From assembly GCA_965222155.1 (NCBI GenBank), contig CBDCTH010000012.1, forward strand, positions 1,344,001-1,408,000: a DNA stretch of 64,000 nucleotides, given 5' to 3'. Made by a program: the position numbers and the translations under genes. A model generated the notes under the pieces. It was given only the letters and a program-made list of their open reading frames with translations. It did no database searches and was not told the DNA's origin. Source of the stretch: Gammaproteobacteria bacterium (GTDB lineage Bacteria; Pseudomonadota; Gammaproteobacteria; Eutrophobiales; Eutrophobiaceae). Positions 1 through 64,000 of this stretch are shown piece after piece; within the stretch, counting starts at the first letter, position 1, and each line of letters starts with the position of its first letter.

Positions 1-265
1 TCGGGTACGACCCGGCCGCTTTGATCTTGCCTTGTCCTTGAGCTTGGTTGAGCTTTCGCCCCCGGACTGATTTTTAGACGTGATTTACCGACTATACATG
101 GGATATATAGTTCGCTGTTTGGATAATTACAAGAAATAATTTACCGAGGCTCTCCGCCATAGGTATTACAAAAATCTAGCAGTCTCCACCATAATTGGAA
201 CTCATCAGGGAAAACAGGGGGCACGTGCCACCGATAACCCGCCACTCTTCGTTGGCAAGCGCCGC

Positions 266-1390
266 TTAGCCAAGCCGACTATATTGACGCATGATTGACA
301 CTAGTTTCTCTTGATCAATTGCAGCCAGAGTGTAGCCGGGCGGTTTGACCGTCGGCACTGATTCCGCTGCGATCATGGCATTGATAATGGCTTCCTCCAC
401 TGACTGCGCGGCTGCTGCGAAGACGTCATCACAATAATGATCATTGATAAAATCAAGTTGATAGCTACCGGGATGTGGCCCTGCCATACCTGGGAACTCA
501 ATTTTGTTGGCAACGGAAAACGCCAGGATGATGTCACCGGAGTAGTGACCGCCGGGTGACCCGGTGCGGGCAATCCCCATTGCCCCGCGCTTGGCCAGAC
601 GCTGAAGTTGTATGGGTAACATAGGTGCGTCTGTAGCAATGATGACGATGATGGAACCCTGCTCATGACCTGTGATCTCGGAGATAATGGCATTTTCCGT
701 GAGGTGTTTTCCCACCGGCACGCCACATATAGTGCATTCCCGGCGTGAGCCAAAATTTGACTGCACCAGTGCCGCTACGGTGTAAGCGCGGCCCTCTCTA
801 TCTATCTGTCTGGATGCCGTTCCGGTGCCGCCCTTGAACTCATAGGTCATCATGCCGGCCCCGCCGCCGACATTGCCTTCAGCCACGGGGCCGGTAGCAG
901 CGCCATTCAATGCCTCGAAAACGTGGCGCTCCTCTACGTGCAGACCGCAGATATCATTGGTCAGACCATCGTAGGTCTCGGCGATCACGGGCATGGCCCA
1001 GGCATGATCATCGATGAACCGGTCAGGGTCGTTTTCTATCATCCATTTCACCGTTGCGTGATGAGCCATGCCGATCGAATGGGAATTGGTGATGCAAACG
1101 GGACTCATGAAGTACCCGGCATCGTTGATCCAGTGTGTGCCGGTCATCTCACCATTGCCATTGAGGTTGAAATGACCGGCCCAGACGGGCAGGTTCTGCT
1201 CCAGCCGGCCCCTTGGCAGGATCGCGGTGACGCCCGTGAGCACAGGCCCGTTGCCAACTGTCAAGTCACCGCTGCCTTTTTTAATGGTACAGAAACCCAC
1301 TTCGACACCAGGAACATCGGTGATGGCATTGTAGCGGCCGGGCGTGCCGTCAAAGGGAAGACCCAGGTCCCGCGCTCTCTTATTACTCAT
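266..1390 (-). CDS. DmpA/P1 family (S58) aminopeptidase
   Basis: N-terminal RARDLG..GTPG.YNAITDVPGVEVG, EGNVGGGAGM, and the autoprocessing G|SIIVIIATDAP motif. Confidence 0.9.
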   Translation of the reverse strand: MSNKRARDLGLPFDGTPGRYNAITDVPGVEVGFCTIKKGSGDLTVGNGPVLTGVTAILPRGRLEQNLPVWAGHFNLNGNGEMTGTHWINDAGYFMSPVCITNSHSIGMAHHATVKWMIENDPDRFIDDHAWAMPVIAETYDGLTNDICGLHVEERHVFEALNGAATGPVAEGNVGGGAGMMTYEFKGGTGTASRQIDREGRAYTVAALVQSNFGSRRECTICGVPVGKHLTENAIISEITGHEQGSIIVIIATDAPMLPIQLQRLAKRGAMGIARTGSPGGHYSGDIILAFSVANKIEFPGMAGPHPGSYQLDFINDHYCDDVFAAAAQSVEEAIINAMIAAESVPTVKPPGYTLAAIDQEKLVSIMRQYSRLG

Positions 1391-2534
1391 GGCTGTATCT
1401 CTTCGCCGCCGGAATAAAACACAAAAAGCTGATCATAACACTGAGTGCGACCAGTATATTAAGGGCGGAAAAATCATTGGCGCTGATAACCAGCCCCGCA
1501 AGCGTGGGACCTAGCGAAGCACCCAGAGCATGAAAAGCCGGCACCACCGCAATACCCCGGCCTGACCCGTCGACAGCCGAGACCACGGCATACTGGTAGG
1601 CCAGGGAATAATTCCAGGCAAAGTTATAAATACCGACAGCCAGGATATAGACTACGAGATGTGAGGATAATGTCAGCAGTACCGCAGTGATCACCGTCCC
1701 GACTGTCGCTATCAGCAGGGGTTGCAGGCGGCCATGGCGATCCCCCTGCCAGGACGCGGCGAGTGAACCGGCAATTCCCACTGCCACGCCGACGGCCAGG
1801 CTGTTACCGATGGTTTGCGGCGTATACCCGGCAGCATTTCCCATACGCTCAATGAAGGCCCAGAAACAACCCACGTTGAAAAAGAAAAAGAAACACCCGG
1901 CCAGTGCGTAAAGGACTTTTGACTGGACAAAGACAGCGAAGGGTTTATTGATGACCTGTGCTTTGCCGGAACGGGGCAACAGTTTTATGACGGCAAGGCC
2001 AATCAGATCCATAACGATCAGAAAGATCAACATTGCATCAAGACCGCCGGACTCGATGAGACTCGGCAACAGTAACAGCCCAAGCACCTGGAAACTCACC
2101 TGTGTTGCAATGGAATAACCGAAAATCCGATCCGGTTTGCTGTTATCAGAGAGAATCGTCAGCGCCAGCGAATAGGTAGCGCTCCCACCCAGGCCGATCA
2201 GAACTACAGCACCGAGAAAGAGAATAAAGTTGTCCTGCAGCAGCAGGGCGCTGATATTGCCAATCAGCATGACTGCCACCGTGCCGGTCGACAATCGTAT
2301 CCAGTCGAATTTCCTTACCAGGAATATTGCCAGCAGGGAGCTGATAGCGGCAGCGGCCATCATTACACCCGCCAGAATCCCGAGCCGGCTTTCCACCAGT
2401 CGCAAGTCTTCAGCCGCGGCGCCGATAAACAGAGGAAGCAGCAGAAAACAACTGGCGCCTACGACGCACAGCAAAATGCCGGTGGCCACGGTTCGTCCTG
2501 AATCAAGTACCTCAGTTACTGTTTGATCAGCCAT
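1383..2534 (-). CDS. MFS transporter
   Basis: 383 aa with about 12 hydrophobic segments; overlaps the peptidase start by 8 nt. Confidence 0.8.
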   Translation of the reverse strand: MADQTVTEVLDSGRTVATGILLCVVGASCFLLLPLFIGAAAEDLRLVESRLGILAGVMMAAAAISSLLAIFLVRKFDWIRLSTGTVAVMLIGNISALLLQDNFILFLGAVVLIGLGGSATYSLALTILSDNSKPDRIFGYSIATQVSFQVLGLLLLPSLIESGGLDAMLIFLIVMDLIGLAVIKLLPRSGKAQVINKPFAVFVQSKVLYALAGCFFFFFNVGCFWAFIERMGNAAGYTPQTIGNSLAVGVAVGIAGSLAASWQGDRHGRLQPLLIATVGTVITAVLLTLSSHLVVYILAVGIYNFAWNYSLAYQYAVVSAVDGSGRGIAVVPAFHALGASLGPTLAGLVISANDFSALNILVALSVMISFLCFIPAAKRYSHE

Positions 2535-2726
2535 ACAGTAATTTTAATGGCATAAGGGAAATCCCTGCACAGGTTATATAATCCGTAGTCTCTACTGTCC
2601 AGGAAATTTGTGCCAGGCACAAGCAATGATGTGCAGGTTTACGTTGTTTGCAGGAACCGCAGCCTGGTTTTTGGGAAAGGACCACAACATTATAAATATG
2701 TAAATACTTGATGCATGAGCACAGTA

Positions 2727-2748
2727 TGTATATACTCACGTATATACA
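2727..2748. promoter_or_regulatory. Palindromic operator upstream of vapBC
   Basis: TGTATATAC-tcac-GTATATACA, perfect 9-bp arms about 25 nt upstream of the antitoxin ATG. Confidence 0.6.
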
Positions 2749-2771
2749 AAATAAATTCGGCGGAAGTTTCC

Positions 2772-3014
2772 ATGCATGAGCAAATTACAAAAGTATTCAA
2801 AAGCGGCAACAGCCAGGCTGTGAGGCTGCCCCGTGATTTTCGGTTGGATAGTGATGAAGTACTGATTAGAAAAGAAGGGAAAAACATCGTTATCTCACCG
2901 TTACCGACATCATGGAAAGGCTTTATGGACGATACTTCCCCATTATCTGATGATTTTTCCACTGAAGGTGCGCAACTGCCTAATGATATGCCGCGTACTG
3001 TATTGAAGGATTAA
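2772..3014 (+). CDS. vapB: VapB antitoxin (AbrB/MazE fold)
   Basis: KVFKSGNSQAVRLPRDFR motif; 2 nt upstream of a PIN gene. Confidence 0.9.
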   Translation: MHEQITKVFKSGNSQAVRLPRDFRLDSDEVLIRKEGKNIVISPLPTSWKGFMDDTSPLSDDFSTEGAQLPNDMPRTVLKD

Positions 3015-3016
3015 AC

Positions 3017-3427
3017 ATGCTTAAATATTTATTGGATACGGATACTTCCATTGCCATCATGAATGATTCCCCCGTCCACGTTCGGCGACAATTGATAAAA
3101 AACAGTATGGACGAGGTGGGTATCTCGGCAATCAGTTTGTATGAGTTGCAATACGGCGTGAGCAAATCAAAAAAACGAAAACAAAACACGTACACATTGA
3201 ATAATTTTCTTGAATATATTCAAGTAATGGAGTGGACAAAGGAATGTGCAAGTACAGCGGGAAACCTGCGCGCTGAGCTTGAAAAAAGCGGCAATCTGAT
3301 TGGTCCGTATGATCTACTGATAGCGGCGCATGCCAAGACCCTGAGGACAACGCTTGTTACGCATAACGTGAAAGAATTTATACGCGTCGGTGGCCTCAAG
3401 ATAAAGGATTGGGTGGGAAGTCGTTAG
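3017..3427 (+). CDS. vapC: VapC PIN-domain ribonuclease toxin
   Basis: YLLDTD, ELQYG, IGPYDLLIAAHA, LVTHNVKEF.RV.GL motifs. Confidence 0.92.
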   Translation: MLKYLLDTDTSIAIMNDSPVHVRRQLIKNSMDEVGISAISLYELQYGVSKSKKRKQNTYTLNNFLEYIQVMEWTKECASTAGNLRAELEKSGNLIGPYDLLIAAHAKTLRTTLVTHNVKEFIRVGGLKIKDWVGSR

Positions 3428-3577
3428 GGTGACTACGTTCTTTCCTGAAATTTGTAACGGCTAGCTCTCCGCCACGTAATCACGTGTCCTGAACGGACAC
3501 TCTGGTACCGTTTTAAGGGGGCAGGTCAGTCTCACCAATTTTGTGGTTTAGATTGGTCCAGTATTACGAGGGGGAGG

Positions 3578-4384
3578 TCACATGTAGGTTTGAAGGAAAC
3601 GTGTGATTCCTGTTACATAGACATCTTTGCTGAATAAATACCCGCTATTATGATCCCCGGAAATAGAGAGAAACATTTTCGGTTCCCGCGCGAATTTAAA
3701 CAAGCGTTGTCCGAATCTGACCGGTATCAACTCATCTTGAGGGCTATGGATAATTAAGACCGGGCAGTTGAACGAGGTAATTTGTTTATCTACAGGATAA
3801 TGTATCCGTGAAATCCAGGAAACCGGCAAGTAGGGATAATAATATTTTCCCAGCTCTTTAATGGATGTAAATGTGGATTCCAGTATTACCGCTGCGGGCA
3901 TGATCTTTGCGGCTAATGAAGCGGCTACTGCACCGCCCAGGGAACGACCGAATACGATAATCTCATCCGGGTGTAACTGGCGTTCATCAACCAGATAATC
4001 CCAGGCGGCCATTGCGTCCTGGTATGTCCCGTGCTCGGAAGGTCGCCCATCACTGTTACCGTATCCGCGGTAATCGATAATGAAAACTGATAAACCGATG
4101 TCATAAAATATGGAAATTGATTCAATACGATGAGAAATATTCCCGGCATTACCATGAAAAAACAGCAGGGTTGCTTTCGCATCTGGATTATGTACATACC
4201 AACCGTGGATTTTTATTTTATCATCCGTGACCAGGTAAACGTCCTCATAATCCAAACCGATGGTTGCGGGCGTGTCGCCAATCCTTTTGCCAGGAAAAAA
4301 GATCATTTTTTCCTGGAATACAAAGAGCAGGGCCATAAAGCCAAGACAAAGTATTAAGACGATAAGAACAAGGGAACTCAGCAT
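3578..4384 (-). CDS. Alpha/beta hydrolase with N-terminal membrane anchor (ABHD13/Bem46-like)
   Basis: LFFHGNAGN, DYRGYG, GRSLGG nucleophile elbow, HSPQDE; start chosen at ATG 4384. Confidence 0.85.
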   Translation of the reverse strand: MLSSLVLIVLILCLGFMALLFVFQEKMIFFPGKRIGDTPATIGLDYEDVYLVTDDKIKIHGWYVHNPDAKATLLFFHGNAGNISHRIESISIFYDIGLSVFIIDYRGYGNSDGRPSEHGTYQDAMAAWDYLVDERQLHPDEIIVFGRSLGGAVAASLAAKIMPAAVILESTFTSIKELGKYYYPYLPVSWISRIHYPVDKQITSFNCPVLIIHSPQDELIPVRFGQRLFKFAREPKMFLSISGDHNSGYLFSKDVYVTGITRFLQTYM

Positions 4385-4503
4385 ACGATTTAAAAGCGGC
4401 ATCAAGAAAGTAAAAAACTGGGAAGTCCGGATATGGTACGTTAATCAGTTGACCTTTTACCAAGCTGTGTGTAGGCCAATTGAAGGGGAGGGGGTCAAAG
4501 TCT

Positions 4504-4881
4504 TTATCTCCCGATAAAATTTTCCAATCTTGCGAAATCGTTGTCCGCGGTTTCCAGGCCCACTTTGTGATATTGTGCGCAAGCCGCGATGACCAAATCG
4601 CTGGCAGGTACCGTGATACCTTGCTCACGGGCTTGGCGGGCGAGGTCATATGCTGTGTGCCATACGCCATCAGTTATCGGAAGTTCCGGGAGTACCTTGG
4701 CGAAATCCCGCAAAACCTTTTTCTCCTGATTGCCGCCGGCGCCATTCCACAGTTCCAGTTGAATAAGCGGGCACCAGCAAGCCTCGCCTGATTGCAACGC
4801 ATTCTCGACCCTGGACCGAACCGCGGGGTCGCCCTGGGGGCGAAGCAAATGGATCCAGGATGAACTATCGATAAGGATCAA
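4504..4881 (-). CDS. PIN-domain (VapC-like) toxin
   Basis: ILIDSSSWI, ELWNG, DLVIAACA, TADNDF. Confidence 0.85.
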   Translation of the reverse strand: MILIDSSSWIHLLRPQGDPAVRSRVENALQSGEACWCPLIQLELWNGAGGNQEKKVLRDFAKVLPELPITDGVWHTAYDLARQAREQGITVPASDLVIAACAQYHKVGLETADNDFARLENFIGR

Positions 4882-4886
4882 GGAAC

Positions 4887-5090
4887 TCAGCCCAGGCGGC
4901 GCTGCTCTTGCAACATTTCGACGGTTATCAATGCCTCGCAGGTGCCGGCATGTTTTATGAGTTGCGCCATGCGTTTACGCCGGTTGAAATCAGTAATGGC
5001 TGTCACCACTGCCTCACGTTTGGTTTTTGCATTGGTAAAACGCATCGTATCTGCCAGTTCCTTGTCAGGAATATCAATAGTAGTTTTCAT
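4887..5090 (-). CDS. VapB-like antitoxin (ribbon-helix-helix type)
   Basis: MKTTIDIPDKEL...TKREAVVTA; directly upstream of the PIN gene. Confidence 0.8.
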   Translation of the reverse strand: MKTTIDIPDKELADTMRFTNAKTKREAVVTAITDFNRRKRMAQLIKHAGTCEALITVEMLQEQRRLG

Positions 5091-5124
5091 GATGCAATAT
5101 TAGAGTAATTAAGATGCTATATCA

Positions 5125-5152
5125 ATAAAAATTATAATATAAAAATTATAAT
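5125..5152. repeat. 14-bp tandem duplication in the TA promoter region
   Basis: ATAAAAATTATAAT x2. Confidence 0.6.
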
Positions 5153-5355
5153 ATTATTTCAGATTGATAATAATCCCATCAGGTAAGCATAATCTGCTGC
5201 CGTTCCGCCTGCGTTTATGAACATGTCAAACGTATGACTGGCCTTCCAATCTCCGCTAGTCACAAACTTCAGACTGGGGATGAATTGCTAAGCGCCGAAT
5301 GGAACAGTTACAGGAAGCAGGCCAGTTGCCGTATCTTGGGGCCGGTCACAGGGTA

Positions 5356-8067
5356 TCATCTCGCCATCCTTGATAATGTTTTTCTGCTTCTGATACCCAG
5401 TTTAGTGAAGATATTTTTTAAGTGAAATTTAACGGTATTTTCAGTACATCCACAGAGTCTGGCGATTTCCTTATTCGAATAACCACCACAAACATAATCC
5501 GCAATTTCCTGCTCTCTGATAGTTAATATTTTTGAGGAACGACTTTTACGTTTGTTATCTTCCCTGTCAATGATATGGATGAGGTCAATTAAAAAAGAGC
5601 GTTTCAGGCGGTTTATCGGGAACAGTTGACTGTCAGAAAGTGCCCTTTGCAATATATCCTGTTGTTCATCACTAAATTCAATGAAGGGTCGTTTAAATCC
5701 TTCAAACATCGCGAGAGAAACTGCCTCATTCAGCTTTGTTAATGCCTGTTTATATTTACCTGACTTGTAATAGGCCAGCGTTATTATATACAGTAATGAA
5801 ATCAAGCTCCGACGACTATTGTTACGTTTAGCATTATTCAGTAGAGGCTCAATGATTTCTATTGCATCATCAGGAGCGTTATTTTTTATATGGTAGTACG
5901 CCAGGGTTAAACCCGCTTCATCTACAATTCGGTGGTTTATAAATTCCTTTTCCATGTCGGTTTCCATTAATTCATGCAGGTGTAGCCTTGTAATATTCCA
6001 TTTTGCTTTAAGCAGTTTGTTCTCCTTTATCAGTAGACGGATGTAACGCATCATGGTGAACAACCTGAGGCGCCGTATGTTACGGCGCTTGCCCGTAAGG
6101 GAGGCGTTTCGTAAAATCGTTGCTGTATTATTCGTGCTTTCAAGGACTTGTGCGATGTTAGCAGCCGTCATATAGGCGGAAAGATAAACATCAAACCAAG
6201 CTTCAGATTGTTCTATTCTGGGAAAAGCAACCTTCAAGTACTCTTTGGCCTGTCCAAAATCATTTTTCTCGTAGCAAACCTCAGTCAAGTGGGCCGCAGC
6301 TATCGCAGCCATATCACTGTCTATTCCAAAATTTTCGGTCGCCAGTTGATAGCCTTCATTATAGAGTTGCTCAGCATCATGTAGTCTTCCTTGCGCCAGA
6401 CAGATTTTACCCAGGTGAAAGTACATGTAATTTTCACCATATATTGATCGTAATTCTTTAAAATGAAAGATTGAACTTTCGCCTGCACGATAGGCCTTAT
6501 CGAAACTGCTGTTGTCAAAGTATGCATAACATAGAAAATTGAATAAGATTGCTTGTAGAAAGTGGTCTTTTTTACTAACTCCTTTCAATACGGCTTCCAT
6601 CTTCGCAATATGTAGAGGTGTTTGTGGCCTGTCTTCCAGTGCAGCGAGAAAAAAATCAACGACACTGGCTTCAACAATGAAAGAGGGTGATAAAGGACTG
6701 CCATTTACAACTGTAAAATTCTGTGTGTCTTCACGGTAGAATTTATACAATTCTACCGCTTCAGACGTATTGCCGGATTTTGCTATGAGTAATAAGTAAC
6801 CCAGGTAAGTGCTGGGATAGTTGCGTAATACATCATCAGGCAGGCGTTCCAATATCTTTATCAGTGTTGAGATCCTTCCATCCAATATATAATGCCAACC
6901 ACCCGCACGTTCCGTCACTGAAGCCAGGAAGTTCGGATCACGGCTTGCTATTGCATGCCTCAAGGCCTCTGCAGTGTTATTTCTATCCAGGTACCAATTT
7001 GCCATGGAACGATGAAGCGAACTTGCATCAATCCTGCTTTCTTTTTTAAAACGATCGAGGAGGAATTCATATAACAGATGATGATATCGGTACCAGTTGC
7101 GATTCTCATCGAGCGGAATGACTAAATCACGCTGAAATAAATCATTCATTATTTTCCAGCCACCATTTGTCAGGCAAAGTGCGTTGATTACATCTCCATT
7201 CAGTTCATTAACAATAGATGTTCTTAACATTACCTCCTGAGTTGTTGCTGGCAGGTTGCTGAAAATTTCCGTCATCAGAAAAGTCGTAAAATCGCTTGAT
7301 TGATTAATAAAACTGTCGATTTGAATATCAGAATTTTTGCTGAGCCAGGTTTTCGAAAACTCTATGGCCGCCGGCCATCCTTCGGTTTTTTCGTGCAGTA
7401 ATTTGATTAATTCATCTGTGAATTCAGCCTGCCCGGATAAGTTTAGATAATCATGGGTTTCAGCTTGTGTTAACGCAAGATCATCGCTGGTTAACTCAAA
7501 GTAAGAGCCTGAAAGCTGTAAGCGGCCTTTCAATGACGTCGGAGATTCCCTGCTGGTAATCACAAAATGTGTATTTTGGAATGTTGATTCAATGATCATC
7601 TGTAGAAGTTTCTGCGAATTTTTCTCAACAAGCAGATGATGATCATCAAGCAGGAAATATACCGATGTCTCAAGTCCGGATAGACTGTTAACAATAAGGT
7701 TGAAGGCTTGATTTTCTTCCAGTCCGTGAAAACCATGAAATGCGGCGTCCAGAATTTCCCTGGATATAAGGCCGGTGTTATCAAGTGATGCAATGAAATA
7801 GGCCAGAAACTGAACCGGGTCATCTCCCGTGTTATCCAGTGTAAGCCAACCGCAGTTTATTGAACGGTTCTGTAAGCCTGCATGATACTGTGATAGCAAG
7901 GTCGTTTTGCCATAACCTGCCGGCGCATGAATAATGATCAGATGTGTATCGCTGTGTTGCGACAGTTTTGCCAGCAATGCTTCCCGATTGATTGCTGATT
8001 CTGAGTATCGAAGTGGCCGCATCCGGTTCAGGAGCAGACGTTCACCCTCAGCTTTCATGTATATCAC
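5356..8067 (-). CDS. MalT-family large ATP-binding LuxR regulator
   Basis: Walker A APAGYGKTT, TEGWPAA, WYRYHHLL, helical middle region, C-terminal LuxR HTH (LTIREQEI...SNKEIA...TVKFHLKNIFTKLG). Confidence 0.92.
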   Translation of the reverse strand: MIYMKAEGERLLLNRMRPLRYSESAINREALLAKLSQHSDTHLIIIHAPAGYGKTTLLSQYHAGLQNRSINCGWLTLDNTGDDPVQFLAYFIASLDNTGLISREILDAAFHGFHGLEENQAFNLIVNSLSGLETSVYFLLDDHHLLVEKNSQKLLQMIIESTFQNTHFVITSRESPTSLKGRLQLSGSYFELTSDDLALTQAETHDYLNLSGQAEFTDELIKLLHEKTEGWPAAIEFSKTWLSKNSDIQIDSFINQSSDFTTFLMTEIFSNLPATTQEVMLRTSIVNELNGDVINALCLTNGGWKIMNDLFQRDLVIPLDENRNWYRYHHLLYEFLLDRFKKESRIDASSLHRSMANWYLDRNNTAEALRHAIASRDPNFLASVTERAGGWHYILDGRISTLIKILERLPDDVLRNYPSTYLGYLLLIAKSGNTSEAVELYKFYREDTQNFTVVNGSPLSPSFIVEASVVDFFLAALEDRPQTPLHIAKMEAVLKGVSKKDHFLQAILFNFLCYAYFDNSSFDKAYRAGESSIFHFKELRSIYGENYMYFHLGKICLAQGRLHDAEQLYNEGYQLATENFGIDSDMAAIAAAHLTEVCYEKNDFGQAKEYLKVAFPRIEQSEAWFDVYLSAYMTAANIAQVLESTNNTATILRNASLTGKRRNIRRLRLFTMMRYIRLLIKENKLLKAKWNITRLHLHELMETDMEKEFINHRIVDEAGLTLAYYHIKNNAPDDAIEIIEPLLNNAKRNNSRRSLISLLYIITLAYYKSGKYKQALTKLNEAVSLAMFEGFKRPFIEFSDEQQDILQRALSDSQLFPINRLKRSFLIDLIHIIDREDNKRKSRSSKILTIREQEIADYVCGGYSNKEIARLCGCTENTVKFHLKNIFTKLGIRSRKTLSRMAR

Positions 8068-8158
8068 TCCCTTGCGTTATCACCACGATGCATGATACGA
8101 AAGGCAACGAGGGTGTAAAAGTAATGGAAGTAAGTTGCATAGTTCGTATCTTAACTGA

Positions 8159-8232
8159 ACCTACCCGTTTATGACAATAAACCTACTCATGTTTAATTTT
8201 ATACCTACTAGATAAACCTCTGAGTCTACTCT
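8159..8232. promoter_or_regulatory. Phased CTAC boxes, candidate binding sites of the MalT-like activator
   Basis: CTAC cores at 8161, 8183, 8205 and 8226 (spacing 22/22/21 bp), three preceded by AC, between the divergent regulator and operon. Confidence 0.5.
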
Positions 8233-8308
8233 CTTAACTAATTGATTAAATGTGACTTTTAACTAACATAGGACTCTGGTTTATTTTTTCCTGGGGGATT
8301 TTGTCATA

Positions 8309-9853
8309 GTGAGAATTGGTGTAGATGTTGGAGGGACCAACACCGATGCTGTGCTGATGGCTGATACAAAAGTGCGTGCGACGCACAAAGCACCCACCAG
8401 TGCGAACATTAGCGATGGTATTGTCAATGCCATCACTAATGTGTTGATGGTCTCACGGGTGTCAGTGCATGACATCCAGGCTGTTATGATCGGCACGACA
8501 CAATTTACCAACGCCTTTATTGAACGGCGTGACTTGTTACCGGTCGGGGTGATACGTCTTGCCTTACCGGCCACCCGTGGTTTGCCCCCCCTGATAGATT
8601 GGCCATCAGATGTCGCCGGTGTGATTGGTCAACACGCCTACCTTGTGAAAGGTGGCTATGAATTCGATGGCCGACCTATTTCCCCACTGGATGAACAAGC
8701 CGTTGCCTATGCCGCCAGAGACCTTAAACGAAAAGGGGTACGGGCGGTCGCGATCAGCGGGGTTTTTTCTCCGGTCAATTCTGACATGGAAGAGCGTGCT
8801 GCCGAAATCGTACATGATGAAATGCCGGATGCATCCATCACCTTGTCCTCACGCATCGGTCGGATCAGTTTGTTAGAACGGGAAAATGCCGCCATTATCA
8901 ACGCCAGCCTGACTGATTTGTCGTTGCAGGTGGTTGATGCATTCAGAAAGGCGCTCTCCCAATTACAGATTAACGCGCGTTTCTATATCAGTCAGAATGA
9001 TGGCACGCTGATGACGGCGGAGCATGTGGAAAAATACCCCGTCTTGACCTTTGCCTCCGGCCCCACCAACAGTATACGCGGCGCGGCGTATTTGTCTGGT
9101 GTCAAAGATGCGCTAGTGGCGGACATCGGGGGCACGACGACGGATATTGGCATGCTGGTGAAAGGTTTTCCGCGAGAATCCTCTGTTACCGTGGATATCG
9201 GCGGTGTGCGAACTAACTTTAGAATGCCGGATATCCTGGCCATAGGCCTGGGCGGCGGCAGCCTGGTGTCGAAAGGCACTCCTGTGAGTATTGGGCCGCA
9301 GTCCGTTGGTTATCAATTGACAGAGAAAGCACTGGTCTTCGGCGGGGATACGCTAACGACCACCGACATAGCGGTGGCGGCGGGTTATGCTGACATCGGC
9401 CAACCAGAGAACGTAGAGACCATATCGTCATCCCTGACTAAATCTGCCGTGGACCGCATTCATGCCATTCTGGAGGATGGCATTGATCGGATTAAAACCA
9501 GTGCTGATCCCATCCCTTTGATCCTGGTCGGTGGCGGATCAATTTTGATCAAGCGCGACATCGCTGGCACTTCTGAACTGATTGTCCCCGAACACGCTGC
9601 CGTGGCGAATGCCATCGGGGCGTCAATCGCACAGGTGGGGGGCGAAGTCGATAAGATTTATTCCTACGAGAATCTCGGTCGTGATGCCTCAATAGCAGAT
9701 GCCAGACAGCAGGCGATTGATGCGGCAGTGGAAGCAGGTGCAGATGAAAACACCGTTGAAATGATAGATTTTGAAGAAATACCTCTCTCTTATATACCAG
9801 GTAATGCTGTTCGTTTACGTGTGAAGACGGCGGGAGAGTTAGCTCTATGTTGA
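8309..9853 (+). CDS. Hydantoinase A/oxoprolinase family protein
   Basis: RIGVDVGGTNTDAV, SGPTNSIRGA, DIGGTTTDIG, VANAIGA. Confidence 0.9.
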   Translation: MRIGVDVGGTNTDAVLMADTKVRATHKAPTSANISDGIVNAITNVLMVSRVSVHDIQAVMIGTTQFTNAFIERRDLLPVGVIRLALPATRGLPPLIDWPSDVAGVIGQHAYLVKGGYEFDGRPISPLDEQAVAYAARDLKRKGVRAVAISGVFSPVNSDMEERAAEIVHDEMPDASITLSSRIGRISLLERENAAIINASLTDLSLQVVDAFRKALSQLQINARFYISQNDGTLMTAEHVEKYPVLTFASGPTNSIRGAAYLSGVKDALVADIGGTTTDIGMLVKGFPRESSVTVDIGGVRTNFRMPDILAIGLGGGSLVSKGTPVSIGPQSVGYQLTEKALVFGGDTLTTTDIAVAAGYADIGQPENVETISSSLTKSAVDRIHAILEDGIDRIKTSADPIPLILVGGGSILIKRDIAGTSELIVPEHAAVANAIGASIAQVGGEVDKIYSYENLGRDASIADARQQAIDAAVEAGADENTVEMIDFEEIPLSYIPGNAVRLRVKTAGELALC

Positions 9854-10977
9854 ATCCCCAGACACGTGCTGCAGAACGCCTGACTATCAGCATGAAAGAT
9901 CTTACCGATCTCGCCCAGGGTGCCGCATTCCTGGGAACCGGCGGTGGTGGTGACCCCTATATTGGCAGGCTCATGGCTGAGCAGGCGATACGGGAATTTG
10001 GTATGCCGGAGATCATCCAGGTCGATGAACTGGACGATGAGGCGGTAATATTTACTGCGGCCATGGTGGGTGCCCCGACTGTCATGATGGAAAAGGGGAC
10101 CGCGGGTGAGGATATCGATCTTTCCATCAAACGTCTTGCCGAGGTCATTGGCAAACAACCTTTTGCAATTTCTCCCATTGAGATAGGTGGCGTTAATTCC
10201 ATGTTACCTGTGGTGGCGGCAGCACGCCTCGGCTTGCCTTTGGTGGACTGTGACGGCATGGGACGTGCCTTCCCGGAGATACAGATGGTGACCTTTAATG
10301 TCTATGGAGTGTCCGCTACACCGGCTGTGATCGTCAATGAACATCTCGAAACCGTAATAGTAGAAACCAGCCATCCGAAACGGGCGGAGGATATTATTCG
10401 AGTGGCTGCAATCCAGATGGGCTTAAGTGTATTAATGAGTGCCTACCCGATGACTGGCAGACAAATAAAGGACTATGGCGTTAGAGGCACCTTAAGTTTG
10501 GCCCTGAATATCGGACGTGCGATCCGCGCAGGTCATGACAAAGGTGAACCAATTGAATCCTTGCTGAGTTATCTACGCAGCACCGATTACTACAATCATT
10601 GCAAGGTGCTATTTGACGGAAAAATAACGGATTTAAGACGGGAAACGATGAAAGGTTTTGCAATGGGGCATTGCGAAATCAGTCACCAGGAAGATAAAAA
10701 TAAACGTCTCCATATCCAGTTCCAGAACGAAATTCTGCTGGCACAAGAGAACGGGCGGACGTTGGCGATTGTCCCCGATCTGATCTGTGTGGTTGATCGT
10801 GAAACTGCCCAGCCCATCACCGTTGAAGCCTTGAAGTTTGGTCAACGCGTCAAGGTGATCGGCACCAGTGCTGCACCGATCATGCGTACTCCTGAGGCAC
10901 TGGCTGTGTTTGGACCGGAAAACTTTGGGATCGGGGAAGCATTTCAAAGAATCGAGGATATTCACGACGATATCTGA
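9847..10977 (+). CDS. DUF917 family protein
   Basis: GAAFLGTGGGGDP, EIGGVNS, DCDGMGRAFPE, VPDLI; typical partner of the upstream gene. Confidence 0.9.
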   Translation: MLNPQTRAAERLTISMKDLTDLAQGAAFLGTGGGGDPYIGRLMAEQAIREFGMPEIIQVDELDDEAVIFTAAMVGAPTVMMEKGTAGEDIDLSIKRLAEVIGKQPFAISPIEIGGVNSMLPVVAAARLGLPLVDCDGMGRAFPEIQMVTFNVYGVSATPAVIVNEHLETVIVETSHPKRAEDIIRVAAIQMGLSVLMSAYPMTGRQIKDYGVRGTLSLALNIGRAIRAGHDKGEPIESLLSYLRSTDYYNHCKVLFDGKITDLRRETMKGFAMGHCEISHQEDKNKRLHIQFQNEILLAQENGRTLAIVPDLICVVDRETAQPITVEALKFGQRVKVIGTSAAPIMRTPEALAVFGPENFGIGEAFQRIEDIHDDI

Positions 10978-11042
10978 ATGAAAACAATGCAGTTGTATTA
11001 TGAGTTGTAGGTAAATGAATGAAAACTCTGGAGGGTGAGAAA

Positions 11043-13241
11043 ATGAGGGTTAAACATATCGTAATAAGCAGTATTAAATTAATTGTGTTACTGGGAATTT
11101 TTTTGCATCCAGCCCATGCACAAGTACAACTTGAAGAAATTGTCGTTACTGCGGAAAAGCGCGAACAGTCATTGCAGGATGTTCCGGCTGCTGTGACCGC
11201 ATTCAGCGAACATTATATTAACGAAGCCAGGATCGAGAATACTACCGACCTCGTCGGTCATATTCCCGGCCTGCATCTGGCTCCATTTACCCGAATACAG
11301 GCATTGCCCGCACTGCGTGGTGCTCATTCCGGTGAAGATGGCCCGGGACTGGATCAGCCGGTAGTCATGTTTGTTGATGATGTATATAAGGGCCGTGTAA
11401 CCGATTGGGATTTGGCCCTGTTTGATCTCGAACGAATCGAAGTCTTACGCGGGCCACAGGGAACCCTGTTTGGTCGCAATGTGGTAGGGGGGATCATCAA
11501 TGTAGTGACCAAAAAGCCGACGGAAGATACGCGAATTGTTATTGAGGGTGGCTCTGGCCGCTTCGATCTGGTGGATGTTAAAGGGGTGGTCAGTGGAGCC
11601 TTGCTGGAAGATAACGGTCTGTTCGGATCACTTGCTTTCTCCAGTAAGACTCAGGACGGCTATACATATAACAAGGCTACCGGGAAACATGTTGACAGCA
11701 TTGATAAACAAAGCGCCAAGGCCCAGCTTCGGTTTGCACCGGAAGGTAACTTGGAAGTCCTCTTGCAGGCAGATTTGTTGCGCGATACGGGTTATGGTCA
11801 CCACCGTGATTATCTGGCTGCTGCACCTGCATCTGCTGAGTTTGGTGGTTTTATACCGGATAGTAGTCCGGATACAACCAATCAACCCAATGATGGCGGG
11901 GTTGACCGGACTGCCTGGGGCACATCCCTGGTAGTGGATTGGGATGCGGGCTTTGCCCAGATTAAATCCATCTCGGCGTATTATGAGGATGAAGCCACGT
12001 TGGATCCAACCGATATCTTCGGCTCACCCTTGACTGACCTGTTTGTAGAAAATCAGAACTTTGATGTGGATCAGTTTTCTCAGGAGATCCGTATCTCCGG
12101 TGATGAGGCCTTTAATGGCAGATTGAATTGGGTCGTTGGCATGTATTACCTGAATATTGAGCATTTCCGTAACCGTACATTTAGTATGGACCTCCCACTG
12201 GGTAGCTTTCTCGGAGACTTGTTTCCTGGAGCTGCTGACCCACAAAGCTTCGCTGCCATCATGAATGTGGAAACGGATAGTATTTCAGGTTTTTTTCAGG
12301 GCACCTATTCACTTACAGACAATATTCGATTAACGGCAGGTGGCCGATATACCCATGACGAAAAAGATGGAAGTCTGACCCAACAGGGTGGAGCATTCAT
12401 TTTTACGATCGGTACTGACTTTACGGTGCCTCTTTCTGCCTCTTTTTCCAAGTTTACACCCCGCGTGACACTTGAATTTGATCTGAATGAAGACATCATG
12501 TTCTATGCCACCTATTCCGAAGGGTTCAAAAGTGGCGGATTTGTACAGTTTGGAAGTGGTCAGGTTGTACCCGAGGATTTCAATGTGCCGCTCAACCCGG
12601 AGACCGTGGAAAACTATGAATTCGGTGTGCGTTCGAGCTGGTTCGATAATCGCGTGACTGCCAATATTACCGGTTACATTGCGGACTACACGGATCTGCA
12701 GGTGTCACAACTTGTCGGCACGACGTTTGTCGTCACCAATTCAGGTAAAGCCGACGCGGAAGGAGTCGATGTTGAACTTAATATGGCGATTACGGATGGC
12801 CTGACTGCCTGGTTAAACTATAACTATTTCAATGGTGAGTTTGGCGCGGGTCCTTTCACCGGTAATGAAATGGTTACACCGCCGCACGCTTTTACCATAG
12901 GCAGCGCGTACAGCTTCCAACTGGGAGACAAAGGTGACCTCAGGCTTCGATTTGACCTGCAACATAAGGACAAATACTTTCAGGATCCGGCAAACGAACC
13001 CGGGATTCAAAATGATTTGGACAGTATAGTTAATGCAAGCATTACATGGGCATTGCCGACAAACTGGGAGTTAATATTGTGGGGCAAAAACCTCACTGAT
13101 GAACGTGCATTTAACTATTTGAACGATTCCAGTCCATTTATGTTAAGTGGTGCACAATTGGGTGCAGGCCAAATTTCATATGCAGCAAACTATATTCCGC
13201 CGCTAACCTGGGGGATCAGTGCACGCTATACATTTGAATGA
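11043..13241 (+). CDS. TonB-dependent receptor
   Basis: Signal peptide ending AHA-Q, TonB box LEEIVVTAEKR, ERIEVLRGPQGTLFGRN, C-terminal ARYTFE. Confidence 0.93.
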   Translation: MRVKHIVISSIKLIVLLGIFLHPAHAQVQLEEIVVTAEKREQSLQDVPAAVTAFSEHYINEARIENTTDLVGHIPGLHLAPFTRIQALPALRGAHSGEDGPGLDQPVVMFVDDVYKGRVTDWDLALFDLERIEVLRGPQGTLFGRNVVGGIINVVTKKPTEDTRIVIEGGSGRFDLVDVKGVVSGALLEDNGLFGSLAFSSKTQDGYTYNKATGKHVDSIDKQSAKAQLRFAPEGNLEVLLQADLLRDTGYGHHRDYLAAAPASAEFGGFIPDSSPDTTNQPNDGGVDRTAWGTSLVVDWDAGFAQIKSISAYYEDEATLDPTDIFGSPLTDLFVENQNFDVDQFSQEIRISGDEAFNGRLNWVVGMYYLNIEHFRNRTFSMDLPLGSFLGDLFPGAADPQSFAAIMNVETDSISGFFQGTYSLTDNIRLTAGGRYTHDEKDGSLTQQGGAFIFTIGTDFTVPLSASFSKFTPRVTLEFDLNEDIMFYATYSEGFKSGGFVQFGSGQVVPEDFNVPLNPETVENYEFGVRSSWFDNRVTANITGYIADYTDLQVSQLVGTTFVVTNSGKADAEGVDVELNMAITDGLTAWLNYNYFNGEFGAGPFTGNEMVTPPHAFTIGSAYSFQLGDKGDLRLRFDLQHKDKYFQDPANEPGIQNDLDSIVNASITWALPTNWELILWGKNLTDERAFNYLNDSSPFMLSGAQLGAGQISYAANYIPPLTWGISARYTFE

Positions 13242-14989
13242 AGGTAAAGTTATCAGTAATGGAACTGAAACACATCTGTATCGGCAAGACCCGGGAGCTG
13301 GATATACGGGGGCAAAAGGTCAGGACTGCTTTTATAAAAGAAGCTGCATCCGCTCCGGTACAAGTAAACGAACAGGGTTTGGAGGGCAATGATGTAGCTG
13401 TTCACACCGACGCTGTGTATGCCATTGCGCCTGAACATTACGATTACTGGGCAGAACAACTCGATGCAGATGTAAACGACTGGTCTCCAGGATTTTTTGC
13501 AGAAAATTTGTCCATTGCCGGACTGGATGAGTCCCGGTTTCAGGTCGGCGATATCCTGTCCGTTGGTCAGGAGGTGCGCTTGAGAGTATCCGGACCGCGC
13601 GTGCCCTGTTTCAAACTTTGCTGGCGAATGGGACAACCGGAAAGCTTTATCCGGGAATTTGCCCTGTCCGGTAAAAGCGGTGTCTATTTTAACGTGGAAC
13701 GGCCAGGGAAGATTCAGGCTGGTGATGAAGTGATCATCACCAGCAAGGCATCAAACAGTGTGGCCATCAATGATATTGTCGAATATATATTCGGGAGAAC
13801 CATCGATGAAGCCATGTTGCAGCACATCCTTGCTTTACCGGGGCTCAGTGAAACTTCTGCCTTACTGCTGCGTAATAAACTATTTCAAATTCAGGACCAG
13901 GAACGTACTTTTTCAAACCGTTGGCAGGGCTGGCGGGAATTCAAAGTAGATGAAATCATCAGGGAAACCGATGAGATAAAGTCTTTTATACTGACCTCCC
14001 AGGATGAGCAACCGTTGGCGCCCTATCGAGCAGGGCAATTCTTGACCGTACAATTACCGGATAATACTGAATCCCCGTTGATACGCGTCTGGAGTCTATC
14101 GGACTATGAGAACAAACCCGATCATTATCGGCTGAGTATCAAGAAAGAGCCTCAAGGGACGGGTTCTGTTTTTATGCATGAGCGAATTAACCCGGGCTCC
14201 AGCTTATTGATTAAACCGCCGCTGGGCCGGTTTGTGCTGGACCGCAGTGGATTCAAACCGATACTTCTCATTGCAGGCGGCATCGGGATCACACCGCTGT
14301 TGGCGATGCTCAAGGCACATATCACGCGTGGAGAAACTCGGCCGCCACTCTATTTTATCCATTGTTGTCGAAATCGGGCCGCACAGCCATTTCGTTCCGA
14401 ACTCGATCAAATCGCAATAGCACACGATATACCCATGCTCCATGTGTACGACCAGCCGACAGCGGTTGACAGGAAGGAGAGCGATTATCAGGCAGAAGGC
14501 TTTTTGAATATGGCACATATTAATGCTTTAACAGAAGGTTGCCATATCATTCATGGAGGTAAACGGATCAATATGCCTTTGGTTGAATTTGATATCTATA
14601 TGTGTGGGCCGTCGATATTTCGGGATATTCTGTATAAGGAGTTAACAAGCGCTGGCGCCAACCCTGAACGAATATTCCAGGAATCATTTTTGACCAATAG
14701 CGGCAGTCAACAGTATGGGCAAATAAATCATGCCACCGTCGTATTTTCAAAAGCACGTAAGACCGTTCAATGGACGGCAGGAGAAGATCTCACACTTCTG
14801 GAACTTGCTGAATCAGCAGGATTGTCTCCCGGTAATGCCTGTCGAATGGGTGTGTGCCAGAGTTGCAGTGTCGGACTGGAAGAAGGAACAGTCCATTATG
14901 ATTTCAGATTGACCCATCAACCTGGAGAGAATCAGGTCTTGCTCTGTAGCGCCAAACCTGCTTCCGGGCGAGTCGTATTGGCATTATGA
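13238..14989 (+). CDS. MOSC (YiiM-like)-FAD/NAD reductase-2Fe-2S ferredoxin fusion
   Basis: GPRVPCFKL MOSC cysteine, RVWSLS FAD motif, AGGIGITP, YMCGP, C-terminal CRMGVCQSC...C. Confidence 0.88.
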   Translation: MKVKLSVMELKHICIGKTRELDIRGQKVRTAFIKEAASAPVQVNEQGLEGNDVAVHTDAVYAIAPEHYDYWAEQLDADVNDWSPGFFAENLSIAGLDESRFQVGDILSVGQEVRLRVSGPRVPCFKLCWRMGQPESFIREFALSGKSGVYFNVERPGKIQAGDEVIITSKASNSVAINDIVEYIFGRTIDEAMLQHILALPGLSETSALLLRNKLFQIQDQERTFSNRWQGWREFKVDEIIRETDEIKSFILTSQDEQPLAPYRAGQFLTVQLPDNTESPLIRVWSLSDYENKPDHYRLSIKKEPQGTGSVFMHERINPGSSLLIKPPLGRFVLDRSGFKPILLIAGGIGITPLLAMLKAHITRGETRPPLYFIHCCRNRAAQPFRSELDQIAIAHDIPMLHVYDQPTAVDRKESDYQAEGFLNMAHINALTEGCHIIHGGKRINMPLVEFDIYMCGPSIFRDILYKELTSAGANPERIFQESFLTNSGSQQYGQINHATVVFSKARKTVQWTAGEDLTLLELAESAGLSPGNACRMGVCQSCSVGLEEGTVHYDFRLTHQPGENQVLLCSAKPASGRVVLAL

Positions 14990-15010
14990 GATATAGCTGG
15001 TTGCGTCCAC

Positions 15011-15907
15011 ATGCCCACCAGGAATAACCAGGCAAAGACCAATCCGGTCTGGTTGAACATGAACCAGGCTGAATTGGATAAAGCCTATCAACAAAGCAAC
15101 TATGCTTCCAATCTGGAAGAAGTCATAGCCAGGTATACATCCGGTAGCGAAGCAGCGCGTCAACAATTGGGCGAGCCAAGGACCTATAAATACGGAAACA
15201 AAACTATTGAGACACTGGATGTTTTCCCGGCATCAGGAACTAAAGCGCCAATCATTATTTTCATTCACGGTGGCGCCTGGCGTCTTGGCCGTGCCGGTGA
15301 TTATGCGTTTCCTGCACCCTTATTTACCGAAGCGGGGGCACATTGGATTACTCCTGATTTCGATTCGGTTCTCGATGTAAACAGTAATCTGATGGTGCTG
15401 GCTTCTCAGGTCAGAAATGCGGTTGCCTGGGTGTATCAGAATGCAGAACTCTTTAACGGTGATAAAAGCAGAATATATGTTTGCGGTCATTCCTCCGGCG
15501 CTCATCTGGCTGCCGTGTGTATGACAACCGACTGGAAATCCGAATTTAACCTGCCGCAGGACTTTCTGAAAGGCGGTCTTTGTTGTAGCGGCATGTTTGA
15601 TTTGAAACCGGTACGGTTATCATCGCGCAGTGAATATCTGAATATTACTGATGAGATAGAACAACAGTTAAGCCCACAACGCCAGTTACATCACCTGCAT
15701 GCCCCGTTGTTGATCAGTCACGGTACCGATGAATCACCGGAATTCATTCGACAGTCTCATGATTTTGCCAAAGCGATCGATAAGCTGGGAAAACCGTTGC
15801 ACTATACGATAGGCATCGATTTGAATCACTTTGAAATACTTGAAACGCTGGCCAATAAAACAGGACTTCTGGGCAGTGCACTCTTGTCATTTATGCAGTT
15901 ACGGTAA
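15011..15907 (+). CDS. Alpha/beta hydrolase, arylformamidase/kynurenine-formamidase-like
   Basis: FIHGGAW, GHSSGAHL, ESPEFIRQS, NHFEI. Confidence 0.8.
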   Translation: MPTRNNQAKTNPVWLNMNQAELDKAYQQSNYASNLEEVIARYTSGSEAARQQLGEPRTYKYGNKTIETLDVFPASGTKAPIIIFIHGGAWRLGRAGDYAFPAPLFTEAGAHWITPDFDSVLDVNSNLMVLASQVRNAVAWVYQNAELFNGDKSRIYVCGHSSGAHLAAVCMTTDWKSEFNLPQDFLKGGLCCSGMFDLKPVRLSSRSEYLNITDEIEQQLSPQRQLHHLHAPLLISHGTDESPEFIRQSHDFAKAIDKLGKPLHYTIGIDLNHFEILETLANKTGLLGSALLSFMQLR

Positions 15908-15983
15908 ATAGTTGGGGTCAGAGTTTCGGTCTTGTATGATGCTGATTTAAGAAAATTTTGCCTTCACGATTTCTCGGCATACA

Positions 15984-17408
15984 TTATTGAATCAGCGGTG
16001 CGGTGCGCGGCCAGGGCGCCGCCACTTCAAGCTGTGCAGCTAATTGCAGCAGGGTTGCCTCATCCCCGAAACGGCCGGCAAATTGCATACCTAACGGCAG
16101 GTTATCCGCCGTCCGCTGTAACGGCAACGATAGCGCCGGTTGCCCGGTCATATTGAATAACGGCGTGAACGGGCAGTAATCAAACAGGTGTTTGGACCAG
16201 CTCTGTGCATCGAATGATGCATCGTTCGCATTTATAAATCCGACAGGCAATGCAGGTCTGGCCATGGTCGGTGTCAGCAGCAGGTCATATTCTTCAAAAA
16301 ATGCGCCGACGGTACGACAGATGTGATTGGCCGCCCCCTGGGCCCGCAACAATTCTCCCGCCGATAATTCCTTTCCACGCCGATAACAGGCAAGTGTTGT
16401 TGCCTCAAGGGTTGTTTCATCCGGTGTCCTGCCGGTCATATTGGCAAAGAAGTCAATAAATACGGGTAGATTTGCAGCCCAGTACACAACGGTTGCCCCG
16501 AAGAATTCCTGCCAGTCAAATACAGGAGTGGCTTCGGTTATTTCATGGCCTGCTTGCGCGCAGACTGCCGCGGTTTTTTCCACTGCGGATTTTAACTCGG
16601 CATCCACTTCCGAACCGGACCAGGACGTGGAAGTATACGCGATCTTAAGAGGTTGAGGCGGCTTCCTTATCTGCTGCAGGTACGGCACGTGAGGCGATGC
16701 GATGATAAAAGGATCGCCCGCACTGTGTCCGTGTACGGCATCCAGTAATGCCGCCGCATCACGTACGCTGCGCGTGACCGCGAAATCCACAGCCAGCCCG
16801 CTTAATGGTTCTCCGGTATCGGGGCCTGGAGATACCCTGCCGCGCGTCGGTTTCAGGCCTACCAGTCCGCAGCAGGCTGCAGGTATCCGTATGGAACCTC
16901 CTCCGTCATTTGCATGGGCCAGCGGCACAATACCGGCGGCAACGGCCGCGGAACTGGCGCCGCTGGACCCCCCGGGCATGCGTTGCAGGTCCCAGGGATT
17001 GCGGCTGGGACCGTTTATTATGGGTTCGGTCGTTATGCAATAGCCGAATTCTGGTGTAGCGGTACGACCCATAGTCTGCAGGCCGGCGTCCCGAAAACGT
17101 TTCATCAACTCGGTATCGTGATTAAACCTGACACCCTGCCCAAGGCGGCTGCCGAACTCATTCAACACCCCTTTTGCGTGCAGAGCCAGGTCTTTTATGA
17201 GGAAAGGAACGCCTTGAAACGGGGCGTCCGGAGAGCGATTGGCTGAAAGCGGCGCGGGGAATTGTTCAATAATGGAATTAATTTGCGGGTTGACACTGTC
17301 TATTGCCTGTCCGGCGCAATCAATCACTTCAGCCGCGCTTACTTCCCGGTTGCGAATAAGCTCCGCCAACCCCAAACCGTCATAGTTTACGTATTCGTTT
17401 AACTTCAT
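15984..17408 (-). CDS. Amidase-signature family amidase
   Basis: GVPFLIKDL, PGGSSGAS, DGGGSIRIPAACCGLVGLKPTRGR (Ser-cisSer-Lys triad). Confidence 0.92.
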   Translation of the reverse strand: MKLNEYVNYDGLGLAELIRNREVSAAEVIDCAGQAIDSVNPQINSIIEQFPAPLSANRSPDAPFQGVPFLIKDLALHAKGVLNEFGSRLGQGVRFNHDTELMKRFRDAGLQTMGRTATPEFGYCITTEPIINGPSRNPWDLQRMPGGSSGASSAAVAAGIVPLAHANDGGGSIRIPAACCGLVGLKPTRGRVSPGPDTGEPLSGLAVDFAVTRSVRDAAALLDAVHGHSAGDPFIIASPHVPYLQQIRKPPQPLKIAYTSTSWSGSEVDAELKSAVEKTAAVCAQAGHEITEATPVFDWQEFFGATVVYWAANLPVFIDFFANMTGRTPDETTLEATTLACYRRGKELSAGELLRAQGAANHICRTVGAFFEEYDLLLTPTMARPALPVGFINANDASFDAQSWSKHLFDYCPFTPLFNMTGQPALSLPLQRTADNLPLGMQFAGRFGDEATLLQLAAQLEVAAPWPRTAPLIQ

Positions 17409-17501
17409 CGGTATCTGCACTGTATTACGCAACAAGGTTGCAAAGATGTATTCTGTAAAATAAACCGCTCAGATGCAACTATCCATCGAGTTGAGACCGG
17501 G

Positions 17502-18773
17502 CTATGCATGCTTCCAGGACGCGGGCGCCATGTCGTACGTTTCCTGTTTGACCATTGCCAGGCATAGCGCCAGCAGCAGCGCCGCGGGAAATACCAGCGC
17601 GGCTGCGCTGAGCGGGACGTTGAAGTGTTCCACGAGTCTTGCCGGGATGGGCATCAGCAGCGCGCCGATCACAAATGATACACAGGTCAACAAGCCGAAT
17701 GCGGTGCCGGCCATTGCCTTTTCACAAAACCGGGTCGTCATCGTATAACACATGGGGCTGACACCGGTAAAAAAACCGACGGACAGGAACAGAAAATAGG
17801 CCATGGCAGTGGAGAGTTCGCTCATCAGGGTAAACAGCAGTAAAGCGATGACATCGCACACTAAAAAAATGATGCAGGTAAACTTGAAACTGCGCACATA
17901 ATCCGAAAATACGTGGACCAGGAGAGCGCCTATCCCGAAACCGAACCAGATGGTGGAATTTATATTGCTTGCTCCTGTCGGGTCAAAACCCTTGAAGATG
18001 AGCAGTTTGATCCCCCAGATGATCCCGACCCCCAACATCATACCGAATGTCAGTCCGCTAATCAGCGTGACCTGCCAGAACAAGGGTTGGACGGACAGGA
18101 CCTTCAGATCCCGGAACAGGCCGCCCCAGAAAGGCGAGTGCGTAACCGATTTTACCGGTTTACCCTGTCCATCGTCGGGTTCACGCACCAGCATGGCGAA
18201 GGCTATCAGCAATAGAAATCCTATGAACGCCTCCAGCAGCATAATGTCCTGCCAGACCAGCGCCAGTATCAGGTAGCCCACCGCGGCCTGACCCAGGGTA
18301 TTCGCCGTAGCCGCCACAGTCTGCGCAATGCCGAAAACCAGGCCGAAATGTTTGATGTCGAACCAGTATCTCGTCAGGTAGGCGAGGCCCGGGTAGCCGA
18401 AAGCGCCGCCTATCCCCATTAACGCCTGGCCGATGACGATGACCGTTGCATTGCCGGCCAGACCGAAAATCAACGCCCCTGAGGCAACGGTTGCAATGCC
18501 GGCGCTTAACATTGTACGGGCGCCATAGCGGTCAAGCAGTCCACCGGCCGGGATTGTCATGACCGCATAGGTGATCGCGTACACCGCCCCCAGTTCTCCG
18601 ACTTGTGAAAGAGTCAGCGACAGCGATTCGGCGATACTGGCATTCAGTACCGCGTAACTGCTTTGGGTCTGAAACTTGTAGACGACGTAGGTGACGCTAA
18701 ACCCCCAGATGACCCAGGCCAACGGGCGCCTGAGGCTCTGTTGTCCAGTGCTTTGTTGGGTGGATGTGCTCAT
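17502..18773 (-). CDS. MFS transporter
   Basis: GGLLDRYGAR motif A, 12 hydrophobic segments. Confidence 0.88.
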   Translation of the reverse strand: MSTSTQQSTGQQSLRRPLAWVIWGFSVTYVVYKFQTQSSYAVLNASIAESLSLTLSQVGELGAVYAITYAVMTIPAGGLLDRYGARTMLSAGIATVASGALIFGLAGNATVIVIGQALMGIGGAFGYPGLAYLTRYWFDIKHFGLVFGIAQTVAATANTLGQAAVGYLILALVWQDIMLLEAFIGFLLLIAFAMLVREPDDGQGKPVKSVTHSPFWGGLFRDLKVLSVQPLFWQVTLISGLTFGMMLGVGIIWGIKLLIFKGFDPTGASNINSTIWFGFGIGALLVHVFSDYVRSFKFTCIIFLVCDVIALLLFTLMSELSTAMAYFLFLSVGFFTGVSPMCYTMTTRFCEKAMAGTAFGLLTCVSFVIGALLMPIPARLVEHFNVPLSAAALVFPAALLLALCLAMVKQETYDMAPASWKHA

Positions 18774-18919
18774 TTTTAATCTGAAGGTTCGATCCGGACC
18801 GGCATTATTTGCACTACCTGACATTGCGCCGAAAACTCAGGTTAACGTAATTAGCAACCAGATGTCTATCTATTAGCCCAGCAAACCAGGGCGAACGCAT
18901 ACTTTAGAATCCGGGTTAT

Positions 18920-19140
18920 CGTCATTCCGGCGCAGGCCGAGTAGTGGCACATAGCCTGCCCCTGCAGGCTGTAAGCAGGGGGATGTGCCGTCAACGGAGC
19001 GTAGGATGCAAATCCAGTCGAAAAAGACGGTTCCTTATGGTAGAAGGTTGGTTTGTTAACTGGATTCCGGCCTGCGCCGGAATGACGCACTGAGTTATAC
19101 AGCTGGTTTTCTATTCTTGACGGCCTGCGCCGGAATGACG
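18920..19140. repeat. Cluster of REP-like CGTCATTCCGGCGCAGGCCG units
   Basis: One forward copy (18920-18939) and two reverse copies (19060-19087, 19121-19140). Confidence 0.8.
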
Positions 19141-19172
19141 AGATCAGGGCAAGCGCATACTTTTTTATATCT

Positions 19173-19274
19173 AGGGAACCTCTATTTATTCACAAATTGA
19201 TATATTAGCGGTCAATGATTTCAATAAGTTAGCGACCCTATGTATCGAAAAATGTCTATTATTAGAGGTTCCCT
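19173..19274. mobile_element. About 100-bp MITE-like element
   Basis: Perfect 12-bp terminal inverted repeats AGGGAACCTCTA / TAGAGGTTCCCT, no ORF. Confidence 0.65.
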
Positions 19275-19368
19275 CTATTATAAGGACTGTCCAAATAGAA
19301 TCTGCGCCCGTCTCCTATCACTCCACCCGGTCTGCTTGAGTGTCCCCCGCATACTGTTCTTGTGTGGA

Positions 19369-19483
19369 GGGGACAGATTTAAATCTGTCCCCGGGAAATA
19401 AGGGAGCATGTTTCCCCAGGAGGGCGTCTCGCCCTCCACGAGGGCAGGATGCCCCAGCTCCCGGGAGTTGGCGGGAACTGCTG
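19369..19483 (+). mobile_element. Partial copy of MITE family A (left end missing)
   Basis: GGGGACAGATTTAAATCTGTCCCC palindrome plus GAGGGCGTCTCGCCCTC and right end GCGGGAACTGCTG, shared with 44174-44349 and 52306-52494. Confidence 0.8.
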
Positions 19484-19742
19484 GTAAACTCATGATTTTC
19501 TCCTCAAGTTGGGGCTAATACTGCGATGATCCCCACAACATCCTTAAGTTCCCTGCTTAGGACAAAAAGTATGATCTTGCCCTGCCCAGCAAACTTCAAT
19601 TGAATCATGTTTTTGAGTGCCAGCAACATTTTTATAGTATTTTATTCGCTTAATCTTGAGTTGGGCGAATTGTGCATCCACTTATCTCAATCTAATCCGT
19701 ATGACGTAGTACCAGGTACTATGGTTTGACAGAGAACGAATT

Positions 19743-20528
19743 ATGCTAAAAGATAAAGTTGTCTTTATCACCGGCGGCGCAAGGGGCATCGGCTACGGCA
19801 TTGCCCTTGCCGCACTTGAAGCCGGTGCGCGGGTCGCCATTGGCGACCTGGATGAACAAACGGTATTTGCCGCGCGGGATACTCTGCTCATTGAATCAGC
19901 CGCCGTCGATGAGGCAGTATTCGCTACGGTCGTTGATGTGGCGGATGAACCATCGGTCGAAACAGCATTGGCTGCGACACAAGCGTATTTTGGTTTCCTC
20001 AATGGATTGGTCAATAACGCAGGAGTCATTCGTCTGGGAGAAAATCTCGGAGCGAGTGTGAACGACTGGCAGGTACAAATGGAGGTCAATGTCATCGGTA
20101 CGCACAACTGCTGCCGGGCGTTCGCAAAGATGCTTATCGACGCGGCACAACCCGGGGCAATCGTTAATATTGCCTCCAATTGCGGCAAAGTCGGCTATCC
20201 GAATATGGCCGGATATAATGCCAGCAAGGCTGCGGTTATCAATCTGACCCGCTCGCTGTCGGCGGAACTGAGTGACCATAAAATTAATGTCAACGCGATT
20301 TGTCCCGGCGGTGTCTATACGCCCATGCTGATGGAGGTCGCTGAAGCCATCGGCGAACGCATCGATGAGCAGGCGGAGGAACTGGTCAAGACGATGGTGC
20401 CGGCACAGTTAGGCCGGCATATCGAACCCCTGGAGGTCGGGCGGGTAGCCGCATTTCTTTTGTCCGATCATGCCACCGTTATCCGCGGGCAGTCGATCAA
20501 TGCCGATGGCGGGGATACGCCCTACTAG
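19743..20528 (+). CDS. Classical SDR oxidoreductase
   Basis: TGGARGIG, NNAG, YNASK catalytic motif. Confidence 0.92.
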   Translation: MLKDKVVFITGGARGIGYGIALAALEAGARVAIGDLDEQTVFAARDTLLIESAAVDEAVFATVVDVADEPSVETALAATQAYFGFLNGLVNNAGVIRLGENLGASVNDWQVQMEVNVIGTHNCCRAFAKMLIDAAQPGAIVNIASNCGKVGYPNMAGYNASKAAVINLTRSLSAELSDHKINVNAICPGGVYTPMLMEVAEAIGERIDEQAEELVKTMVPAQLGRHIEPLEVGRVAAFLLSDHATVIRGQSINADGGDTPY

Positions 20529-20793
20529 TACTCTTTCCAGGTGATATTATCATGTTCAGAGCCAAGCAGCGGCTTCAAGACAAGGCGCAGTCCGCAGAGA
20601 ATGGCCCGCCCTTGTCAAGGACTGCAACGCCGGATTGGAGCCGCTGCTTGGCTCCTTGCGGGCGGGCCGGGAAGCGGTCGCCCGCGCTGTTGCGCCTCTT
20701 GGCAAGGGCTGGCCATTACCGGCGAGGCGCGCCTGGCGCTCAACCGCTTCCCGACCCGCTGAATATGACAATATCACCTGGAAAGAGTACTAG
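20525..20793. mobile_element. 269-bp MITE with 35-bp terminal inverted repeats
   Basis: CTAGTACTCTTTCCAGGTGATATTATCATGTTCAG against the reverse complement of 20759-20793 (2 mismatches); overlaps the SDR stop codon. Confidence 0.8.
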
Positions 20794-20819
20794 ACACTGG
20801 TCACTGGTTGTCAGGATGC

Positions 20820-21094
20820 TTCAGGTAACTGTTCTCGTCGGTGTCATCGGTATCATGGGCCAGGATGCTGCAACGGCTCTCAACCCACCGAATATCGCCG
20901 GGCTGGAAGTGCGCGATCCGGAATTAATCGTTCCTGAATACGTAGAACTGCTGAGACCGGACGTTGACCTCATCGTGCTGTTGACCCACCAGGGCAAAGT
21001 CGGACGTGATTTCGGACAGGCGCTTGTAGATTATTTCAAGTCGCGTAACATCGTTGATGTTCCTGTAAGAGGCCGCTTGTTGCCCGGGAGTTAG
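20820..21094 (+). pseudogene. Remnant of a bifunctional metallophosphatase/5'-nucleotidase
   Basis: VGVIGI...DPE...ELLRPDVDLIVLLTHQG joined directly to a C-terminal-like ALVDYFK...PVRGR; no credible start. Confidence 0.55.
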
Positions 21095-21096
21095 CG

Positions 21097-22608
21097 TTGA
21101 ACCAATATCCACTTACCATTTTGACCCCGTTGCTCCTGGTATTACTGAATGCCTGTTCAGTTTCACCGGATGCAGGGCAGGCGAAAACTGAGGTATCGTT
21201 AAAACCGAATTTCATCGTGGTGCTGACCGACGATCAGGGCTATAACGACGTTGGCGTATACGGCTCTCCGGATATCAGGACTCCCGTACTGGACCGGATG
21301 GCGGCGGAGGGCATCAGGTTCACCAGCTTTTATGCCCAGCCGGTCTGCGCTCCGTCCAGGGCGGCGCTTCTTACCGGTTCCTACCCGATAAGAGTGGCGG
21401 AGCCGGGCAACAGGAAAAATCCGAATACTGTTTTACATGCGCGTGAAGTTACGATTGCCGAGGCCTTAAAGGCTGCCGGCTATGCGACCGCGGTGATAGG
21501 CAAATGGCACATGGCAGGGGATGGCGATGAACCCTGGGATTACGCTCCGCCACCGCAACCACCGGGTCGTCCGGGGGGGAAGGGGCCGTTCAAGGCAGAA
21601 CTCATGCCCAATGCCCAGGGCTTTGATTACTTTTACGGCACGCCCATGTTCCACGGCTACACCCGGGACGTTGACCTGGCGCGCTTTATCCCTGAGATGA
21701 TGCGCAACGGCGAGGTCATAGAAAGCCCTGCAAACGTTGACCTTATGACCCGGAGATACACGGATGAAACCATTGGATTTATCCGTAACAATCGCGACAA
21801 GCCGTTTTTAATTTATCTTGCCCATCACATGCCCCATTTACCGTTAGGTGCATCGTCCGGCTTTAAAGGTAAATCTGAACGCGGTCTTTACGGGGATGCC
21901 GTGGAGGAACTGGACTGGAGTATGGGAGAAATATTCAAGGAACTGGAGCGCTTGCAACTGGATGATAAAACACTCGTCGTATTTCTTTCCGATAACGGCC
22001 CCGAGGTCGGTCACAATGAAAAATATACGGGTAGCGCCGCGCCCTTCAGAGGCATGAAATACTCCAACTGGGAGGGGGGTATACGGATACCCGCCATCAT
22101 GCGTTGGCCGGGAAAAATTCCAGAATCAACAGTCAACGATGCTCTGGCAACGTCAATGGATTTGTATCCCACCCTGGTAGCGCTGGCGGGCTCGCAATTA
22201 CCGGAGGGAATTACAATCGATGGAAAAGATATCAGCCCAATACTGTTTAATCGCCCGGGCGCGAAAAGCCCGCACACTCATTTCTTCTACTATTCCCTGA
22301 CACAGTTGCAGGCGGTGAGGGCCGGACGCTGGAAACTCGTCTTCCCCAGACAGGCCAATTCGCCTTATACCTTGTGGCTTGGTCGCTATACAGATACGGT
22401 CGAAAAGACCATGTTGTTTGATCTTCAGCAAGACCCGGGTGAGCAGATTGATTTGGCCGATAAACATCCTGACATTGTCGTGAAGCTGATGCAGGATGCG
22501 GACAAGGCCAGGGCGGAGTTAGGGGATTACAACCGGATTGGATCCGGCGCACGGTTTTTTGATGAGGGTAAAAAAAGACCTGTTACGTTCTTTCCGGATG
22601 CCAGGTAA
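21097..22608 (+). CDS. Sulfatase (arylsulfatase A-like), probable lipoprotein
   Basis: [24 protein letters not shown] formylglycine motif, GKWH, SDNG; lipobox-like LNAC. Confidence 0.92.
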
Positions 22609-22626
22609 TAAGTTTACGGACTCTTT

Positions 22627-24462
22627 ATGACTGGGTTTGACTATAAGACCGCCCTGGAGAAAATGACCCACCATCCGGGCGTTTATCAGATGCTCGATGT
22701 TGACGGCGCCCTGATTTACGTGGGCAAGGCAAAGGATTTGAAAAAGCGGGTCGGCAGTTACTTCGGCAGGAAACCGGATTCGGCCAAAACCAGGGCGCTC
22801 GTCAAGCAAATCCAGGTCATCAATATTACGGTGACGCGTACTGAAGCGGAAGCCTTGCTGCTGGAAAGCAACCTGATAAAACAACACAAGCCCCGCTACA
22901 ACGTGGTCCTGCGTGACGATAAGAGCTATCCGTATTTATACCTGTCCGCTGAGGACAAATACCCCAGGCTGAGTTTTTATCGCGGGGCAAAGTCGGGAGC
23001 AGGGCAGTATTTCGGGCCTTACCCCAGCGCAAAATCCGCCCGGCGTACCTTGAACCTCACCCAGAAATTATTCAGGATCAGGCAGTGCGACGATACGTTC
23101 TTTAAAAATCGTTCCAGACCCTGCCTGCAGTACCAGATTAAGCGCTGCACTGCGCCCTGTGTGGGACTGGTCGAAGATGAGACTTACCGGGAAGACGTGA
23201 AACACACAGTCATGTTTCTGGAAGGCCGTAATGAGGAGGTGATCAAGGAATTGACCGCACCCATGCAAGAGGCCGCCGATGCGCTGGATTACGAGCGCGC
23301 CGCCCAGTACCGGGACCAGATAGTCAACCTGAGAAAGATACAGGAAAGCCAGTATATTACCGCGCCCAGAGGAGAACTGGACATTGTAGCCTGTTATATG
23401 GAGGGCGGGTTTGCCTGTGTGCAGATTTTCTTTGTTCGCGGCGGGCTCAATTTAGGCAACAAGGCGTTTTTCCCGGTGCATACCGTGGAGTTGGACGAAG
23501 CCCAGGTTCTCAATGCATTTATGGCCCAGTATTACCTGAGTGATTCCCGTAACAGGCAAGTCCCCGTGGAAATCCTGGTCAGTCACCGGATAGCCGATGC
23601 GGAAACGCTGATGGGCTTGCTCAGTGAACGAAGAGGAAAATCCGTAAGAATAAAACACCGCCACAGGAGCGAGCGAAGAAAATGGATAGAAATGGGATTG
23701 AACAATGCCGAGATAGCATTAAAAACCCGGCTTTCCTCGAAAGAAAAATACGCTTCCCGGTTTGAAAATTTACAGGCGGTATTACAATTGAATGAGACTG
23801 TCGAACGAATTGAGTGTTTTGATGTCAGTCATATTAGTGGCGAGGCGACGGTTGCCTCGTGTGTCGTATTTAACCATGAGGGCGCGGTAAAGGCCGATTA
23901 CCGGAAATTCAATATCAAAGACGTGCCGGCGGGAGATGATTATGCAGCAATGGCCCAGGCCTTTGAACGGCGCTATACCCGGGTGAAAAAAACCGAGGGG
24001 AAACTGCCTGAACTGATACTGATAGATGGAGGAAAAGGCCAGCTTGGCAGTATCAAAGCCCTGGTTGAGGAACTGCAACTGGATGAAGTTGTCATACTGG
24101 GTGTAGCCAAGGGCAGGGCGCGTAAACCGGGCCTGGAGAAACTGGTCTTTTCCGACGGGAAAAGTGAACTAAGCCTGGCGGCAAATTCGCCTGCCTTGCA
24201 CTTGATCCAGGAAGTACGGGACGAGGCGCATCGTTTTGCCGTTACCGGACACCGACGGCAAAGAAATCAAAAGAGAAATAAATCGATCCTGGAACAGGTA
24301 GAGGGCATTGGAGCAAAACGCCGGCGGGAGTTGATCAGGTACTTTGGCGGTCTGCAGGGCGTCGCAAGAGCAGGTGTGGAAGAACTTGCCAGAGTGCCCG
24401 GAATCAATAACAATCTGGCAGAGAAAATATATAATTCATTACATGATGAATATACCAAATAG
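22627..24462 (+). CDS. uvrC: Excinuclease ABC subunit C
   Basis: GIY-YIG (PGVYQM..IYVGKAKDLKKR), IECFDVSH, LIDGGKGQ, RDEAHRFA, C-terminal HhH. Confidence 0.98.
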   Translation: MTGFDYKTALEKMTHHPGVYQMLDVDGALIYVGKAKDLKKRVGSYFGRKPDSAKTRALVKQIQVINITVTRTEAEALLLESNLIKQHKPRYNVVLRDDKSYPYLYLSAEDKYPRLSFYRGAKSGAGQYFGPYPSAKSARRTLNLTQKLFRIRQCDDTFFKNRSRPCLQYQIKRCTAPCVGLVEDETYREDVKHTVMFLEGRNEEVIKELTAPMQEAADALDYERAAQYRDQIVNLRKIQESQYITAPRGELDIVACYMEGGFACVQIFFVRGGLNLGNKAFFPVHTVELDEAQVLNAFMAQYYLSDSRNRQVPVEILVSHRIADAETLMGLLSERRGKSVRIKHRHRSERRKWIEMGLNNAEIALKTRLSSKEKYASRFENLQAVLQLNETVERIECFDVSHISGEATVASCVVFNHEGAVKADYRKFNIKDVPAGDDYAAMAQAFERRYTRVKKTEGKLPELILIDGGKGQLGSIKALVEELQLDEVVILGVAKGRARKPGLEKLVFSDGKSELSLAANSPALHLIQEVRDEAHRFAVTGHRRQRNQKRNKSILEQVEGIGAKRRRELIRYFGGLQGVARAGVEELARVPGINNNLAEKIYNSLHDEYTK

Positions 24463-25009
24463 CTTGACCTTTTTTCGCATGGCGTTGATACCTGTTTTTG
24501 TGTTGGTGTTCTACCTGCCGTTCGATTGGAGTAACCAGGTGGCCTGTATTATCTTTGTAATTGCGGCTATCACTGATCTGCTTGACGGTTATTTCGCCCG
24601 AAAATTGCAACAGACGTCCAAATTAGGCGCGTTTCTTGATCCGGTGGCGGATAAGCTGATGGTGGCAGTCGCACTGGTTCTGCTGGTTGAACGCAATCCT
24701 GGCCCGCTTTTATCATTACCGGCGGCCGTGATCATCTGTCGCGAGATTACCGTATCGGCCCTGCGTGAGTGGATGGCGGAACTCGGCGCCCGCAGCAGGG
24801 TTGCCGTATCCATCTACGGCAAGATAAAAACCATCGCCCAGATGGTTGCCTTGCCGATGCTGATCTATGCTGCCCCGATATACGCCATACCTGTCTATGG
24901 GTTGGGCCTGGTGCTGTTGTACCTTGCCGCGGGACTGACCTTGATTTCCATGTATCAGTACCTTGTCAGCGCCTGGCCAAAACTAAAAGAAAATATTGAA
25001 AAACAATGA
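24443..25009 (+). CDS. pgsA: CDP-diacylglycerol--glycerol-3-phosphate 3-phosphatidyltransferase
   Basis: MNIPNSLT, TDLLDGYFAR, GAFLDPVADKL; canonical position after uvrC. Confidence 0.96.
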   Translation: MMNIPNSLTFFRMALIPVFVLVFYLPFDWSNQVACIIFVIAAITDLLDGYFARKLQQTSKLGAFLDPVADKLMVAVALVLLVERNPGPLLSLPAAVIICREITVSALREWMAELGARSRVAVSIYGKIKTIAQMVALPMLIYAAPIYAIPVYGLGLVLLYLAAGLTLISMYQYLVSAWPKLKENIEKQ

Positions 25010-25037
25010 GATACGATGCATTCTAAACAGGTTAGCC

Positions 25038-25065
25038 TTGACATCGTATGAAATATGATTACAAT
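25038..25065 (+). promoter_or_regulatory. Sigma70 promoter of the tRNA operon
   Basis: TTGACA-16 nt-TACAAT followed by GCGG, upstream of tRNA-Gly. Confidence 0.7.
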
Positions 25066-25093
25066 GCGGTACTCGTTTTAAGGAATGGTTACT

Positions 25094-25169
<76 letters not shown>

Positions 25170-25284
25170 AATATATACCCCTGAGTAGGGGTAACCCCTG
25201 GAGCAAATCCGGGGCAGGCCCTTGTGGTTGCCTATTAATCCCGAGTTCAGCCTCGGGGTTTTCATTTTACAAGGGTATAACTCT

Positions 25285-25358
25285 GGCTGGGTGGCAGAGT
25301 GGTTATGCAGCGGCCTGCAAAGCCGTCGACGCCGGTTCGATTCCGACTCCAGCCTCCA
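25285..25358 (+). tRNA. tRNA-Cys(GCA)
   Basis: 74-nt cloverleaf, anticodon loop CTGCAAA, CCA end. Confidence 0.96.
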
Positions 25359-25373
25359 TTTTTTTACTTTCCC

Positions 25374-25460
25374 GCCCGGGTGGTGGAATTGGTAGACACA
25401 AGGGACTTAAAATCCCTCGGGGGTAACTCCGTGCCGGTTCGAGTCCGGCCCCGGGCACCA
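25374..25460 (+). tRNA. tRNA-Leu(TAA)
   Basis: 87 nt with long variable arm, anticodon loop CTTAAAA, CCA end. Confidence 0.96.
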
Positions 25461-25655
25461 TATCACCTCGAGGGCTGCTCAAGTCCTGCAATCAAACGCA
25501 AGCAAGTCGTCCGCATCACCTGAGGCCGTAACGAGGTCAAAGCCGCCCTCATTCATCGCCTCAAATTATTGGAAACTTCAAAACAGTTATACATCACCGG
25601 CAGATTAACCCATTGTTATTGCCGGAAATTACGTTAGTAAAATCGTCGACAAAAC

Positions 25656-26270
25656 TCAACGAGCAGGGGATAGGGAACATTGCCCGCGCTCCGGGTTTGG
25701 TTCGACTTCGGGCAGGTCCAGGATGCGCTTCAATTCGTCGGCGCCGCCTACGTAGCGGCCGTCCAGCCAGATCTGCGGTACGGTGACCGGAGTTTTAGGA
25801 CCGATGATCGGCTTTACTCTTCCCAGCATTTCATAGAGTGGTCGAGGGTCTTTGACGACGTCGTGATACTGGTAGTCAACTCCCGCCTGGTCCAGGTATC
25901 CCTTGGCGCGGACGCAGTGGGGGCAGGTGGCCTTGCCGAAAACGTGATTGCCTCGTATCGGAATAGCGCTGACTGCTTCTTCAATGACTGACTGGGTCAG
26001 TACGCCCCGGTTCAATGCGGCGCCTTGAGAAACAATTTTGCCGTTTACCAGTACTATCGGGGCATGCCAGCCGCCCTTGGGCAGGGGTTTCCACCATTCA
26101 GTGAGCCAGTCGCGCATGTCAAGCTCGACTTGTATACCGGCCAGGTCCGTATCAATACAGTCCTGGATGATATCTTTGGTCAAGGCGCACTCCCCACAGG
26201 GGATACTGACTTTGAACGGCCCCCAGGCGCCAGCCCAGCGGAACACAGTAATATTTATCGGGTTGTGCAT
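25656..26270 (-). CDS. Two-domain glutaredoxin/thioredoxin-fold protein
   Basis: N-terminal CGEC domain and C-terminal CPHC...TVPQIWLDGRYVGG glutaredoxin domain. Confidence 0.8.
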   Translation of the reverse strand: MHNPINITVFRWAGAWGPFKVSIPCGECALTKDIIQDCIDTDLAGIQVELDMRDWLTEWWKPLPKGGWHAPIVLVNGKIVSQGAALNRGVLTQSVIEEAVSAIPIRGNHVFGKATCPHCVRAKGYLDQAGVDYQYHDVVKDPRPLYEMLGRVKPIIGPKTPVTVPQIWLDGRYVGGADELKRILDLPEVEPNPERGQCSLSPAR

Positions 26271-26302
26271 AAATTACTCCCGATCGTTATTTTGATTATA
26301 TC

Positions 26303-27571
26303 TTAAAACGGTTTGGGGCCTCCAGTAGCCCAATCGAGCAGTTCTGCCGTGTGGACAAACGGGACCCCGGTAAATTGCCGGAGGTGCATCATGCAGCCCA
26401 GGTTGCCGCTGGCGATGACGTTGACATTTGCCTGCTCTATATGGGCTGCTTTTCTCATGCCCAGTTCGCCTGCAATTTCCGGTTGCAGGAGATTATAGGT
26501 GCCGGCCGAGCCACAACACATATACTTTTCCGGTAATTCCTGTACGGAGAACCCGGCTTGTTTTAATAAATCCAGTGGTTGCGCGTCTATCTTCTGCCCG
26601 TGTTGCATGGAACAGGGACTCTGGTAGGCGACCCGGATATGCTTCAACTCATCATTCACGGCGGCGGCAGGCTGGTCGGATAAAAACTCGGCGATATCGC
26701 GGCTCATCCCGCTGATTCTTTCAGCGTCCGCCGCCAGAGCCCCATCATGACGGAACAGGTGGCCGTAATCTTTCAGCATGGTTCCGCAGCCGGAGGCATT
26801 GACAATCAACGCTTCCAGTCCGAGTTCATCAGTGTGTTTTATCCAGTCAATAATGTTTTGCCTGAAGCGCTTTTCCGCCAGGGCCGTCTTGCCCAGGTGA
26901 TGCTCAAGCGCGCCACAGCAGGCAGGCTCTGACAGAAGATGGACGCGGTAGCCTTGCCGTTCAAGCAGGCGGATACTTGCCGAATTGATATTGTTTCCTA
27001 GCACTTGCTGGACGCAGCCGGCGATAAGCCCGACGGCTTTTCCTGTCTTGTGTTGTTCTTTTGCCTGTGGTTTTGTACTTGTTCGCACTACCGGGGAACG
27101 AAGCTTCAGGGCGTTGCGTAACCGCTTAGGCAGCAGTTGTCTGATGGGTGACAGCATACCGGACAGGAATAACAGTAACCAAAAGCGGTTTGGGTGGGGC
27201 AGGGTAAAGGCAAGCAGGCGCCGAAAAAGCCTGTCCTGGAGGGGACGCTTGAATTTCTTCTCGATATAACCGCGCCCGGCGTCTATCAGGTGCATGTAGT
27301 TCACCCCGGAGGGGCAGGTTGTCATACAGGACAGGCAGGACAGGCACCTGTCTATGTGTTTTACCACTTTCGGCGATGGAGTAGCTTCATGTTCAAGCAT
27401 ATTTTTCAGCAGGTAGATACGTCCGCGCGGCCCGTCCAGTTCGTCACCGAGCAATTTGAACGTGGGGCAGGTGGAGTTACAAAAACCGCAGTGCACACAT
27501 TTGCGCAGGATGCTGTTGGCTTCATCCAGGGCGGGGTTCGTCAATTGTGCTGCCGTAAATTCAGTGCGCAT
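26303..27571 (-). CDS. glcF: Glycolate oxidase iron-sulfur subunit
   Basis: CVHCGFCNSTCP, CLSCLSCMTTCPSGV, CCG domains. Confidence 0.95.
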   Translation of the reverse strand: MRTEFTAAQLTNPALDEANSILRKCVHCGFCNSTCPTFKLLGDELDGPRGRIYLLKNMLEHEATPSPKVVKHIDRCLSCLSCMTTCPSGVNYMHLIDAGRGYIEKKFKRPLQDRLFRRLLAFTLPHPNRFWLLLFLSGMLSPIRQLLPKRLRNALKLRSPVVRTSTKPQAKEQHKTGKAVGLIAGCVQQVLGNNINSASIRLLERQGYRVHLLSEPACCGALEHHLGKTALAEKRFRQNIIDWIKHTDELGLEALIVNASGCGTMLKDYGHLFRHDGALAADAERISGMSRDIAEFLSDQPAAAVNDELKHIRVAYQSPCSMQHGQKIDAQPLDLLKQAGFSVQELPEKYMCCGSAGTYNLLQPEIAGELGMRKAAHIEQANVNVIASGNLGCMMHLRQFTGVPFVHTAELLDWATGGPKPF

Positions 27572-27603
27572 GATTAATCAGCCGAAAATAAGGAACAGGC
27601 TGC

Positions 27604-28923
27604 TCACTGGATTTCCGTCTTTTGGTTCGTTGACGGCACATCCGTTTCCTTGTCGGTCTGCGCCGGAATGACGGTAGCGGACGCAGGAATGTCGGAATGA
27701 CGGTGATAGAGCCTGCCCGGGTTGAGAATATCAGCCGGGTCAAAACTGTCTTTTATCTTCTCATTAAGACGTTTGATGGACTCATTGGCGAAAGAATAAA
27801 TGCCGGCATTCTCTTTCATGGTTGGGGGGGTGCGATACAAGGTTGTACTGCCGCTGATAGCGCTGACCTCCCGCCTTATGGCATTCAGTTTGTCTTCCCC
27901 CGCAGTCTGGCAGATGCCCACCCATAGCCAGCTTCCCGCGGCGTCCAGGTACCAGATGCACCCCTGAAGTTGGTCAAGATAACCGGTCAGTGCCGGGGTA
28001 GACGCCGGGGGAATGGATATTCTCACGATGGCTGGGGTGCGCTGAATATCATGTAAAGGCGTCACGTCGCGGATCCAGGACCAGATGGTAACCGACTCTG
28101 CCTGGTCCAGTACGCTGTTTTCAAACCCCTCCGGCAGTCTTTCCTGTATTGCCCGCAGGCGTTCATTCACCGACAGTTTCGTTCCTTCCAGTCTTATCAA
28201 GGCCAGTGACCCGCCGGGAAATGGCATATCACTTTGCTCAATTGCGGTTAATGCCGGCTCGGGCAGGTAAGCCAGGCCTGAAGTTTCGAAAGGGGTGGAG
28301 ATAATGTCCGTCAATAATACCATGGCTTGTTCGGTGGACAGTCCCCATACGGCAAGGCTCATCGATGTGGGCGGTGCAGGCAGAACCTTGAAAATCACCT
28401 CGGTTACAACGGATAAGGTTCCCCAGGAACCGGCAATCAGTTTACTCATGTCATAGCCGCTGACGTTTTTTATTACCTTGCCGCCGGATTTCCAGATCTC
28501 GGCGCGCCCGTTGATCGCCCTGAGGCCCAGGATATGGTCCCGGGCGCTGCCGGCCTTGAAGCGGCGCGGCCCCGCCAGGTTACCGATAAAAGTCCCACCT
28601 ATGGTGCCTTCGTCTTCCCTCCCGTACATCCTGTTTAATGCCGGGGGTTCGAATGCGAGATGCTGGCGGTGTTCCACCAGCGCCTCGACTATTTCACGGA
28701 GAGGTGTTCCCGGTAGCGCCCGCACGACCAGTTCTTCAGGGTGATATTCCAGGATACCGCTGAGTTTCTCCAGGGACATGGGGCAGTCCGCGTTGACCGC
28801 CATACCAAAACCATGTTTTGTATTTTTTCCCTGAATGGCAATGGTCCTGCCGTCAGCGGCAGCCCATTGCACCAGTTCCTGCGCCTGCTGTTCCGATTCC
28901 GGTGAAAACCGCTCGTTTGTCAT
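27604..28923 (-). CDS. glcE: Glycolate oxidase FAD-binding subunit, with repeat-derived C-terminal extension
   Basis: GGKVIKNVSGYDMSKL, FDPADILNPGR; between glcD and glcF. Confidence 0.92.
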   Translation of the reverse strand: MTNERFSPESEQQAQELVQWAAADGRTIAIQGKNTKHGFGMAVNADCPMSLEKLSGILEYHPEELVVRALPGTPLREIVEALVEHRQHLAFEPPALNRMYGREDEGTIGGTFIGNLAGPRRFKAGSARDHILGLRAINGRAEIWKSGGKVIKNVSGYDMSKLIAGSWGTLSVVTEVIFKVLPAPPTSMSLAVWGLSTEQAMVLLTDIISTPFETSGLAYLPEPALTAIEQSDMPFPGGSLALIRLEGTKLSVNERLRAIQERLPEGFENSVLDQAESVTIWSWIRDVTPLHDIQRTPAIVRISIPPASTPALTGYLDQLQGCIWYLDAAGSWLWVGICQTAGEDKLNAIRREVSAISGSTTLYRTPPTMKENAGIYSFANESIKRLNEKIKDSFDPADILNPGRLYHRHSDIPASATVIPAQTDKETDVPSTNQKTEIQ

Positions 28924-28925
28924 AT

Positions 28926-29059
28926 TATCCGCAGATTACGCAGATGAACGCAGATGAAAGAAATGTTTTTTTCACCGGATTTCCGTTATTTGATGTGAAA
29001 TGCCTATTACCATGAGTTCGATTCGGAATGAATATCATCATCTGCGTAATCTGCGGATA
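28926..29059. repeat. Inverted-repeat element between glcD and glcE
   Basis: Perfect 22-bp arms TATCCGCAGATTACGCAGATGA / TCATCTGCGTAATCTGCGGATA. Confidence 0.8.
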
Positions 29060-29073
29060 TAACCTGTGGATAA

Positions 29074-30564
29074 TCAAAACCTGGGGATGTCGGGGAAGGG
29101 GATATTGCCTTTATGCACGTGCAGTTTACCCAGTTCCGCGCAGCGATGCAGGACAGGGAATACCTTGCCGGGGTTCAGCCGGCCTTCCGGGTCAAAGGCG
29201 CATTTGATCCGCTGCTGTTGCTGCAAGTCCTGTTCATTGAACATGGTGTGCATGAGGTCCCTTTTTTCAACGCCGATACCATGTTCACCGGACAGGACGC
29301 CACCGACTTCAACACACAGACGCAGGATATCAGCGCCGAATTCTTCAGCTTTTTCCAGTTCTTCAGGAACATTGGCGTCAAACAGGATCAATGGGTGTAA
29401 ATTACCGTCACCGGCATGAAACACATTGGCCACGCACAAACCGTATTGTTCCGACATCTCCCGCATCCTGGATAACACATGGGAGAGTTCGCGGCGGGGT
29501 ATTGTGCCATCCATGCAATAATAATCAGGCGAAATATCCCCCAGGGCCGGAAAGGCCGCTTTTCTACCGGCCCAGATACGTGTTCGTTCTTCTTCCGACT
29601 CGCTGACTCTGATAAAGCTGGCATGACAATCTTCGGCAATGCCCCGGACTTGTTCGATTAACTCGGTCACTTCTCCTTCAGGCCCGTCCAACTCCGTAAG
29701 CACCAGGGCAGGGCAGTCTACGGGATAACCTGCATGGCAAAAGTCCTCTGCCGCCTTGATGGCAAACTCATCCATCATTTCTATGCCGGCGGGGATGATG
29801 CCGCCGCTGATAATCCTGGCGACACATTCTCCCGCGGTTTCATTACTCGGAAATCCGAGCAGCATCGCCCTGGCCGTTTGCGGTTCTTGTATAATTCGCA
29901 CCGTCACTTCCGTGATTACCCCGAGCAATCCCTCCGAACCGGTAATAATGCCCAACAGGTCATAACCGGCCGGGTCAAGGTACTTTCCTCCGATGCGCAG
30001 TATCTCTCCTGCCATGGTGACCATCTCAAGCCCCATCACGTTATTCGTGGTCAAACCATATTTAAGGCAATGGACGCCGCCCGAATTTTCGCTGACGTTC
30101 CCGCCGATGGTGCAGACAATCTGGCTGGATGGGTCTGGTGCGTAGTAGAATCCCTTGTGTTTGACGGCTTCGGTGATCGCCAGGTTGGTTACCCCCGATT
30201 GGGCGACCACGCAACGGTTGGCGAAATCGATATCGAGAATTTTATTAAATTTACCCAGTCCGAGTACGATCCCGTCGGCCAGGGGCAGGGCGCCGCCGGA
30301 TAAAGAGGTGCCGGCGCCTCTGGGCACTACTTTTATATTCAACCGGCTGCACAGTTTCAACACGGCAGCGACTTGTGCAGTCGTTTCGGGTAACACAACC
30401 AGCATGGGAGCCTGCCGGTACGCTGTCAGGGCATCGGTTTCATAGACGCGCAATGACGCATCATCGTCGATCACGCACTCCTCTGGAACTATTTCCCGGA
30501 GTTGCTTTATCAGGGCAGGTCTGTTAGCCAAGGCAGCTTTATCGATAGGAGACAGTTGTTGCAT
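29074..30564 (-). CDS. glcD: Glycolate oxidase FAD-linked subunit
   Basis: PRGAGTSLSGG, APDPSSQ, HAGDGNLHP, GEHGIGVEK, LNPGK. Confidence 0.96.
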   Translation of the reverse strand: MQQLSPIDKAALANRPALIKQLREIVPEECVIDDDASLRVYETDALTAYRQAPMLVVLPETTAQVAAVLKLCSRLNIKVVPRGAGTSLSGGALPLADGIVLGLGKFNKILDIDFANRCVVAQSGVTNLAITEAVKHKGFYYAPDPSSQIVCTIGGNVSENSGGVHCLKYGLTTNNVMGLEMVTMAGEILRIGGKYLDPAGYDLLGIITGSEGLLGVITEVTVRIIQEPQTARAMLLGFPSNETAGECVARIISGGIIPAGIEMMDEFAIKAAEDFCHAGYPVDCPALVLTELDGPEGEVTELIEQVRGIAEDCHASFIRVSESEEERTRIWAGRKAAFPALGDISPDYYCMDGTIPRRELSHVLSRMREMSEQYGLCVANVFHAGDGNLHPLILFDANVPEELEKAEEFGADILRLCVEVGGVLSGEHGIGVEKRDLMHTMFNEQDLQQQQRIKCAFDPEGRLNPGKVFPVLHRCAELGKLHVHKGNIPFPDIPRF

Positions 30565-32184
30565 TTAACGCCACTCACTCTCACGCAGTTCTATTCTACG
30601 GATCTTGCCGCTCACGGTCTTGGGCAAGTTGTCGACGAAATCAATTTTGCGCGGGTACTTGTAGGGCGCCGTTACCTGTTTTACGTGCTCCTGTAGTGTC
30701 AGTTTCAATTGCGCGGACGTGCTGAACCCCGGCGCCAGGACCACAAAGGCCTTGACCACCTCGCCACGGGTTTTATCTGGGCTGGAGACCACGGCTGACT
30801 CGGCAACGGCCGGATGTTCAATCAGGGCGCTTTCCACCTCAAAAGGGCCGATCCGGTATCCGGCTGACAGAATCACATCATCGGCCCGGCTGACAAACCA
30901 GAAGTAACCGTCCACATCCCGGTAGGCGCGATCGCCGGTCACGTACCAGTCGCCCCGCCTCGTGGCGGCAGTACGTTCGGGATCATTGCGATACTCACGG
31001 AAAAACCCCTGGGGTGGTTGTGGCTCGATACGCACGGCAATATCTCCTTCCTTATCTGCTTCGGCAATGTTGCCTTCATTATCAATGATCTGCAGGTCAA
31101 TACCCGGTGCCGGTTTGCCCATGGAACCGGCCTTGGGCTCTATACAGGGAAAGCTGGCGCAGAGTATCACTGACTCGGTCTGCCCGTAACCGTCCCGGAT
31201 CGTCAGGCCGGTTGCCTTCTTCCAGGTGTCGATGATTTCGGGATTGAGCGGTTCACCGGCTCCGGTGCAGTGTCGAAGCGCCTTGAATTCGTAACGGTTG
31301 AGATCTTCCAGAACCAGCATGCGATAGATGGTCGGCGCCCCGCAAAAAGTGGTAATCGGATACTTTGCCAGAAGTTCCAGGGTCTGTTGCGGACTGAAAC
31401 CGGTAGTGTGATGGATAAATAATGTAGTCCCGCATAACCATGGGCCGAAGTAACTGCTGTAGGCAGCCTTGCCCCAGCCGGTATCACTGACGTTCCAGTG
31501 CAGGTCATCCGGCTTCAGGTCCAGCCACAGTTCACCGGTTATCCGGTGACCGATGGCATAGTTGTGGGAATGGATGCACATCTTGGGGTAGCCTGTCGTG
31601 CCGGAGGTGAAGTAACAGATGGCTTCATCCTCAGCGCCCGTATCAACGGTTTTGAACGCAGGGCTTGCGGCGGCCACGGCCTGCTCATAATCGATCCAAC
31701 CGTCCCGCCGGCTGTCCGTGACAATGCGCACCGCCAGGGTAGGGCAGTTTCCCATCACTGCATCCACCTTGGCCGCATTGGCGCTGTCGGTAACCACACA
31801 GGTGGCCGCGGCAGCGTTTATCCTGTATTCCAGGTCTTTTTCTGAAAGTTGTACGGTACCCGGTGATATCACTGCACCCATTCGCAAGGTAGCAGTGAAT
31901 GTCTCCCACCAGGGAATTACCCTGGGCAGCATGACGATGACCGTATCGCCCGTCCTGACACCGGCCTCTGTCAGGACATTACATAATCGCCTCGATGCCT
32001 CACTGATCTGGGCAAACGTCCTGCTGATCCCGGCACCCTCGTCATCGACCCAGAACAGGGCAGGTTTATCGGGTTCCCAGCGGTCGATTACGTCACGGGC
32101 GAAATTATATTTTTCGGGGCGCTCCCATTGGAAAGAGGAGTATGTCTCCTGATAGTCCTTCATATTGTATTCGATGCCATTCAT
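30565..32184 (-). CDS. Medium-chain acyl-CoA synthetase (ACSM-like)
   Basis: YFTSGTTGYPK, DGYGQTE, TGD, YKYPRKI...LPKTVSGKIRR. Confidence 0.9.
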   Translation of the reverse strand: MNGIEYNMKDYQETYSSFQWERPEKYNFARDVIDRWEPDKPALFWVDDEGAGISRTFAQISEASRRLCNVLTEAGVRTGDTVIVMLPRVIPWWETFTATLRMGAVISPGTVQLSEKDLEYRINAAAATCVVTDSANAAKVDAVMGNCPTLAVRIVTDSRRDGWIDYEQAVAAASPAFKTVDTGAEDEAICYFTSGTTGYPKMCIHSHNYAIGHRITGELWLDLKPDDLHWNVSDTGWGKAAYSSYFGPWLCGTTLFIHHTTGFSPQQTLELLAKYPITTFCGAPTIYRMLVLEDLNRYEFKALRHCTGAGEPLNPEIIDTWKKATGLTIRDGYGQTESVILCASFPCIEPKAGSMGKPAPGIDLQIIDNEGNIAEADKEGDIAVRIEPQPPQGFFREYRNDPERTAATRRGDWYVTGDRAYRDVDGYFWFVSRADDVILSAGYRIGPFEVESALIEHPAVAESAVVSSPDKTRGEVVKAFVVLAPGFSTSAQLKLTLQEHVKQVTAPYKYPRKIDFVDNLPKTVSGKIRRIELRESEWR

Positions 32185-32250
32185 AAGATGATCAACGTAT
32201 AAAATTTAAGGTTAAAGGTCAATGGAAATAGTGCCAGGCTGGTTGCTAAA

Positions 32251-32673
32251 TCAAATCTTCATCTGTTCAAGTCGTTTATGGCATTGATATCTGAATTCTT
32301 GTAATTCCTGCATAACGCTTTCTATATCTTCAAGCTGTCTTTCAAGCAGACAGATTTTTTCAGCGATCTTGTCGAGTATATGGTTCAACTGGGCTGCTTC
32401 TCCCGGTTCGGAATCATACAAGCTGAACATTTCGCCGATTTCGTTCAGGGAGAATCCCAATCGTTTTCCGCGCAGAATCAACTTCAGTCGGGTACGATCA
32501 CGAATAGTATATAGGCGGTTTCTGCCCTGTCTGACCGGGGATAACAGACCGGCATCCTCATAGAATCTGATTGTCCGGGTAGTCACATCAAATTCTTTTG
32601 ATAAATCTGATATTGAGTATAGTTTTCTTTTATAACTATTTGAAATATCACTATTAATATATTTTTTTGGCAT
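32251..32673 (-). CDS. liuR: MerR-family regulator, LiuR-like
   Basis: YSISDLSKEFDVTTRTIRFYED, RLKLILRGKRLGFSL; divergent from icmF; start taken at ATG 32673. Confidence 0.8.
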   Translation of the reverse strand: MPKKYINSDISNSYKRKLYSISDLSKEFDVTTRTIRFYEDAGLLSPVRQGRNRLYTIRDRTRLKLILRGKRLGFSLNEIGEMFSLYDSEPGEAAQLNHILDKIAEKICLLERQLEDIESVMQELQEFRYQCHKRLEQMKI

Positions 32674-32706
32674 GATATTTATGATGGTTTGAGTGCTAAA
32701 AATATA

Positions 32707-32734
32707 TTGACGTTTACGTAAACGTAAATATAAT
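32707..32734 (+). promoter_or_regulatory. LiuR-type operator overlapping the icmF promoter
   Basis: TTGACGTTTACGTAAACGTAAA then TATAAT; matches the LiuR-type TTTACGTnnACGTAAA box, with -35 TTGACG and -10 TATAAT. Confidence 0.75.
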
Positions 32735-32761
32735 ACATTTATATATCTACGACAAATAAGA

Positions 32762-35700
32762 ATGGGAAATACTTTGCCTGAAAGTAAACAACGTACCTCC
32801 GTTCCACGTTTTGTGACGGCTGCCAGCCTGTTTGATGGCCATGATGCGTCTATCAATGTTATGCGGCGGATATTACAGCAGTCCGGTGCTGAGGTAATAC
32901 ACCTGGGACATAACCGTTCCGTATATGAGATTGTCACTACGGCATTACAGGAAGACGTGCAAGGAATAGCAGTCAGCTCATACCAGGGAGGACATCTGGA
33001 ATATTTTAAATACATGCTCGACATGTTGCGGGCCCATGATGCCGGTCATATCCGGGTGTTTGGTGGAGGTGGTGGAGTAATCATCCCGGATGAGATACGT
33101 GAATTGCACGATTATGGTGTACAGCGCATCTATTCTCCGGAAGACGGTCATCAGCTGGGATTACAGGGGATGATCGATGACATGCTGGAATCCTGCCGTT
33201 GTGAAACCGATTGTTTACCTTCCTCTACGTTGGATAAGTTCAAGGATGGGGACAGAAATGCCCTGTCGAGGGTAATCAGCGCCATTGAAAATAACAATCT
33301 CAATCCGGATCAAAAAGCTGACCTGAAACGACAGGCGCTCATCCGGGGCGCAGGCACGCCTGTCCTGGGCATTACCGGCACGGGCGGCGCAGGTAAATCC
33401 TCGCTCACGGATGAAATTATTCGCAGGATTCGACTGGATAGCCGGGATGGCCTCAGAATAGCCATCCTCGCTATAGATCCCACCCGTAAGAAAACAGGCG
33501 GGGCTTTGCTGGGAGACAGGATCCGGATGAACGCGATATATCATAAGACGATATATATGCGTTCCCTGGCTACGCGTTCTGCTACAACTGAAATCCCCGA
33601 TTACCTGCCGGAAATCATAAACGCGGTGAAAATGTCGGGATTTGACTTGATCATCGTCGAAACACCAGGTATCGGTCAGGGTGATGCGGGTATTGTGCCC
33701 CTGGTGGATTTTGCCGTATACGTTATGACCCCTGAGTTCGGCGCTGCCAGCCAACTGGAAAAAATTGATATGCTGGATTTTGCCGATGCCGTGGCTATTA
33801 ACAAGTTTGATCGCAAGGGCGCTGAGGATGCCCGCAGGGACGTGGCAAAACAGATGCAACGCAACCGCCAGTTGTTTTCAGAAGATCTTTACGACATGCC
33901 GGTATACGGCACTATCGCCGCCAAATACAACGATGCCGGCATTACCGCACTTTACCAGGGCCTGTTGCCTGCCTTAAAGGAAAGAGGACTACCTGAATAT
34001 AAAAGTCTCCTGCCTGCCGTCAAAGTCAAAACATCTACCGAACGTTCCGTAATTATACCGCCGCAACGGCAGCGTTACCTGGGAGAGGTGGCCGCTGTCG
34101 TTCGAGAGTACCACCAACACACACAAGAACAGGCAGACATAGCGAGACAGCGGCAGCAATTACAAGCCAGTATGGCCATGTTACAGGCTGCCGGCAGTGG
34201 AATTGACCCGGCTTCCAGTGCTGCGTTGGAGGGGCTTGCTGCACAAAAACAGGAATTACTGGACCCCTACTGCACGGAATTACTGGAGCAATGGCCAGTG
34301 CTCCGTAATAGATACCAGGGTGACGAATTTGTCATGCAGGTACGGGATAAGGATATCAGGACAAAAACCACGTTCACCACGCTCTCCGGCACGGTGGTTC
34401 CCAGAATCACGTTGCCGCGCTATGCCGATCATGGTGAACTGTTAAGCTGGCTGATGCGGGAAAACCTGCCGGGCTATTTTCCCTTTACCGCAGGCGTATT
34501 TCCGTTCAAGCGTGAAAATGAGGCTCCGACCCGCATGTTTGCAGGGGAAGGGGATCCGTTCAGGACCAACAGGCGCTTTAAGAACCTATCGGAGCATTCC
34601 GAGGCCAAACGCCTGTCAACGGCGTTCGATTCGGTGACCCTGTATGGTTTTAACCCGGACGAGCGGCCGGATATCTACGGCAAGGTCGGTAATTCCGGTG
34701 TTTCCATCGCCACCCTGGACGATATGAAAGCCTTGTACGACGGCTTTGACCTGTGTGATCCCGATACCTCCGTTTCCATGACCATCAACGGCCCGGCGCC
34801 GGCGATTCTGGCCTTTTTCCTGAACACGGCGGTTGACCAGCAGATAGAGAAATTCAAACAGGCGCATAAGAGGGAGCCGGATGCCGGGGAAGCCGCCCAC
34901 ATCCGGTCACAAACCCTGGAAAACGTGCGCGGCACCGTACAGGCCGATATCCTGAAAGAGGATCAGGGCCAGAACACCTGCATTTTTTCCACGGAATTCA
35001 GCCTGCGCGTGATGGGGGACATTCAGCAGTATTTCATCGATAACAATGTCCGTAATTTTTATTCGGTTTCCATATCCGGTTACCACATAGCAGAAGCCGG
35101 CGCCAACCCCATCTCTCAACTTGCCTTCACCCTGGCGAACGGTTTTACCTTTGTAGAGGCCTACCTTGCCCGCGGCATGCATATCGATGATTTTGCCCCT
35201 AACCTGTCGTTTTTCTTTTCCAACGGTATGGAGCCTGAGTATACGGTGCTGGGCAGGGTGGCGCGGCGCATCTGGGCTATTGCCATGCGGGATAAATACG
35301 GCGCCGGCGAACGCAGTCAGAAGCTGAAATACCATATTCAGACTTCCGGACGCTCCCTGCACGCCCGGGAGATGGCGTTTAACGATATACGTACTACCTT
35401 GCAAGCCCTGATCGCCGTTTATGACAACTGCAACAGCCTCCATACCAATGCGTTTGATGAAGCCGTTACCACGCCTACGGAGGCTTCCGTGCGGCGCGCC
35501 CTGGCTATTCAGTTAATCATCAACAAGGAATGGGGACTGGCCATGAATGAGAACCCCAGTCAGGGATCGTTTATCATTGAAGAGTTGACCTACCTGGTTG
35601 AGGAGGCGGTATTACAGGAGTTTGAACGTATCTCCGAACGGGGCGGCGTTCTCGGCGCCATGGAAACCGGGTATCAACGCGGCAGGATACAGGATGAATC

Positions 35701-36024
35701 GCTGTATTATGAACACAGGAAACATGACGGAAGCTATCCCATCATCGGTGTCAACACGTTCCTCAACCCTTACGAGGAAGAGGGTTCCGGCGCCCTGCTG
35801 AGCCGTTCCACGCAGGAGGAAAAACAAAGCCAGCTGCGGCGCTTGAGAGAGTTCGAGGAAAGGAATACGGATAAGGCGACCGGGCGCTGCAACGCATCCG
35901 TAACGCGGTAATCAACAATGAAAACGTATTCGCAGAACTCATGCACGCAGTGCGATATTGTTCCCTGGGACAACTGACCGATGCCTTTTTTGCCACCGGA
36001 GGGCAATATCGGCGCAGTATGTAA
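32762..36024 (+). CDS. icmF: Fused isobutyryl-CoA mutase/MeaB-like GTPase (B12-dependent), frameshifted near 35880
   Basis: [10 protein letters not shown]12 domain, [10 protein letters not shown]-domain, RMFAGEG mutase; the conserved tail NVFAELM...GGQYRRSM* lies in another frame at 35884-36024. Confidence 0.93.
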
Positions 36025-36121
36025 TATATCCCGATTTATTCAATCATCCGGTACTGTGCCCGACGGGCCGGTTTTTTTCAGCTATTTAGCCATATGAAGC
36101 AATTCCAAGGAAATTGTTACT

Positions 36122-36144
36122 GGGATATACCATTGATATATCCC
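36122..36144. promoter_or_regulatory. Palindromic operator upstream of the third vapBC
   Basis: GGGATATA-7 nt-TATATCCC. Confidence 0.55.
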
Positions 36145-36187
36145 TAATTTGTTCTAGTATCAAATATAACCTGATGCGGAGATTTCG

Positions 36188-36408
36188 ATGGAACAATCCA
36201 CTGTGTTCAAGAGTAACAAAAGCCAGGCAGTGCGACTTCCCAAGCCGGTTGCATTGCCTGATTCGGTTAAAAAGGTGGATATGGTAATGCACGCCTGATT
36301 ACGCCTGCGGGGGAAAGCTGGGCTCACTGGTTCGACAGGCCGGGGGTTTCAGATGATTTTAGGGCGGAGCGGGAACAGCCGGCAATTCAACCAAGAGAGT
36401 CCTTATAG
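36188..36408 (+). pseudogene. vapB: Frameshifted VapB antitoxin
   Basis: MEQSTVFKSNKSQAVRLPKPVALP...KKVD then continues in another frame GNARLITPAGESWAHWFD...EQPAIQPRESL*. Confidence 0.85.
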
Positions 36409-36818
36409 TGCTCAAATACATGTTGGATACCAACATTGTCATTTACACGATCAAAAACCGGCCTGTGAGAGTGAGAGTAAGGGAAGTATTTAAACGCCAT
36501 TCAGGACAGATGGCAATTTCCGCTGTTACATTTGGTGAACTAATCTATGGCGCTGAAAGATCTTCTCAACCGGAACGTAATCTGAATGACATAGAAGGTA
36601 TGATTGCCCGGCTTGAAGTACTGCCATTCGACGAGTTGGCTGCAGCACATTTTGGGCAACTCCGTGCTGAACTGGCTCGTGCAGGAACACCAATAGGACC
36701 GTATGACCAAATGATTGCGGGTCATGCCCGTGCTGCAGGTCTTGTCCTTGTTACCAATAATGTTGATGAATTTAAACGAGTACCCGGCTTGCGAATCGAA
36801 AACTGGACTCTTCAATAA
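36408..36818 (+). CDS. vapC: VapC PIN toxin (enterobacterial tRNAfMet-cleaving type by similarity)
   Basis: MLKYMLDTNI, IGPYDQMIAGHARA, LVTNN..EF.RVPGLRIENW. Confidence 0.92.
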   Translation: MLKYMLDTNIVIYTIKNRPVRVRVREVFKRHSGQMAISAVTFGELIYGAERSSQPERNLNDIEGMIARLEVLPFDELAAAHFGQLRAELARAGTPIGPYDQMIAGHARAAGLVLVTNNVDEFKRVPGLRIENWTLQ

Positions 36819-36845
36819 GTGTCTTTGAAGGAGAGTTCCATTCAA

Positions 36846-36896
36846 TCCATCGTCGTACTGACCGGCGCCAGTGTATCCGCTAAATCCGGCACACCT
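36846..36896 (+). pseudogene. Short relic of a sirtuin/CobB N-terminus
   Basis: Translates SIVVLTGASVSAKSGTP, resembling the IVVLTGAGISAESGIP motif. Confidence 0.45.
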
Positions 36897-36919
36897 GGCG
36901 TTGGTAAGGCTGAAATTGC

Positions 36920-37357
36920 TTGAACACTGGATTATTAAAAGGCAGTTGTCTCTGTGGCGGTATCACTTATGTAGTCAGTGCGCCATTGAGGGATGTAATA
37001 AATTGTCATTGTTCCATGTGTCGTAAAGCACATGGGGCGGCGTTTCGGACACGTGCTTCGGTCAAAGCATCTGATTTTAAATTTCTTTCCGGAGAACAAC
37101 TTCTAACGCACTATGAATCTTCCTGTGGGGAATGGCGCTCATTTTGCAGTATTTGTGGAGCCAAAATAATTACGAAGTTTTCTCTATTCCCGGATGTGTA
37201 CGGGTTTGCATTGGGCACATTGGATACTGATTCGGAAATTAAAATCGAACGCCATGTCTTTACCCGCTATAAGGCCCCCTGGCACATAATTACTGATGAC
37301 CTTCCTCAAATTGCGGATCTTAGCGATACTGAATTACAGGACGCTAAAAACAAGTAA
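36920..37357 (+). CDS. GFA/CENP-V family zinc protein
   Basis: GSCLCG, CHCSMCRK, FCSICG. Confidence 0.88.
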   Translation: MNTGLLKGSCLCGGITYVVSAPLRDVINCHCSMCRKAHGAAFRTRASVKASDFKFLSGEQLLTHYESSCGEWRSFCSICGAKIITKFSLFPDVYGFALGTLDTDSEIKIERHVFTRYKAPWHIITDDLPQIADLSDTELQDAKNK

Positions 37358-37471
37358 TTTCGTCTTTACGGTTTGGCCGGTGAACAGGTGCCCAATTTCA
37401 TATCTGATCTGCTGAATTAAAACCTGTCATCTTTTCTATTGACGTCCTGATCTAGAGGTACTATATTGACG

Positions 37472-37490
37472 ATTGACGTAATACGTCAAT
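37472..37490. promoter_or_regulatory. higBA operator palindrome
   Basis: ATTGACGTA-A-TACGTCAAT just upstream of higB. Confidence 0.65.
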
Positions 37491-37507
37491 CTACGTCGTG
37501 AGGGAAC

Positions 37508-37783
37508 ATGATAAAGAGATTTAGATGTAAGAAAACAAAGCGTCTATACGAGGGTGGAAGAGTGCCTGCTTTTTCAGGTTTTTCGAGACAGGCTGATAAA
37601 AGGTTAAGAATACTGGATGCCTCAGAAACTCTTGGGGCTTTAAAGTCCTTGCCGAGTAATCGTTTCGAGGCTTTATCCGGTGACAGGGCAGGACAGTATA
37701 GTATACGCGTAAATAGACAGTGGCGCGTATGTTTTACGTGGGACGAAGGAGCTAATGATGTGGAAATCATAGATTATCACTAG
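37508..37783 (+). CDS. higB: HigB (RelE-like) toxin
   Basis: MIKRF, NRFEALSGDRAGQYSIRVNRQWRVCF, VEIIDYH. Confidence 0.93.
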   Translation: MIKRFRCKKTKRLYEGGRVPAFSGFSRQADKRLRILDASETLGALKSLPSNRFEALSGDRAGQYSIRVNRQWRVCFTWDEGANDVEIIDYH

Positions 37784-37821
37784 ATGGATGCAGTTAAAGA
37801 TATAACAGTGAGGTGTTATTC

Positions 37822-38124
37822 ATGGTGAGAGAACCAATTCACCCAGGCGAATTTCTGGCAGATGAGCTGGAAGAAATTAAAATTACGGCAACTGAGTTAT
37901 CACGACAGATTGATGTGCCTGCTAATCGTATTTCGCAGATAATTCGAGGTAAGCGAGACATTAGCGCGGATACTGCCTTGCGTCTTGGGCAGTTTTTTGG
38001 GACTGGACCGGAACTATGGCTGAACTTGCAAAAGGCTTATGATCTGGACAAGGCTAAAGCAGTATTAGGGACAAAAATTCACAAAATACCTCGCTGGCAG
38101 CCAGAACTGCGAGCAGCAGGATAA
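37822..38124 (+). CDS. higA: HigA antitoxin (HTH-XRE)
   Basis: PIHPGEFL, RISQIIRGKRDISADTALRL, WLNLQKAYDL. Confidence 0.93.
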   Translation: MVREPIHPGEFLADELEEIKITATELSRQIDVPANRISQIIRGKRDISADTALRLGQFFGTGPELWLNLQKAYDLDKAKAVLGTKIHKIPRWQPELRAAG

Positions 38125-38179
38125 TCTCCAACACAATAATAATTTGCTTACGTTGAGGCAAACCGTTCCGGAGAGAAAT

Positions 38180-39310
38180 ATGGCTCTATCCCGTCGTGGA
38201 TTTCTCACACGCTCCACCATGTCTGCCGCAAGCGTGCCGTTCCTCTTGGGGTTCAATATCGATTATTGCGATGCTTCACCAGCATCGACCATTGACTGGT
38301 CCATGGGTTTTCCCAACGGCGCCGTCCTGTTGAATCGCAACGAAAACCCCATCGGCCCATCACCGTTAGCCATTGAAGCTGCCAACAAGGGTATCTCACG
38401 CTCATTCCGCTATGCCGATCCGGACCATATCCGCACTCTCCTTGCTGAGCACCACGGCATTGATAAAGACTATTTGTTGGTGGGGACGGGATCGGGTGAA
38501 CTCCTCAAGCTTGCCCCGCTCGCTTTCGCACGCGCGGGCAATGTGGTGTCTACGCTCGAGTCCTACCGGCAAACCCCACGCTTTGCCGAAAGGCTCGGTT
38601 CTGAAGTGAAATGGGTACACCTTCTGAAAGACAATAATTATGCCTACGATATAAACGGACTCCTGAGTGCGGTCGATGCAAATACAAAACTGTTATTCAC
38701 TGTCACGCCGAATAACCCCACCGGTACGACATTAAGCTACGATGATATGCAAAAATTGGCTGATGGGCTGCCGAAACATATGCTGCTTGTCATCGACGAA
38801 GCTTATGTCCACTTCCAGGCTGATGGAAAAACCGGCATCGACCTGGTGAAAGAGGGTTACGGAAATGTCCTGGTAACGCGCACTTTCTCCAAAGCCTATG
38901 CGCTTGCAGGATTGCGCTGTGGTTATGGTATCGGGCACCCCGACATCATGAAAAAAATTGCTGAATTCGGTTGCGGACCTACCAGTACAAACATGGCGGG
39001 ATTTGGCGCCGCCATCGCTTCACTCAAGGATCAGGCCCACCTGGAACGTTCAAGAAATTTTGTAAATAAAGCACGCGCATTTTATGAGAAGAAATTCCGG
39101 GAACTGGGAATATCTTATGTATCGGGCCCACCGATTTTTATCCTGGCTGAATTAGGTAAGAGAACTACCGCTATCAGGGATGAACTCCGGAAAAAGAAAA
39201 TCTTCGTGCGCGACGGAGTCGAGTGGGCGCTACCTGATCATATACGTATTTCCTATGGCTACGAAAAGGAAAACCAGGCTTTTTTCAGAGTACTGAAACA
39301 CCTGATTTAG
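38180..39310 (+). CDS. HisC-like class I/II PLP aminotransferase with Tat signal
   Basis: SRRGFL twin-arginine motif; LNRNENP, PNNPTG, IDEAY, RTFSKAYALAGLRCGY. Confidence 0.88.
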   Translation: MALSRRGFLTRSTMSAASVPFLLGFNIDYCDASPASTIDWSMGFPNGAVLLNRNENPIGPSPLAIEAANKGISRSFRYADPDHIRTLLAEHHGIDKDYLLVGTGSGELLKLAPLAFARAGNVVSTLESYRQTPRFAERLGSEVKWVHLLKDNNYAYDINGLLSAVDANTKLLFTVTPNNPTGTTLSYDDMQKLADGLPKHMLLVIDEAYVHFQADGKTGIDLVKEGYGNVLVTRTFSKAYALAGLRCGYGIGHPDIMKKIAEFGCGPTSTNMAGFGAAIASLKDQAHLERSRNFVNKARAFYEKKFRELGISYVSGPPIFILAELGKRTTAIRDELRKKKIFVRDGVEWALPDHIRISYGYEKENQAFFRVLKHLI

Positions 39311-39358
39311 TATTGTTTCGCCCAATCCAACCACCGGACCTGTTTTAAAAAATACCGC

Positions 39359-40114
39359 ATGAGTAAAACTCCACATCGAATCTCCCGTCGTTTATTTATG
39401 GGCGCCGGTGGCGCCCTGATTACGATCCCTGAGCTGTCTGCATTCGCTGCAGCGGCAGAAGATACCGCAGTGCGCTCTTCCCTGTTAAGCGGCGCCGGCG
39501 TCAGTTTGATCGCAGACGCGTTGAGGAAGATCGGACAAAATCCCATGAAACTGGTGATGACAACCGAGATCAAACCCCTGGTGAACGTGGGTGCAACGAT
39601 TATCGGTCCTGCAGTGACTACCAAATGGGAACCCGCACAGGGTAAAGGTAGTGCTGAAGATATACGACGCTATGTTTTCCGGCCGCTGGATAACGCCACA
39701 GCCGGTTCCATGTGGGTTGTTGCCAGTGGCACTGAACGGATATTGAGCATGTTTGGTGACGTTATAGCCCGGGCCTGTTTGCGAAACGGCCTGGTGGGGG
39801 TCGTCACAGACAGTGGTTGCCGTGACATTGAGGCTATGCAAGCGGTCGGCTTTCCCGTATTCGGCAAGGCTTCGGTTCCCTACGGCCCGGGGAATATAAT
39901 ACGGCCGGTAGCTGCTAACGTACCGGTTACCTGCGGCGAGATAGAAGTCCATCCAGGAGATCTTGTGGCCGCGGATAGCGATGGGGTGATCGTGATCCCG
40001 AAGGCAGTTATTGGCGATTTAAAGGAAAGCGTCATAAAGCAAGCCGCTCATGAAAAAGAAATGCGCCGTAAAATTGACGCGGGTGAATCCTTAGAGAAGG
40101 CGTATTCTTTATAG
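39359..40114 (+). CDS. RraA/HMG-aldolase family protein with Tat-like signal
   Basis: SRRLFM motif then hydrophobic stretch and AFA; FGD, GCRD, VHPGDLVAADSDGVIVIP. Confidence 0.82.
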   Translation: MSKTPHRISRRLFMGAGGALITIPELSAFAAAAEDTAVRSSLLSGAGVSLIADALRKIGQNPMKLVMTTEIKPLVNVGATIIGPAVTTKWEPAQGKGSAEDIRRYVFRPLDNATAGSMWVVASGTERILSMFGDVIARACLRNGLVGVVTDSGCRDIEAMQAVGFPVFGKASVPYGPGNIIRPVAANVPVTCGEIEVHPGDLVAADSDGVIVIPKAVIGDLKESVIKQAAHEKEMRRKIDAGESLEKAYSL

Positions 40115-40150
40115 GACACCGGAAAAATCAAGTGCCAAATTGGATACGAT

Positions 40151-41134
40151 ATGAAATTAATCATGCAATCTACCCTGAACTACAGTTTGTGTAAGCTGTT
40201 TTGTTGCCTGCTATTATTATTTTCAGCAACAGCTTGTGAAAAAAGCAATAAAGTCGATATATCAGCAAAAAAACCTGTAGAAAATATAAATTCGGCAAAA
40301 CTCATCCTGGTTTCCGGCATCACCGGCAGGCAGGGGGGCGCAGTGGCAAAGGAATTACTGTCCCGTGGCTATCGCGTGCGCGGTTTAACCCGTAATCCTG
40401 AAAGTGAGCGTGCGCAACAGTTTGCCGGGCTCGGCGTTGAAATGGTCAAGGGTGATTTCAATGATATAAATTCATTAAATCAAGCAACTCAAGGCGTCTA
40501 TGGCGTTTTTTCCGTTCAGAATTTCTGGGAACACGGAAAACAGGCAGAAATTACCCAGGGAAATAACTTCGCCGACGCCGCCAAACAGGCGGGAGTGACG
40601 CATTTCGTTTATTCATCTGTCGCCAGTACCGATAAAAACACCGGTATTCCACACTTTGACAGCAAGTATGAGATTGAGAAACATATTAAATCCATACAGT
40701 TACCTTACACAATAATAAGACCCGTCTCGTTCATGGAAAATTGGGAATATTCCCGCGCTGATATTGAAAACGGGGTCATTTATGGGCCGCTGTCAGCAGA
40801 AACACCCCATCAACATATTGCCGTTAAGGATATTGGACGTTTCGTCGCCGAGGCATTTGATAACCCTGATGAATGGCTTGGGAAATCTTTAGACATAGCC
40901 GGTGATGAATATACGCAACGGGAAATCGCCAGTCTTTTCTCACAAGTGACAGGAAAAGACGTTAAATATGTCCGGACGCCATGGGATGAATTTGAACAGC
41001 AACAAGGCCCGGAGATGACCATTATGGAAAAATGGTTTGAAAACGTGGGCTACAGCGTAGACGTGGATACTCTTCGCAGCCAATACCCCTGGCTTAGTTC
41101 TTTGGAGCAATATCTAAAGGAAAATGGCTGGTAG
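40151..41134 (+). CDS. NmrA/HSCARG-like NAD(P)-binding protein with lipoprotein-like signal
   Basis: LLFSATAC lipobox-like; GITGRQGGAV, PHFDSK, RPVSFMEN. Confidence 0.85.
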   Translation: MKLIMQSTLNYSLCKLFCCLLLLFSATACEKSNKVDISAKKPVENINSAKLILVSGITGRQGGAVAKELLSRGYRVRGLTRNPESERAQQFAGLGVEMVKGDFNDINSLNQATQGVYGVFSVQNFWEHGKQAEITQGNNFADAAKQAGVTHFVYSSVASTDKNTGIPHFDSKYEIEKHIKSIQLPYTIIRPVSFMENWEYSRADIENGVIYGPLSAETPHQHIAVKDIGRFVAEAFDNPDEWLGKSLDIAGDEYTQREIASLFSQVTGKDVKYVRTPWDEFEQQQGPEMTIMEKWFENVGYSVDVDTLRSQYPWLSSLEQYLKENGW

Positions 41135-41378
41135 AGTAAAGTCGCGAAAATCGCTTGTCCTCAAGCTGGCTCTGTTTCATTTCGCGTTAGTTCTCCTATT
41201 CGATGTGCTGGCCGTTTATGCACCCGGCATAATGACCAGGTCGATTGGAAGCGATAGCGCCTTTACTATCGGCATCGTATTTGCCTTAGGTATCGTCCTG
41301 TCCGTTATAGTCTCGGCTTTTTATTATTCCGGGCGCATTAATCAGGAAGATATGAGCCGTGCGGGTGCTTCAGATTAA
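41124..41378 (+). CDS. DUF485/YjcH-like small membrane partner of ActP
   Basis: Two hydrophobic segments directly upstream of an SSS permease. Confidence 0.65.
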   Translation: MAGRVKSRKSLVLKLALFHFALVLLFDVLAVYAPGIMTRSIGSDSAFTIGIVFALGIVLSVIVSAFYYSGRINQEDMSRAGASD

Positions 41379-41400
41379 AGAGCAAGGGAAGGCAAATGAT

Positions 41401-43026
41401 ATGAAACGCTTAAATATTGTTTATGCAGGTTTAATTTTCTGTTCGCCCTCCGTGTTTGCGGTCGTGGAGGAGCAAGTTCGTCGACCCGTGAATATTGCTG
41501 CCTTGGTAACCTTTGTAATGTTCATGATATTAACACTGGCGATTACTACCTGGGCTGCTCGTCGAACCCGTTCCCGCAAGGATTATTATGCTGCCGGCGG
41601 GAACATTAGCGGGTTGCAAAACGGTTTTGCCATTGCCGGCGACACAATGTCGGCAGCATCATTTCTGGGTCTGGTGGGTCTTGTCTATATGGTAGGCTTT
41701 GACGCACTTTATTTTATTGTCAGTCTGGTAGTCAGCTGGCTGGTTGTCCTGATTGTTATTGCGGAACGACTGAGGAACCTGGGCTCCTATACCTTCGCTG
41801 ATGCAATATCCTATCGGCTGTCCCGAAAACCTATTCGTATTTTATCCGCCACCTGTGCGCTGGCGATTATGATCCCTTATCTACTCGCACAGCTTGTTGC
41901 AGCGGGCACCCTGGTCGAAGGATTGTTTGGATTAAACTATACTCAGGGTGTGATTATTGTCGGCGTGTTGATGATAATCTATGTGACATTCGGTGGGATG
42001 ATGGCCACGACCTGGGTGCAGATTGTCAAGGCAGTACTGCTGGTCGGCGGAGGCACCATGCTGGCCCTTTGCGTTTTATATGTCTTCAGTTTTAATGCTG
42101 GAGATCTACTCAGTTCAGCTCTTGAGGCACATCCGTCGGGTAAAGATCTGATAGCGCCTGGCGGTTTGTATAGGGATATTATTTCCGCAGTGTCTCTGAG
42201 TTTAGCCTTCATCGGCGGTACTGCGGCCATGCCGCATGTGTTAATGCGCTTTTTTACAGTATCTGATGCGGTTCAGGCTCGTCGTTCTGCCGCCATCGCG
42301 GTCGGCCTGATTGCCTATTTTCAGATAATCGTACTTATCATTGGCTTCGGTGCGGTGGCGATGTTAATAAATAATGCCGATTATTCTACCGGTGGCACCG
42401 GTATTGTCGGCGGCAGTAATATGGTCGCGATCCACCTTGCGGAGTATCTTGGTGGTGACGTGTTTATGGGATTTATTTCCGCTGTCGCCTTTGCCACTAT
42501 TCTCGCAGTGGTATCCGGCATTACCCTGTCCGCCGGCGCCACCGTATCCCACGATCTGTTTTCCAATGTCATACGCCACCAAAAATGCAGTGAATCGGAA
42601 GAGTTATTCATATCAAGAATTACGGTAGTGGTATTAGGGATACTGGGTATGTCCCTCGCAATATTCTTTGAAGGTCAGAACGTGGCTATTCTCGCTACCT
42701 TTCCCCTGGCAATCGGCGCCAGCACGAACTTTCCTGTCCTGTTTTTATCCATGTACTGGGGCGGCTTGACAACCCGCGGAGCGCTCTATGGGGGTTACAC
42801 AGGTCTGTTACTGGCAGTGTTTCTTATTATTCTGGGGCCTAATATCTGGGTGGAAGTGATGGGTTTTGAAAAGGCCATTTTCCCTTACGCCTATCCGACG
42901 ATCATCTCCATGGGAGCCAGCTTTTTATTTTGCTGGTATTTTTCCGTGACGGACAAAAGTGAGCGGGCCCGGCAGGAACAGGAGGCGTTCCCCGCGCAAC
43001 TGTTACGTTCACAAACCGGGAAATAA
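41401..43026 (+). CDS. actP: Cation/acetate (monocarboxylate) symporter, SSS family
   Basis: QNGFAIAGDTMSAASFLG, MPHVLMRFFTV, AVAFATILAVVSG, C-terminal RSQTG. Confidence 0.85.
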   Translation: MKRLNIVYAGLIFCSPSVFAVVEEQVRRPVNIAALVTFVMFMILTLAITTWAARRTRSRKDYYAAGGNISGLQNGFAIAGDTMSAASFLGLVGLVYMVGFDALYFIVSLVVSWLVVLIVIAERLRNLGSYTFADAISYRLSRKPIRILSATCALAIMIPYLLAQLVAAGTLVEGLFGLNYTQGVIIVGVLMIIYVTFGGMMATTWVQIVKAVLLVGGGTMLALCVLYVFSFNAGDLLSSALEAHPSGKDLIAPGGLYRDIISAVSLSLAFIGGTAAMPHVLMRFFTVSDAVQARRSAAIAVGLIAYFQIIVLIIGFGAVAMLINNADYSTGGTGIVGGSNMVAIHLAEYLGGDVFMGFISAVAFATILAVVSGITLSAGATVSHDLFSNVIRHQKCSESEELFISRITVVVLGILGMSLAIFFEGQNVAILATFPLAIGASTNFPVLFLSMYWGGLTTRGALYGGYTGLLLAVFLIILGPNIWVEVMGFEKAIFPYAYPTIISMGASFLFCWYFSVTDKSERARQEQEAFPAQLLRSQTGK

Positions 43027-43091
43027 ACTCAAGCAGCACCTGATAAAACGGGATTATCGCGAATAATGATGATGCGCTAACGCGCTTGCCG

Positions 43092-43429
43092 CTACTGTTC
43101 TGGTTGCGACACATAAATCCATAGTTGTTCTATTTCTTCGGCGTCAAAAACAGCGCCAAGCGCCGGCATGAAGTCTTTGCCATTTGTGACGGACTCAATA
43201 AAACGTTGTTTTTGGTCTTTGGGAAACTTTTTCAGGCTGAAACTGGATGTGCCTGTGGTTTGCATATTCTTACCATGACAATTGGCACAACCCAGATCAT
43301 AAAGTTCTTTTCCACTTTCATAGTCTTCCTTATCCGGCGGACTTGCAGCAACTACCGGACTGAATATCAGTAACACGCCGACACCCAGGATCGAAAAAAA
43401 TAATGTTTAAGTGACGAACGGAGCGACAT
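43092..43429 (-). CDS. Class I cytochrome c; signal peptide out of frame by one base in an A7 run
   Basis: CANCHG haem motif and distal MP; adding one A at 43394-43400 restores MSLRSSLKHYFFSILGVGVLLIFSPVVA. Confidence 0.75.
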
Positions 43430-43452
43430 GGGTAATTTCATAATATTCGAGG

Positions 43453-43914
43453 TCACTCTACCAGGGCAAATGTAATGAGCGTGCCACCCCTGTACAATTT
43501 GTTGTTATATATAGCAGCGCCCCTGTTAGTCACGCCACAGCATGTGTAGCGCAGCGCCTCCTTGTCGTATTCAATAGTGTTTTTCCAAATTTCCCTGCCG
43601 CTGAGACCATCTACTGCCATTGTTGAATCATGGGTAACGAAGTAGACAACGGTTTTGTACACCAATGGAAAAGCCTGTTGACCGCGATCATCATCAAGAC
43701 TGTATATCCACTTTGGCGCCAGCCGGGAGATATTATCTTTATTGATACTTTTAAGGGGGCTGTGGCGTTGTTGGCTGTAGCCCATGCCATAAACCGTTAT
43801 ATTGGCAGTTTCCTGTTCGTCATTTAACAGATCAGTTTTCGTTGGCCCTTGGGCAAAGGAAGTGCTGAAAAGAAATATATTTATCAGAAAACTCGTGGTC
43901 AGGTATCCAACCAT
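43453..43914 (-). pseudogene. N-terminal fragment of a PQQ-dependent alcohol dehydrogenase
   Basis: YGMGYSQQRHSPLKSIN, PLVY, GREIWK, vicinal CCG..NRG; ends at about a quarter of normal length. Confidence 0.82.
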
Positions 43915-44173
43915 GATTGCGCCCCTGCGCTTGTCACCCCGCTCATTAGAGTCCCTCCACAGTATTCCCGACGTGAAATACCCGACTTGTTTCATTAGTT
44001 CATACATATAGTTGAATTATCCTCATGAACGAGCTGTTTGAATATCAGGCAACCCCGTATAAATATGCCTGATTGAACCAGTATGATAGCTTGCTTCAAT
44101 TAAAAAGGCGTTTATTCTTCCTATACTCGCTATTCTATGTCAAAGTAAAACCCTGGAAAACGCAAGGTAATTG

Positions 44174-44349
44174 CAGGTGCTCCCGCTAACTCGAAGTCAA
44201 TACAGTGATTCTTGCCGGATTCGAAGACAGAGGGGACAGATTTAAATCTGTCCCCCAGGAGTCACGGGCATTTTCCCCTGGGAGGGAGGGCGTCTCGCCC
44301 TCCACGAGGGCAGGACGCCCTCGATCCCGGGTGTTAGCGGGAACTGCTG
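44174..44349 (+). mobile_element. MITE family A, full copy with 9-bp TSD
   Basis: Ends CAGGTGCTCCCGCTAAC / GTTAGCGGGAACTGCTG; AGGTAATTG duplicated at 44165-44173 and 44350-44358. Confidence 0.9.
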
Positions 44350-44362
44350 AGGTAATTGCTTT

Positions 44363-45259
44363 ATGAGCGCCTCCGCCGAGATTCATGACTTTACAGAAAA
44401 GGTCGAACCGGAACAACTCGCTGACAAGATAAAAGAGTTCGCTTTGGGCGCCGGCGCGGACGTGGTGGGCATTGCACCCGTTGAACGCTGGGACAAAGAC
44501 GTACCCGAAGGACACAAGCCGGTTGACGTGCTGCCCGGGGCGCGCAGTGTCATCGTTGTGGGCGCCCGTGGACCTACTGCCGGCGCCTGGCAATCACCCA
44601 ATCACCGTCTTATGGAAGTGAATGGCTATGATTTTCGCAATGATCGGGTAGTTCACATGTTGGCAGATAATATCGAAGCAAAACTGGACCACTATGCTAT
44701 CCAGGCGCCGGCTTTATCCGTCAGCGGTCATAACCCGGTCATCAGCATCATGCATGCCGCGGTGCTGGCCGGACTGGGGACCCGCTCGCTGGCGGCGAAT
44801 ATCATTCTTAACCCCAGGTACGGCCTGCTGTACTACTCCGCCTGTATCACCACCCTGGAATTACCGGGCGATGCCATGCTGGAACAGAACGTCTGCCCCC
44901 ATCCCATGTGTGTCGCAACTTACCGGAAAATCGGCAAGACCCCATGTATCGCCTCCTGCCCGTCTGATGACGGCGGCTGTCTGGATGGTGAGATTGACGA
45001 GGAAGGTGAAATATCCTACTCCTGGTACGACCGGGAACGTTGTACTACGAGGGCGATGAATTTCGGCATTAACAGTTTTCAGAAGGCAATGGCGGAAATC
45101 GTCACGGAAGATGACCCGGAGACGCAGACAAACATGATCAATTCCGATTTTTTTAATCGTTCCTGCTCTGCCGTCAGCTTTTTCAAGGAAAGCGTCGCGC
45201 AATGTTTCGAGTGTATGCGTGTCTGCCCGATAACGCGCCCGGAGAGAAAACTGAAATGA
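44363..45259 (+). CDS. QueG/reductive-dehalogenase-like Fe-S protein, paralogue 1
   Basis: GADVVGIA, P.DVLPGARSVIV, HAAVLAGLG, NPRYG, C-x4-C-x11-C-x3-CP and CFECMRVCP. Confidence 0.75.
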   Translation: MSASAEIHDFTEKVEPEQLADKIKEFALGAGADVVGIAPVERWDKDVPEGHKPVDVLPGARSVIVVGARGPTAGAWQSPNHRLMEVNGYDFRNDRVVHMLADNIEAKLDHYAIQAPALSVSGHNPVISIMHAAVLAGLGTRSLAANIILNPRYGLLYYSACITTLELPGDAMLEQNVCPHPMCVATYRKIGKTPCIASCPSDDGGCLDGEIDEEGEISYSWYDRERCTTRAMNFGINSFQKAMAEIVTEDDPETQTNMINSDFFNRSCSAVSFFKESVAQCFECMRVCPITRPERKLK

Positions 45260-46125
45260 GTGCGGCTGCAGGCGAACTCGATTTCAGCGTATGCAGGAAA
45301 GAACTGGATGCGCTGTCCCGTAAAGGCGGTGCGGTGATTACCGGCGTTGCCGCTGCGACTGCGTTTACAGACGTGCCTGAGGGGCAGCGCCCAACGGATT
45401 TATTACCGAAAGCCAGGAGCGTTTACGTGGTCGGCGGCGCCCAGCCCCGGGCCGGTGATTGGCAAAGCCCCATCTACCAGCACATGGAAACCACGTCGTT
45501 CGGAGACCGCATGCATAACCTGGCCCAACGGCTTTCCCGGTATATAGAAGATGAGTACGGCTATTACGCAATTTGCGTCCCGCCCGGTACCGACAGCGGC
45601 AACCGCCCCTTTGTGAGCTTCGCCAAAGCGGCTGAACTGGCGGGCTGCGGCACGCCCAGTCTGGCCGGACCGGTATTGAATCCTGAGTATGGTTTCATGT
45701 ATTACTCCATAATTATCAGCACATTACCTTTAATATCGGATAATCCACTTGAGGAACCTGTCTGTCCGGCGCCGGAATGCAAGGATATGTGGGATGAAAA
45801 AGGAACCACACCCTGTATGGCGACCTGTCCCATAGATGAGGGAGGGTGCCTGGGCGGGCGGCTGGAAGACGGTCGCATCGCGGAACGGCGTTATGACGTC
45901 GCCCGCTGCAGTTCACGGGTGGAAACCAGTTGGGTGCCGGGGTTTCAGAAAGTGCTGGATGCTACACTTAAGGAAAAAGACAAGGAGCAACAGAAATTGA
46001 TGCTTTACTCCTCATTATTTACCCGGACTCTCTGGTCGATGACTTACGCCAATGTGAGTCAGGGGCAGTGTTTTGAATGCATGCGCGTTTGCCCGGTAGG
46101 CAGCAAATACCGGCTTAAACAATAA
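45256..46125 (+). CDS. QueG/reductive-dehalogenase-like Fe-S protein, paralogue 2
   Basis: P.DLLPKARSV, KAAELAGCG, NPEYG, same Cys pattern; ATGA overlap with paralogue 1. Confidence 0.75.
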   Translation: MSAAAGELDFSVCRKELDALSRKGGAVITGVAAATAFTDVPEGQRPTDLLPKARSVYVVGGAQPRAGDWQSPIYQHMETTSFGDRMHNLAQRLSRYIEDEYGYYAICVPPGTDSGNRPFVSFAKAAELAGCGTPSLAGPVLNPEYGFMYYSIIISTLPLISDNPLEEPVCPAPECKDMWDEKGTTPCMATCPIDEGGCLGGRLEDGRIAERRYDVARCSSRVETSWVPGFQKVLDATLKEKDKEQQKLMLYSSLFTRTLWSMTYANVSQGQCFECMRVCPVGSKYRLKQ

Positions 46126-46146
46126 CCATCGATACGGGAGACGGCC

Positions 46147-46461
46147 ATGGGGTTTTATTTTGTTGACCCGGAGACATATAAAAAATACAAGGATGAGGTA
46201 CTGTCCTATTCCCAGTCGGTGCAGGTGAATACCCAGGAGTTCCTGCCCGAGGATAAGCGCAAAAGACCGTTATCGGATAAGGAAATCGCAGTAAAGATGG
46301 GGTTGGACGAACGGGTGGTGCGGGAAATACGCGTTGTGGCGGAACGGGATGAATACCCTATCGATGAATGGGAGAAGGCACTGGAATTCAAGGACAAGGC
46401 CTGCCGCGAATACGCCAGGGCCGGCCTGTCTTCGGTCACAAAAAAATATCTGAAGAAATAA
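46147..46461 (+). CDS. Small hypothetical protein with HTH-like segment
   Basis: LSDKEIAVKMGLDERVVREIR; good RBS; 21 nt after paralogue 2. Confidence 0.6.
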   Translation: MGFYFVDPETYKKYKDEVLSYSQSVQVNTQEFLPEDKRKRPLSDKEIAVKMGLDERVVREIRVVAERDEYPIDEWEKALEFKDKACREYARAGLSSVTKKYLKK

Positions 46462-46517
46462 TGCGGTAAAATACCTGCGGGATACCTGAATCCCGTCAAA
46501 ACCAAGCGGGGGTAACC

Positions 46518-46907
46518 ATGCAACAAGAAGACAAACTGAAAAATCTGACTATCGCGCTCTATGCCATCGGGGTAATTTACCTGGTCGGGGTCCCTATCCT
46601 GATGATGGGGTTTGACGCGTCAGGCTGGACCTGGCTGCCCAGACAACCAGAATACGAACAGATGATCATGGGTGTGTACGCCACACTGGGCGTTTTCCTC
46701 ATTATGGCGGCGAAAAATCCCCTGGAGCATGCCAGCCTGATTTGGTTCACCGTCTGGTCGAACATTGTGCATGGGGGAATCATGATGGTTCAGGCCATCG
46801 TTGATGAGACCGAGCGGGCCAATCTTGCCGGTGACGTACCGGCATTGTTTCTCGTTGCGTTGATCCTCTGGTACCTGATGCCGCGCCAGGCAAGCAAGCA
46901 GGAATAA
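46518..46907 (+). CDS. Four-TM membrane protein (DUF6632-like)
   Basis: YEQMIMGVYATLGVFL, SLIWFTVWS..VHG. Confidence 0.6.
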   Translation: MQQEDKLKNLTIALYAIGVIYLVGVPILMMGFDASGWTWLPRQPEYEQMIMGVYATLGVFLIMAAKNPLEHASLIWFTVWSNIVHGGIMMVQAIVDETERANLAGDVPALFLVALILWYLMPRQASKQE

Positions 46908-47008
46908 CAGACCCGACCTGATTCCTGTTGTTCCGCTAGTTGCCTGGAATCAGGTGATTAGTATAGCGCGCTTGATTATTAATAATCAGTCAGCAGGAGT
47001 AGTTAATC

Positions 47009-48250
47009 ATGACGGCTAAACTCACATTCTGGGTAATGATGATTATTGCCCAGACAGGCGCTTTCTTCCTCTTTAAGGACTTGGCGGATATCAGTCAGTG
47101 GGTCGTGCAGTCCACGCGCCAGTTCACGATGCGTGTCTGGTACAACCGGTACGTGATCACCGGGATATCGTTGGGAGCATTACTGATCGCAGTCATCATC
47201 TGGACTATCGAACCGGATATATGCCCCGGCGCATTATTGGCATTCCTGATTTTTGTATGTATCTTTAACGCTTACTCGGGCCTGATTAATCCGAAATGGA
47301 TGTTCAGGTCGCAACAGCACGAAGCCAGGTTCGTTTCCGTAGAGCAAGCGCCGGATTATATGCAACGCAGTTTGCACCTTGCACATTTCGGCCCGGATTC
47401 CTATGACTCTGTCGATGATATCAATGTCCTGGTGCTGGAAACCGATAACGGCGCCTATGCTTATTCAGATTATTACCTGCTGCAACCCCACGTGGTAAAA
47501 GGCGATACCATAGGCGGTGAAGACGTCATCATGACTTATTGCGGCCTCACGAACCTGGGCATTGCCTACAGTCCGAAAATAAATCAGCGGGAGCTGGACC
47601 TGACCGTGATGACCCAGTTGAAAAACAACCTGGTACTGTTTGATAAAAACAGCGGTGAGCCAATCCAGCAGCTATGGGGCAGCATGGAGCGGGATGAAAA
47701 CAAACATAAAATGACGGAATGGCCGACCATACGCATGCCGTTCAGCTCATTTAAAAAGCTTTACCCGGACGGCAAAGTCTTCATTAATGAAATTCCCCGT
47801 TTCAGCGAGAACCCGGTCATTTCATTGTGGGACAGGCTGGTTCGGCACGTAATGATGCTCTGGGGGGTTGGTCTGAATTGGGTGAAAAATGATAAGCCGG
47901 CCTTTCCCACCGTCGATTTCAAGGATAAACGCCTGCCGATGAAGGAACTGGTTTACACCATCAGCGTTGAGGACGATCATGTTGCCTATTCAAAAGATTT
48001 TATCATTGAAAAGGGCAACATTATCAACGTGGTAATAGGGGGCAAGAAAATAATTGTCAACTATAACCGGGAATATGATGTGGTTACGGCTTATTATAAT
48101 CCGGCAGGACATACAGTCAGCAGTATTGATGTCTTTGGCAACACAGGTGGCGGGAACAAGCTGGAAAGGGTGAATACATTAAAGAGTCGCATAATCTGGT
48201 TTATCTTCGTCGAGTTCTTCCCGAATACAGACGTCAACCGCATTATGTGA
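47009..48250 (+). CDS. Membrane-anchored DUF3179-like protein
   Basis: N-terminal TM helices; HVVKGDTIGG, MTYCGLTN, NNLVLFDK...QQLWG, FFPNT. Confidence 0.6.
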   Translation: MTAKLTFWVMMIIAQTGAFFLFKDLADISQWVVQSTRQFTMRVWYNRYVITGISLGALLIAVIIWTIEPDICPGALLAFLIFVCIFNAYSGLINPKWMFRSQQHEARFVSVEQAPDYMQRSLHLAHFGPDSYDSVDDINVLVLETDNGAYAYSDYYLLQPHVVKGDTIGGEDVIMTYCGLTNLGIAYSPKINQRELDLTVMTQLKNNLVLFDKNSGEPIQQLWGSMERDENKHKMTEWPTIRMPFSSFKKLYPDGKVFINEIPRFSENPVISLWDRLVRHVMMLWGVGLNWVKNDKPAFPTVDFKDKRLPMKELVYTISVEDDHVAYSKDFIIEKGNIINVVIGGKKIIVNYNREYDVVTAYYNPAGHTVSSIDVFGNTGGGNKLERVNTLKSRIIWFIFVEFFPNTDVNRIM

Positions 48251-49782
48251 AAACTTTAGTAGACGTTCTTCTGAATAACGCCGGGACACGCAGCGATGCG
48301 ACCGCTGTTATCGATAGCGAGATCAGTCTTACCTGGAGTGAATTTGTACGGCGGATTTCAAAGCTGGGGAGAGTTTTAAACCGGTCAGGGATCAATCGGG
48401 GTGGCAGATTCGGGATCCTCGCCTTGAATTCCTGGCGCCAGGCTGAGGTTATCCATGCAGGACAGTGGATCGGCGCAACACCGGTTCCGATTAATTTCCG
48501 TCTTGCTCCGGTTGAGATTCGTACCATCATCGACGCTGCAGATTGTAAGCTGGTTATCGTAGACGAGATGTTCAGCCGGTTACTTGAGGAACCTGTATTA
48601 GCCGATTGGAAAAGCAGGCATATTTTAATCTGCGCAGATAAAAACGGCTGTTATGAACGTGACGTCAGTTCCGCTGAGCCGATGGAACCGGTAACAGGTT
48701 CGGCAGACACGGAAGCACTGCTACTTTTTACCGGCGGCACTTCGGGCCGTGCAAAAGGGGTACTGTTAACCCATGGCAATATCATTGCCAATGCAAGACA
48801 AATCGGCAGCAGGTGGTCAGCGCAGCCAAATGATGTCGTTTTGCATGTTCCACCCATGTTCCATTCAGCGGAACTGGTAAAGACTGTTTACTTTATGCAG
48901 GGCGCAGCCAATGTCTATCTGCCCAAATTCGACCCGGATACACTGCTAAGCACGATTGAGCAATTTCGTGTGACCTTCGCTTTATTAGTGCCGACCATGT
49001 TGATGGTAACCTTACAGTCGGGGAAAGCAGCGCACTATGATGTCAGTTCACTGAAACAGATCATCTATGGAGCCTCGCCCATGTCGGCAGACTGGATTAA
49101 ATCGGTATTCAAGGCATTTCCGAACGTGGAAATAGCGCAAGGTTACGGTCTTACTGAAACGGCACCGCTGTTGACCATGCTGGACCACCAGTCCCATATA
49201 GACGCCCTGGCGGCAGGAAATCCAACCCGACTGTCCTCATGTGGCCGTAAACTGGAGGGCGTGGAATTGAAAATAATGGATAACGATGGAGGAGAGTGTG
49301 CAGCGGGACAGGTGGGCGAAATTTACACTCGTGGCGACAACGTGTTCAGGGGTTATCTCAACCAGGAAGAACTCACAAAAGAGGTCCTGATGGATGGATG
49401 GTTCCGTACCGGCGACCTGGGTTACCTGGATAAAGAGGGCTATCTATACCTCAAGGACAGGAAACAGGACCTGATTGTCACAGGCGGTGAAAACGTCTAC
49501 TCCAGCGAAGTGGAGGCCGTATTGAACCAGCACCCCGGTGTACTGGAAGTTGCCGTTATCGGGGTTTCCGATGAAATCTACGGAGAAAAAGTGATCGCCG
49601 TTGTAACGACCCTGTCCGAACCGGTCTTGACCCAGGCTGATCTTATGGATTTTTGCCGTGGCAAGATCGGTGGTTATAAAATCCCAAAAGAAATTCACAT
49701 TGTTGAAAGCTTTCCCAAGAGTGCGTTGGGCAAAATCCTGAAAACTGAACTAAGGAGAAAATATTCGAAGAACAACAGTTGA
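48247..49782 (+). CDS. Long-chain fatty-acid--CoA ligase-like AMP-binding enzyme
   Basis: FTGGTSGRAKG, GYGLTE, FRTGD, GKILK. Confidence 0.9.
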   Translation: MKTLVDVLLNNAGTRSDATAVIDSEISLTWSEFVRRISKLGRVLNRSGINRGGRFGILALNSWRQAEVIHAGQWIGATPVPINFRLAPVEIRTIIDAADCKLVIVDEMFSRLLEEPVLADWKSRHILICADKNGCYERDVSSAEPMEPVTGSADTEALLLFTGGTSGRAKGVLLTHGNIIANARQIGSRWSAQPNDVVLHVPPMFHSAELVKTVYFMQGAANVYLPKFDPDTLLSTIEQFRVTFALLVPTMLMVTLQSGKAAHYDVSSLKQIIYGASPMSADWIKSVFKAFPNVEIAQGYGLTETAPLLTMLDHQSHIDALAAGNPTRLSSCGRKLEGVELKIMDNDGGECAAGQVGEIYTRGDNVFRGYLNQEELTKEVLMDGWFRTGDLGYLDKEGYLYLKDRKQDLIVTGGENVYSSEVEAVLNQHPGVLEVAVIGVSDEIYGEKVIAVVTTLSEPVLTQADLMDFCRGKIGGYKIPKEIHIVESFPKSALGKILKTELRRKYSKNNS

Positions 49783-49837
49783 AATTTTCATCACATAAGA
49801 TATAAAGCCGATATCGAAAAGTTTCGAGGTGAACAAG

Positions 49838-50200
49838 ATGAATAATCAGCATATCCATGTTGGTGTAGAAGATACCAATCGAGGTTTTGAGAGGTTTGTA
49901 GAAACGTGGGTACGCGCTGAAAAGGGTCAAATCACGGAAACGGAAGTTCATTTGAATTTTCAAGATTTGCGCATGCTGCTATCCATACTGACACCTCGCC
50001 GGCTTGAAGTACTGCAAACCTTGCGACAACAAAGTCTGTCCAGTGTGAGGGCCTTATCCAAAAACTTGAAAAGGGACTACAAAAATGTTCATGCCGATGT
50101 CCAGGCACTTGAAGGCGTTGGTTTATTGGAGAGAACGGAGGAAGGAGCTTTGCAGGTGCCCTGGGATATTATCGATGCTCATCTAAGATTAGTTGCGTAA
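49838..50200 (+). CDS. Winged-HTH putative antitoxin/regulator (HVO_A0114-like)
   Basis: LTPRRLEVL, SVRALSKNLKRDYKNVHADVQALE. Confidence 0.7.
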   Translation: MNNQHIHVGVEDTNRGFERFVETWVRAEKGQITETEVHLNFQDLRMLLSILTPRRLEVLQTLRQQSLSSVRALSKNLKRDYKNVHADVQALEGVGLLERTEEGALQVPWDIIDAHLRLVA

Positions 50201-50226
50201 ATATTTTTCAGATTGCTTTTGAACTG

Positions 50227-50261
50227 AAGGATGAAAGGATATATTATTTCCTTACATCCTT
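50227..50261. promoter_or_regulatory. Operator palindrome of the AbrB-PIN TA pair
   Basis: AAGGATGAAAGGA-9 nt-TCCTTACATCCTT (one mismatch). Confidence 0.6.
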
Positions 50262-50275
50262 ACTGGAAAACTACC

Positions 50276-50500
50276 ATGCTAGCCAAATTGACGTCCAAAA
50301 ACCAGTTAACTCTACCGAAAAAGGTGATGGTCGGTTTAGAGGACGCTGAGTATTTCGAGGTAACAAAAGAAAACGACCGCATCGTGCTGACGCCCATGCG
50401 TCTTGCCCGCGCGGGTGCTGTACGCGCTAAACTGGCTGAGATGGGTTTGTCCGAAGCTGACATTGCTGAGGCAATAGTCTGGGCGCGTCGCACTGAATGA
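50276..50500 (+). CDS. AbrB/MazE-family antitoxin
   Basis: MLAKLTSKNQLTLPK, RIVLTP. Confidence 0.85.
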   Translation: MLAKLTSKNQLTLPKKVMVGLEDAEYFEVTKENDRIVLTPMRLARAGAVRAKLAEMGLSEADIAEAIVWARRTE

Positions 50501-50946
50501 GTTCTCCGCGAGTTGTCCTCGACACCAATGTGCTGCTCTCGGCCCTGCTGTTCCACGCGGGGGCGCTCTTCTGGCTGCGCAATGCCTGGCAAACGGATGA
50601 CATTCATCCATTATCAAGCCGCGAGACTATGGCTGAGTTAATCCGGGTTTTGTCCTATCCTAAGTTCGATCTGACCGGTGCAGAGCAAGAAGATTTGCTG
50701 ACTGATTATCTGCCTTGGTGCGAGACTGTTGTTGTGTCAAAGCCACCTGCTATACCCCGGTGCCGGGATCCCTATGATCGTCCCTTCCTCGAACTGGCGC
50801 TTGTAGCACACGCTGATGCCTTAATAACCGGCGACAACGATATTCTTGATTTGGCACAAGTCTTTCCGGTCCCGATTCTCACCCCCCGCGCGTTCCGTGA
50901 TACCTGCCTCTTGCCGGACGACCGGGTAAAAAGAAAGAGTATTTAA
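50497..50946 (+). CDS. PIN-domain putative toxin
   Basis: RVVLDTNVLLSAL, CRDPYDRPFLELA, ITGDNDIL; ATGA overlap. Confidence 0.88.
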   Translation: MSSPRVVLDTNVLLSALLFHAGALFWLRNAWQTDDIHPLSSRETMAELIRVLSYPKFDLTGAEQEDLLTDYLPWCETVVVSKPPAIPRCRDPYDRPFLELALVAHADALITGDNDILDLAQVFPVPILTPRAFRDTCLLPDDRVKRKSI

Positions 50947-50956
50947 AAATCAATGG

Positions 50957-51050
50957 AAATCAATGGGGTCAGACTCGATTGATTTAGCGCATCAGATTCC
51001 TGTTTTCGCAGGTATGGCAGAAAATCAATCGAGTCTGACCCCATTGATTT
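50957..51050. repeat. REPIN-like long inverted repeat
   Basis: Perfect 29-bp arms AAATCAATGGGGTCAGACTCGATTGATTT, between convergent genes. Confidence 0.85.
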
Positions 51051-51052
51051 TT

Positions 51053-51688
51053 CTACGTGCTTTTAACAAGGGGTCCGGTAATTAATTCCCGGGTTGAAGC
51101 AACTTTCCCGAAGTGGCGCGCAAAATTGGTTAAGAACACTCTCTGTAATGTATCGGAATCCACTTCACCCCAGCCTAGATCCGGTATGCCTGATGCGGCT
51201 GTGACATCACTTAACATGTAAACGGAATAATCTCGTGAAACCGCGTCTCGCGCGGTCGATTCAACGCAAGCTCCGGTTGAAACCCCCGCAATCAGAAGAT
51301 TGACAACCTTTAATTCCTTGATTGTTGCATCCAGTCTTGTGTACATAAAACCGGATTGCCTGATCTTTTCAATGACTATATCACCGGCCTGGGGCGCAAT
51401 CTCCGGCCAGATAGTGACACCCTCAGTTCCGGCACGTACAGCTTTCCCATAGCGAATAACAGAAAAACGCTCCGCTAAAGAACCCATGTCATTGGCTCCC
51501 GGATGGTGGACATGATTCAAATAAATTATCGGTAGTTTTACCTCACGACAATGCCGGATAAATCTGATCAGGTTGGGCATCATATCCCGTCCTTCTTCAG
51601 TTTCAAACGGGGCGCCGATTTGTAAAAAGTCCAGACTCATGTCTATGACTATCAAAGCTGTATTGTCGGGTGATAATTCTGAGAACAT
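51053..51688 (-). CDS. Isochorismatase-family cysteine hydrolase
   Basis: ALIVIDM, IEK, GVSTGACVESTARDA. Confidence 0.88.
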   Translation of the reverse strand: MFSELSPDNTALIVIDMSLDFLQIGAPFETEEGRDMMPNLIRFIRHCREVKLPIIYLNHVHHPGANDMGSLAERFSVIRYGKAVRAGTEGVTIWPEIAPQAGDIVIEKIRQSGFMYTRLDATIKELKVVNLLIAGVSTGACVESTARDAVSRDYSVYMLSDVTAASGIPDLGWGEVDSDTLQRVFLTNFARHFGKVASTRELITGPLVKST

Positions 51689-51757
51689 TTTATTTTTTGC
51701 CTCACATGTTTATGTAAATAGTATGGGGTTAACCATATATGCAGGTTAAGGGCTTTC

Positions 51758-52276
51758 CTAAATAAATACCTGTAAGGGTTCGAAGGGAGCGTCACAGTTT
51801 ATTAAATCTACCCGTTTGAGACTGATTTTAAAATCCCGGTTATCCCGGCGCAGGTGGTAACGGTAAGTCCCGGCGAAAAGGCGTTGTTCACCCCGTTGGT
51901 ATTCGACCATCTGAAAACGCGTCGTGATGATGAGCTCGCTTGTATCGGGATTGATGCCCTCGATCACCTTATCCCCGGTAATATGGCTCGTGGTAATCGG
52001 ATGGACCAGGGAATGCGCGCGCGGATGTTGAATTCTTGCAATGCGCATTTCCATCAGGTCACGGTCTTCATAAAACAGGGAAATATCATTAACGGGATCC
52101 GTCTGTTCTTTCCTTGCCGGCACCCAGTACCTGCAGTCATCGGTGAATAATACCAGCCAGTCCGCGTAACGGCACTGGTCCAGGTATTCCGTTTCCCGGT
52201 AAAGTAACAACTCAATCGCTTCCAGAGCATCATCCGTGAGCTTGCTTGAGGTTATTTTGTCGGCAAAAATAATCAT
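51758..52276 (-). CDS. Aromatic ring-hydroxylating dioxygenase beta subunit
   Basis: LLYRETEYLD, YWVP, KRVDLINCD. Confidence 0.9.
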   Translation of the reverse strand: MIIFADKITSSKLTDDALEAIELLLYRETEYLDQCRYADWLVLFTDDCRYWVPARKEQTDPVNDISLFYEDRDLMEMRIARIQHPRAHSLVHPITTSHITGDKVIEGINPDTSELIITTRFQMVEYQRGEQRLFAGTYRYHLRRDNRDFKISLKRVDLINCDAPFEPLQVFI

Positions 52277-52305
52277 GGTTCGTCAACCCGGATTAAGCGT
52301 TTTCG

Positions 52306-52494
52306 CAGCAGTTCCCGCTAACTCCCGGGATCGAGGGCATCCTGCCCTCGTGGAGGGCGAGACGCCCTCCCAGGGAAACAGGCCCCTTTATCTCCTGGGG
52401 GACAGATTTAAATCTGTCCCCCCTGTCTATGGTCAGAGTATGCCCGAATCCAGCAATAATCACTGTATTGACCTCGGGTTAGCGGGAGCACCTG
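52306..52494 (-). mobile_element. MITE family A, full copy with 9-bp TSD, inserted in the last codons of the Rieske alpha gene
   Basis: Reverse copy of 44174-44349; GCGTTTTCG duplicated at 52297-52305 and 52495-52503. Confidence 0.9.
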
Positions 52495-53813
52495 GCGTTT
52501 TCGATACTATCCGGGCTGCACATATATGCCAGCCAGGCTCGATATTGGTTGCGGATGTACTGCTCACTTAGCGCAGATTGTGGTGAGACGTCGTCCAATT
52601 CAGGGTCAAACAAGCTATGCTGGCTTATCCATTCCCGGCCGGAAGAGTGCAATCCCTCCTGTACGCGGCGGTAGGCCTCGAGATCGTCGGGTTTTATCAG
52701 CGAGGAGGGGGAGTGAACAGTGTTGGCATAAGTGATATTTCTCCGGTTGATTTCATCGGGCGCGCCTTTCCAGCGGAATATGCTGATTTCAACAGCCGTT
52801 CTATCCACTGAAACCGGTCTGATCACTCGCATTTGCAGGAAACGCGGGTGAGCTGAGGCATTCGGGTAGAAACTCACATTGTGCAGGTTGGTATTCAGGA
52901 TTTTTCCGGACTTTTCCAGGCCGTACTGCCGCTGATGGCGGTTGACGTATTCCCGGTAGACCGGATCTGTCTCATTATCAGGATTACGGAAGCCGCGCAT
53001 GTCACTGTGGCCATATTCATAGCAGGTAACTTCCAGTTCTCCCATCTGCCGGTAACTCTGTGCGTTTGCCTGCACCAGTTGCAGGGCGAGCGGAGGAAGT
53101 TTACCTGGTGTTTTTTCAATTCTGCTGATTTGCTCCCGACTCGCCGCAATGGAGGATTGATGCACGCTCAACGGATGCATGCCGTCATGGAGGTTTTCCA
53201 GGTAAATCTTCCAATTATTACGGTAAATAGCGCGGAAACAAGTTCCGATAGCTTCCAACTCTCCCTGCGGCGAACGATCAACCATATTATCCAGGGCGCG
53301 CCGGGCGCCTCCCAGACAACCGGCCAGCCCGGGTGCGACAGCGGACAGGTTGGCAAATATGAAACCGCGGTAACTCCCCGACCTGATTTCGGAGAGACCG
53401 TAATCGGCCTGGTTGGTTCCAATTTCCGTATACTGATAATTATCCCGGCAGGGGATAGACAGCAACTCGCCATTTGTCTGATAGCACCAGCCGTGATAAC
53501 TACAGTTTAAGACTGCTGCATTGCCTTGTTTGTTTTCCAGCAGTTTTGCGCCGCGATGGGCGCAACGGTTGTGCAATACCCTGGTGGTATTATCCTCGTC
53601 GCGAATAACAATAACAGGATTGTCGGCGATTTCAGTGGTCAGGTAATCACCAGGATGCGCTATCTGGCTCTCATGGCACAGGTAGTTCCAGGAACGGGCA
53701 AAGATACGTTTTACTTCCAGGTTGAAAATTTCCGAGTCAAGATACACATCTTTATGTACGCAATCCGGCTGCACCAGAGAGCAGATATGATCTGTGTCAT
53801 ATGTATACTTCAT
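52479..53813 (-). CDS. Rieske aromatic ring-hydroxylating dioxygenase alpha subunit
   Basis: NRCAHRG...CSYHGW Rieske motif, ENLHDGMHP...H and DDLE mononuclear-iron ligands. Confidence 0.92.
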   Translation of the reverse strand: MKYTYDTDHICSLVQPDCVHKDVYLDSEIFNLEVKRIFARSWNYLCHESQIAHPGDYLTTEIADNPVIVIRDEDNTTRVLHNRCAHRGAKLLENKQGNAAVLNCSYHGWCYQTNGELLSIPCRDNYQYTEIGTNQADYGLSEIRSGSYRGFIFANLSAVAPGLAGCLGGARRALDNMVDRSPQGELEAIGTCFRAIYRNNWKIYLENLHDGMHPLSVHQSSIAASREQISRIEKTPGKLPPLALQLVQANAQSYRQMGELEVTCYEYGHSDMRGFRNPDNETDPVYREYVNRHQRQYGLEKSGKILNTNLHNVSFYPNASAHPRFLQMRVIRPVSVDRTAVEISIFRWKGAPDEINRRNITYANTVHSPSSLIKPDDLEAYRRVQEGLHSSGREWISQHSLFDPELDDVSPQSALSEQYIRNQYRAWLAYMCSPDSIENARCSR

Positions 53814-53894
53814 GTTTTTATCCAATAACCTGTTAGAGTAAGCATAAACCTTAATGCCATCCAATCTCATTATATTTATCCCAGTATAAGACCA

Positions 53895-55148
53895 ATGAGA
53901 AATATCGCCACACGTCGGCAGGGATTGACTGGAGAAAATCAAATTGCCTATCGCGGCTGGTGGATTGTGGCGATTGCCGCCGTTGCCATGTCGACCGGGC
54001 CGGGACAGTTTGCATTCGGCGCTCTGGGTCTGTTCATCAAGCCGCTGGGGGAAGAGTTTGGCTGGGACCGCGCCCAGGTGAGCCTTGCTGCGACCTACTT
54101 CACCATCGCTCTTGCATTCAGCATACCTGTCATCGGCCAGTTGGCTGATCGTTCCGGCAGCAGACGGGTGTTATTGCCCTCCATCCTGGTCTTTGCCGCG
54201 TTGCTGGCGTTGCCTGCCTTGCTGGTCGATACCCTGTGGAAACTGTATCTCATTTATATTCTGATGGGCTGCCTGGGCGCCGGCGCGAATGCGCTGCCTT
54301 ATTTACGCACCATAGCGACCTGGTTTGATGCCCGGCGCGGACTGGCAATCGGGATCGCGATGGGCGGCAGCGGGATGGGGTTTGCCTATGTGCCGCCCCT
54401 GGTCCAGTATGTCATTGATACTTACGACTGGCGCGCCGGTTATATCTGCCTGGCGATTTTTACCATGGTTGTGACAATACCCCTGGTGTATTTTTTTCTG
54501 CGTGACGCGCCGGCCGCACAGGGCAGGGTAGATGACCGCTACGGAGACTCCGAAAAATCTTCTCTGAAGCTGCTGCCCGTGCTTAAATCACGGTTGTTGT
54601 GGCAGTTATTCCTGATCTTCTGCCTGTTGTCGTTCGGTCTTTACGGTGTATTGGCACACCTGGCGCCGATGATGTCCGACCGTGGTATGACGATGGCTGA
54701 TGCCGCCCTGGTACAGTCCACGCTGGGTATCTCGATCGTTGTTTCACGTATTTTTGTCGGCTATTTAATCGACCGGTTTGTCGCCACCCGGGTCGCCTTT
54801 GTTTGCTTTTTGATCAGCGCCGGTGGGGTAGGTGTTCTCGCCGCCGGCGCAGTCAATGCGCCGGCTTTTTTAGCCGCTCTTTGCATCGGTCTGAGCCTGG
54901 GTGCTGAGATTGACATGCTGGCCTATCTAACCAGCCGTTACTTCGGCGTGGATAATTTCGGCAAGATATACGGCATCCTGTTTGCCTCCTTCCTTATCGG
55001 CACGTCGCTCGGCCCCTACGCATTCGGCCTGGCTTATGAAACGTATGGCTCATACCGGGAAGTATTGATATCAGCCGTCATTGTCATCATTATCTCGGCC
55101 GTCACTACCCTGTTGCTGCCGTCTTATAAAAGGTCGAAATTATTCTGA
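53895..55148 (+). CDS. MFS transporter
   Basis: GQLADRSGSR, WFDARRGLAIG, 12 TM segments. Confidence 0.88.
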   Translation: MRNIATRRQGLTGENQIAYRGWWIVAIAAVAMSTGPGQFAFGALGLFIKPLGEEFGWDRAQVSLAATYFTIALAFSIPVIGQLADRSGSRRVLLPSILVFAALLALPALLVDTLWKLYLIYILMGCLGAGANALPYLRTIATWFDARRGLAIGIAMGGSGMGFAYVPPLVQYVIDTYDWRAGYICLAIFTMVVTIPLVYFFLRDAPAAQGRVDDRYGDSEKSSLKLLPVLKSRLLWQLFLIFCLLSFGLYGVLAHLAPMMSDRGMTMADAALVQSTLGISIVVSRIFVGYLIDRFVATRVAFVCFLISAGGVGVLAAGAVNAPAFLAALCIGLSLGAEIDMLAYLTSRYFGVDNFGKIYGILFASFLIGTSLGPYAFGLAYETYGSYREVLISAVIVIIISAVTTLLLPSYKRSKLF

Positions 55149-55591
55149 TGTTCCTGGAGGGGGAGTAGAATTCATATGATAACTGTTTGTTATCACTAAA
55201 TAAAATCTGTTGTATTCTGCCTTTCTCAACAATATTTACAACATTTATACCAAAGGGATACAGTTGAATCGCCGCGTGTGCTACGTAGACCCTAGAGCTC
55301 AAGCGAACCTATCTCTGCTGGCCCCTATCGTCAATGTGCCATCGGCTAAGATTGATAAACCGTGATTTTCCTAAACAGTTCGTGGTACAAGAAAGGGAAG
55401 AGGGTCGGCTCGTAACCACTGCTGTATAAGACATATATCCGTAGAAAAAGAAGAAAAAATCACAATACCAATAGAAATTTCAATCAAATGATTTAATTTA
55501 TAGCCATATTGGTTAAAATATTGGTACAATATGTATTGACATCAGCTATTTTATATCATATGATTGGAATGAATGAGGATTTTCTACGAGC

Positions 55592-55948
55592 ATGGTGCTA
55601 GACGAGTCGATAAGGCACCAGTTGGTTCTCCTTGCACGAAGGCGTAAAGCCCGCGTGACTGAGTTTCGTTCTGATCGGCCGAGTGACTGGCGCCCTGGCC
55701 AGGTACGCAATCCAAATGGGGTGCTCGACAGCCACTTCACGGATGCATCAGCCTGGGAGTATATTGCGACCAAGCTTGAGAACGGACACCCTGTCGATGC
55801 CATGCGATTAGATAAGCCACCCGGGGCTAAGGGTTATGTGATGAAGATCGATATTGAGCCTGATATGCCTCAACTCTATGTCAAGCTGCAACTGGGATCC
55901 GGGAAGATCATCGGACGCAGTTTTCACTACTCTGAACGAAAAGACTGA
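55592..55948 (+). CDS. Putative MqsR-like (RelE-fold) toxin
   Basis: C-terminal LYVKLQL...SFH pattern typical of MqsR relatives; toxin-first arrangement. Confidence 0.55.
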   Translation: MVLDESIRHQLVLLARRRKARVTEFRSDRPSDWRPGQVRNPNGVLDSHFTDASAWEYIATKLENGHPVDAMRLDKPPGAKGYVMKIDIEPDMPQLYVKLQLGSGKIIGRSFHYSERKD

Positions 55949-55959
55949 AGAGCCTTGAA

Positions 55960-56520
55960 ATGAATCCAAATCAATCAACAACTGGGCTGCAGACAGTGCA
56001 GCAAGAACTTACGTGTCCACTGTGTGGCAACGCTGGCATAACGACATCATGGAAACCTGACGTATTCAACTATGGGTCCGGCGAATCCATGGCGGAACTG
56101 ACAGTGGATGTTCCTGTGCGCCGATGTGAAGACTGCGACCTCGAATATCTTGATGATGAGGCCGAACGATTGAAACACGGGGCGGTATGCCGGCATCTTG
56201 GCGTCCTGACGCCAGACGAAATTCGGCATATCAGAAAGGGGTTTGGTATGACACAAGCAGAATTTGCTCAGGTAACCGGTATCGGTGTAGCATCACTAAA
56301 CCGCTGGGAGAACGGCCTGACTATCCAGACGCAGGCGTACGACCGGTACCTGCGCCTCTTGACGGCGCACCCGAGCAATATCCGGGATCTTGAGAGGTTT
56401 ACGAACCTCGTCCCTTCCCTACAGTCCGAAGTCCCCTCCGGGAACCGATTCCGCGTCTTGGATGTGACCCAGAATTTACTGAAGGAACAAGAAAGCTTTA
56501 AGCTACGCAAAGCTGCGTGA
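55960..56520 (+). CDS. MqsA-like antitoxin (Zn ribbon + HTH-XRE) with C-terminal extension
   Basis: CPLC...CEDC, LTPDEIRHIRK..MTQAEFA...SLNRWENG; about 50 extra residues ending RKAA. Confidence 0.85.
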   Translation: MNPNQSTTGLQTVQQELTCPLCGNAGITTSWKPDVFNYGSGESMAELTVDVPVRRCEDCDLEYLDDEAERLKHGAVCRHLGVLTPDEIRHIRKGFGMTQAEFAQVTGIGVASLNRWENGLTIQTQAYDRYLRLLTAHPSNIRDLERFTNLVPSLQSEVPSGNRFRVLDVTQNLLKEQESFKLRKAA

Positions 56521-56524
56521 CGTC

Positions 56525-58375
56525 ATGTACATCACAACATTTTATTCCTTCAAGGGTGGTGTTGGCCGCACGATGGCCCTGGTCAACGCCGCCGTCAATC
56601 TCGCCCTGGCGGGCCGCCGAGTCCTTGTCGTGGACTTCGATATTGAGGCACCCGGACTTGATACCTTCGACGTTCTGAAGCCGCATAAAGAAGTTCCCGG
56701 GATCATCGATTTCGTCACCCAGTATCTGGGAACCGGGCAAGCTCCGAATATCTCCGACTTTATCGGCGAGTGTCCCCCTATCGGCGAACGAGATGGAAAG
56801 CTGTGGATCATGCCATCAGGCAGAAACGAGACTTATGCTACGACTTTCAATCAGGTTGACTGGGGTGATCTATATGAAAGGCGCGATGGATATTTGCTGT
56901 TTGAAGATATCAGGGGGCAATGGAAACAGACCTTAAAACCGGACTACGTGCTGATTGATTCCCGCACCGGACATACAGATACGAGCGGAATCTGCACTCG
57001 GCAGCTTCCCAATTCTGTTGTAGTCCTGTTCTTTCCGAATGAACAGAACTTGCGGGGCCTGGTCGATGTGGTCAGGGATATTCGGGCCGAGGCTGAGAGT
57101 CCGCGTAAAAAGAATATCGAATTTCACTTTGTGATGTCTAATGTCCCGGATATGGATGATGAAGATCGGATTCTCGAAAGTAAGATCAAGGCTTTTCAGA
57201 ACCAACTCGGTTTCCGGCAGGAACCGATGATTGTACATCGGTACGACAGTCTTTCCCTTCTTAACCAGGTGGTTTTTTCTAAGGACCGCCCGAAAAGCCG
57301 ACTGGCAAAGGAGTACAGCAAGATCGTGGGTGAAATTGCTGTGCGCAACCCGGATGATCGGGATGGAGCACTAGAGTATATCCGAAGGGCAGAGCGACCC
57401 CGAAAATGGATAGACGACGATTCGATACGCAGGCGGCAGGAGATGCTTGACAAGATCAAACGGGCGCACCCGACTGATGGAGAAGTTCTGTTTCGCCTGA
57501 GTGTGCTTAAAGAATCTCATGATGATCTGGAATCTGCGTCCTTACTGTATAACCAGGCAATTGATGCTGGGTACGATAAACCAGAAGCCTATTTAAAACG
57601 CTCAAAATTCAGCGAACAAAACAGCTATCCGGACGGAGCGAGCGAAGATGCCTGGCATGTGCTGAATTTTAAGCAAGTTCCTCCGACTATGGTAAGAGAA
57701 GCAATTTCCCGACTGATGCGTTTGGGGGCATATGACTTGAACGAGGTAGTCAATTCTCCCGCGGTAATGTCGCTGGACCCTGATGACAAGCTCTGGATAG
57801 CCGATCCGTTCGATAGTTCATTAAACGATGTACAGCTTACAATATCCCTCCTTGAACCAATCCTCGATGTCAGCGAACTATCGGAAAGCGATCGCTATTG
57901 CACAAAACATTACCTAGGGTTGTCGTATATGGGGTTAGGAAGATGTTTAGAGGCAGTGGGGATGTTTCGAATCGAGGACGAGGATATAACTGACCTGTAT
58001 ATTGCATATACGTTTAATTACGCAATGGCAATGTGGGGCGCAACCGGGACGATTCATGCTGAGATTTTTCAACGTGCCGTAGAGCTTGATCGCTCTGACC
58101 CTTCAGATGACGTCGGCCCGAACCACCTTCAGTGCATGGCGATTGCCTACTGGGCGGCTGGCGACGATAACGCAGCACTTAACTACGTGGACCAAGCACA
58201 GCGGGCTATTAATGACTTTCGAGGTCGAACGGAGTTTAGTTGCTGGCGTTATCTCCAGGTCGAAGTAAGGTCATTCGATGAGGATCTAGGTGAAATTCGT
58301 ACCTTGATCAAAAAACCTGGTTCTGTAGTGCCTAAATTTATGGCTGTGAAAGGTAACGGATCTGCCGAGGCGTAG
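56525..58375 (+). CDS. KGGVGR-type ParA/MinD-like NTPase fused to a TPR-like helical domain
   Basis: FYSFKGGVGRT, VVDFDIEAPGL, DYVLIDSRTG; Ala/Tyr/Leu-rich helical repeats in the C-terminal half. Confidence 0.82.
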   Translation: MYITTFYSFKGGVGRTMALVNAAVNLALAGRRVLVVDFDIEAPGLDTFDVLKPHKEVPGIIDFVTQYLGTGQAPNISDFIGECPPIGERDGKLWIMPSGRNETYATTFNQVDWGDLYERRDGYLLFEDIRGQWKQTLKPDYVLIDSRTGHTDTSGICTRQLPNSVVVLFFPNEQNLRGLVDVVRDIRAEAESPRKKNIEFHFVMSNVPDMDDEDRILESKIKAFQNQLGFRQEPMIVHRYDSLSLLNQVVFSKDRPKSRLAKEYSKIVGEIAVRNPDDRDGALEYIRRAERPRKWIDDDSIRRRQEMLDKIKRAHPTDGEVLFRLSVLKESHDDLESASLLYNQAIDAGYDKPEAYLKRSKFSEQNSYPDGASEDAWHVLNFKQVPPTMVREAISRLMRLGAYDLNEVVNSPAVMSLDPDDKLWIADPFDSSLNDVQLTISLLEPILDVSELSESDRYCTKHYLGLSYMGLGRCLEAVGMFRIEDEDITDLYIAYTFNYAMAMWGATGTIHAEIFQRAVELDRSDPSDDVGPNHLQCMAIAYWAAGDDNAALNYVDQAQRAINDFRGRTEFSCWRYLQVEVRSFDEDLGEIRTLIKKPGSVVPKFMAVKGNGSAEA

Positions 58376-58551
58376 TTCTGTTCAACCTCGGCATATCGGC
58401 TTAGACAGCACTCTACCGATTGGTGGTGGGGGAAAGAACACTATGAAATGGCTAAGAATTTAGGTGAGGCTATCCTGACTTTAATATCGATGATTACTAA
58501 CATCAATACTTTAGGAGGTTGAAGCTGCTACCTTCAACATATAACAAAAAT

Positions 58552-59873
58552 CATTAGTGTCCCAACGATTAATCGAATAAAATCAACTGGTTAGGTGTAT
58601 CGGGTTGTTTCATATTGTAATCAGTTTTGGTAAGTATATGATCCAGCGGCATTTTCTCAAAGACGGACACGCTCAAAATCTGTAATAGTGTGTAGAGACT
58701 AAGGGGGATATTGAGGCGTTTTTTGATAATGGCGACCAGGACATAGACCGTCATGGCGGTCCAGATTTGGGTTTTGACCGCGTGCTCGGCGGTGCCGTAG
58801 AAGGCGTTGATACGTAGAGGCTGCTTCATCCATTTGAAGAACAGTTCAACCTGCCAACGGCAGCGATACAGTTGGGTAATCGTGTGTGCAGGCAAGGTGA
58901 AGTGGTTAGTGAGGAAGACCAGTTGCCGGGTCGGTCACTTTGACTCTGCGGAGTTTATCCGGGTAGTGTTTGGCCGCGTAGAAGCCGGTGAGGACGACGG
59001 TCTGGTGGCACTGGAGGCCGGTGTGTTTATCGACGGGGCGGGCATAGCGGCGGCGCTAACGCCAGTGGGCCTTGGCCCGGACGATGAAGCAGGCGGCGGC
59101 CTGCTGCAAGGTGTAGCGGCGGCGGCAGTCCAGGTGGCCGCGCTCCATGATGTAGCGGGCGCCGGCTTCGGGCAGTAGCAGGTCGAGGCCCTTGACAGCG
59201 TGCAGTTTGCCGTCAGAGAGGTGGATAAACGTGGGAATACTGCCCCGCAGGTCGAGTAGCGTATGCACTTTGACGGCGCCTTTGGTGGTACGGACGCGGG
59301 CCCAGGGAAAGACGGACAAGCACAGGTCGATGGGGGTGGCATCAAGGGCATAGACGGTGTGTTTGAGTGCGAGGCCGACGTCCTCGTCGAGAGACAGTTG
59401 TCGGGCGCTGTGGATTAAGGCGTGGGCGACGTCGGCGTAGATGCGCCCGTCGCGGGTCGGGTTGGCATGGGCCAAGGTGTTGCATGAGACGGTGCCGCGC
59501 AAGCCCCTGTGGTACAACGTGTGGCGCTGTGCGCGCAGGCCGGCTTCGCTATCCCGCCGGCTCTCCCGGTAGGTGAGTTGAGCGAAGGCCAGACATAGGA
59601 ATTGGTCGAGGCAGGTGACGCGTTTGACTTTGTGGTGGCCGCGATAACGCTGCACACAGCGTCGGAAGGTATGCCTGGGCAGATGGGCCATGACTTGAGA
59701 GACGATGACGTTGCCGGTATACATGGGGCAAAACTCCCTGGTAATGAATAGGAGTGAGCGCAGGACAGGCAGGCGCCGCCGAATTCAAGTCGATGACAGG
59801 CAAAAATGATTTGTTTATTAAGCTATATCAATAAGTTACAACTACCCAGGCCTCAAACGTTGGGACACTAGTG
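58552..59873 (-). mobile_element. Inactivated IS4-family insertion sequence (DUF4372 + DDE transposase pseudogene)
   Basis: 16-bp TIRs CATTAGTGTCCCAACG / CGTTGGGACACTAGTG; transposase 59724->58569 with stop at 59056, frameshift near 58921, Y-R-E-K signature LYRCRWQVELFFKW. Confidence 0.92.
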
Positions 59874-59919
59874 AAGTCTTATAAAAAGACAGATCATTAA
59901 TCACCAGCGCTGAACGACG

Positions 59920-61311
59920 CTAAGCCGGCAGGATGTTGGCGTTCAACCGGAACAGGTTGCCAGGGTCGTACTGTCGCTTGACCTCGCGCAGGCGCTGGTA
60001 ATTTACACCGTAGGTTTCCTTAACCAGGCCTTCGCCGTGTTCGTTGTAGGAAGTCATATTGAGGTAGCCGCCATTGCCGGACGAGAAACGGGCCACCATA
60101 TCGTCCCACACTTTGCGTGTCCAGGCGATGTTGGCAGCCGTGTCCCCGGGCTCTGTCCACGATGAGTTGAACTCCATGAGATACGGCATGGAGCGGCTGC
60201 CGAACGCTGTCGCGTCGGCATCGATACGGGAACTGGCGCCGCGCAAATCATGCAGTACGAACGGCGTGCGTTTGGCCGGGCGTTCATTAAAGACCGTGAT
60301 CAATGCATCGAACACATCGTCCGTCATACGATCAAGGTATAGCGATTTCCAGTAATTCAGCAGCTCACCTTTCGGCAGGTACACGTCGAACATTTGCTGC
60401 ACGGCCGTGAAAGGTCGTGGGGCACTGAGATCAATGAGCGGCGTCGCAAGTTCCCGCAAAGGCTGTACGTATCGCTCACCTTCATCGGCTGGTCCGGCGT
60501 AGACACCGGCCGGGATAACGACTTCCTCGCCACGCAGTTCCGGCGGGAAGGTGTCGTGATCCGGGATCGTCCAGAAAAAGAATTCGGTCGTGAACGCATC
60601 GGGCGCCGTCTGCATGAATTCCCGCCAACCCTGCAGGATGGCGCGCGCCTGCGTCCCGGCGTACACCGGTGCACAATGCATGACCACGGGTCCCAATGGG
60701 TGCAAGCGGAACTCGAAGGTCGTGACGATACCAAAATTACCCCCTCCGCCGCGTATTGCCCAGAAGAGATCCGGATTCTCCGATGCATTTGCATGGCGCA
60801 ACTCGCCATCGGCAGTGACGATATCGACACTGAGAATGTTATCGACACTCATCCCGTACTTGCCGCGCACCCAGCCAAATCCACCACCGAGTGCGAGACC
60901 GGCAATGCCCGTTTCCGACACCACGCCGGCCGGCGCCACCAGGCCAAACGGCTGGGTTTCGTGGTCGATGTCGCCCAGCGTGGCGCCACCGCTGACCCAG
61001 GCAATTCGCTGCCCGGCATCGACCCGGACGCCGCGCATCAGCGACAGGTCTATCATCAGACCACCATCACAACTGGCATTACCCGCCACCCCATGACCGC
61101 CGCCGCGAACGGCCGGCAACAGGTCGTTCTTACGCGCCGTATTAACGCAATAACGCACGTCGGCAACACCCGTGCAGCGCACGATTGCCGCCGGACGCTT
61201 GTCGATCATGCCGTTGTGCAGGACCCGCGTTTCGTCGTAGGCCGCGTCACCCTGGCATAACACCGCGCCGCGAACGTTGTCGCGTAAAGATTGGATAATG
61301 GATTCGTGCAT
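59920..61311 (-). CDS. FAD-linked oxidase, BBE/6-hydroxy-D-nicotine-oxidase-like
   Basis: RGGGHG covalent FAD His, LFWAIRGGGGNFG, YDPGNLFRLN. Confidence 0.9.
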   Translation of the reverse strand: MHESIIQSLRDNVRGAVLCQGDAAYDETRVLHNGMIDKRPAAIVRCTGVADVRYCVNTARKNDLLPAVRGGGHGVAGNASCDGGLMIDLSLMRGVRVDAGQRIAWVSGGATLGDIDHETQPFGLVAPAGVVSETGIAGLALGGGFGWVRGKYGMSVDNILSVDIVTADGELRHANASENPDLFWAIRGGGGNFGIVTTFEFRLHPLGPVVMHCAPVYAGTQARAILQGWREFMQTAPDAFTTEFFFWTIPDHDTFPPELRGEEVVIPAGVYAGPADEGERYVQPLRELATPLIDLSAPRPFTAVQQMFDVYLPKGELLNYWKSLYLDRMTDDVFDALITVFNERPAKRTPFVLHDLRGASSRIDADATAFGSRSMPYLMEFNSSWTEPGDTAANIAWTRKVWDDMVARFSSGNGGYLNMTSYNEHGEGLVKETYGVNYQRLREVKRQYDPGNLFRLNANILPA

Positions 61312-61339
61312 GTGTCGGATATTTTAGCGCAAAGTCAGT

Positions 61340-62317
61340 CTAATAACAGCCTGCGACACGCGCCCTTTGTTGTACTAGAGTCAATACCAGGTCGATTACC
61401 GGGGTTGCTACGCCAACCAGTTGTCCCAGTTCATTTACCACACCCAGAAGAGCATCGATTTCCATGGTCCTGCCGGCTTCAAGGTCCTGCAGCATGGATG
61501 TTTTATGGGCGCCGACAGCGGCAGCGCCATTGATCCTCTGTTCCACGTCAATGCCAAACCGGACCCCCAGCTTTTCACCGATAGCCTGTGCTTCCAGCAT
61601 CATGGATTTTGCTATACCGCGCGTACCCGCCTCAGTCGCAATCACATCCAGGGTTGCGTGTGTCAGTACACTGATGGGATTAAAGCAGAGGTTGCCCCAT
61701 AACTTCACCCAGATTTCATTGCGTACTTCAGACCTCACCGGTGATTTGAAACCTGCACTGATAAGCGCTTTGCTCAGTTGGATACAACGTTCCGATTTTT
61801 CACCGTCGGGTTCACCCAGGGTAAATCTGTTTCCCTCTATGTGTTTAATAACACCCGGTTCACTGATTTCACAGGCAGGGTAGACAACACAACCGATAAC
61901 ACGCTGCGGACCGATCTCATTCCATTGGCGGTTACCAGGATCAACACTTTTCAGCCGGTGATTCTCCCAGGGACCCTTGAGCCCGTAAAAATACCACCAG
62001 GGGATACCATTGGCTGTAGTTACTACACAGGTTCGCTCTCCCAGCAACGGTTGCATCGCATCCAGGACATTCGGCACCGATGGTGCTTTCAGCGTAATAA
62101 TCACATAATCCTGGGGACCCGCTTCAGCGGGATCATGCGTACACTGCGGATAAGCGGTTATTTCCTGCCCGTCAGAAATTATTTTCAAGCCGTTTTTTTT
62201 CATCGCCTGCAGGTGCGGTCCGCGGGCAACCAGGGTGACGTCAACCCCCGATAAGGATAGCCGGGCGCCCATATACCCCCCGATAGCGCCGGCGCCATAA
62301 ATACAGATTCGCATCAA
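61340..62317 (-). CDS. Ketopantoate-reductase-like protein (PanE2/oxalyl-CoA reductase-like)
   Basis: GAGAIGG, NGIPWWYF, WVKLWGN, HKTSMLQD; coupled to the CoA ligase. Confidence 0.85.
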   Translation of the reverse strand: MMRICIYGAGAIGGYMGARLSLSGVDVTLVARGPHLQAMKKNGLKIISDGQEITAYPQCTHDPAEAGPQDYVIITLKAPSVPNVLDAMQPLLGERTCVVTTANGIPWWYFYGLKGPWENHRLKSVDPGNRQWNEIGPQRVIGCVVYPACEISEPGVIKHIEGNRFTLGEPDGEKSERCIQLSKALISAGFKSPVRSEVRNEIWVKLWGNLCFNPISVLTHATLDVIATEAGTRGIAKSMMLEAQAIGEKLGVRFGIDVEQRINGAAAVGAHKTSMLQDLEAGRTMEIDALLGVVNELGQLVGVATPVIDLVLTLVQQRARVAGCY

Positions 62318-63846
62318 ACCAGCCCCAATTTCCCGGCCAGGCCTATTCGTTGTACTTTTCCGGTCGCGCCTTTCGGAATATCATCCAGCAGCAAGATTTT
62401 CTTTGGTACCTTAAAACCGGCCAGATATTCTGCGGCAAAGGCGCGAAGTTCACTCTCGCTTGCTGTCTGACCGTCTTTTAACACAACAGCAGCAGCCACT
62501 TCTTCGCCCAGTTTAGAGTGGGGGACGGCGAAGGTGACAGCCTGGTTCACCGCAGGGTGATCCAGCAAAATTTCATCCACTTCCCTTGGTGAAATCTTTT
62601 CTCCCCCCCGGTTTATGATTTCCTTTAAACGGCCGGTGATGGTCAGGTATCCGTCCTCATTCATAACTCCCTGATCACCGGTTCGGAACCAGCCGTCTAC
62701 AAAATTTTCCCGGTTTGCGGTCGGATTATTTTCATACCCGGCCGTGACGTTTTTCCCTTGAATCACTACCTCGCCGATGGAACCTGCCCGGAGCAGATTA
62801 CCGGTGTCGTCCATTATCGCCACCTTCGGCCCGGCGGCGATACCTACGGTACCGGGCTTTCTGGTTCCGGGGGGTAACGGATTGCTCGTCATCTGGTGGG
62901 AAGCTTCCGTCATCGCATAAGCCTCAATAACCGGTGATTTAAACGTCTCCTCCAACTCACTCATCACCTGGGGGGGTAATGACGACGATGAAGAACGAAT
63001 AAATCGCAAGGCGGAATTCATCGCTATCTGTTTATTTTTACCGGCTCTGGACAGAATTGCCTGGTGCATGGTCGGAACCGCGGTATACCAGCTTGGCTGC
63101 GCGTCCTCCAACCAGGCAAAAAATTTCAATGCATTAAACCCGGGAGTACAAAAGATACTCGCACCGGCGCAGATACTCGAGAGAACGGCTGCAATCAGGC
63201 CATGAATATGAAACAGGGGCATCACGTTCAAACAACGGTCTTCGGCTGTGAGGTTCAGGGTAGTACGGATATTTTCTGCACTGGCACAAATGTTCCTTTG
63301 CGTTAACGGGACAATCTTGGGCCGCGAAGTGGTCCCGGAAGTGTGTAAAACCAGGGCAATATCGTCTCCACCGGCAAATTCAGGGGGGATGACTGCCTGT
63401 TCCTGCTGCCGTTTATCGACAGGTTCCAGTTCAAATTCACCCGCGGTCAAAGAGGCCCCCTTTTTCAATGTCAATATGGGGATATGCAGATCCCGCGCAG
63501 CGTCAATTGACGGGGACTGACTGTTTTCTTCCACGATCAGCACAGCGGCCTTGAGGTCTGAAAGATAAAAATCAAATTCCGCCTTTTGATATGCAGGATT
63601 GAGGGGAGCGGCAGTGGCGGCACAGGAAGTTGCAATAAAACATGCCGCCATCTCAGGGCCGTTAGGCAATACGATCGCTACCCGGTCATTTCTGTGTATG
63701 CCATTCCGGTTCAGTGTTGCTACCGTGTTTTCAACCAGTTGCAGTAAATCGCCGTAGCTGAGGGCTTCCTGTCCGGGGGCGTTTATTACAGTGGATTCAC
63801 TGTTTGCCGCTTTTATTAATTCCAAAACAGGCGTAATTTCAGACAT
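62314..63846 (-). CDS. Oxalate--CoA ligase-like acyl-CoA synthetase
   Basis: LHTSGTTSRPK, MPLFHIHGL, WYTAVPTMHQ, YAMTEASHQM, PKGATGKVQR. Confidence 0.85.
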   Translation of the reverse strand: MSEITPVLELIKAANSESTVINAPGQEALSYGDLLQLVENTVATLNRNGIHRNDRVAIVLPNGPEMAACFIATSCAATAAPLNPAYQKAEFDFYLSDLKAAVLIVEENSQSPSIDAARDLHIPILTLKKGASLTAGEFELEPVDKRQQEQAVIPPEFAGGDDIALVLHTSGTTSRPKIVPLTQRNICASAENIRTTLNLTAEDRCLNVMPLFHIHGLIAAVLSSICAGASIFCTPGFNALKFFAWLEDAQPSWYTAVPTMHQAILSRAGKNKQIAMNSALRFIRSSSSSLPPQVMSELEETFKSPVIEAYAMTEASHQMTSNPLPPGTRKPGTVGIAAGPKVAIMDDTGNLLRAGSIGEVVIQGKNVTAGYENNPTANRENFVDGWFRTGDQGVMNEDGYLTITGRLKEIINRGGEKISPREVDEILLDHPAVNQAVTFAVPHSKLGEEVAAAVVLKDGQTASESELRAFAAEYLAGFKVPKKILLLDDIPKGATGKVQRIGLAGKLGLV

Positions 63847-64000
63847 CTTACATCCCGACCTTCGCATGGTTAATTCATGCAGTTTATAACATTATGCTGA
63901 AGGGAAGGCTACCGGGACGATACGGAATCCACGATCGCGACGACTTGTTAAACTTGACAAACTTCGTAGAAGACGGTGCCATTGGCTACAATTATAAATT

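Follow-up and report, generated by a model that had tools for sequence, protein, structure and literature searches.

In toxin-antitoxin-chaperone (TAC) systems, HigBAC and MqsRA-SecB among them, the antitoxin carries a C-terminal extension that is the target of the third protein. This extension makes the antitoxin chaperone-dependent (PMC5105189). An earlier note on the DNA analysed here had taken MqsRA modules with a SecB-like third gene as a precedent for phage defence; the precedent in the available text of PMC11980606 is instead HigBAC.

TA-ParA systems have been described computationally, as candidates for a role in immunity (Li, Burroughs, Aravind, bioRxiv 10.64898/2026.10.19.760177, 22 Oct 2026). 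They consist of a type II toxin-antitoxin (TA) pair and a ParA with Arg in place of Lys, whose C-terminal sensor is mostly TPR. Toxin subtype iii comprises BECR RNases with HTH antitoxins, for example MqsR-MqsA. The hallmarks of the ConB2 ParA proteins are KGGxGR[ST], a PG following the DxD sensor, a DhhhhD Walker B motif and the N of [NT]KxD. It has been proposed that the three products form a complex in which ParA controls release of the toxin, and the authors set this apart from TAC as "an entirely distinct theme". The same preprint places the ParB/MinE surface of ParA at an insert after beta-2 and at core helix 4. The class is purely computational so far, and ParA-type control of a TA pair is the question that such loci pose.

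The locus described here lies in a window of 64,000 nucleotides (the whole stretch of DNA that was analysed). It shares with TA-ParA (ConB2) the Arg-containing Walker A motif, the PG after DxD, the Walker B motif and the retained N, together with a ParA-TPR fusion and a three-gene operon that includes a type II TA pair. The earlier note had put it forward as a candidate new system, a claim that gives way to the TA-ParA systems, MqsR-MqsA pairs among them, already in bioRxiv 10.64898/2026.10.19.760177. Relative to the available text of that preprint, what is new here is the predicted docking of the antitoxin tail on the ATPase, the loss of that tail together with ParA, the TCAWATGA operator and a distribution over seven phyla.

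Layout of the locus and its control region

Three co-oriented open reading frames, g1, g2 and g3, are separated by gaps of 11 nt (g1-g2) and 4 nt (g2-g3), as had been reported (Table 1). They follow an AT-rich leader: G+C is 32% over 55370-55591, where the window as a whole has 50%. The description of the operon as placed between an MFS gene and an IS relic also holds: its upstream neighbour is an MFS transporter (PF07690, 6e-47) and a split IS4-type transposase lies downstream. When positions 50001-62000 of the window were compared by blastn with the locus of a same-genus genome (L098 in G022), a single match of 2891 bp was found, and no similarity in the flanks. From this alignment, the shared block appears to mark the limits of the transferable unit. 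The G+C fraction of the cassette is ordinary (0.498, window mean 0.504), so that base composition gives no sign of recent acquisition.

Table 1. Features of the locus and its surroundings (positions in the window)
Feature	Position	Strand	Remarks
Distal operator-like site TCAAATGA	55484..55491	.	72 nt upstream of proximal site
Block shared with same-genus cassette	55484..58368	+	85% DNA identity, blastn
Palindrome ATATTGgtaCAATAT (ATATTG-gta-CAATAT)	55518..55532	.	palindrome of the earlier note; not conserved
Sigma-70-like promoter TTGACA, 17 nt, TATGAT	55536..55564	+	11/12 positions match
Proximal operator-like palindrome TCATATGA	55556..55563	.	overlaps -10 box
g1	55592-55948	+	118 aa ORF
g2	55960-56520	+	186 aa ORF
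g2 tail, residues 160-186	56437..56517	+	outside MqsA core; predicted ParA-docking peptide
g3	56525-58375	+	616 aa ORF
g3 N-terminal domain, KGGVGR-variant ParA/MinD-type ATPase	56525..57334	+	NF047398
g3 C-terminal domain, TPR superhelix and small beta hairpin	57335..58375	+	AF2, Foldseek, VIA-align
Inverted repeat, arms TGCCGAGG (58363-58370) and CCTCGGCA (58386-58393)	58363..58393	+	8-bp arms, 15-nt loop, spans g3 stop codon
Split IS4-type transposase, DDE_Tnp_1 C-terminal part	58572-58895	-	downstream of operon
Split IS4-type transposase, DUF4372 and DDE_Tnp_1 N-terminal part	59059-59724	-	downstream of operon

The promoter in Table 1 is the best promoter-like site in 55100-58700. Of 80 related loci, 68 carry a TCAWATGA site in the 200 nt preceding g1, compared with 8 sites in the other 936,928 nt of these loci, and ATCATATG is present in 71 of the 80 upstream regions. 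TCAWATGA is present twice or more in 32/80 loci, with spacings that cluster at 41-42 (one 40), 51-53 and 71-74 nt. We take this operator to differ from that of E. coli MqsA. The palindrome to which the earlier note had drawn attention does exist at its position, but it is not conserved, being absent even from the closest relative (L002). It was ruled out as the operator on this ground; the conserved element is the TCAWATGA site over the -10 box.

At the 3' end, a hairpin had been noted as closing the operon. Both arms are present, but the loop is 15 nt long, there is no T-run after the repeat and a terminator scan of 55100-58700 returned 0 sites; the hairpin was therefore rejected as a recognisable terminator. 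DNA similarity to the same-genus cassette stops at 58368, within the left arm.

The three proteins

The product of g1 is a candidate toxin whose model has an MqsR-like (BECR/RelE) fold, and it belongs to a large family without a name (466 relatives; 477 representatives at 50% identity). Sequence searches place it nowhere: it has no match in Pfam (E <= 1), NCBIfam, PADLOC or PHROGs, phmmer and profile searches against PDB sequences gave chance-level rows or none, and PF15723 was found in 0/37 family members at E <= 10 in a Pfam scan. An Atlas lead pointed to a cluster with PF15723 in 17% of its members. The AF2 model of g1 is of moderate confidence (pLDDT 72). In a VIA-align scan that took in 48,161 PDB chains, its best match is MqsR (3hi2_D, Z 8.2, rmsd 2.8, 89/91 residues aligned), ahead of a runner-up at Z 5.0 and of RelE, YafQ, YoeB and BrnT at Z 3.6-4.3. 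This is in keeping with the divergent toxin with an MqsR-like part that had been claimed, and with a RelE-type fold. Foldseek gave nothing at E <= 0.001 against the PDB; an NTF2-like assignment, raised by weak Foldseek rows, was dropped because the full VIA-align scan ranked MqsR clearly first.

Among 88 diverse family members, Y96, S110 and F111 never vary, and conservation reaches at least 90% for K98, R109 and H112. Alignment of the family profiles with E. coli MqsR by hhalign is not significant (probability ~1% or less), and the sole segment in this non-significant match sets Y96 opposite Tyr81 in the MqsR sequence QVYLKI. We take Y81 to be the catalytic Tyr of E. coli MqsR. As this toxin family has no family model, it could be named and annotated.

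By its profile matches, g2 is an MqsA-family antitoxin and putative repressor. It exceeds the cut-offs of TIGR03830 (81.4 bits, cut-off 61.8, 4.5e-23) and PF15731 (46.9, cut-off 30, 3.7e-12), carries HTH_3 (1.7e-08) and matches E. coli MqsA by BLASTP (7e-10); its residues 17-142 match 3gn5_A in a profile search. The Zn ribbon residues C19, C22, C56 and C59, which form two CxxC pairs, are all invariant, and the Zn-ribbon/HTH antitoxin of the earlier note is thus borne out. Beyond a variable linker (residues 141-160), g2 carries a conserved C-terminal tail, in which L182 is invariant and F164 and F180 are nearly so. The locus resembles E. coli MqsR/MqsA (3hi2, 3gn5) in its toxin-first order, in an antitoxin with a Zn ribbon followed by an HTH and in its toxin fold. 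It differs in that g1 matches neither PF15723 nor any other HMM, in the 45 extra residues of g2, which make up the linker and tail, and in having a third gene.

The third protein was correctly described as a 616-aa product with a deviant Walker A and TPR-like repeats. Its N-terminal domain matches NF047398 (158.4 bits, cut-off 90, 2.5e-46) and stays far below the cut-off of the canonical ParA model NF041546 ParA_partition (25.8, cut-off 180). The Walker A motif KGGVGRT occupies residues 10-16 (nt 56552-56572) and is followed by D37xD39, P43-G44, Walker B (D140-D145) and N206. Across 59 sequences, K10, G11, G12, V13, G14, R15, D37, D39, P43, G44, D145 and N206 do not vary and D140 is conserved in at least 90%; every g3 called among the related loci has KGGVGR[TS]. 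The Arg in place of the P-loop Lys suggests a nucleotide-dependent switch, not a motor. A literature search on KGGVGR found nothing relevant.

The AF2 model of residues 270-616 (pLDDT 92, pTM 0.86) has 53 Foldseek matches in the PDB at E <= 0.001, all of TPR-type repeats among those listed, and aligns with 1w3b_A by VIA-align (Z 13.0, rmsd 6.6, 282 aligned). This TPR domain is presumed to be the sensor. In 10 pairs of sequences, dN/dS is 0.04-0.15 for the ATPase and 0.11-0.41 for the TPR part; the latter is higher in 10/10, and all parts are under purifying selection.

Within PADLOC, the ATPase of g3 resembles PDC-M28B (7.6e-30), over profile positions 131-356 of 438 only, whereas neither g1 nor g2 has a PDC-M28 match; a literature text search on PDC-M28 found no mention of it. 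The locus differs from TAC systems in its third protein, a ParA-TPR ATPase where those have a SecB-like chaperone; g3 matches ParA/MinD-type and TPR models only. It differs from ParABS in the Arg for Lys of Walker A, and in that neither g1 nor g2 has a ParB-like match in Pfam or NCBIfam.

The antitoxin tail and the ATPase domain

When the three proteins were modelled as a complex, g3 as partner scored 0.61 (runs 0.61, 0.60, 0.62), while the best of three controls scored 0.00. In calibration, the complex-score mark was attained by 58/80 solved complexes and 2/110 mismatched pairs, in a set-up unlike that of the present prediction, which used three chains and alignments made for this analysis. 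Contact agreement between the runs was at least 43% and partner pLDDT at least 82. The predicted interface brings g2 161-184 together with g3 71-76, 113-135, 150-160 and 185-194; the antitoxin tail is thus predicted to dock on the ParA domain of g3. No confident g1-g3 contact is among those listed, and the TPR domain is absent from the listed interface. The prediction, which passed its controls, therefore backs the earlier proposal of an action of the third protein on the antitoxin in so far as it has g2 and g3 touch; the predicted contact is on the ATPase domain, however, and not on the TPR.

The tail is also missing where the ATPase is. Among 79 loci with g2, tail and ATPase are both present in 64 and both absent in 4; in 11 the ATPase is accompanied by a diverged tail, and no locus has a recognisable tail without the ATPase. 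One further genome (G152) encodes g1 and a tail-less g2 of 163 aa, with no g3. Conversely, g2 is full-length in loci whose g3 retains only the ATPase domain. Simple deletions that begin past the essential MqsA core could be the source of this co-loss. The pattern parallels the way in which the TAC antitoxin extension confers chaperone-dependence (PMC5105189).

A resemblance to ParA-ParB and MinD-MinE is also suggested, as the partner peptide is predicted to lie close to helix 4 of the ParA-type domain and to the insert that follows beta-2, a match judged by sequence position and not by superposition. Unlike those systems, the locus has an Arg P-loop and no ParB or MinE homologue. The TA-ParA preprint proposes the same switch model, but its available text gives no contact site. 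The locus is compact and well conserved and offers a specific contact that lends itself to testing, a 25-residue tail on an ATPase domain, along with a defined operator and, for comparison, natural tail-less and ParA-less variants. If the tail-dependence is true, it would join the ParB/MinE mode of ParA control to the logic of chaperone-dependent antitoxins.

Spread of the operon and its possible working

The ATPase follows g1-g2 in 75/79 related loci, in seven phyla, and the operon is thus conserved far beyond chance; the ParA-TPR gene and the TA pair are thus conserved together. By tblastn over 80 loci, g1 is found in 80/80, g2 in 79/80 and the g3 ATPase in 76/80; all three genes are intact by length in 58/80, with 7 more of odd lengths, and the intergenic gaps are short in most. 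Bipartite g1-g2 loci exist, which indicates that g3 is dispensable for keeping the pair. The distribution is patchy: the cassette was found in 2/24 same-family genomes and in 2/400 genomes sampled in the phylum, and decayed copies exist among the related loci. The three-gene operon is horizontally spread, and the earlier view of it as an acquired cassette agrees with its accessory and mobile character, its unrelated flanks in the same-genus genome and its patchy occurrence.

The locus is thus a new member of the predicted TA-ParA class, and it is fairly probable that its antitoxin is ParA-dependent through its tail and that a cue-driven switch arrests the cell. In this scheme, g1 would be an MqsR-fold endoribonuclease toxin that the Zn-ribbon domain of g2 neutralises, while the HTH of g2 would repress the operon at TCAWATGA palindromes flanking and overlapping the promoter. 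The tail would dock on ParA roughly where ParB/MinE peptides bind canonical ParA/MinD. At rest, ParA would hold or mask the tail, which would make the antitoxin ParA-dependent. The cue, probably a protein from an invading element, would on contact with the TPR domain change the state of the ParA switch; the antitoxin would then be lost or rearranged and the RNase would arrest the cell. We infer that g1 is toxic, what the cue may be, which way the switch works and any role in defence. A fuller version is possible, if tentative: the tail may be a ParB/MinE-like peptide and the ParA-TPR protein a guard of the antitoxin, such that an invader protein caught by the fast-evolving TPR flips the Arg P-loop switch and frees the tail; destruction of the antitoxin would then let the MqsR-fold RNase abort the infection. 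If this were true, the guarded-antitoxin cassette would be a self-contained immune module moving between phyla.

The order of events might also be reversed, which seems somewhat unlikely. ParA-TPR would then be unbound at rest; on sensing its cue it would dimerise with ATP, seize the tail and pull the antitoxin off the toxin or off the operator, as an active switch and not a guard. The complex prediction does not distinguish a resting from an activated state, and the contact site resembles that of ParB/MinE, which are binders of the ATP dimer (bioRxiv 10.64898/2026.10.19.760177). If the tail were a mere handle, however, its loss along with g3 would not be expected, yet it is missing from the four loci that lack the ATPase and from G152, small numbers though these are.

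It is rather improbable that the operon is a selfish addiction module, in which g3 tunes the antitoxin level or autorepression of an ordinary, horizontally spreading TA pair to a cellular cue with no role against phages or plasmids. The nearest neighbours of the related loci are mostly metabolic genes, and defence-type families are rare among them (ResIII 2/79, Piwi 2/77, N6_Mtase 1/77). No enrichment in defence islands was seen among the nearest neighbours, for which the scan covered one ORF per side, the closest that reached 120 aa, and the 25 commonest families per side. The unrelated flanks, patchy spread and decayed copies would suit such a module, as would the statement that TA-ParA systems are not enriched in multicellular bacteria (bioRxiv 10.64898/2026.10.19.760177). 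Against it, purifying selection keeps g3 across seven phyla, the faster evolution of the TPR domain than of the ATPase suits a sensor whose ligands vary, and other ParA proteins of the clade, according to the available text, are fused to STAND, SAVED or TIR, modules typical of immunity.

A partition-like role, with the MqsA-like protein as a ParB-like adaptor that binds the TCAWATGA sites as its centromere while the ParA-like protein positions or segregates a mobile element, would account for repeated palindromes and a DNA-binding protein whose peptide is predicted to dock on ParA, but is very hard to credit given the Arg for P-loop Lys in every copy, the fusion of ParA to TPRs, chromosomal loci in varied contexts with no replicon genes among the nearest neighbours, palindromes that overlap the operon's own promoter and a toxin gene that is always upstream.

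A search of the literature on MqsR in sponge symbionts found nothing about this system. Names such as Poriferihabitans, Entotheonella and Spongia bin among the relatives may hint at a common sponge-associated habitat.

The operon and its class

ORF calling recovers the three tightly packed, co-oriented genes described in the earlier note (see table), encoding an MqsR-like toxin candidate (g1), an antitoxin (g2) and a ParA-type ATPase-TPR protein (g3), with gaps of 11 nt between g1 and g2 and 4 nt between g2 and g3. The AT-rich leader is also evident, G+C being 32% at 55370-55591 against 50% in the window, as are the flanks, an MFS transporter gene upstream and an IS4-type transposase, split between two ORFs, downstream.

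Features of the operon and its flanks
Feature	Position	Strand	Basis
TCAWATGA site 1	55484-55491	palindrome	motif match
Best promoter-like site, TTGACA-17-TATGAT	55536-55564		promoter scan
TCAWATGA site 2	55556-55563	palindrome	motif match; overlaps -10 box
g1	55592-55948	+	ORF, 118 aa
g2	55960-56520	+	ORF, 186 aa
g3	56525-58375	+	ORF, 616 aa
IS4-type transposase, C-terminal DDE part	58569-58895	-	ORF and domain match
IS4-type transposase, DUF4372 and N-terminal DDE part	59056-59724	-	ORF and domain match

A class of TA-ParA systems was described on 22 October 2026 (Li, Burroughs, Aravind; bioRxiv 10.64898/2026.10.19.760177). According to the available part of this preprint, such systems combine a type II toxin-antitoxin pair, one toxin subtype being BECR RNases such as MqsR-MqsA, with a ParA of the ConB2 clade, whose hallmarks are an Arg where Walker A normally has Lys and a PG motif past the sensor. 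A sensor domain, most frequently TPR, is fused to this ParA, which is proposed to be a switch that reorganises the toxin-antitoxin pair when an invader is sensed. All the sequence hallmarks named there for ConB2 and TA-ParA are found in the locus. The class of g1-g2-g3 is therefore already known, though as a prediction only.

Searches of four model libraries left g1 without a match. Its family numbers 466 relatives in a word-indexed search and 477 representatives at 50% identity in an exhaustive one (369 with E <= 1e-10, only 21 with E <= 1e-30). Foldseek with the AF2 model, which is of moderate confidence (pLDDT 72), gave no significant match; in an exhaustive VIA-align scan the best match was E. 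coli MqsR 3hi2_D (Z 8.2, rmsd 2.8, 89 aligned), the runner-up reaching Z 5.0 and RelE-type toxins about 4. Comparing the profiles of g1 and E. coli MqsR gave no significant match; the sole aligned segment places the invariant Y96 of g1 opposite the tyrosine of QVYLKI. We conclude from the model that g1 is predicted to be an MqsR-type RNase in its mode of action, while by its sequence it falls outside PF15723 as that family is currently defined.

By homology g2 is an MqsA-family antitoxin, matching TIGR03830 (81.4 bits, cut-off 61.8) and PF15731 (3.7e-12) and sharing a 128-residue alignment with E. coli MqsA (7e-10); the solved chain 3gn5_A also aligns. The four zinc-binding cysteines are invariant. 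Past the MqsA core, residues 141-160 form a variable linker and residues 162-186 a conserved tail.

The N-terminal part of g3 is a "KGGVGR-motif variant AAA ATPase" (NF047398, 158.4 bits, cut-off 90), and the PADLOC candidate protein PDC-M28B partially matches this domain (7.6e-30). No close solved structure was found for it among PDB sequences, the top matches (ParA, FleN, Soj and MinD, E ~2e-4) covering the P-loop only. Residues 270-616 form a TPR superhelix in the predicted model (pLDDT 92). Purifying selection acts on all parts in the 10 close pairs compared, with dN/dS higher in the TPR domain (0.11-0.41) than in the ATPase domain (0.04-0.15) in 10/10 pairs, as is expected for a sensor tracking variable ligands.

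Relatives of g1 were sought in one genome per species; 120 were confirmed and the best 80 of 120 kept. In 68 of these 80 loci a TCAWATGA motif is conserved in the 200 nt preceding g1, against a background of 8 sites per 936,928 nt in the remaining sequence of the same loci, and it is frequently paired, at distances of about 4, 5 or 7 helical turns. The evidence for this motif is its conservation across loci, because its count inside the window alone is at chance (6 against 5.2 expected). A third exact TCATATGA palindrome lies at 55172-55179, just past the MFS stop codon and ~420 nt before g1; it may be due to chance, since the window-wide count matches expectation. A different palindrome, to which the earlier note had drawn attention, is present at 55518-55532 but is not kept in relatives. 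Similarly, the arms of the 3' hairpin that it reported are there as an inverted repeat (58363-58370 and 58386-58393), but a scan of the operon region found no terminator-like site.

The antitoxin tail and its predicted partner

Complex prediction was run with all three chains and g3 as the scored partner, a set-up that differs from the one for which the tool was calibrated. The score was 0.61, a value attained by 58/80 solved complexes and 2/110 mismatched pairs, while the best of 3 controls scored 0.00. Runs agreed in at least 43% of contacts, with a partner pLDDT of at least 82. The confident predicted interface joins g2 161-184 to g3 71-76, 113-135, 150-160 and 185-194, and thus falls in the ATPase domain with the TPRs outside. 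The prediction is unlikely to reproduce a known structure, because PDB sequence searches found no solved complex similar to g2-g3. In the part of the preprint available, the ParB/MinE-binding surface of ParA is given as the insert after strand beta-2 plus core helix 4 (bioRxiv 10.64898/2026.10.19.760177); judged by sequence position, the predicted tail site corresponds to it.

The predicted contact is consistent with naturally occurring variants of the locus. Among the 79 loci having g2, none has a recognisable tail without the ATPase; in all four loci lacking the ATPase, g2 is tail-less, being 159-168 aa long or fused, and one further genome carries g1 and a tail-less 163-aa g2 with g3 absent. 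Full-length g2 is retained where g3 consists of the ATPase part only. Such sequence comparisons are supportive, not decisive, since a deletion beginning past the essential MqsA core would give an equal pattern.

The account with the best support is a predicted TA-ParA system whose antitoxin would dock on the ParA domain through its tail. As every loss of ParA goes with loss of the tail, we lean towards a model in which ParA would guard the tail-bearing antitoxin; alternatively, activated ParA might seize the tail. It is also possible that the cassette is a plain selfish toxin-antitoxin pair with a regulator, in keeping with the nearest neighbours of related loci (one ORF per side), which are mostly metabolic genes. 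A partition role for the ParA-type protein is unlikely. For this locus, toxicity, binding, nucleotide use and defence are predicted properties at most.

Distribution and neighbourhood of the cassette

Over the best 80 of 120 loci, tblastn searches detected g2 in 79 of them and the ATPase domain of g3 in 76. ORF calling gave all three genes intact in 58 of the 80 and all three with odd lengths in 7 more; g3 was shortened (274-443 aa) in 9 and uncallable in 6, a contig end being the sole cause in two.

The related loci span seven phyla by record titles. In a tree built from 65 g3 proteins, 11 changes of phylum label are needed, where the minimum is 6 and shuffled labels give ~27; Spirochaetota are intermixed with Acidobacteriota, and an Entotheonella sequence lies within a proteobacterial clade. 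This mixing of labels indicates that the cassette has repeatedly crossed phylum boundaries. Its distribution is that of an accessory element: it occurs in one of 24 other genomes from the window's family, with a remnant in another, and is absent from all 16 further genomes of the class; a g1 relative was found in 2/400 genomes sampled across the phylum. In the same-genus genome that carries it, an 85% DNA match is limited to 55484-58368 and the flanks are unrelated. Another genome of the genus (L099:6686-7175) has a decayed copy, 81-86% identical, which retains only the 22 C-terminal residues of g1 and residues 1-140 of g2, g3 being gone.

Some record titles name Poriferihabitans, Entotheonella or a Spongia bin, which we take to be sponge symbionts. 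As habitat is missing from most titles, a sponge link of the cassette is a lead, not a result. Neither sponges nor the tail contact are mentioned in the available part of the preprint text (bioRxiv 10.64898/2026.10.19.760177).

In the flanks of the 80 loci, downstream neighbours include a Piwi domain in two cases and an N6 DNA methylase in one, and upstream neighbours include ResIII helicase domains in two. Six Acidobacteriota loci, most titled Vicinamibacterales (L058, L066, L068, L069, L074 and L078), share an upstream co-oriented ORF of 1160-1234 aa that stops 120-190 nt before g1 and is probably a lineage-specific neighbour. FG-GAP_3, TPR_2 and TPR_CcmH_CycH each have five matches among all 79 upstream neighbours, which may or may not be these large ORFs.

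g3 itself varies in length. In a Pseudohongiella locus (L017:6946-9795) it is 949 aa long, ~330 residues above the usual length. In three Binatia loci (L014:7956-8693, L028:7833-8471 and L041:7788-8639) it stops after the ATPase domain, at 281-284 aa, and the place of the TPR domain is taken by a conserved, repetitive, beta-rich-looking ORF, which could be a replaced sensor or a mere neighbouring gene.

The window's genome encodes a second KGGVGR-type ParA domain (NF047398, 1.4e-38) beyond the window (L090:5745-8552; contig C12, ~2.03 Mb). The protein, of 935 aa, joins this domain to an ORC-CDC6-like STAND-type ATPase (PF24389, 7.6e-85). It resembles the ParA-STAND fusions in the available part of the preprint (bioRxiv 10.64898/2026.10.19.760177). 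No family match was found for the flanking ORFs, two of them upstream (244 and 334 aa) and a third, of 314 aa, downstream, after which comes an N6 DNA methylase.

Follow-up and report, generated by a model that had tools for sequence, protein, structure and literature searches.

The window analysed here, the whole 64,000-nucleotide stretch of DNA, comes from a gammaproteobacterial genome of 12 contigs and 53% GC (G000). It contains a dead insertion sequence (IS) of the IS4 family, which we call W1, and the genome holds a second, nearly identical copy, W2; statements that apply to both copies refer to W. The nearest DNA relatives that we found are D1 (L009), which has an intact 388-aa gene and 83.7% DNA identity to W, and D2 (L010), from two genomes of the same genus. 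The features of W1 and its flanks are the following (window coordinates):

56525..58375, plus strand: left flanking gene, encoding a ParA-like P-loop protein of 616 aa (weak TPR match)
58552..59873, minus strand: dead IS4-family IS, copy W1, 1322 bp (terminal inverted repeats, frames and Pfam DUF4372/DDE_Tnp_1)
58552..58567, minus strand: 3' terminal inverted repeat, 16 bp, CGTTGGGACACTAATG in gene orientation
58569..58895, minus strand: C-terminal remnant of 108 aa, carrying YRCRWQVELFFKW, largely spared by the burst of A:T>C:G changes
58925..58926, minus strand: site in W1 of a frame-shifting 11-bp deletion relative to W2, between CAACTGG direct repeats
59056..59724, minus strand: truncated transposase frame, 222 codons followed by TAG at 59056-59058
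59043..59770, minus strand: tract of the A:T>C:G burst, element bases ~103-830 (scan statistic)
59858..59873, minus strand: 5' terminal inverted repeat, 16 bp, CACTAGTGTCCCAACG in gene orientation, also conserved in D1 and D2
59920..61311, minus strand: right flanking gene, an intact FAD-binding oxidase (Pfam FAD_binding_4 and BBE)

When W is read through with an X at the stop, it matches DDE_Tnp_1 with 85.9 bits and DUF4372 with 88.4 bits (cut-offs of 23 and 25 bits, respectively), against 114 and 115 bits for its closest intact homologue (P0002), and "IS4 family transposase" is the source annotation of some of its homologues. Like the IS4-family elements with DUF4372 and DDE_Tnp_1, W presents both domains, inverted repeats, a 9-bp target duplication (at W2) and a gene of 388 codons. 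The DDE domain and the inverted repeats are present; the whole frame and the intact acidic catalytic residues are absent. Unlike a working IS4 element, W carries a stop at codon 223, the replacement D194E and 32 residues unique to it, and W1 has the 11-bp deletion in addition. Asp194 of the motif MDRG, which we take to be the catalytic aspartate, is Glu in W and Asp in 13/13 homologues. The earlier note had listed this replacement (MDRG to MERG) as an example of A:T>C:G, but GAC to GAG is a C>G change, and the same applies to its example N178K.

To the right of W1, the sequence matches the nearest genome, G049, at 93% from query base 4379 (window 59878), and synteny with the relatives G049 and G045 begins there. 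To the left, window 55500-58551 has no match in either of these two nearest relatives. No 9-bp target duplication surrounds W1, whose two ends present ATAAGACTT and ATTTTTGTT; because it lacks such a duplication, the position of W1 at a synteny break suggests an IS-mediated rearrangement. The right flank (59874-62500) shows 8 A:T>C:G among 77 G000-specific changes versus 1/87 on the G049 branch. These changes are scattered over all 2.6 kb and their share is not significantly above that of the core regions (p = 0.13).

The second copy, W2 (1333 bp; G000:C12:2712586-2713918), was absent from the earlier note's account of the element. It differs from W1 by 5 substitutions and the 11-bp indel, and both copies carry the same TAG stop. 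W2 keeps 388 codons and its sole defect is this single TAG, which stands at codon 223 in place of a Tyr codon (TAT in D1, TAC in D2); the proposal that the stop lies one step from TAT agrees with D1. On both sides W2 is flanked by GGCGGTTTT, a 9-bp target duplication, as are also found at B1, B2, C1, C2 and D1. Because it has its own target duplication and different flanks, W2 represents a separate, true insertion. It lies between two giant repeat-protein genes of a multi-copy family (G000:C12:2703737-2712277 and 2716291-2723025), which have ~76% GC and open frames of 2847 and 2245 aa.

Two related subfamilies are found in G000, each with two copies: subfamily B is ~75% identical to W and both of its copies are broken, and subfamily C is ~71% identical, with an intact 388-aa gene in C1, the C copy examined. 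In subfamily B (L003 1483-2649, or G000:C1:44040-45205, and L004, or G000:C12:2746695-2747861), a single in-frame TAG occurs at a conserved Tyr (MDRA*LDF), and copy B2 has an additional 1-bp insertion. Since a lone in-frame TAG replaces a Tyr codon in both W and B, amber suppression was considered and rejected: a CUA anticodon is found in 0/46 tRNAs of the genome.

We used three-taxon parsimony to reconstruct the substitutions along the branch that separates W from the D1/D2 node, a polarisation that rests on relatives only 83-84% identical in DNA. This branch carries 151 changes, 42 of which are A:T>C:G (18 A>C and 24 T>G on the coding strand). On the branches of the relatives, this class accounts for 3/51 changes in D1 and 4/68 in D2 (7/119 together; Fisher p = 2e-6 vs W), and on nine other terminal branches of the family for 51/571. 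The branch of the sister subfamily B, which is also dead, presents no bias (4/63). When the comparison is limited to sites at which 5 or more of 7 further outgroups support the D state, A:T>C:G makes up 30/72 changes on the W branch versus 2/27 on the D stem. The excess that the earlier note had read by eye, with both A>C and T>G on the coding strand, is real. Since ~9-10 of these 42 changes could have taken place on the D side instead, we place the size of the burst at ~30-37 changes. On the W branch, A is replaced almost exclusively by C (A>T, 2; T>A, 1). The expected share of A:T>C:G, computed by hand from host per-site rates, is ~9% for a sequence of 50% A/T. An early three-way comparison with subfamilies B and C (37/147, 12/128 and 26/193) was set aside, these being too distant, and D1 and D2 were used instead.

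The A:T>C:G changes are concentrated in one part of the element. Within element columns 100-835, 36/281 A/T sites were changed to C:G versus 6/272 outside (Fisher p = 1.4e-6); with just 36 of these 281 sites altered, the description of the element as saturated was too strong. The best scan interval covers columns 102-830, and its score was reached by 0/300 shuffles. The other classes of change are unclustered (53/674 inside the tract vs 56/523 outside). The tract runs from ~47 nt upstream of the ATG to ~4 codons beyond the TAG, but the stop is unlikely to have set this boundary because it is itself a T>G change. The ends of the element are indeed spared, as had been claimed, but the spared parts are larger than the ~50 last codons proposed: they comprise ~100 bp at the start of the element and ~500 bp (~160 codons) at its end.

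In the tract, 23/143 T were changed to G and 13/138 A to C. The two kinds are interleaved, and the number of runs of the same kind (~17, counted by hand) is close to the ~17.6 expected, which indicates the absence of strand-coordinated runs. Among the 16 trinucleotide contexts, TTC is the hottest (6/32), closely followed by CTT (5/31) and CTC (5/38), although these counts are small; GTC (2/45) and GTT (1/44) are the least hit. This trinucleotide analysis revealed no sequence motif or homopolymer context at the burst sites, and at the 5' boundary of the tract a simple scan detected nothing resembling a sigma-70 promoter. GAA+TTC is the context that a study of Pseudomonas aeruginosa mutT lines ties to oxo-dGTP mutagenesis (PMC12318082).

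We further analyzed the coding effect of these changes. Of the 38 A:T>C:G changes that fall in codons, 37 change the residue and a single one is silent, whereas all other classes of change on W comprise 31 residue-changing and 60 silent substitutions. The working relatives present ratios of 11:30 (D1) and 27:31 (D2). The excess is almost purely A:T>C:G, since substitutions of the other classes are for the most part silent, as in a working gene, and this class represents 37/68 of all residue-changing substitutions on W. Across codon positions, the changes are distributed 17/19/2 against 152/241/76 A/T sites available (p = 0.10); because this distribution follows A/T availability, the hits look unselected. 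The earlier note had counted over 30 such sites in the first 222 codons, and we indeed find 31 in codons 1-227, 30 of them residue-changing.

The substitutions shift residues towards Arg, Gly, Ala and Pro. The GC-content of the tract is 0.639 in W versus 0.592 in D1 and 0.580 in D2, and the third positions are unmoved (GC3 of 0.740 in W; 0.743 and 0.712 in D1 and D2). The pairwise comparison to D1 yields a dS of 0.49 and a dN/dS of 0.22; for W2 against D1, dN/dS is 0.331 in codons 1-250 and 0.106 in codons 251-388. A total of 22 residues that are invariant in 9 relatives are replaced in W, and A:T>C:G is involved in 17 of them, which is consistent with the MutT/8-oxo-dGTP class of signature named in the earlier note.

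Relative to 13 intact homologues, taken from the 120 top entries listed out of 8000 scored (best protein identity of 83%), 32 residues are unique to W: 24 can be reached only via A>C or T>G, 6 possibly so, and the remaining 2 take a different single step. These 32 residues occur in none of the 13 aligned homologues, which answers the question whether intact relatives already possess them. Several residues that the earlier note might have included in its count (V6, C212, 'EAGA' and 'PATGRQ') are shared with P0002 and belong to the lineage, not to the burst. Transitions dominate normal decay, and they have no visible share in the burst of W. These substitution patterns show that the W lineage was a functional transposase gene through most of its past and then received almost only A:T>C:G hits.

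The mutational spectrum of the host was determined from three 20-kb core regions with G049 as the nearest genome (92-97% identical to G000 over most matched pieces) and G045 as the outgroup, for a total of 42,431 three-way sites. A:T>C:G represents 46/816 changes on the G000 branch and 51/941 on that of its sister G049. On the G000 branch, this class accounts for 8/205 changes at four-fold sites, or 8/738 ancestral A/T sites (1.1% vs 12.8% in the tract), and for 6/153 changes outside ORFs. The mutT gene, whose status the earlier note had proposed to check, is apparently whole: the candidate gene matches TIGR00586 with 118.5 bits (cut-off of 97.9) over an open 335-aa frame with no stops. Two features of a mutT signature, the dominance of the class among unselected changes and its presence on both strands, are found in W; a genome-wide spread and a defective or absent mutT are not. 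A mutator acting across this host chromosome is excluded for the period after it diverged from G049.

The other repeats of the genome do not present the burst either, which is in line with the selectivity for this element that had been proposed. Among singleton changes in 37 repeat families, 313/2899 (~11%) are A:T>C:G. In the 24 families with a consensus ORF, this class makes up 324/2972 changes in 56 broken copies and 59/640 in 34 intact copies, the classification of copies as broken being crude, and its share is at most 22% in every copy of this per-copy analysis. A dead ISAs1-like copy, unrelated to W and interrupted by a ~100-bp insertion (L133; G000:C12:2605107-2606394), shows 14/55 A:T>C:G among its copy-specific changes and 11/23 where three outgroup copies agree, i.e., where the changes are robustly polarised; its sisters show 1/11 and 5/23. 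A ~270-bp repeat (window 20523-20796) that could have served as a neutral control has just 2 copies in G000. Several genomes of the genus contain dozens of matches to it (~87-94%). A scan for GC-rich islands was unspecific, its 106 regions being mostly giant repeat-protein genes.

Several contigs of the assembly contain near-duplicate stretches, among C1, C4, C7, C8, C10 and C11 versus C12 and C10 (e.g., C8/C10, 29.8 kb at 99.4%; C4/C12, 19.7 kb at 98.3%). Together with the 7.28% contamination of the assembly, this suggests that strain variants were assembled side by side. The unpolarised SNPs between near-duplicate contigs include 229/1106 A:T<>C:G differences. In a 13-kb duplication of 99.7% identity, 39/42 substitutions are packed into 2.1 kb (L132 1422-3544, or G000:C1:16921-19043, versus G000:C12:32075-34198), a segment covering a dead group II intron that lies in an IS5-like gene. 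In that stretch, 21/39 differences are A:T<>C:G and most differences are shared with paralogues. Gene conversion explains this clustering, since the four paralogues form two haplotype groups.

We then searched for sister sequences of W. The family-wide DNA search yielded matches in 27/126 genomes, the nearest being 83% and 82% identical. In the collection of genome contigs, the 222-aa frame confirmed 373 relatives and matched 541 stretches by pattern; none of the best 80 of these stretches, which were kept, is W-like (best identity of 77%). Exact patterns for the mutated tract and for the spared 3' part both gave 0 matches in metagenome contigs. The family-wide, genome-contig and metagenome searches revealed neither a donor nor an intermediate nor a sister copy free of the mutations. 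The whole element is carried by contigs from 3 runs of 2 studies, with 5 other letters and no gaps, although these best-holding runs may include the source sample of the genome and are not fully independent. No RNA dataset was listed as carrying the stretch. The idea that the process is still running, based on 2 of the 5 differences between W1 and W2, was dropped, the other runs carrying the W2 state at the 4 of these 5 places that were listed, so that either copy may hold the derived state. A literature search of partial coverage brought up no account of a bacterial IS hypermutated by A:T>C:G changes within one tract.

A nearly pure A:T>C:G burst, bounded to one tract and older than the duplication of the element, marks W and is absent from the host background and from the other repeats of the genome. 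We consider it probable that this was a one-off event with an 8-oxo-dGTP/MutT signature on a single ancestral IS4-family copy, which was duplicated later. Indeed, the burst struck one ancestral copy once, because W1 and W2 share every burst change. A:T>C:G changes arise from 8-oxo-dGTP inserted opposite template A, which MutT normally prevents, and such insertion may well have been the chemistry here. The ancestral copy would have evolved until then as a working transposase gene before taking a short and intense burst of ~30-37 changes across both strands of an interior tract of ~730 bp, which would have destroyed conserved residues and probably made the TAG stop. The dead element would then have been copied, probably in trans by a related transposase, into W1 and W2.

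The burst may have been imported. In our judgment, there is somewhat less than an even chance that it arose in a donor cell or replicon deficient in MutT and reached an intact copy by patchwise recombination. The alternative raised in the earlier note, that the element passed through a donor with such a process, may likewise hold. The mutT mutators of E. coli and of Pseudomonas aeruginosa (PMC12318082) resemble W in their near-exclusive A:T>C:G changes on both strands and in their many function-destroying residue changes; TTC/GAA is also the most hit context in W, though by a small margin over CTT and CTC. For the P. aeruginosa mutT strains, no significant differences in AT>CG rates along the genome are reported (PMC12318082). 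In contrast to these lines, the signal of W lies in 730 bp of one element, with a host background of 4-6% and mutT present. Since a genome-wide MutT defect hits evenly, the tract needs an extra step, which could be recombination or else selection acting on the C-terminal part and the two ends. We know of no process that writes a burst at 13% of A/T sites into 730 bp of a bacterial chromosome.

Alternatively, the copy might have been hypermutated in place by repeated or highly error-prone synthesis between the promoter region and the stop, for instance through a patch of transcript-derived cDNA or mutagenic repair, an origin that we regard as unlikely, though to be taken seriously. It would fit the limitation of the burst to columns ~103-830 while other classes are unclustered, the normal host background and the T>G to A>C ratio of 23:13 in the tract; in addition, the genome contains remnants of group II intron reverse transcriptases. 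However, the interleaving of A>C and T>G without strand-coordinated runs, the simple scan without a sigma-70-like promoter at the 5' boundary, the T>G nature of the stop itself and the few hits in contexts favoured by Pol IV argue against it, and to our knowledge no mechanism for such local hypermutation has been described. In diversity-generating retroelements, A may become any other base, the changes affect a single strand, and a template repeat and a reverse transcriptase are required. Their high per-site rate at A positions and bounded tract are reminiscent of W, but the coding strand of W carries both A>C and T>G, with A to T and T to A nearly absent. Pol IV (DinB) resembles W in its A>C transversions and its regional clustering, but the latter is reported for 0.25-Mb bins (PMC12318082) versus a sub-kilobase scale in W, and GAC+GTC and AAC+GTT, the contexts that Pol IV favours, receive the fewest hits in W.

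The broader proposition is improbable in our view: that bacteria write dense, nearly pure A:T>C:G changes into a bounded stretch of a mobile element, from about the transcript start to the translated end, by a local process (cDNA patch or mutagenic repair with oxidised dGTP) and without a genome-wide mutator. If the local reading were true, the weaker excess of the ISAs1-like copy (11/23 robustly polarised changes) would be another trace of this process.

A mutT mutator episode of the host's own lineage, whose scars were kept by the dead element and removed elsewhere by selection, is very unlikely. The change class is the classic mutT one and a dead gene retains all hits, but the excess is missing at four-fold sites and outside ORFs, G049 behaves alike, an open mutT is found in the genome, and the hits are spread unevenly even inside W.

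Genome defence similar to repeat-induced point mutation (RIP), in which the cell would detect repeated mobile DNA and mutate it deliberately, is a little less plausible still. Fungal RIP changes C:G to T:A, acts on every duplicated copy independently and requires duplication. W resembles its products as a mobile element killed by dense point mutation, and the ISAs1-like copy represents a second, unrelated dead IS with an excess. Yet the class in W is A:T>C:G, its two copies share the whole burst and are 5 bases apart, and duplication triggered no further mutation. Broken and intact repeat copies present similarly low shares, the dead subfamily B is unbiased and the burst sites reveal no target motif. 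With a burst common to both copies and the other repeats clean, such a defence is largely excluded. The RIP analogy drawn in the earlier note, as well as its link to adenine modification, for which no modification-type motif was found, is not supported by these results.

Two last explanations are scarcely credible. That the tract was not mutated and derives from a divergent, GC-rich and functional transposase lineage, or from adjustment to a GC-rich host, would fit its raised GC-content and residue shifts, but its residue states are absent from the 13 aligned homologues and its frame contains a stop; adjustment to the host is excluded because third positions are unchanged and invariant residues are lost. 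A sequencing or assembly artefact might be suspected given the near-duplicate contigs and contamination, but two copies at different loci agree, runs of two studies carry the sequence, no motif or homopolymer context is apparent and the flanks are normal.

Whatever its origin, the probable one-off burst on an ancestral IS4-family copy has implications for how mutational signatures are interpreted. A MutT-type signature is normally taken as evidence of a whole-cell mutator, whereas here it affects ~13% of the A/T sites of one tract and ~1% of the neutral sites of the host. If the process was local, it would represent an undescribed way to hypermutate a defined piece of bacterial DNA, with bearing on the inactivation of mobile elements and on natural targeted mutagenesis. 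If the burst was imported, W would constitute the fossil of a community member, lineage or replicon, that was MutT-deficient over a long period, as well as a dead element that was moved in trans. Under either reading, these results call for caution when inferring the mutational history of a host from its mobile elements.
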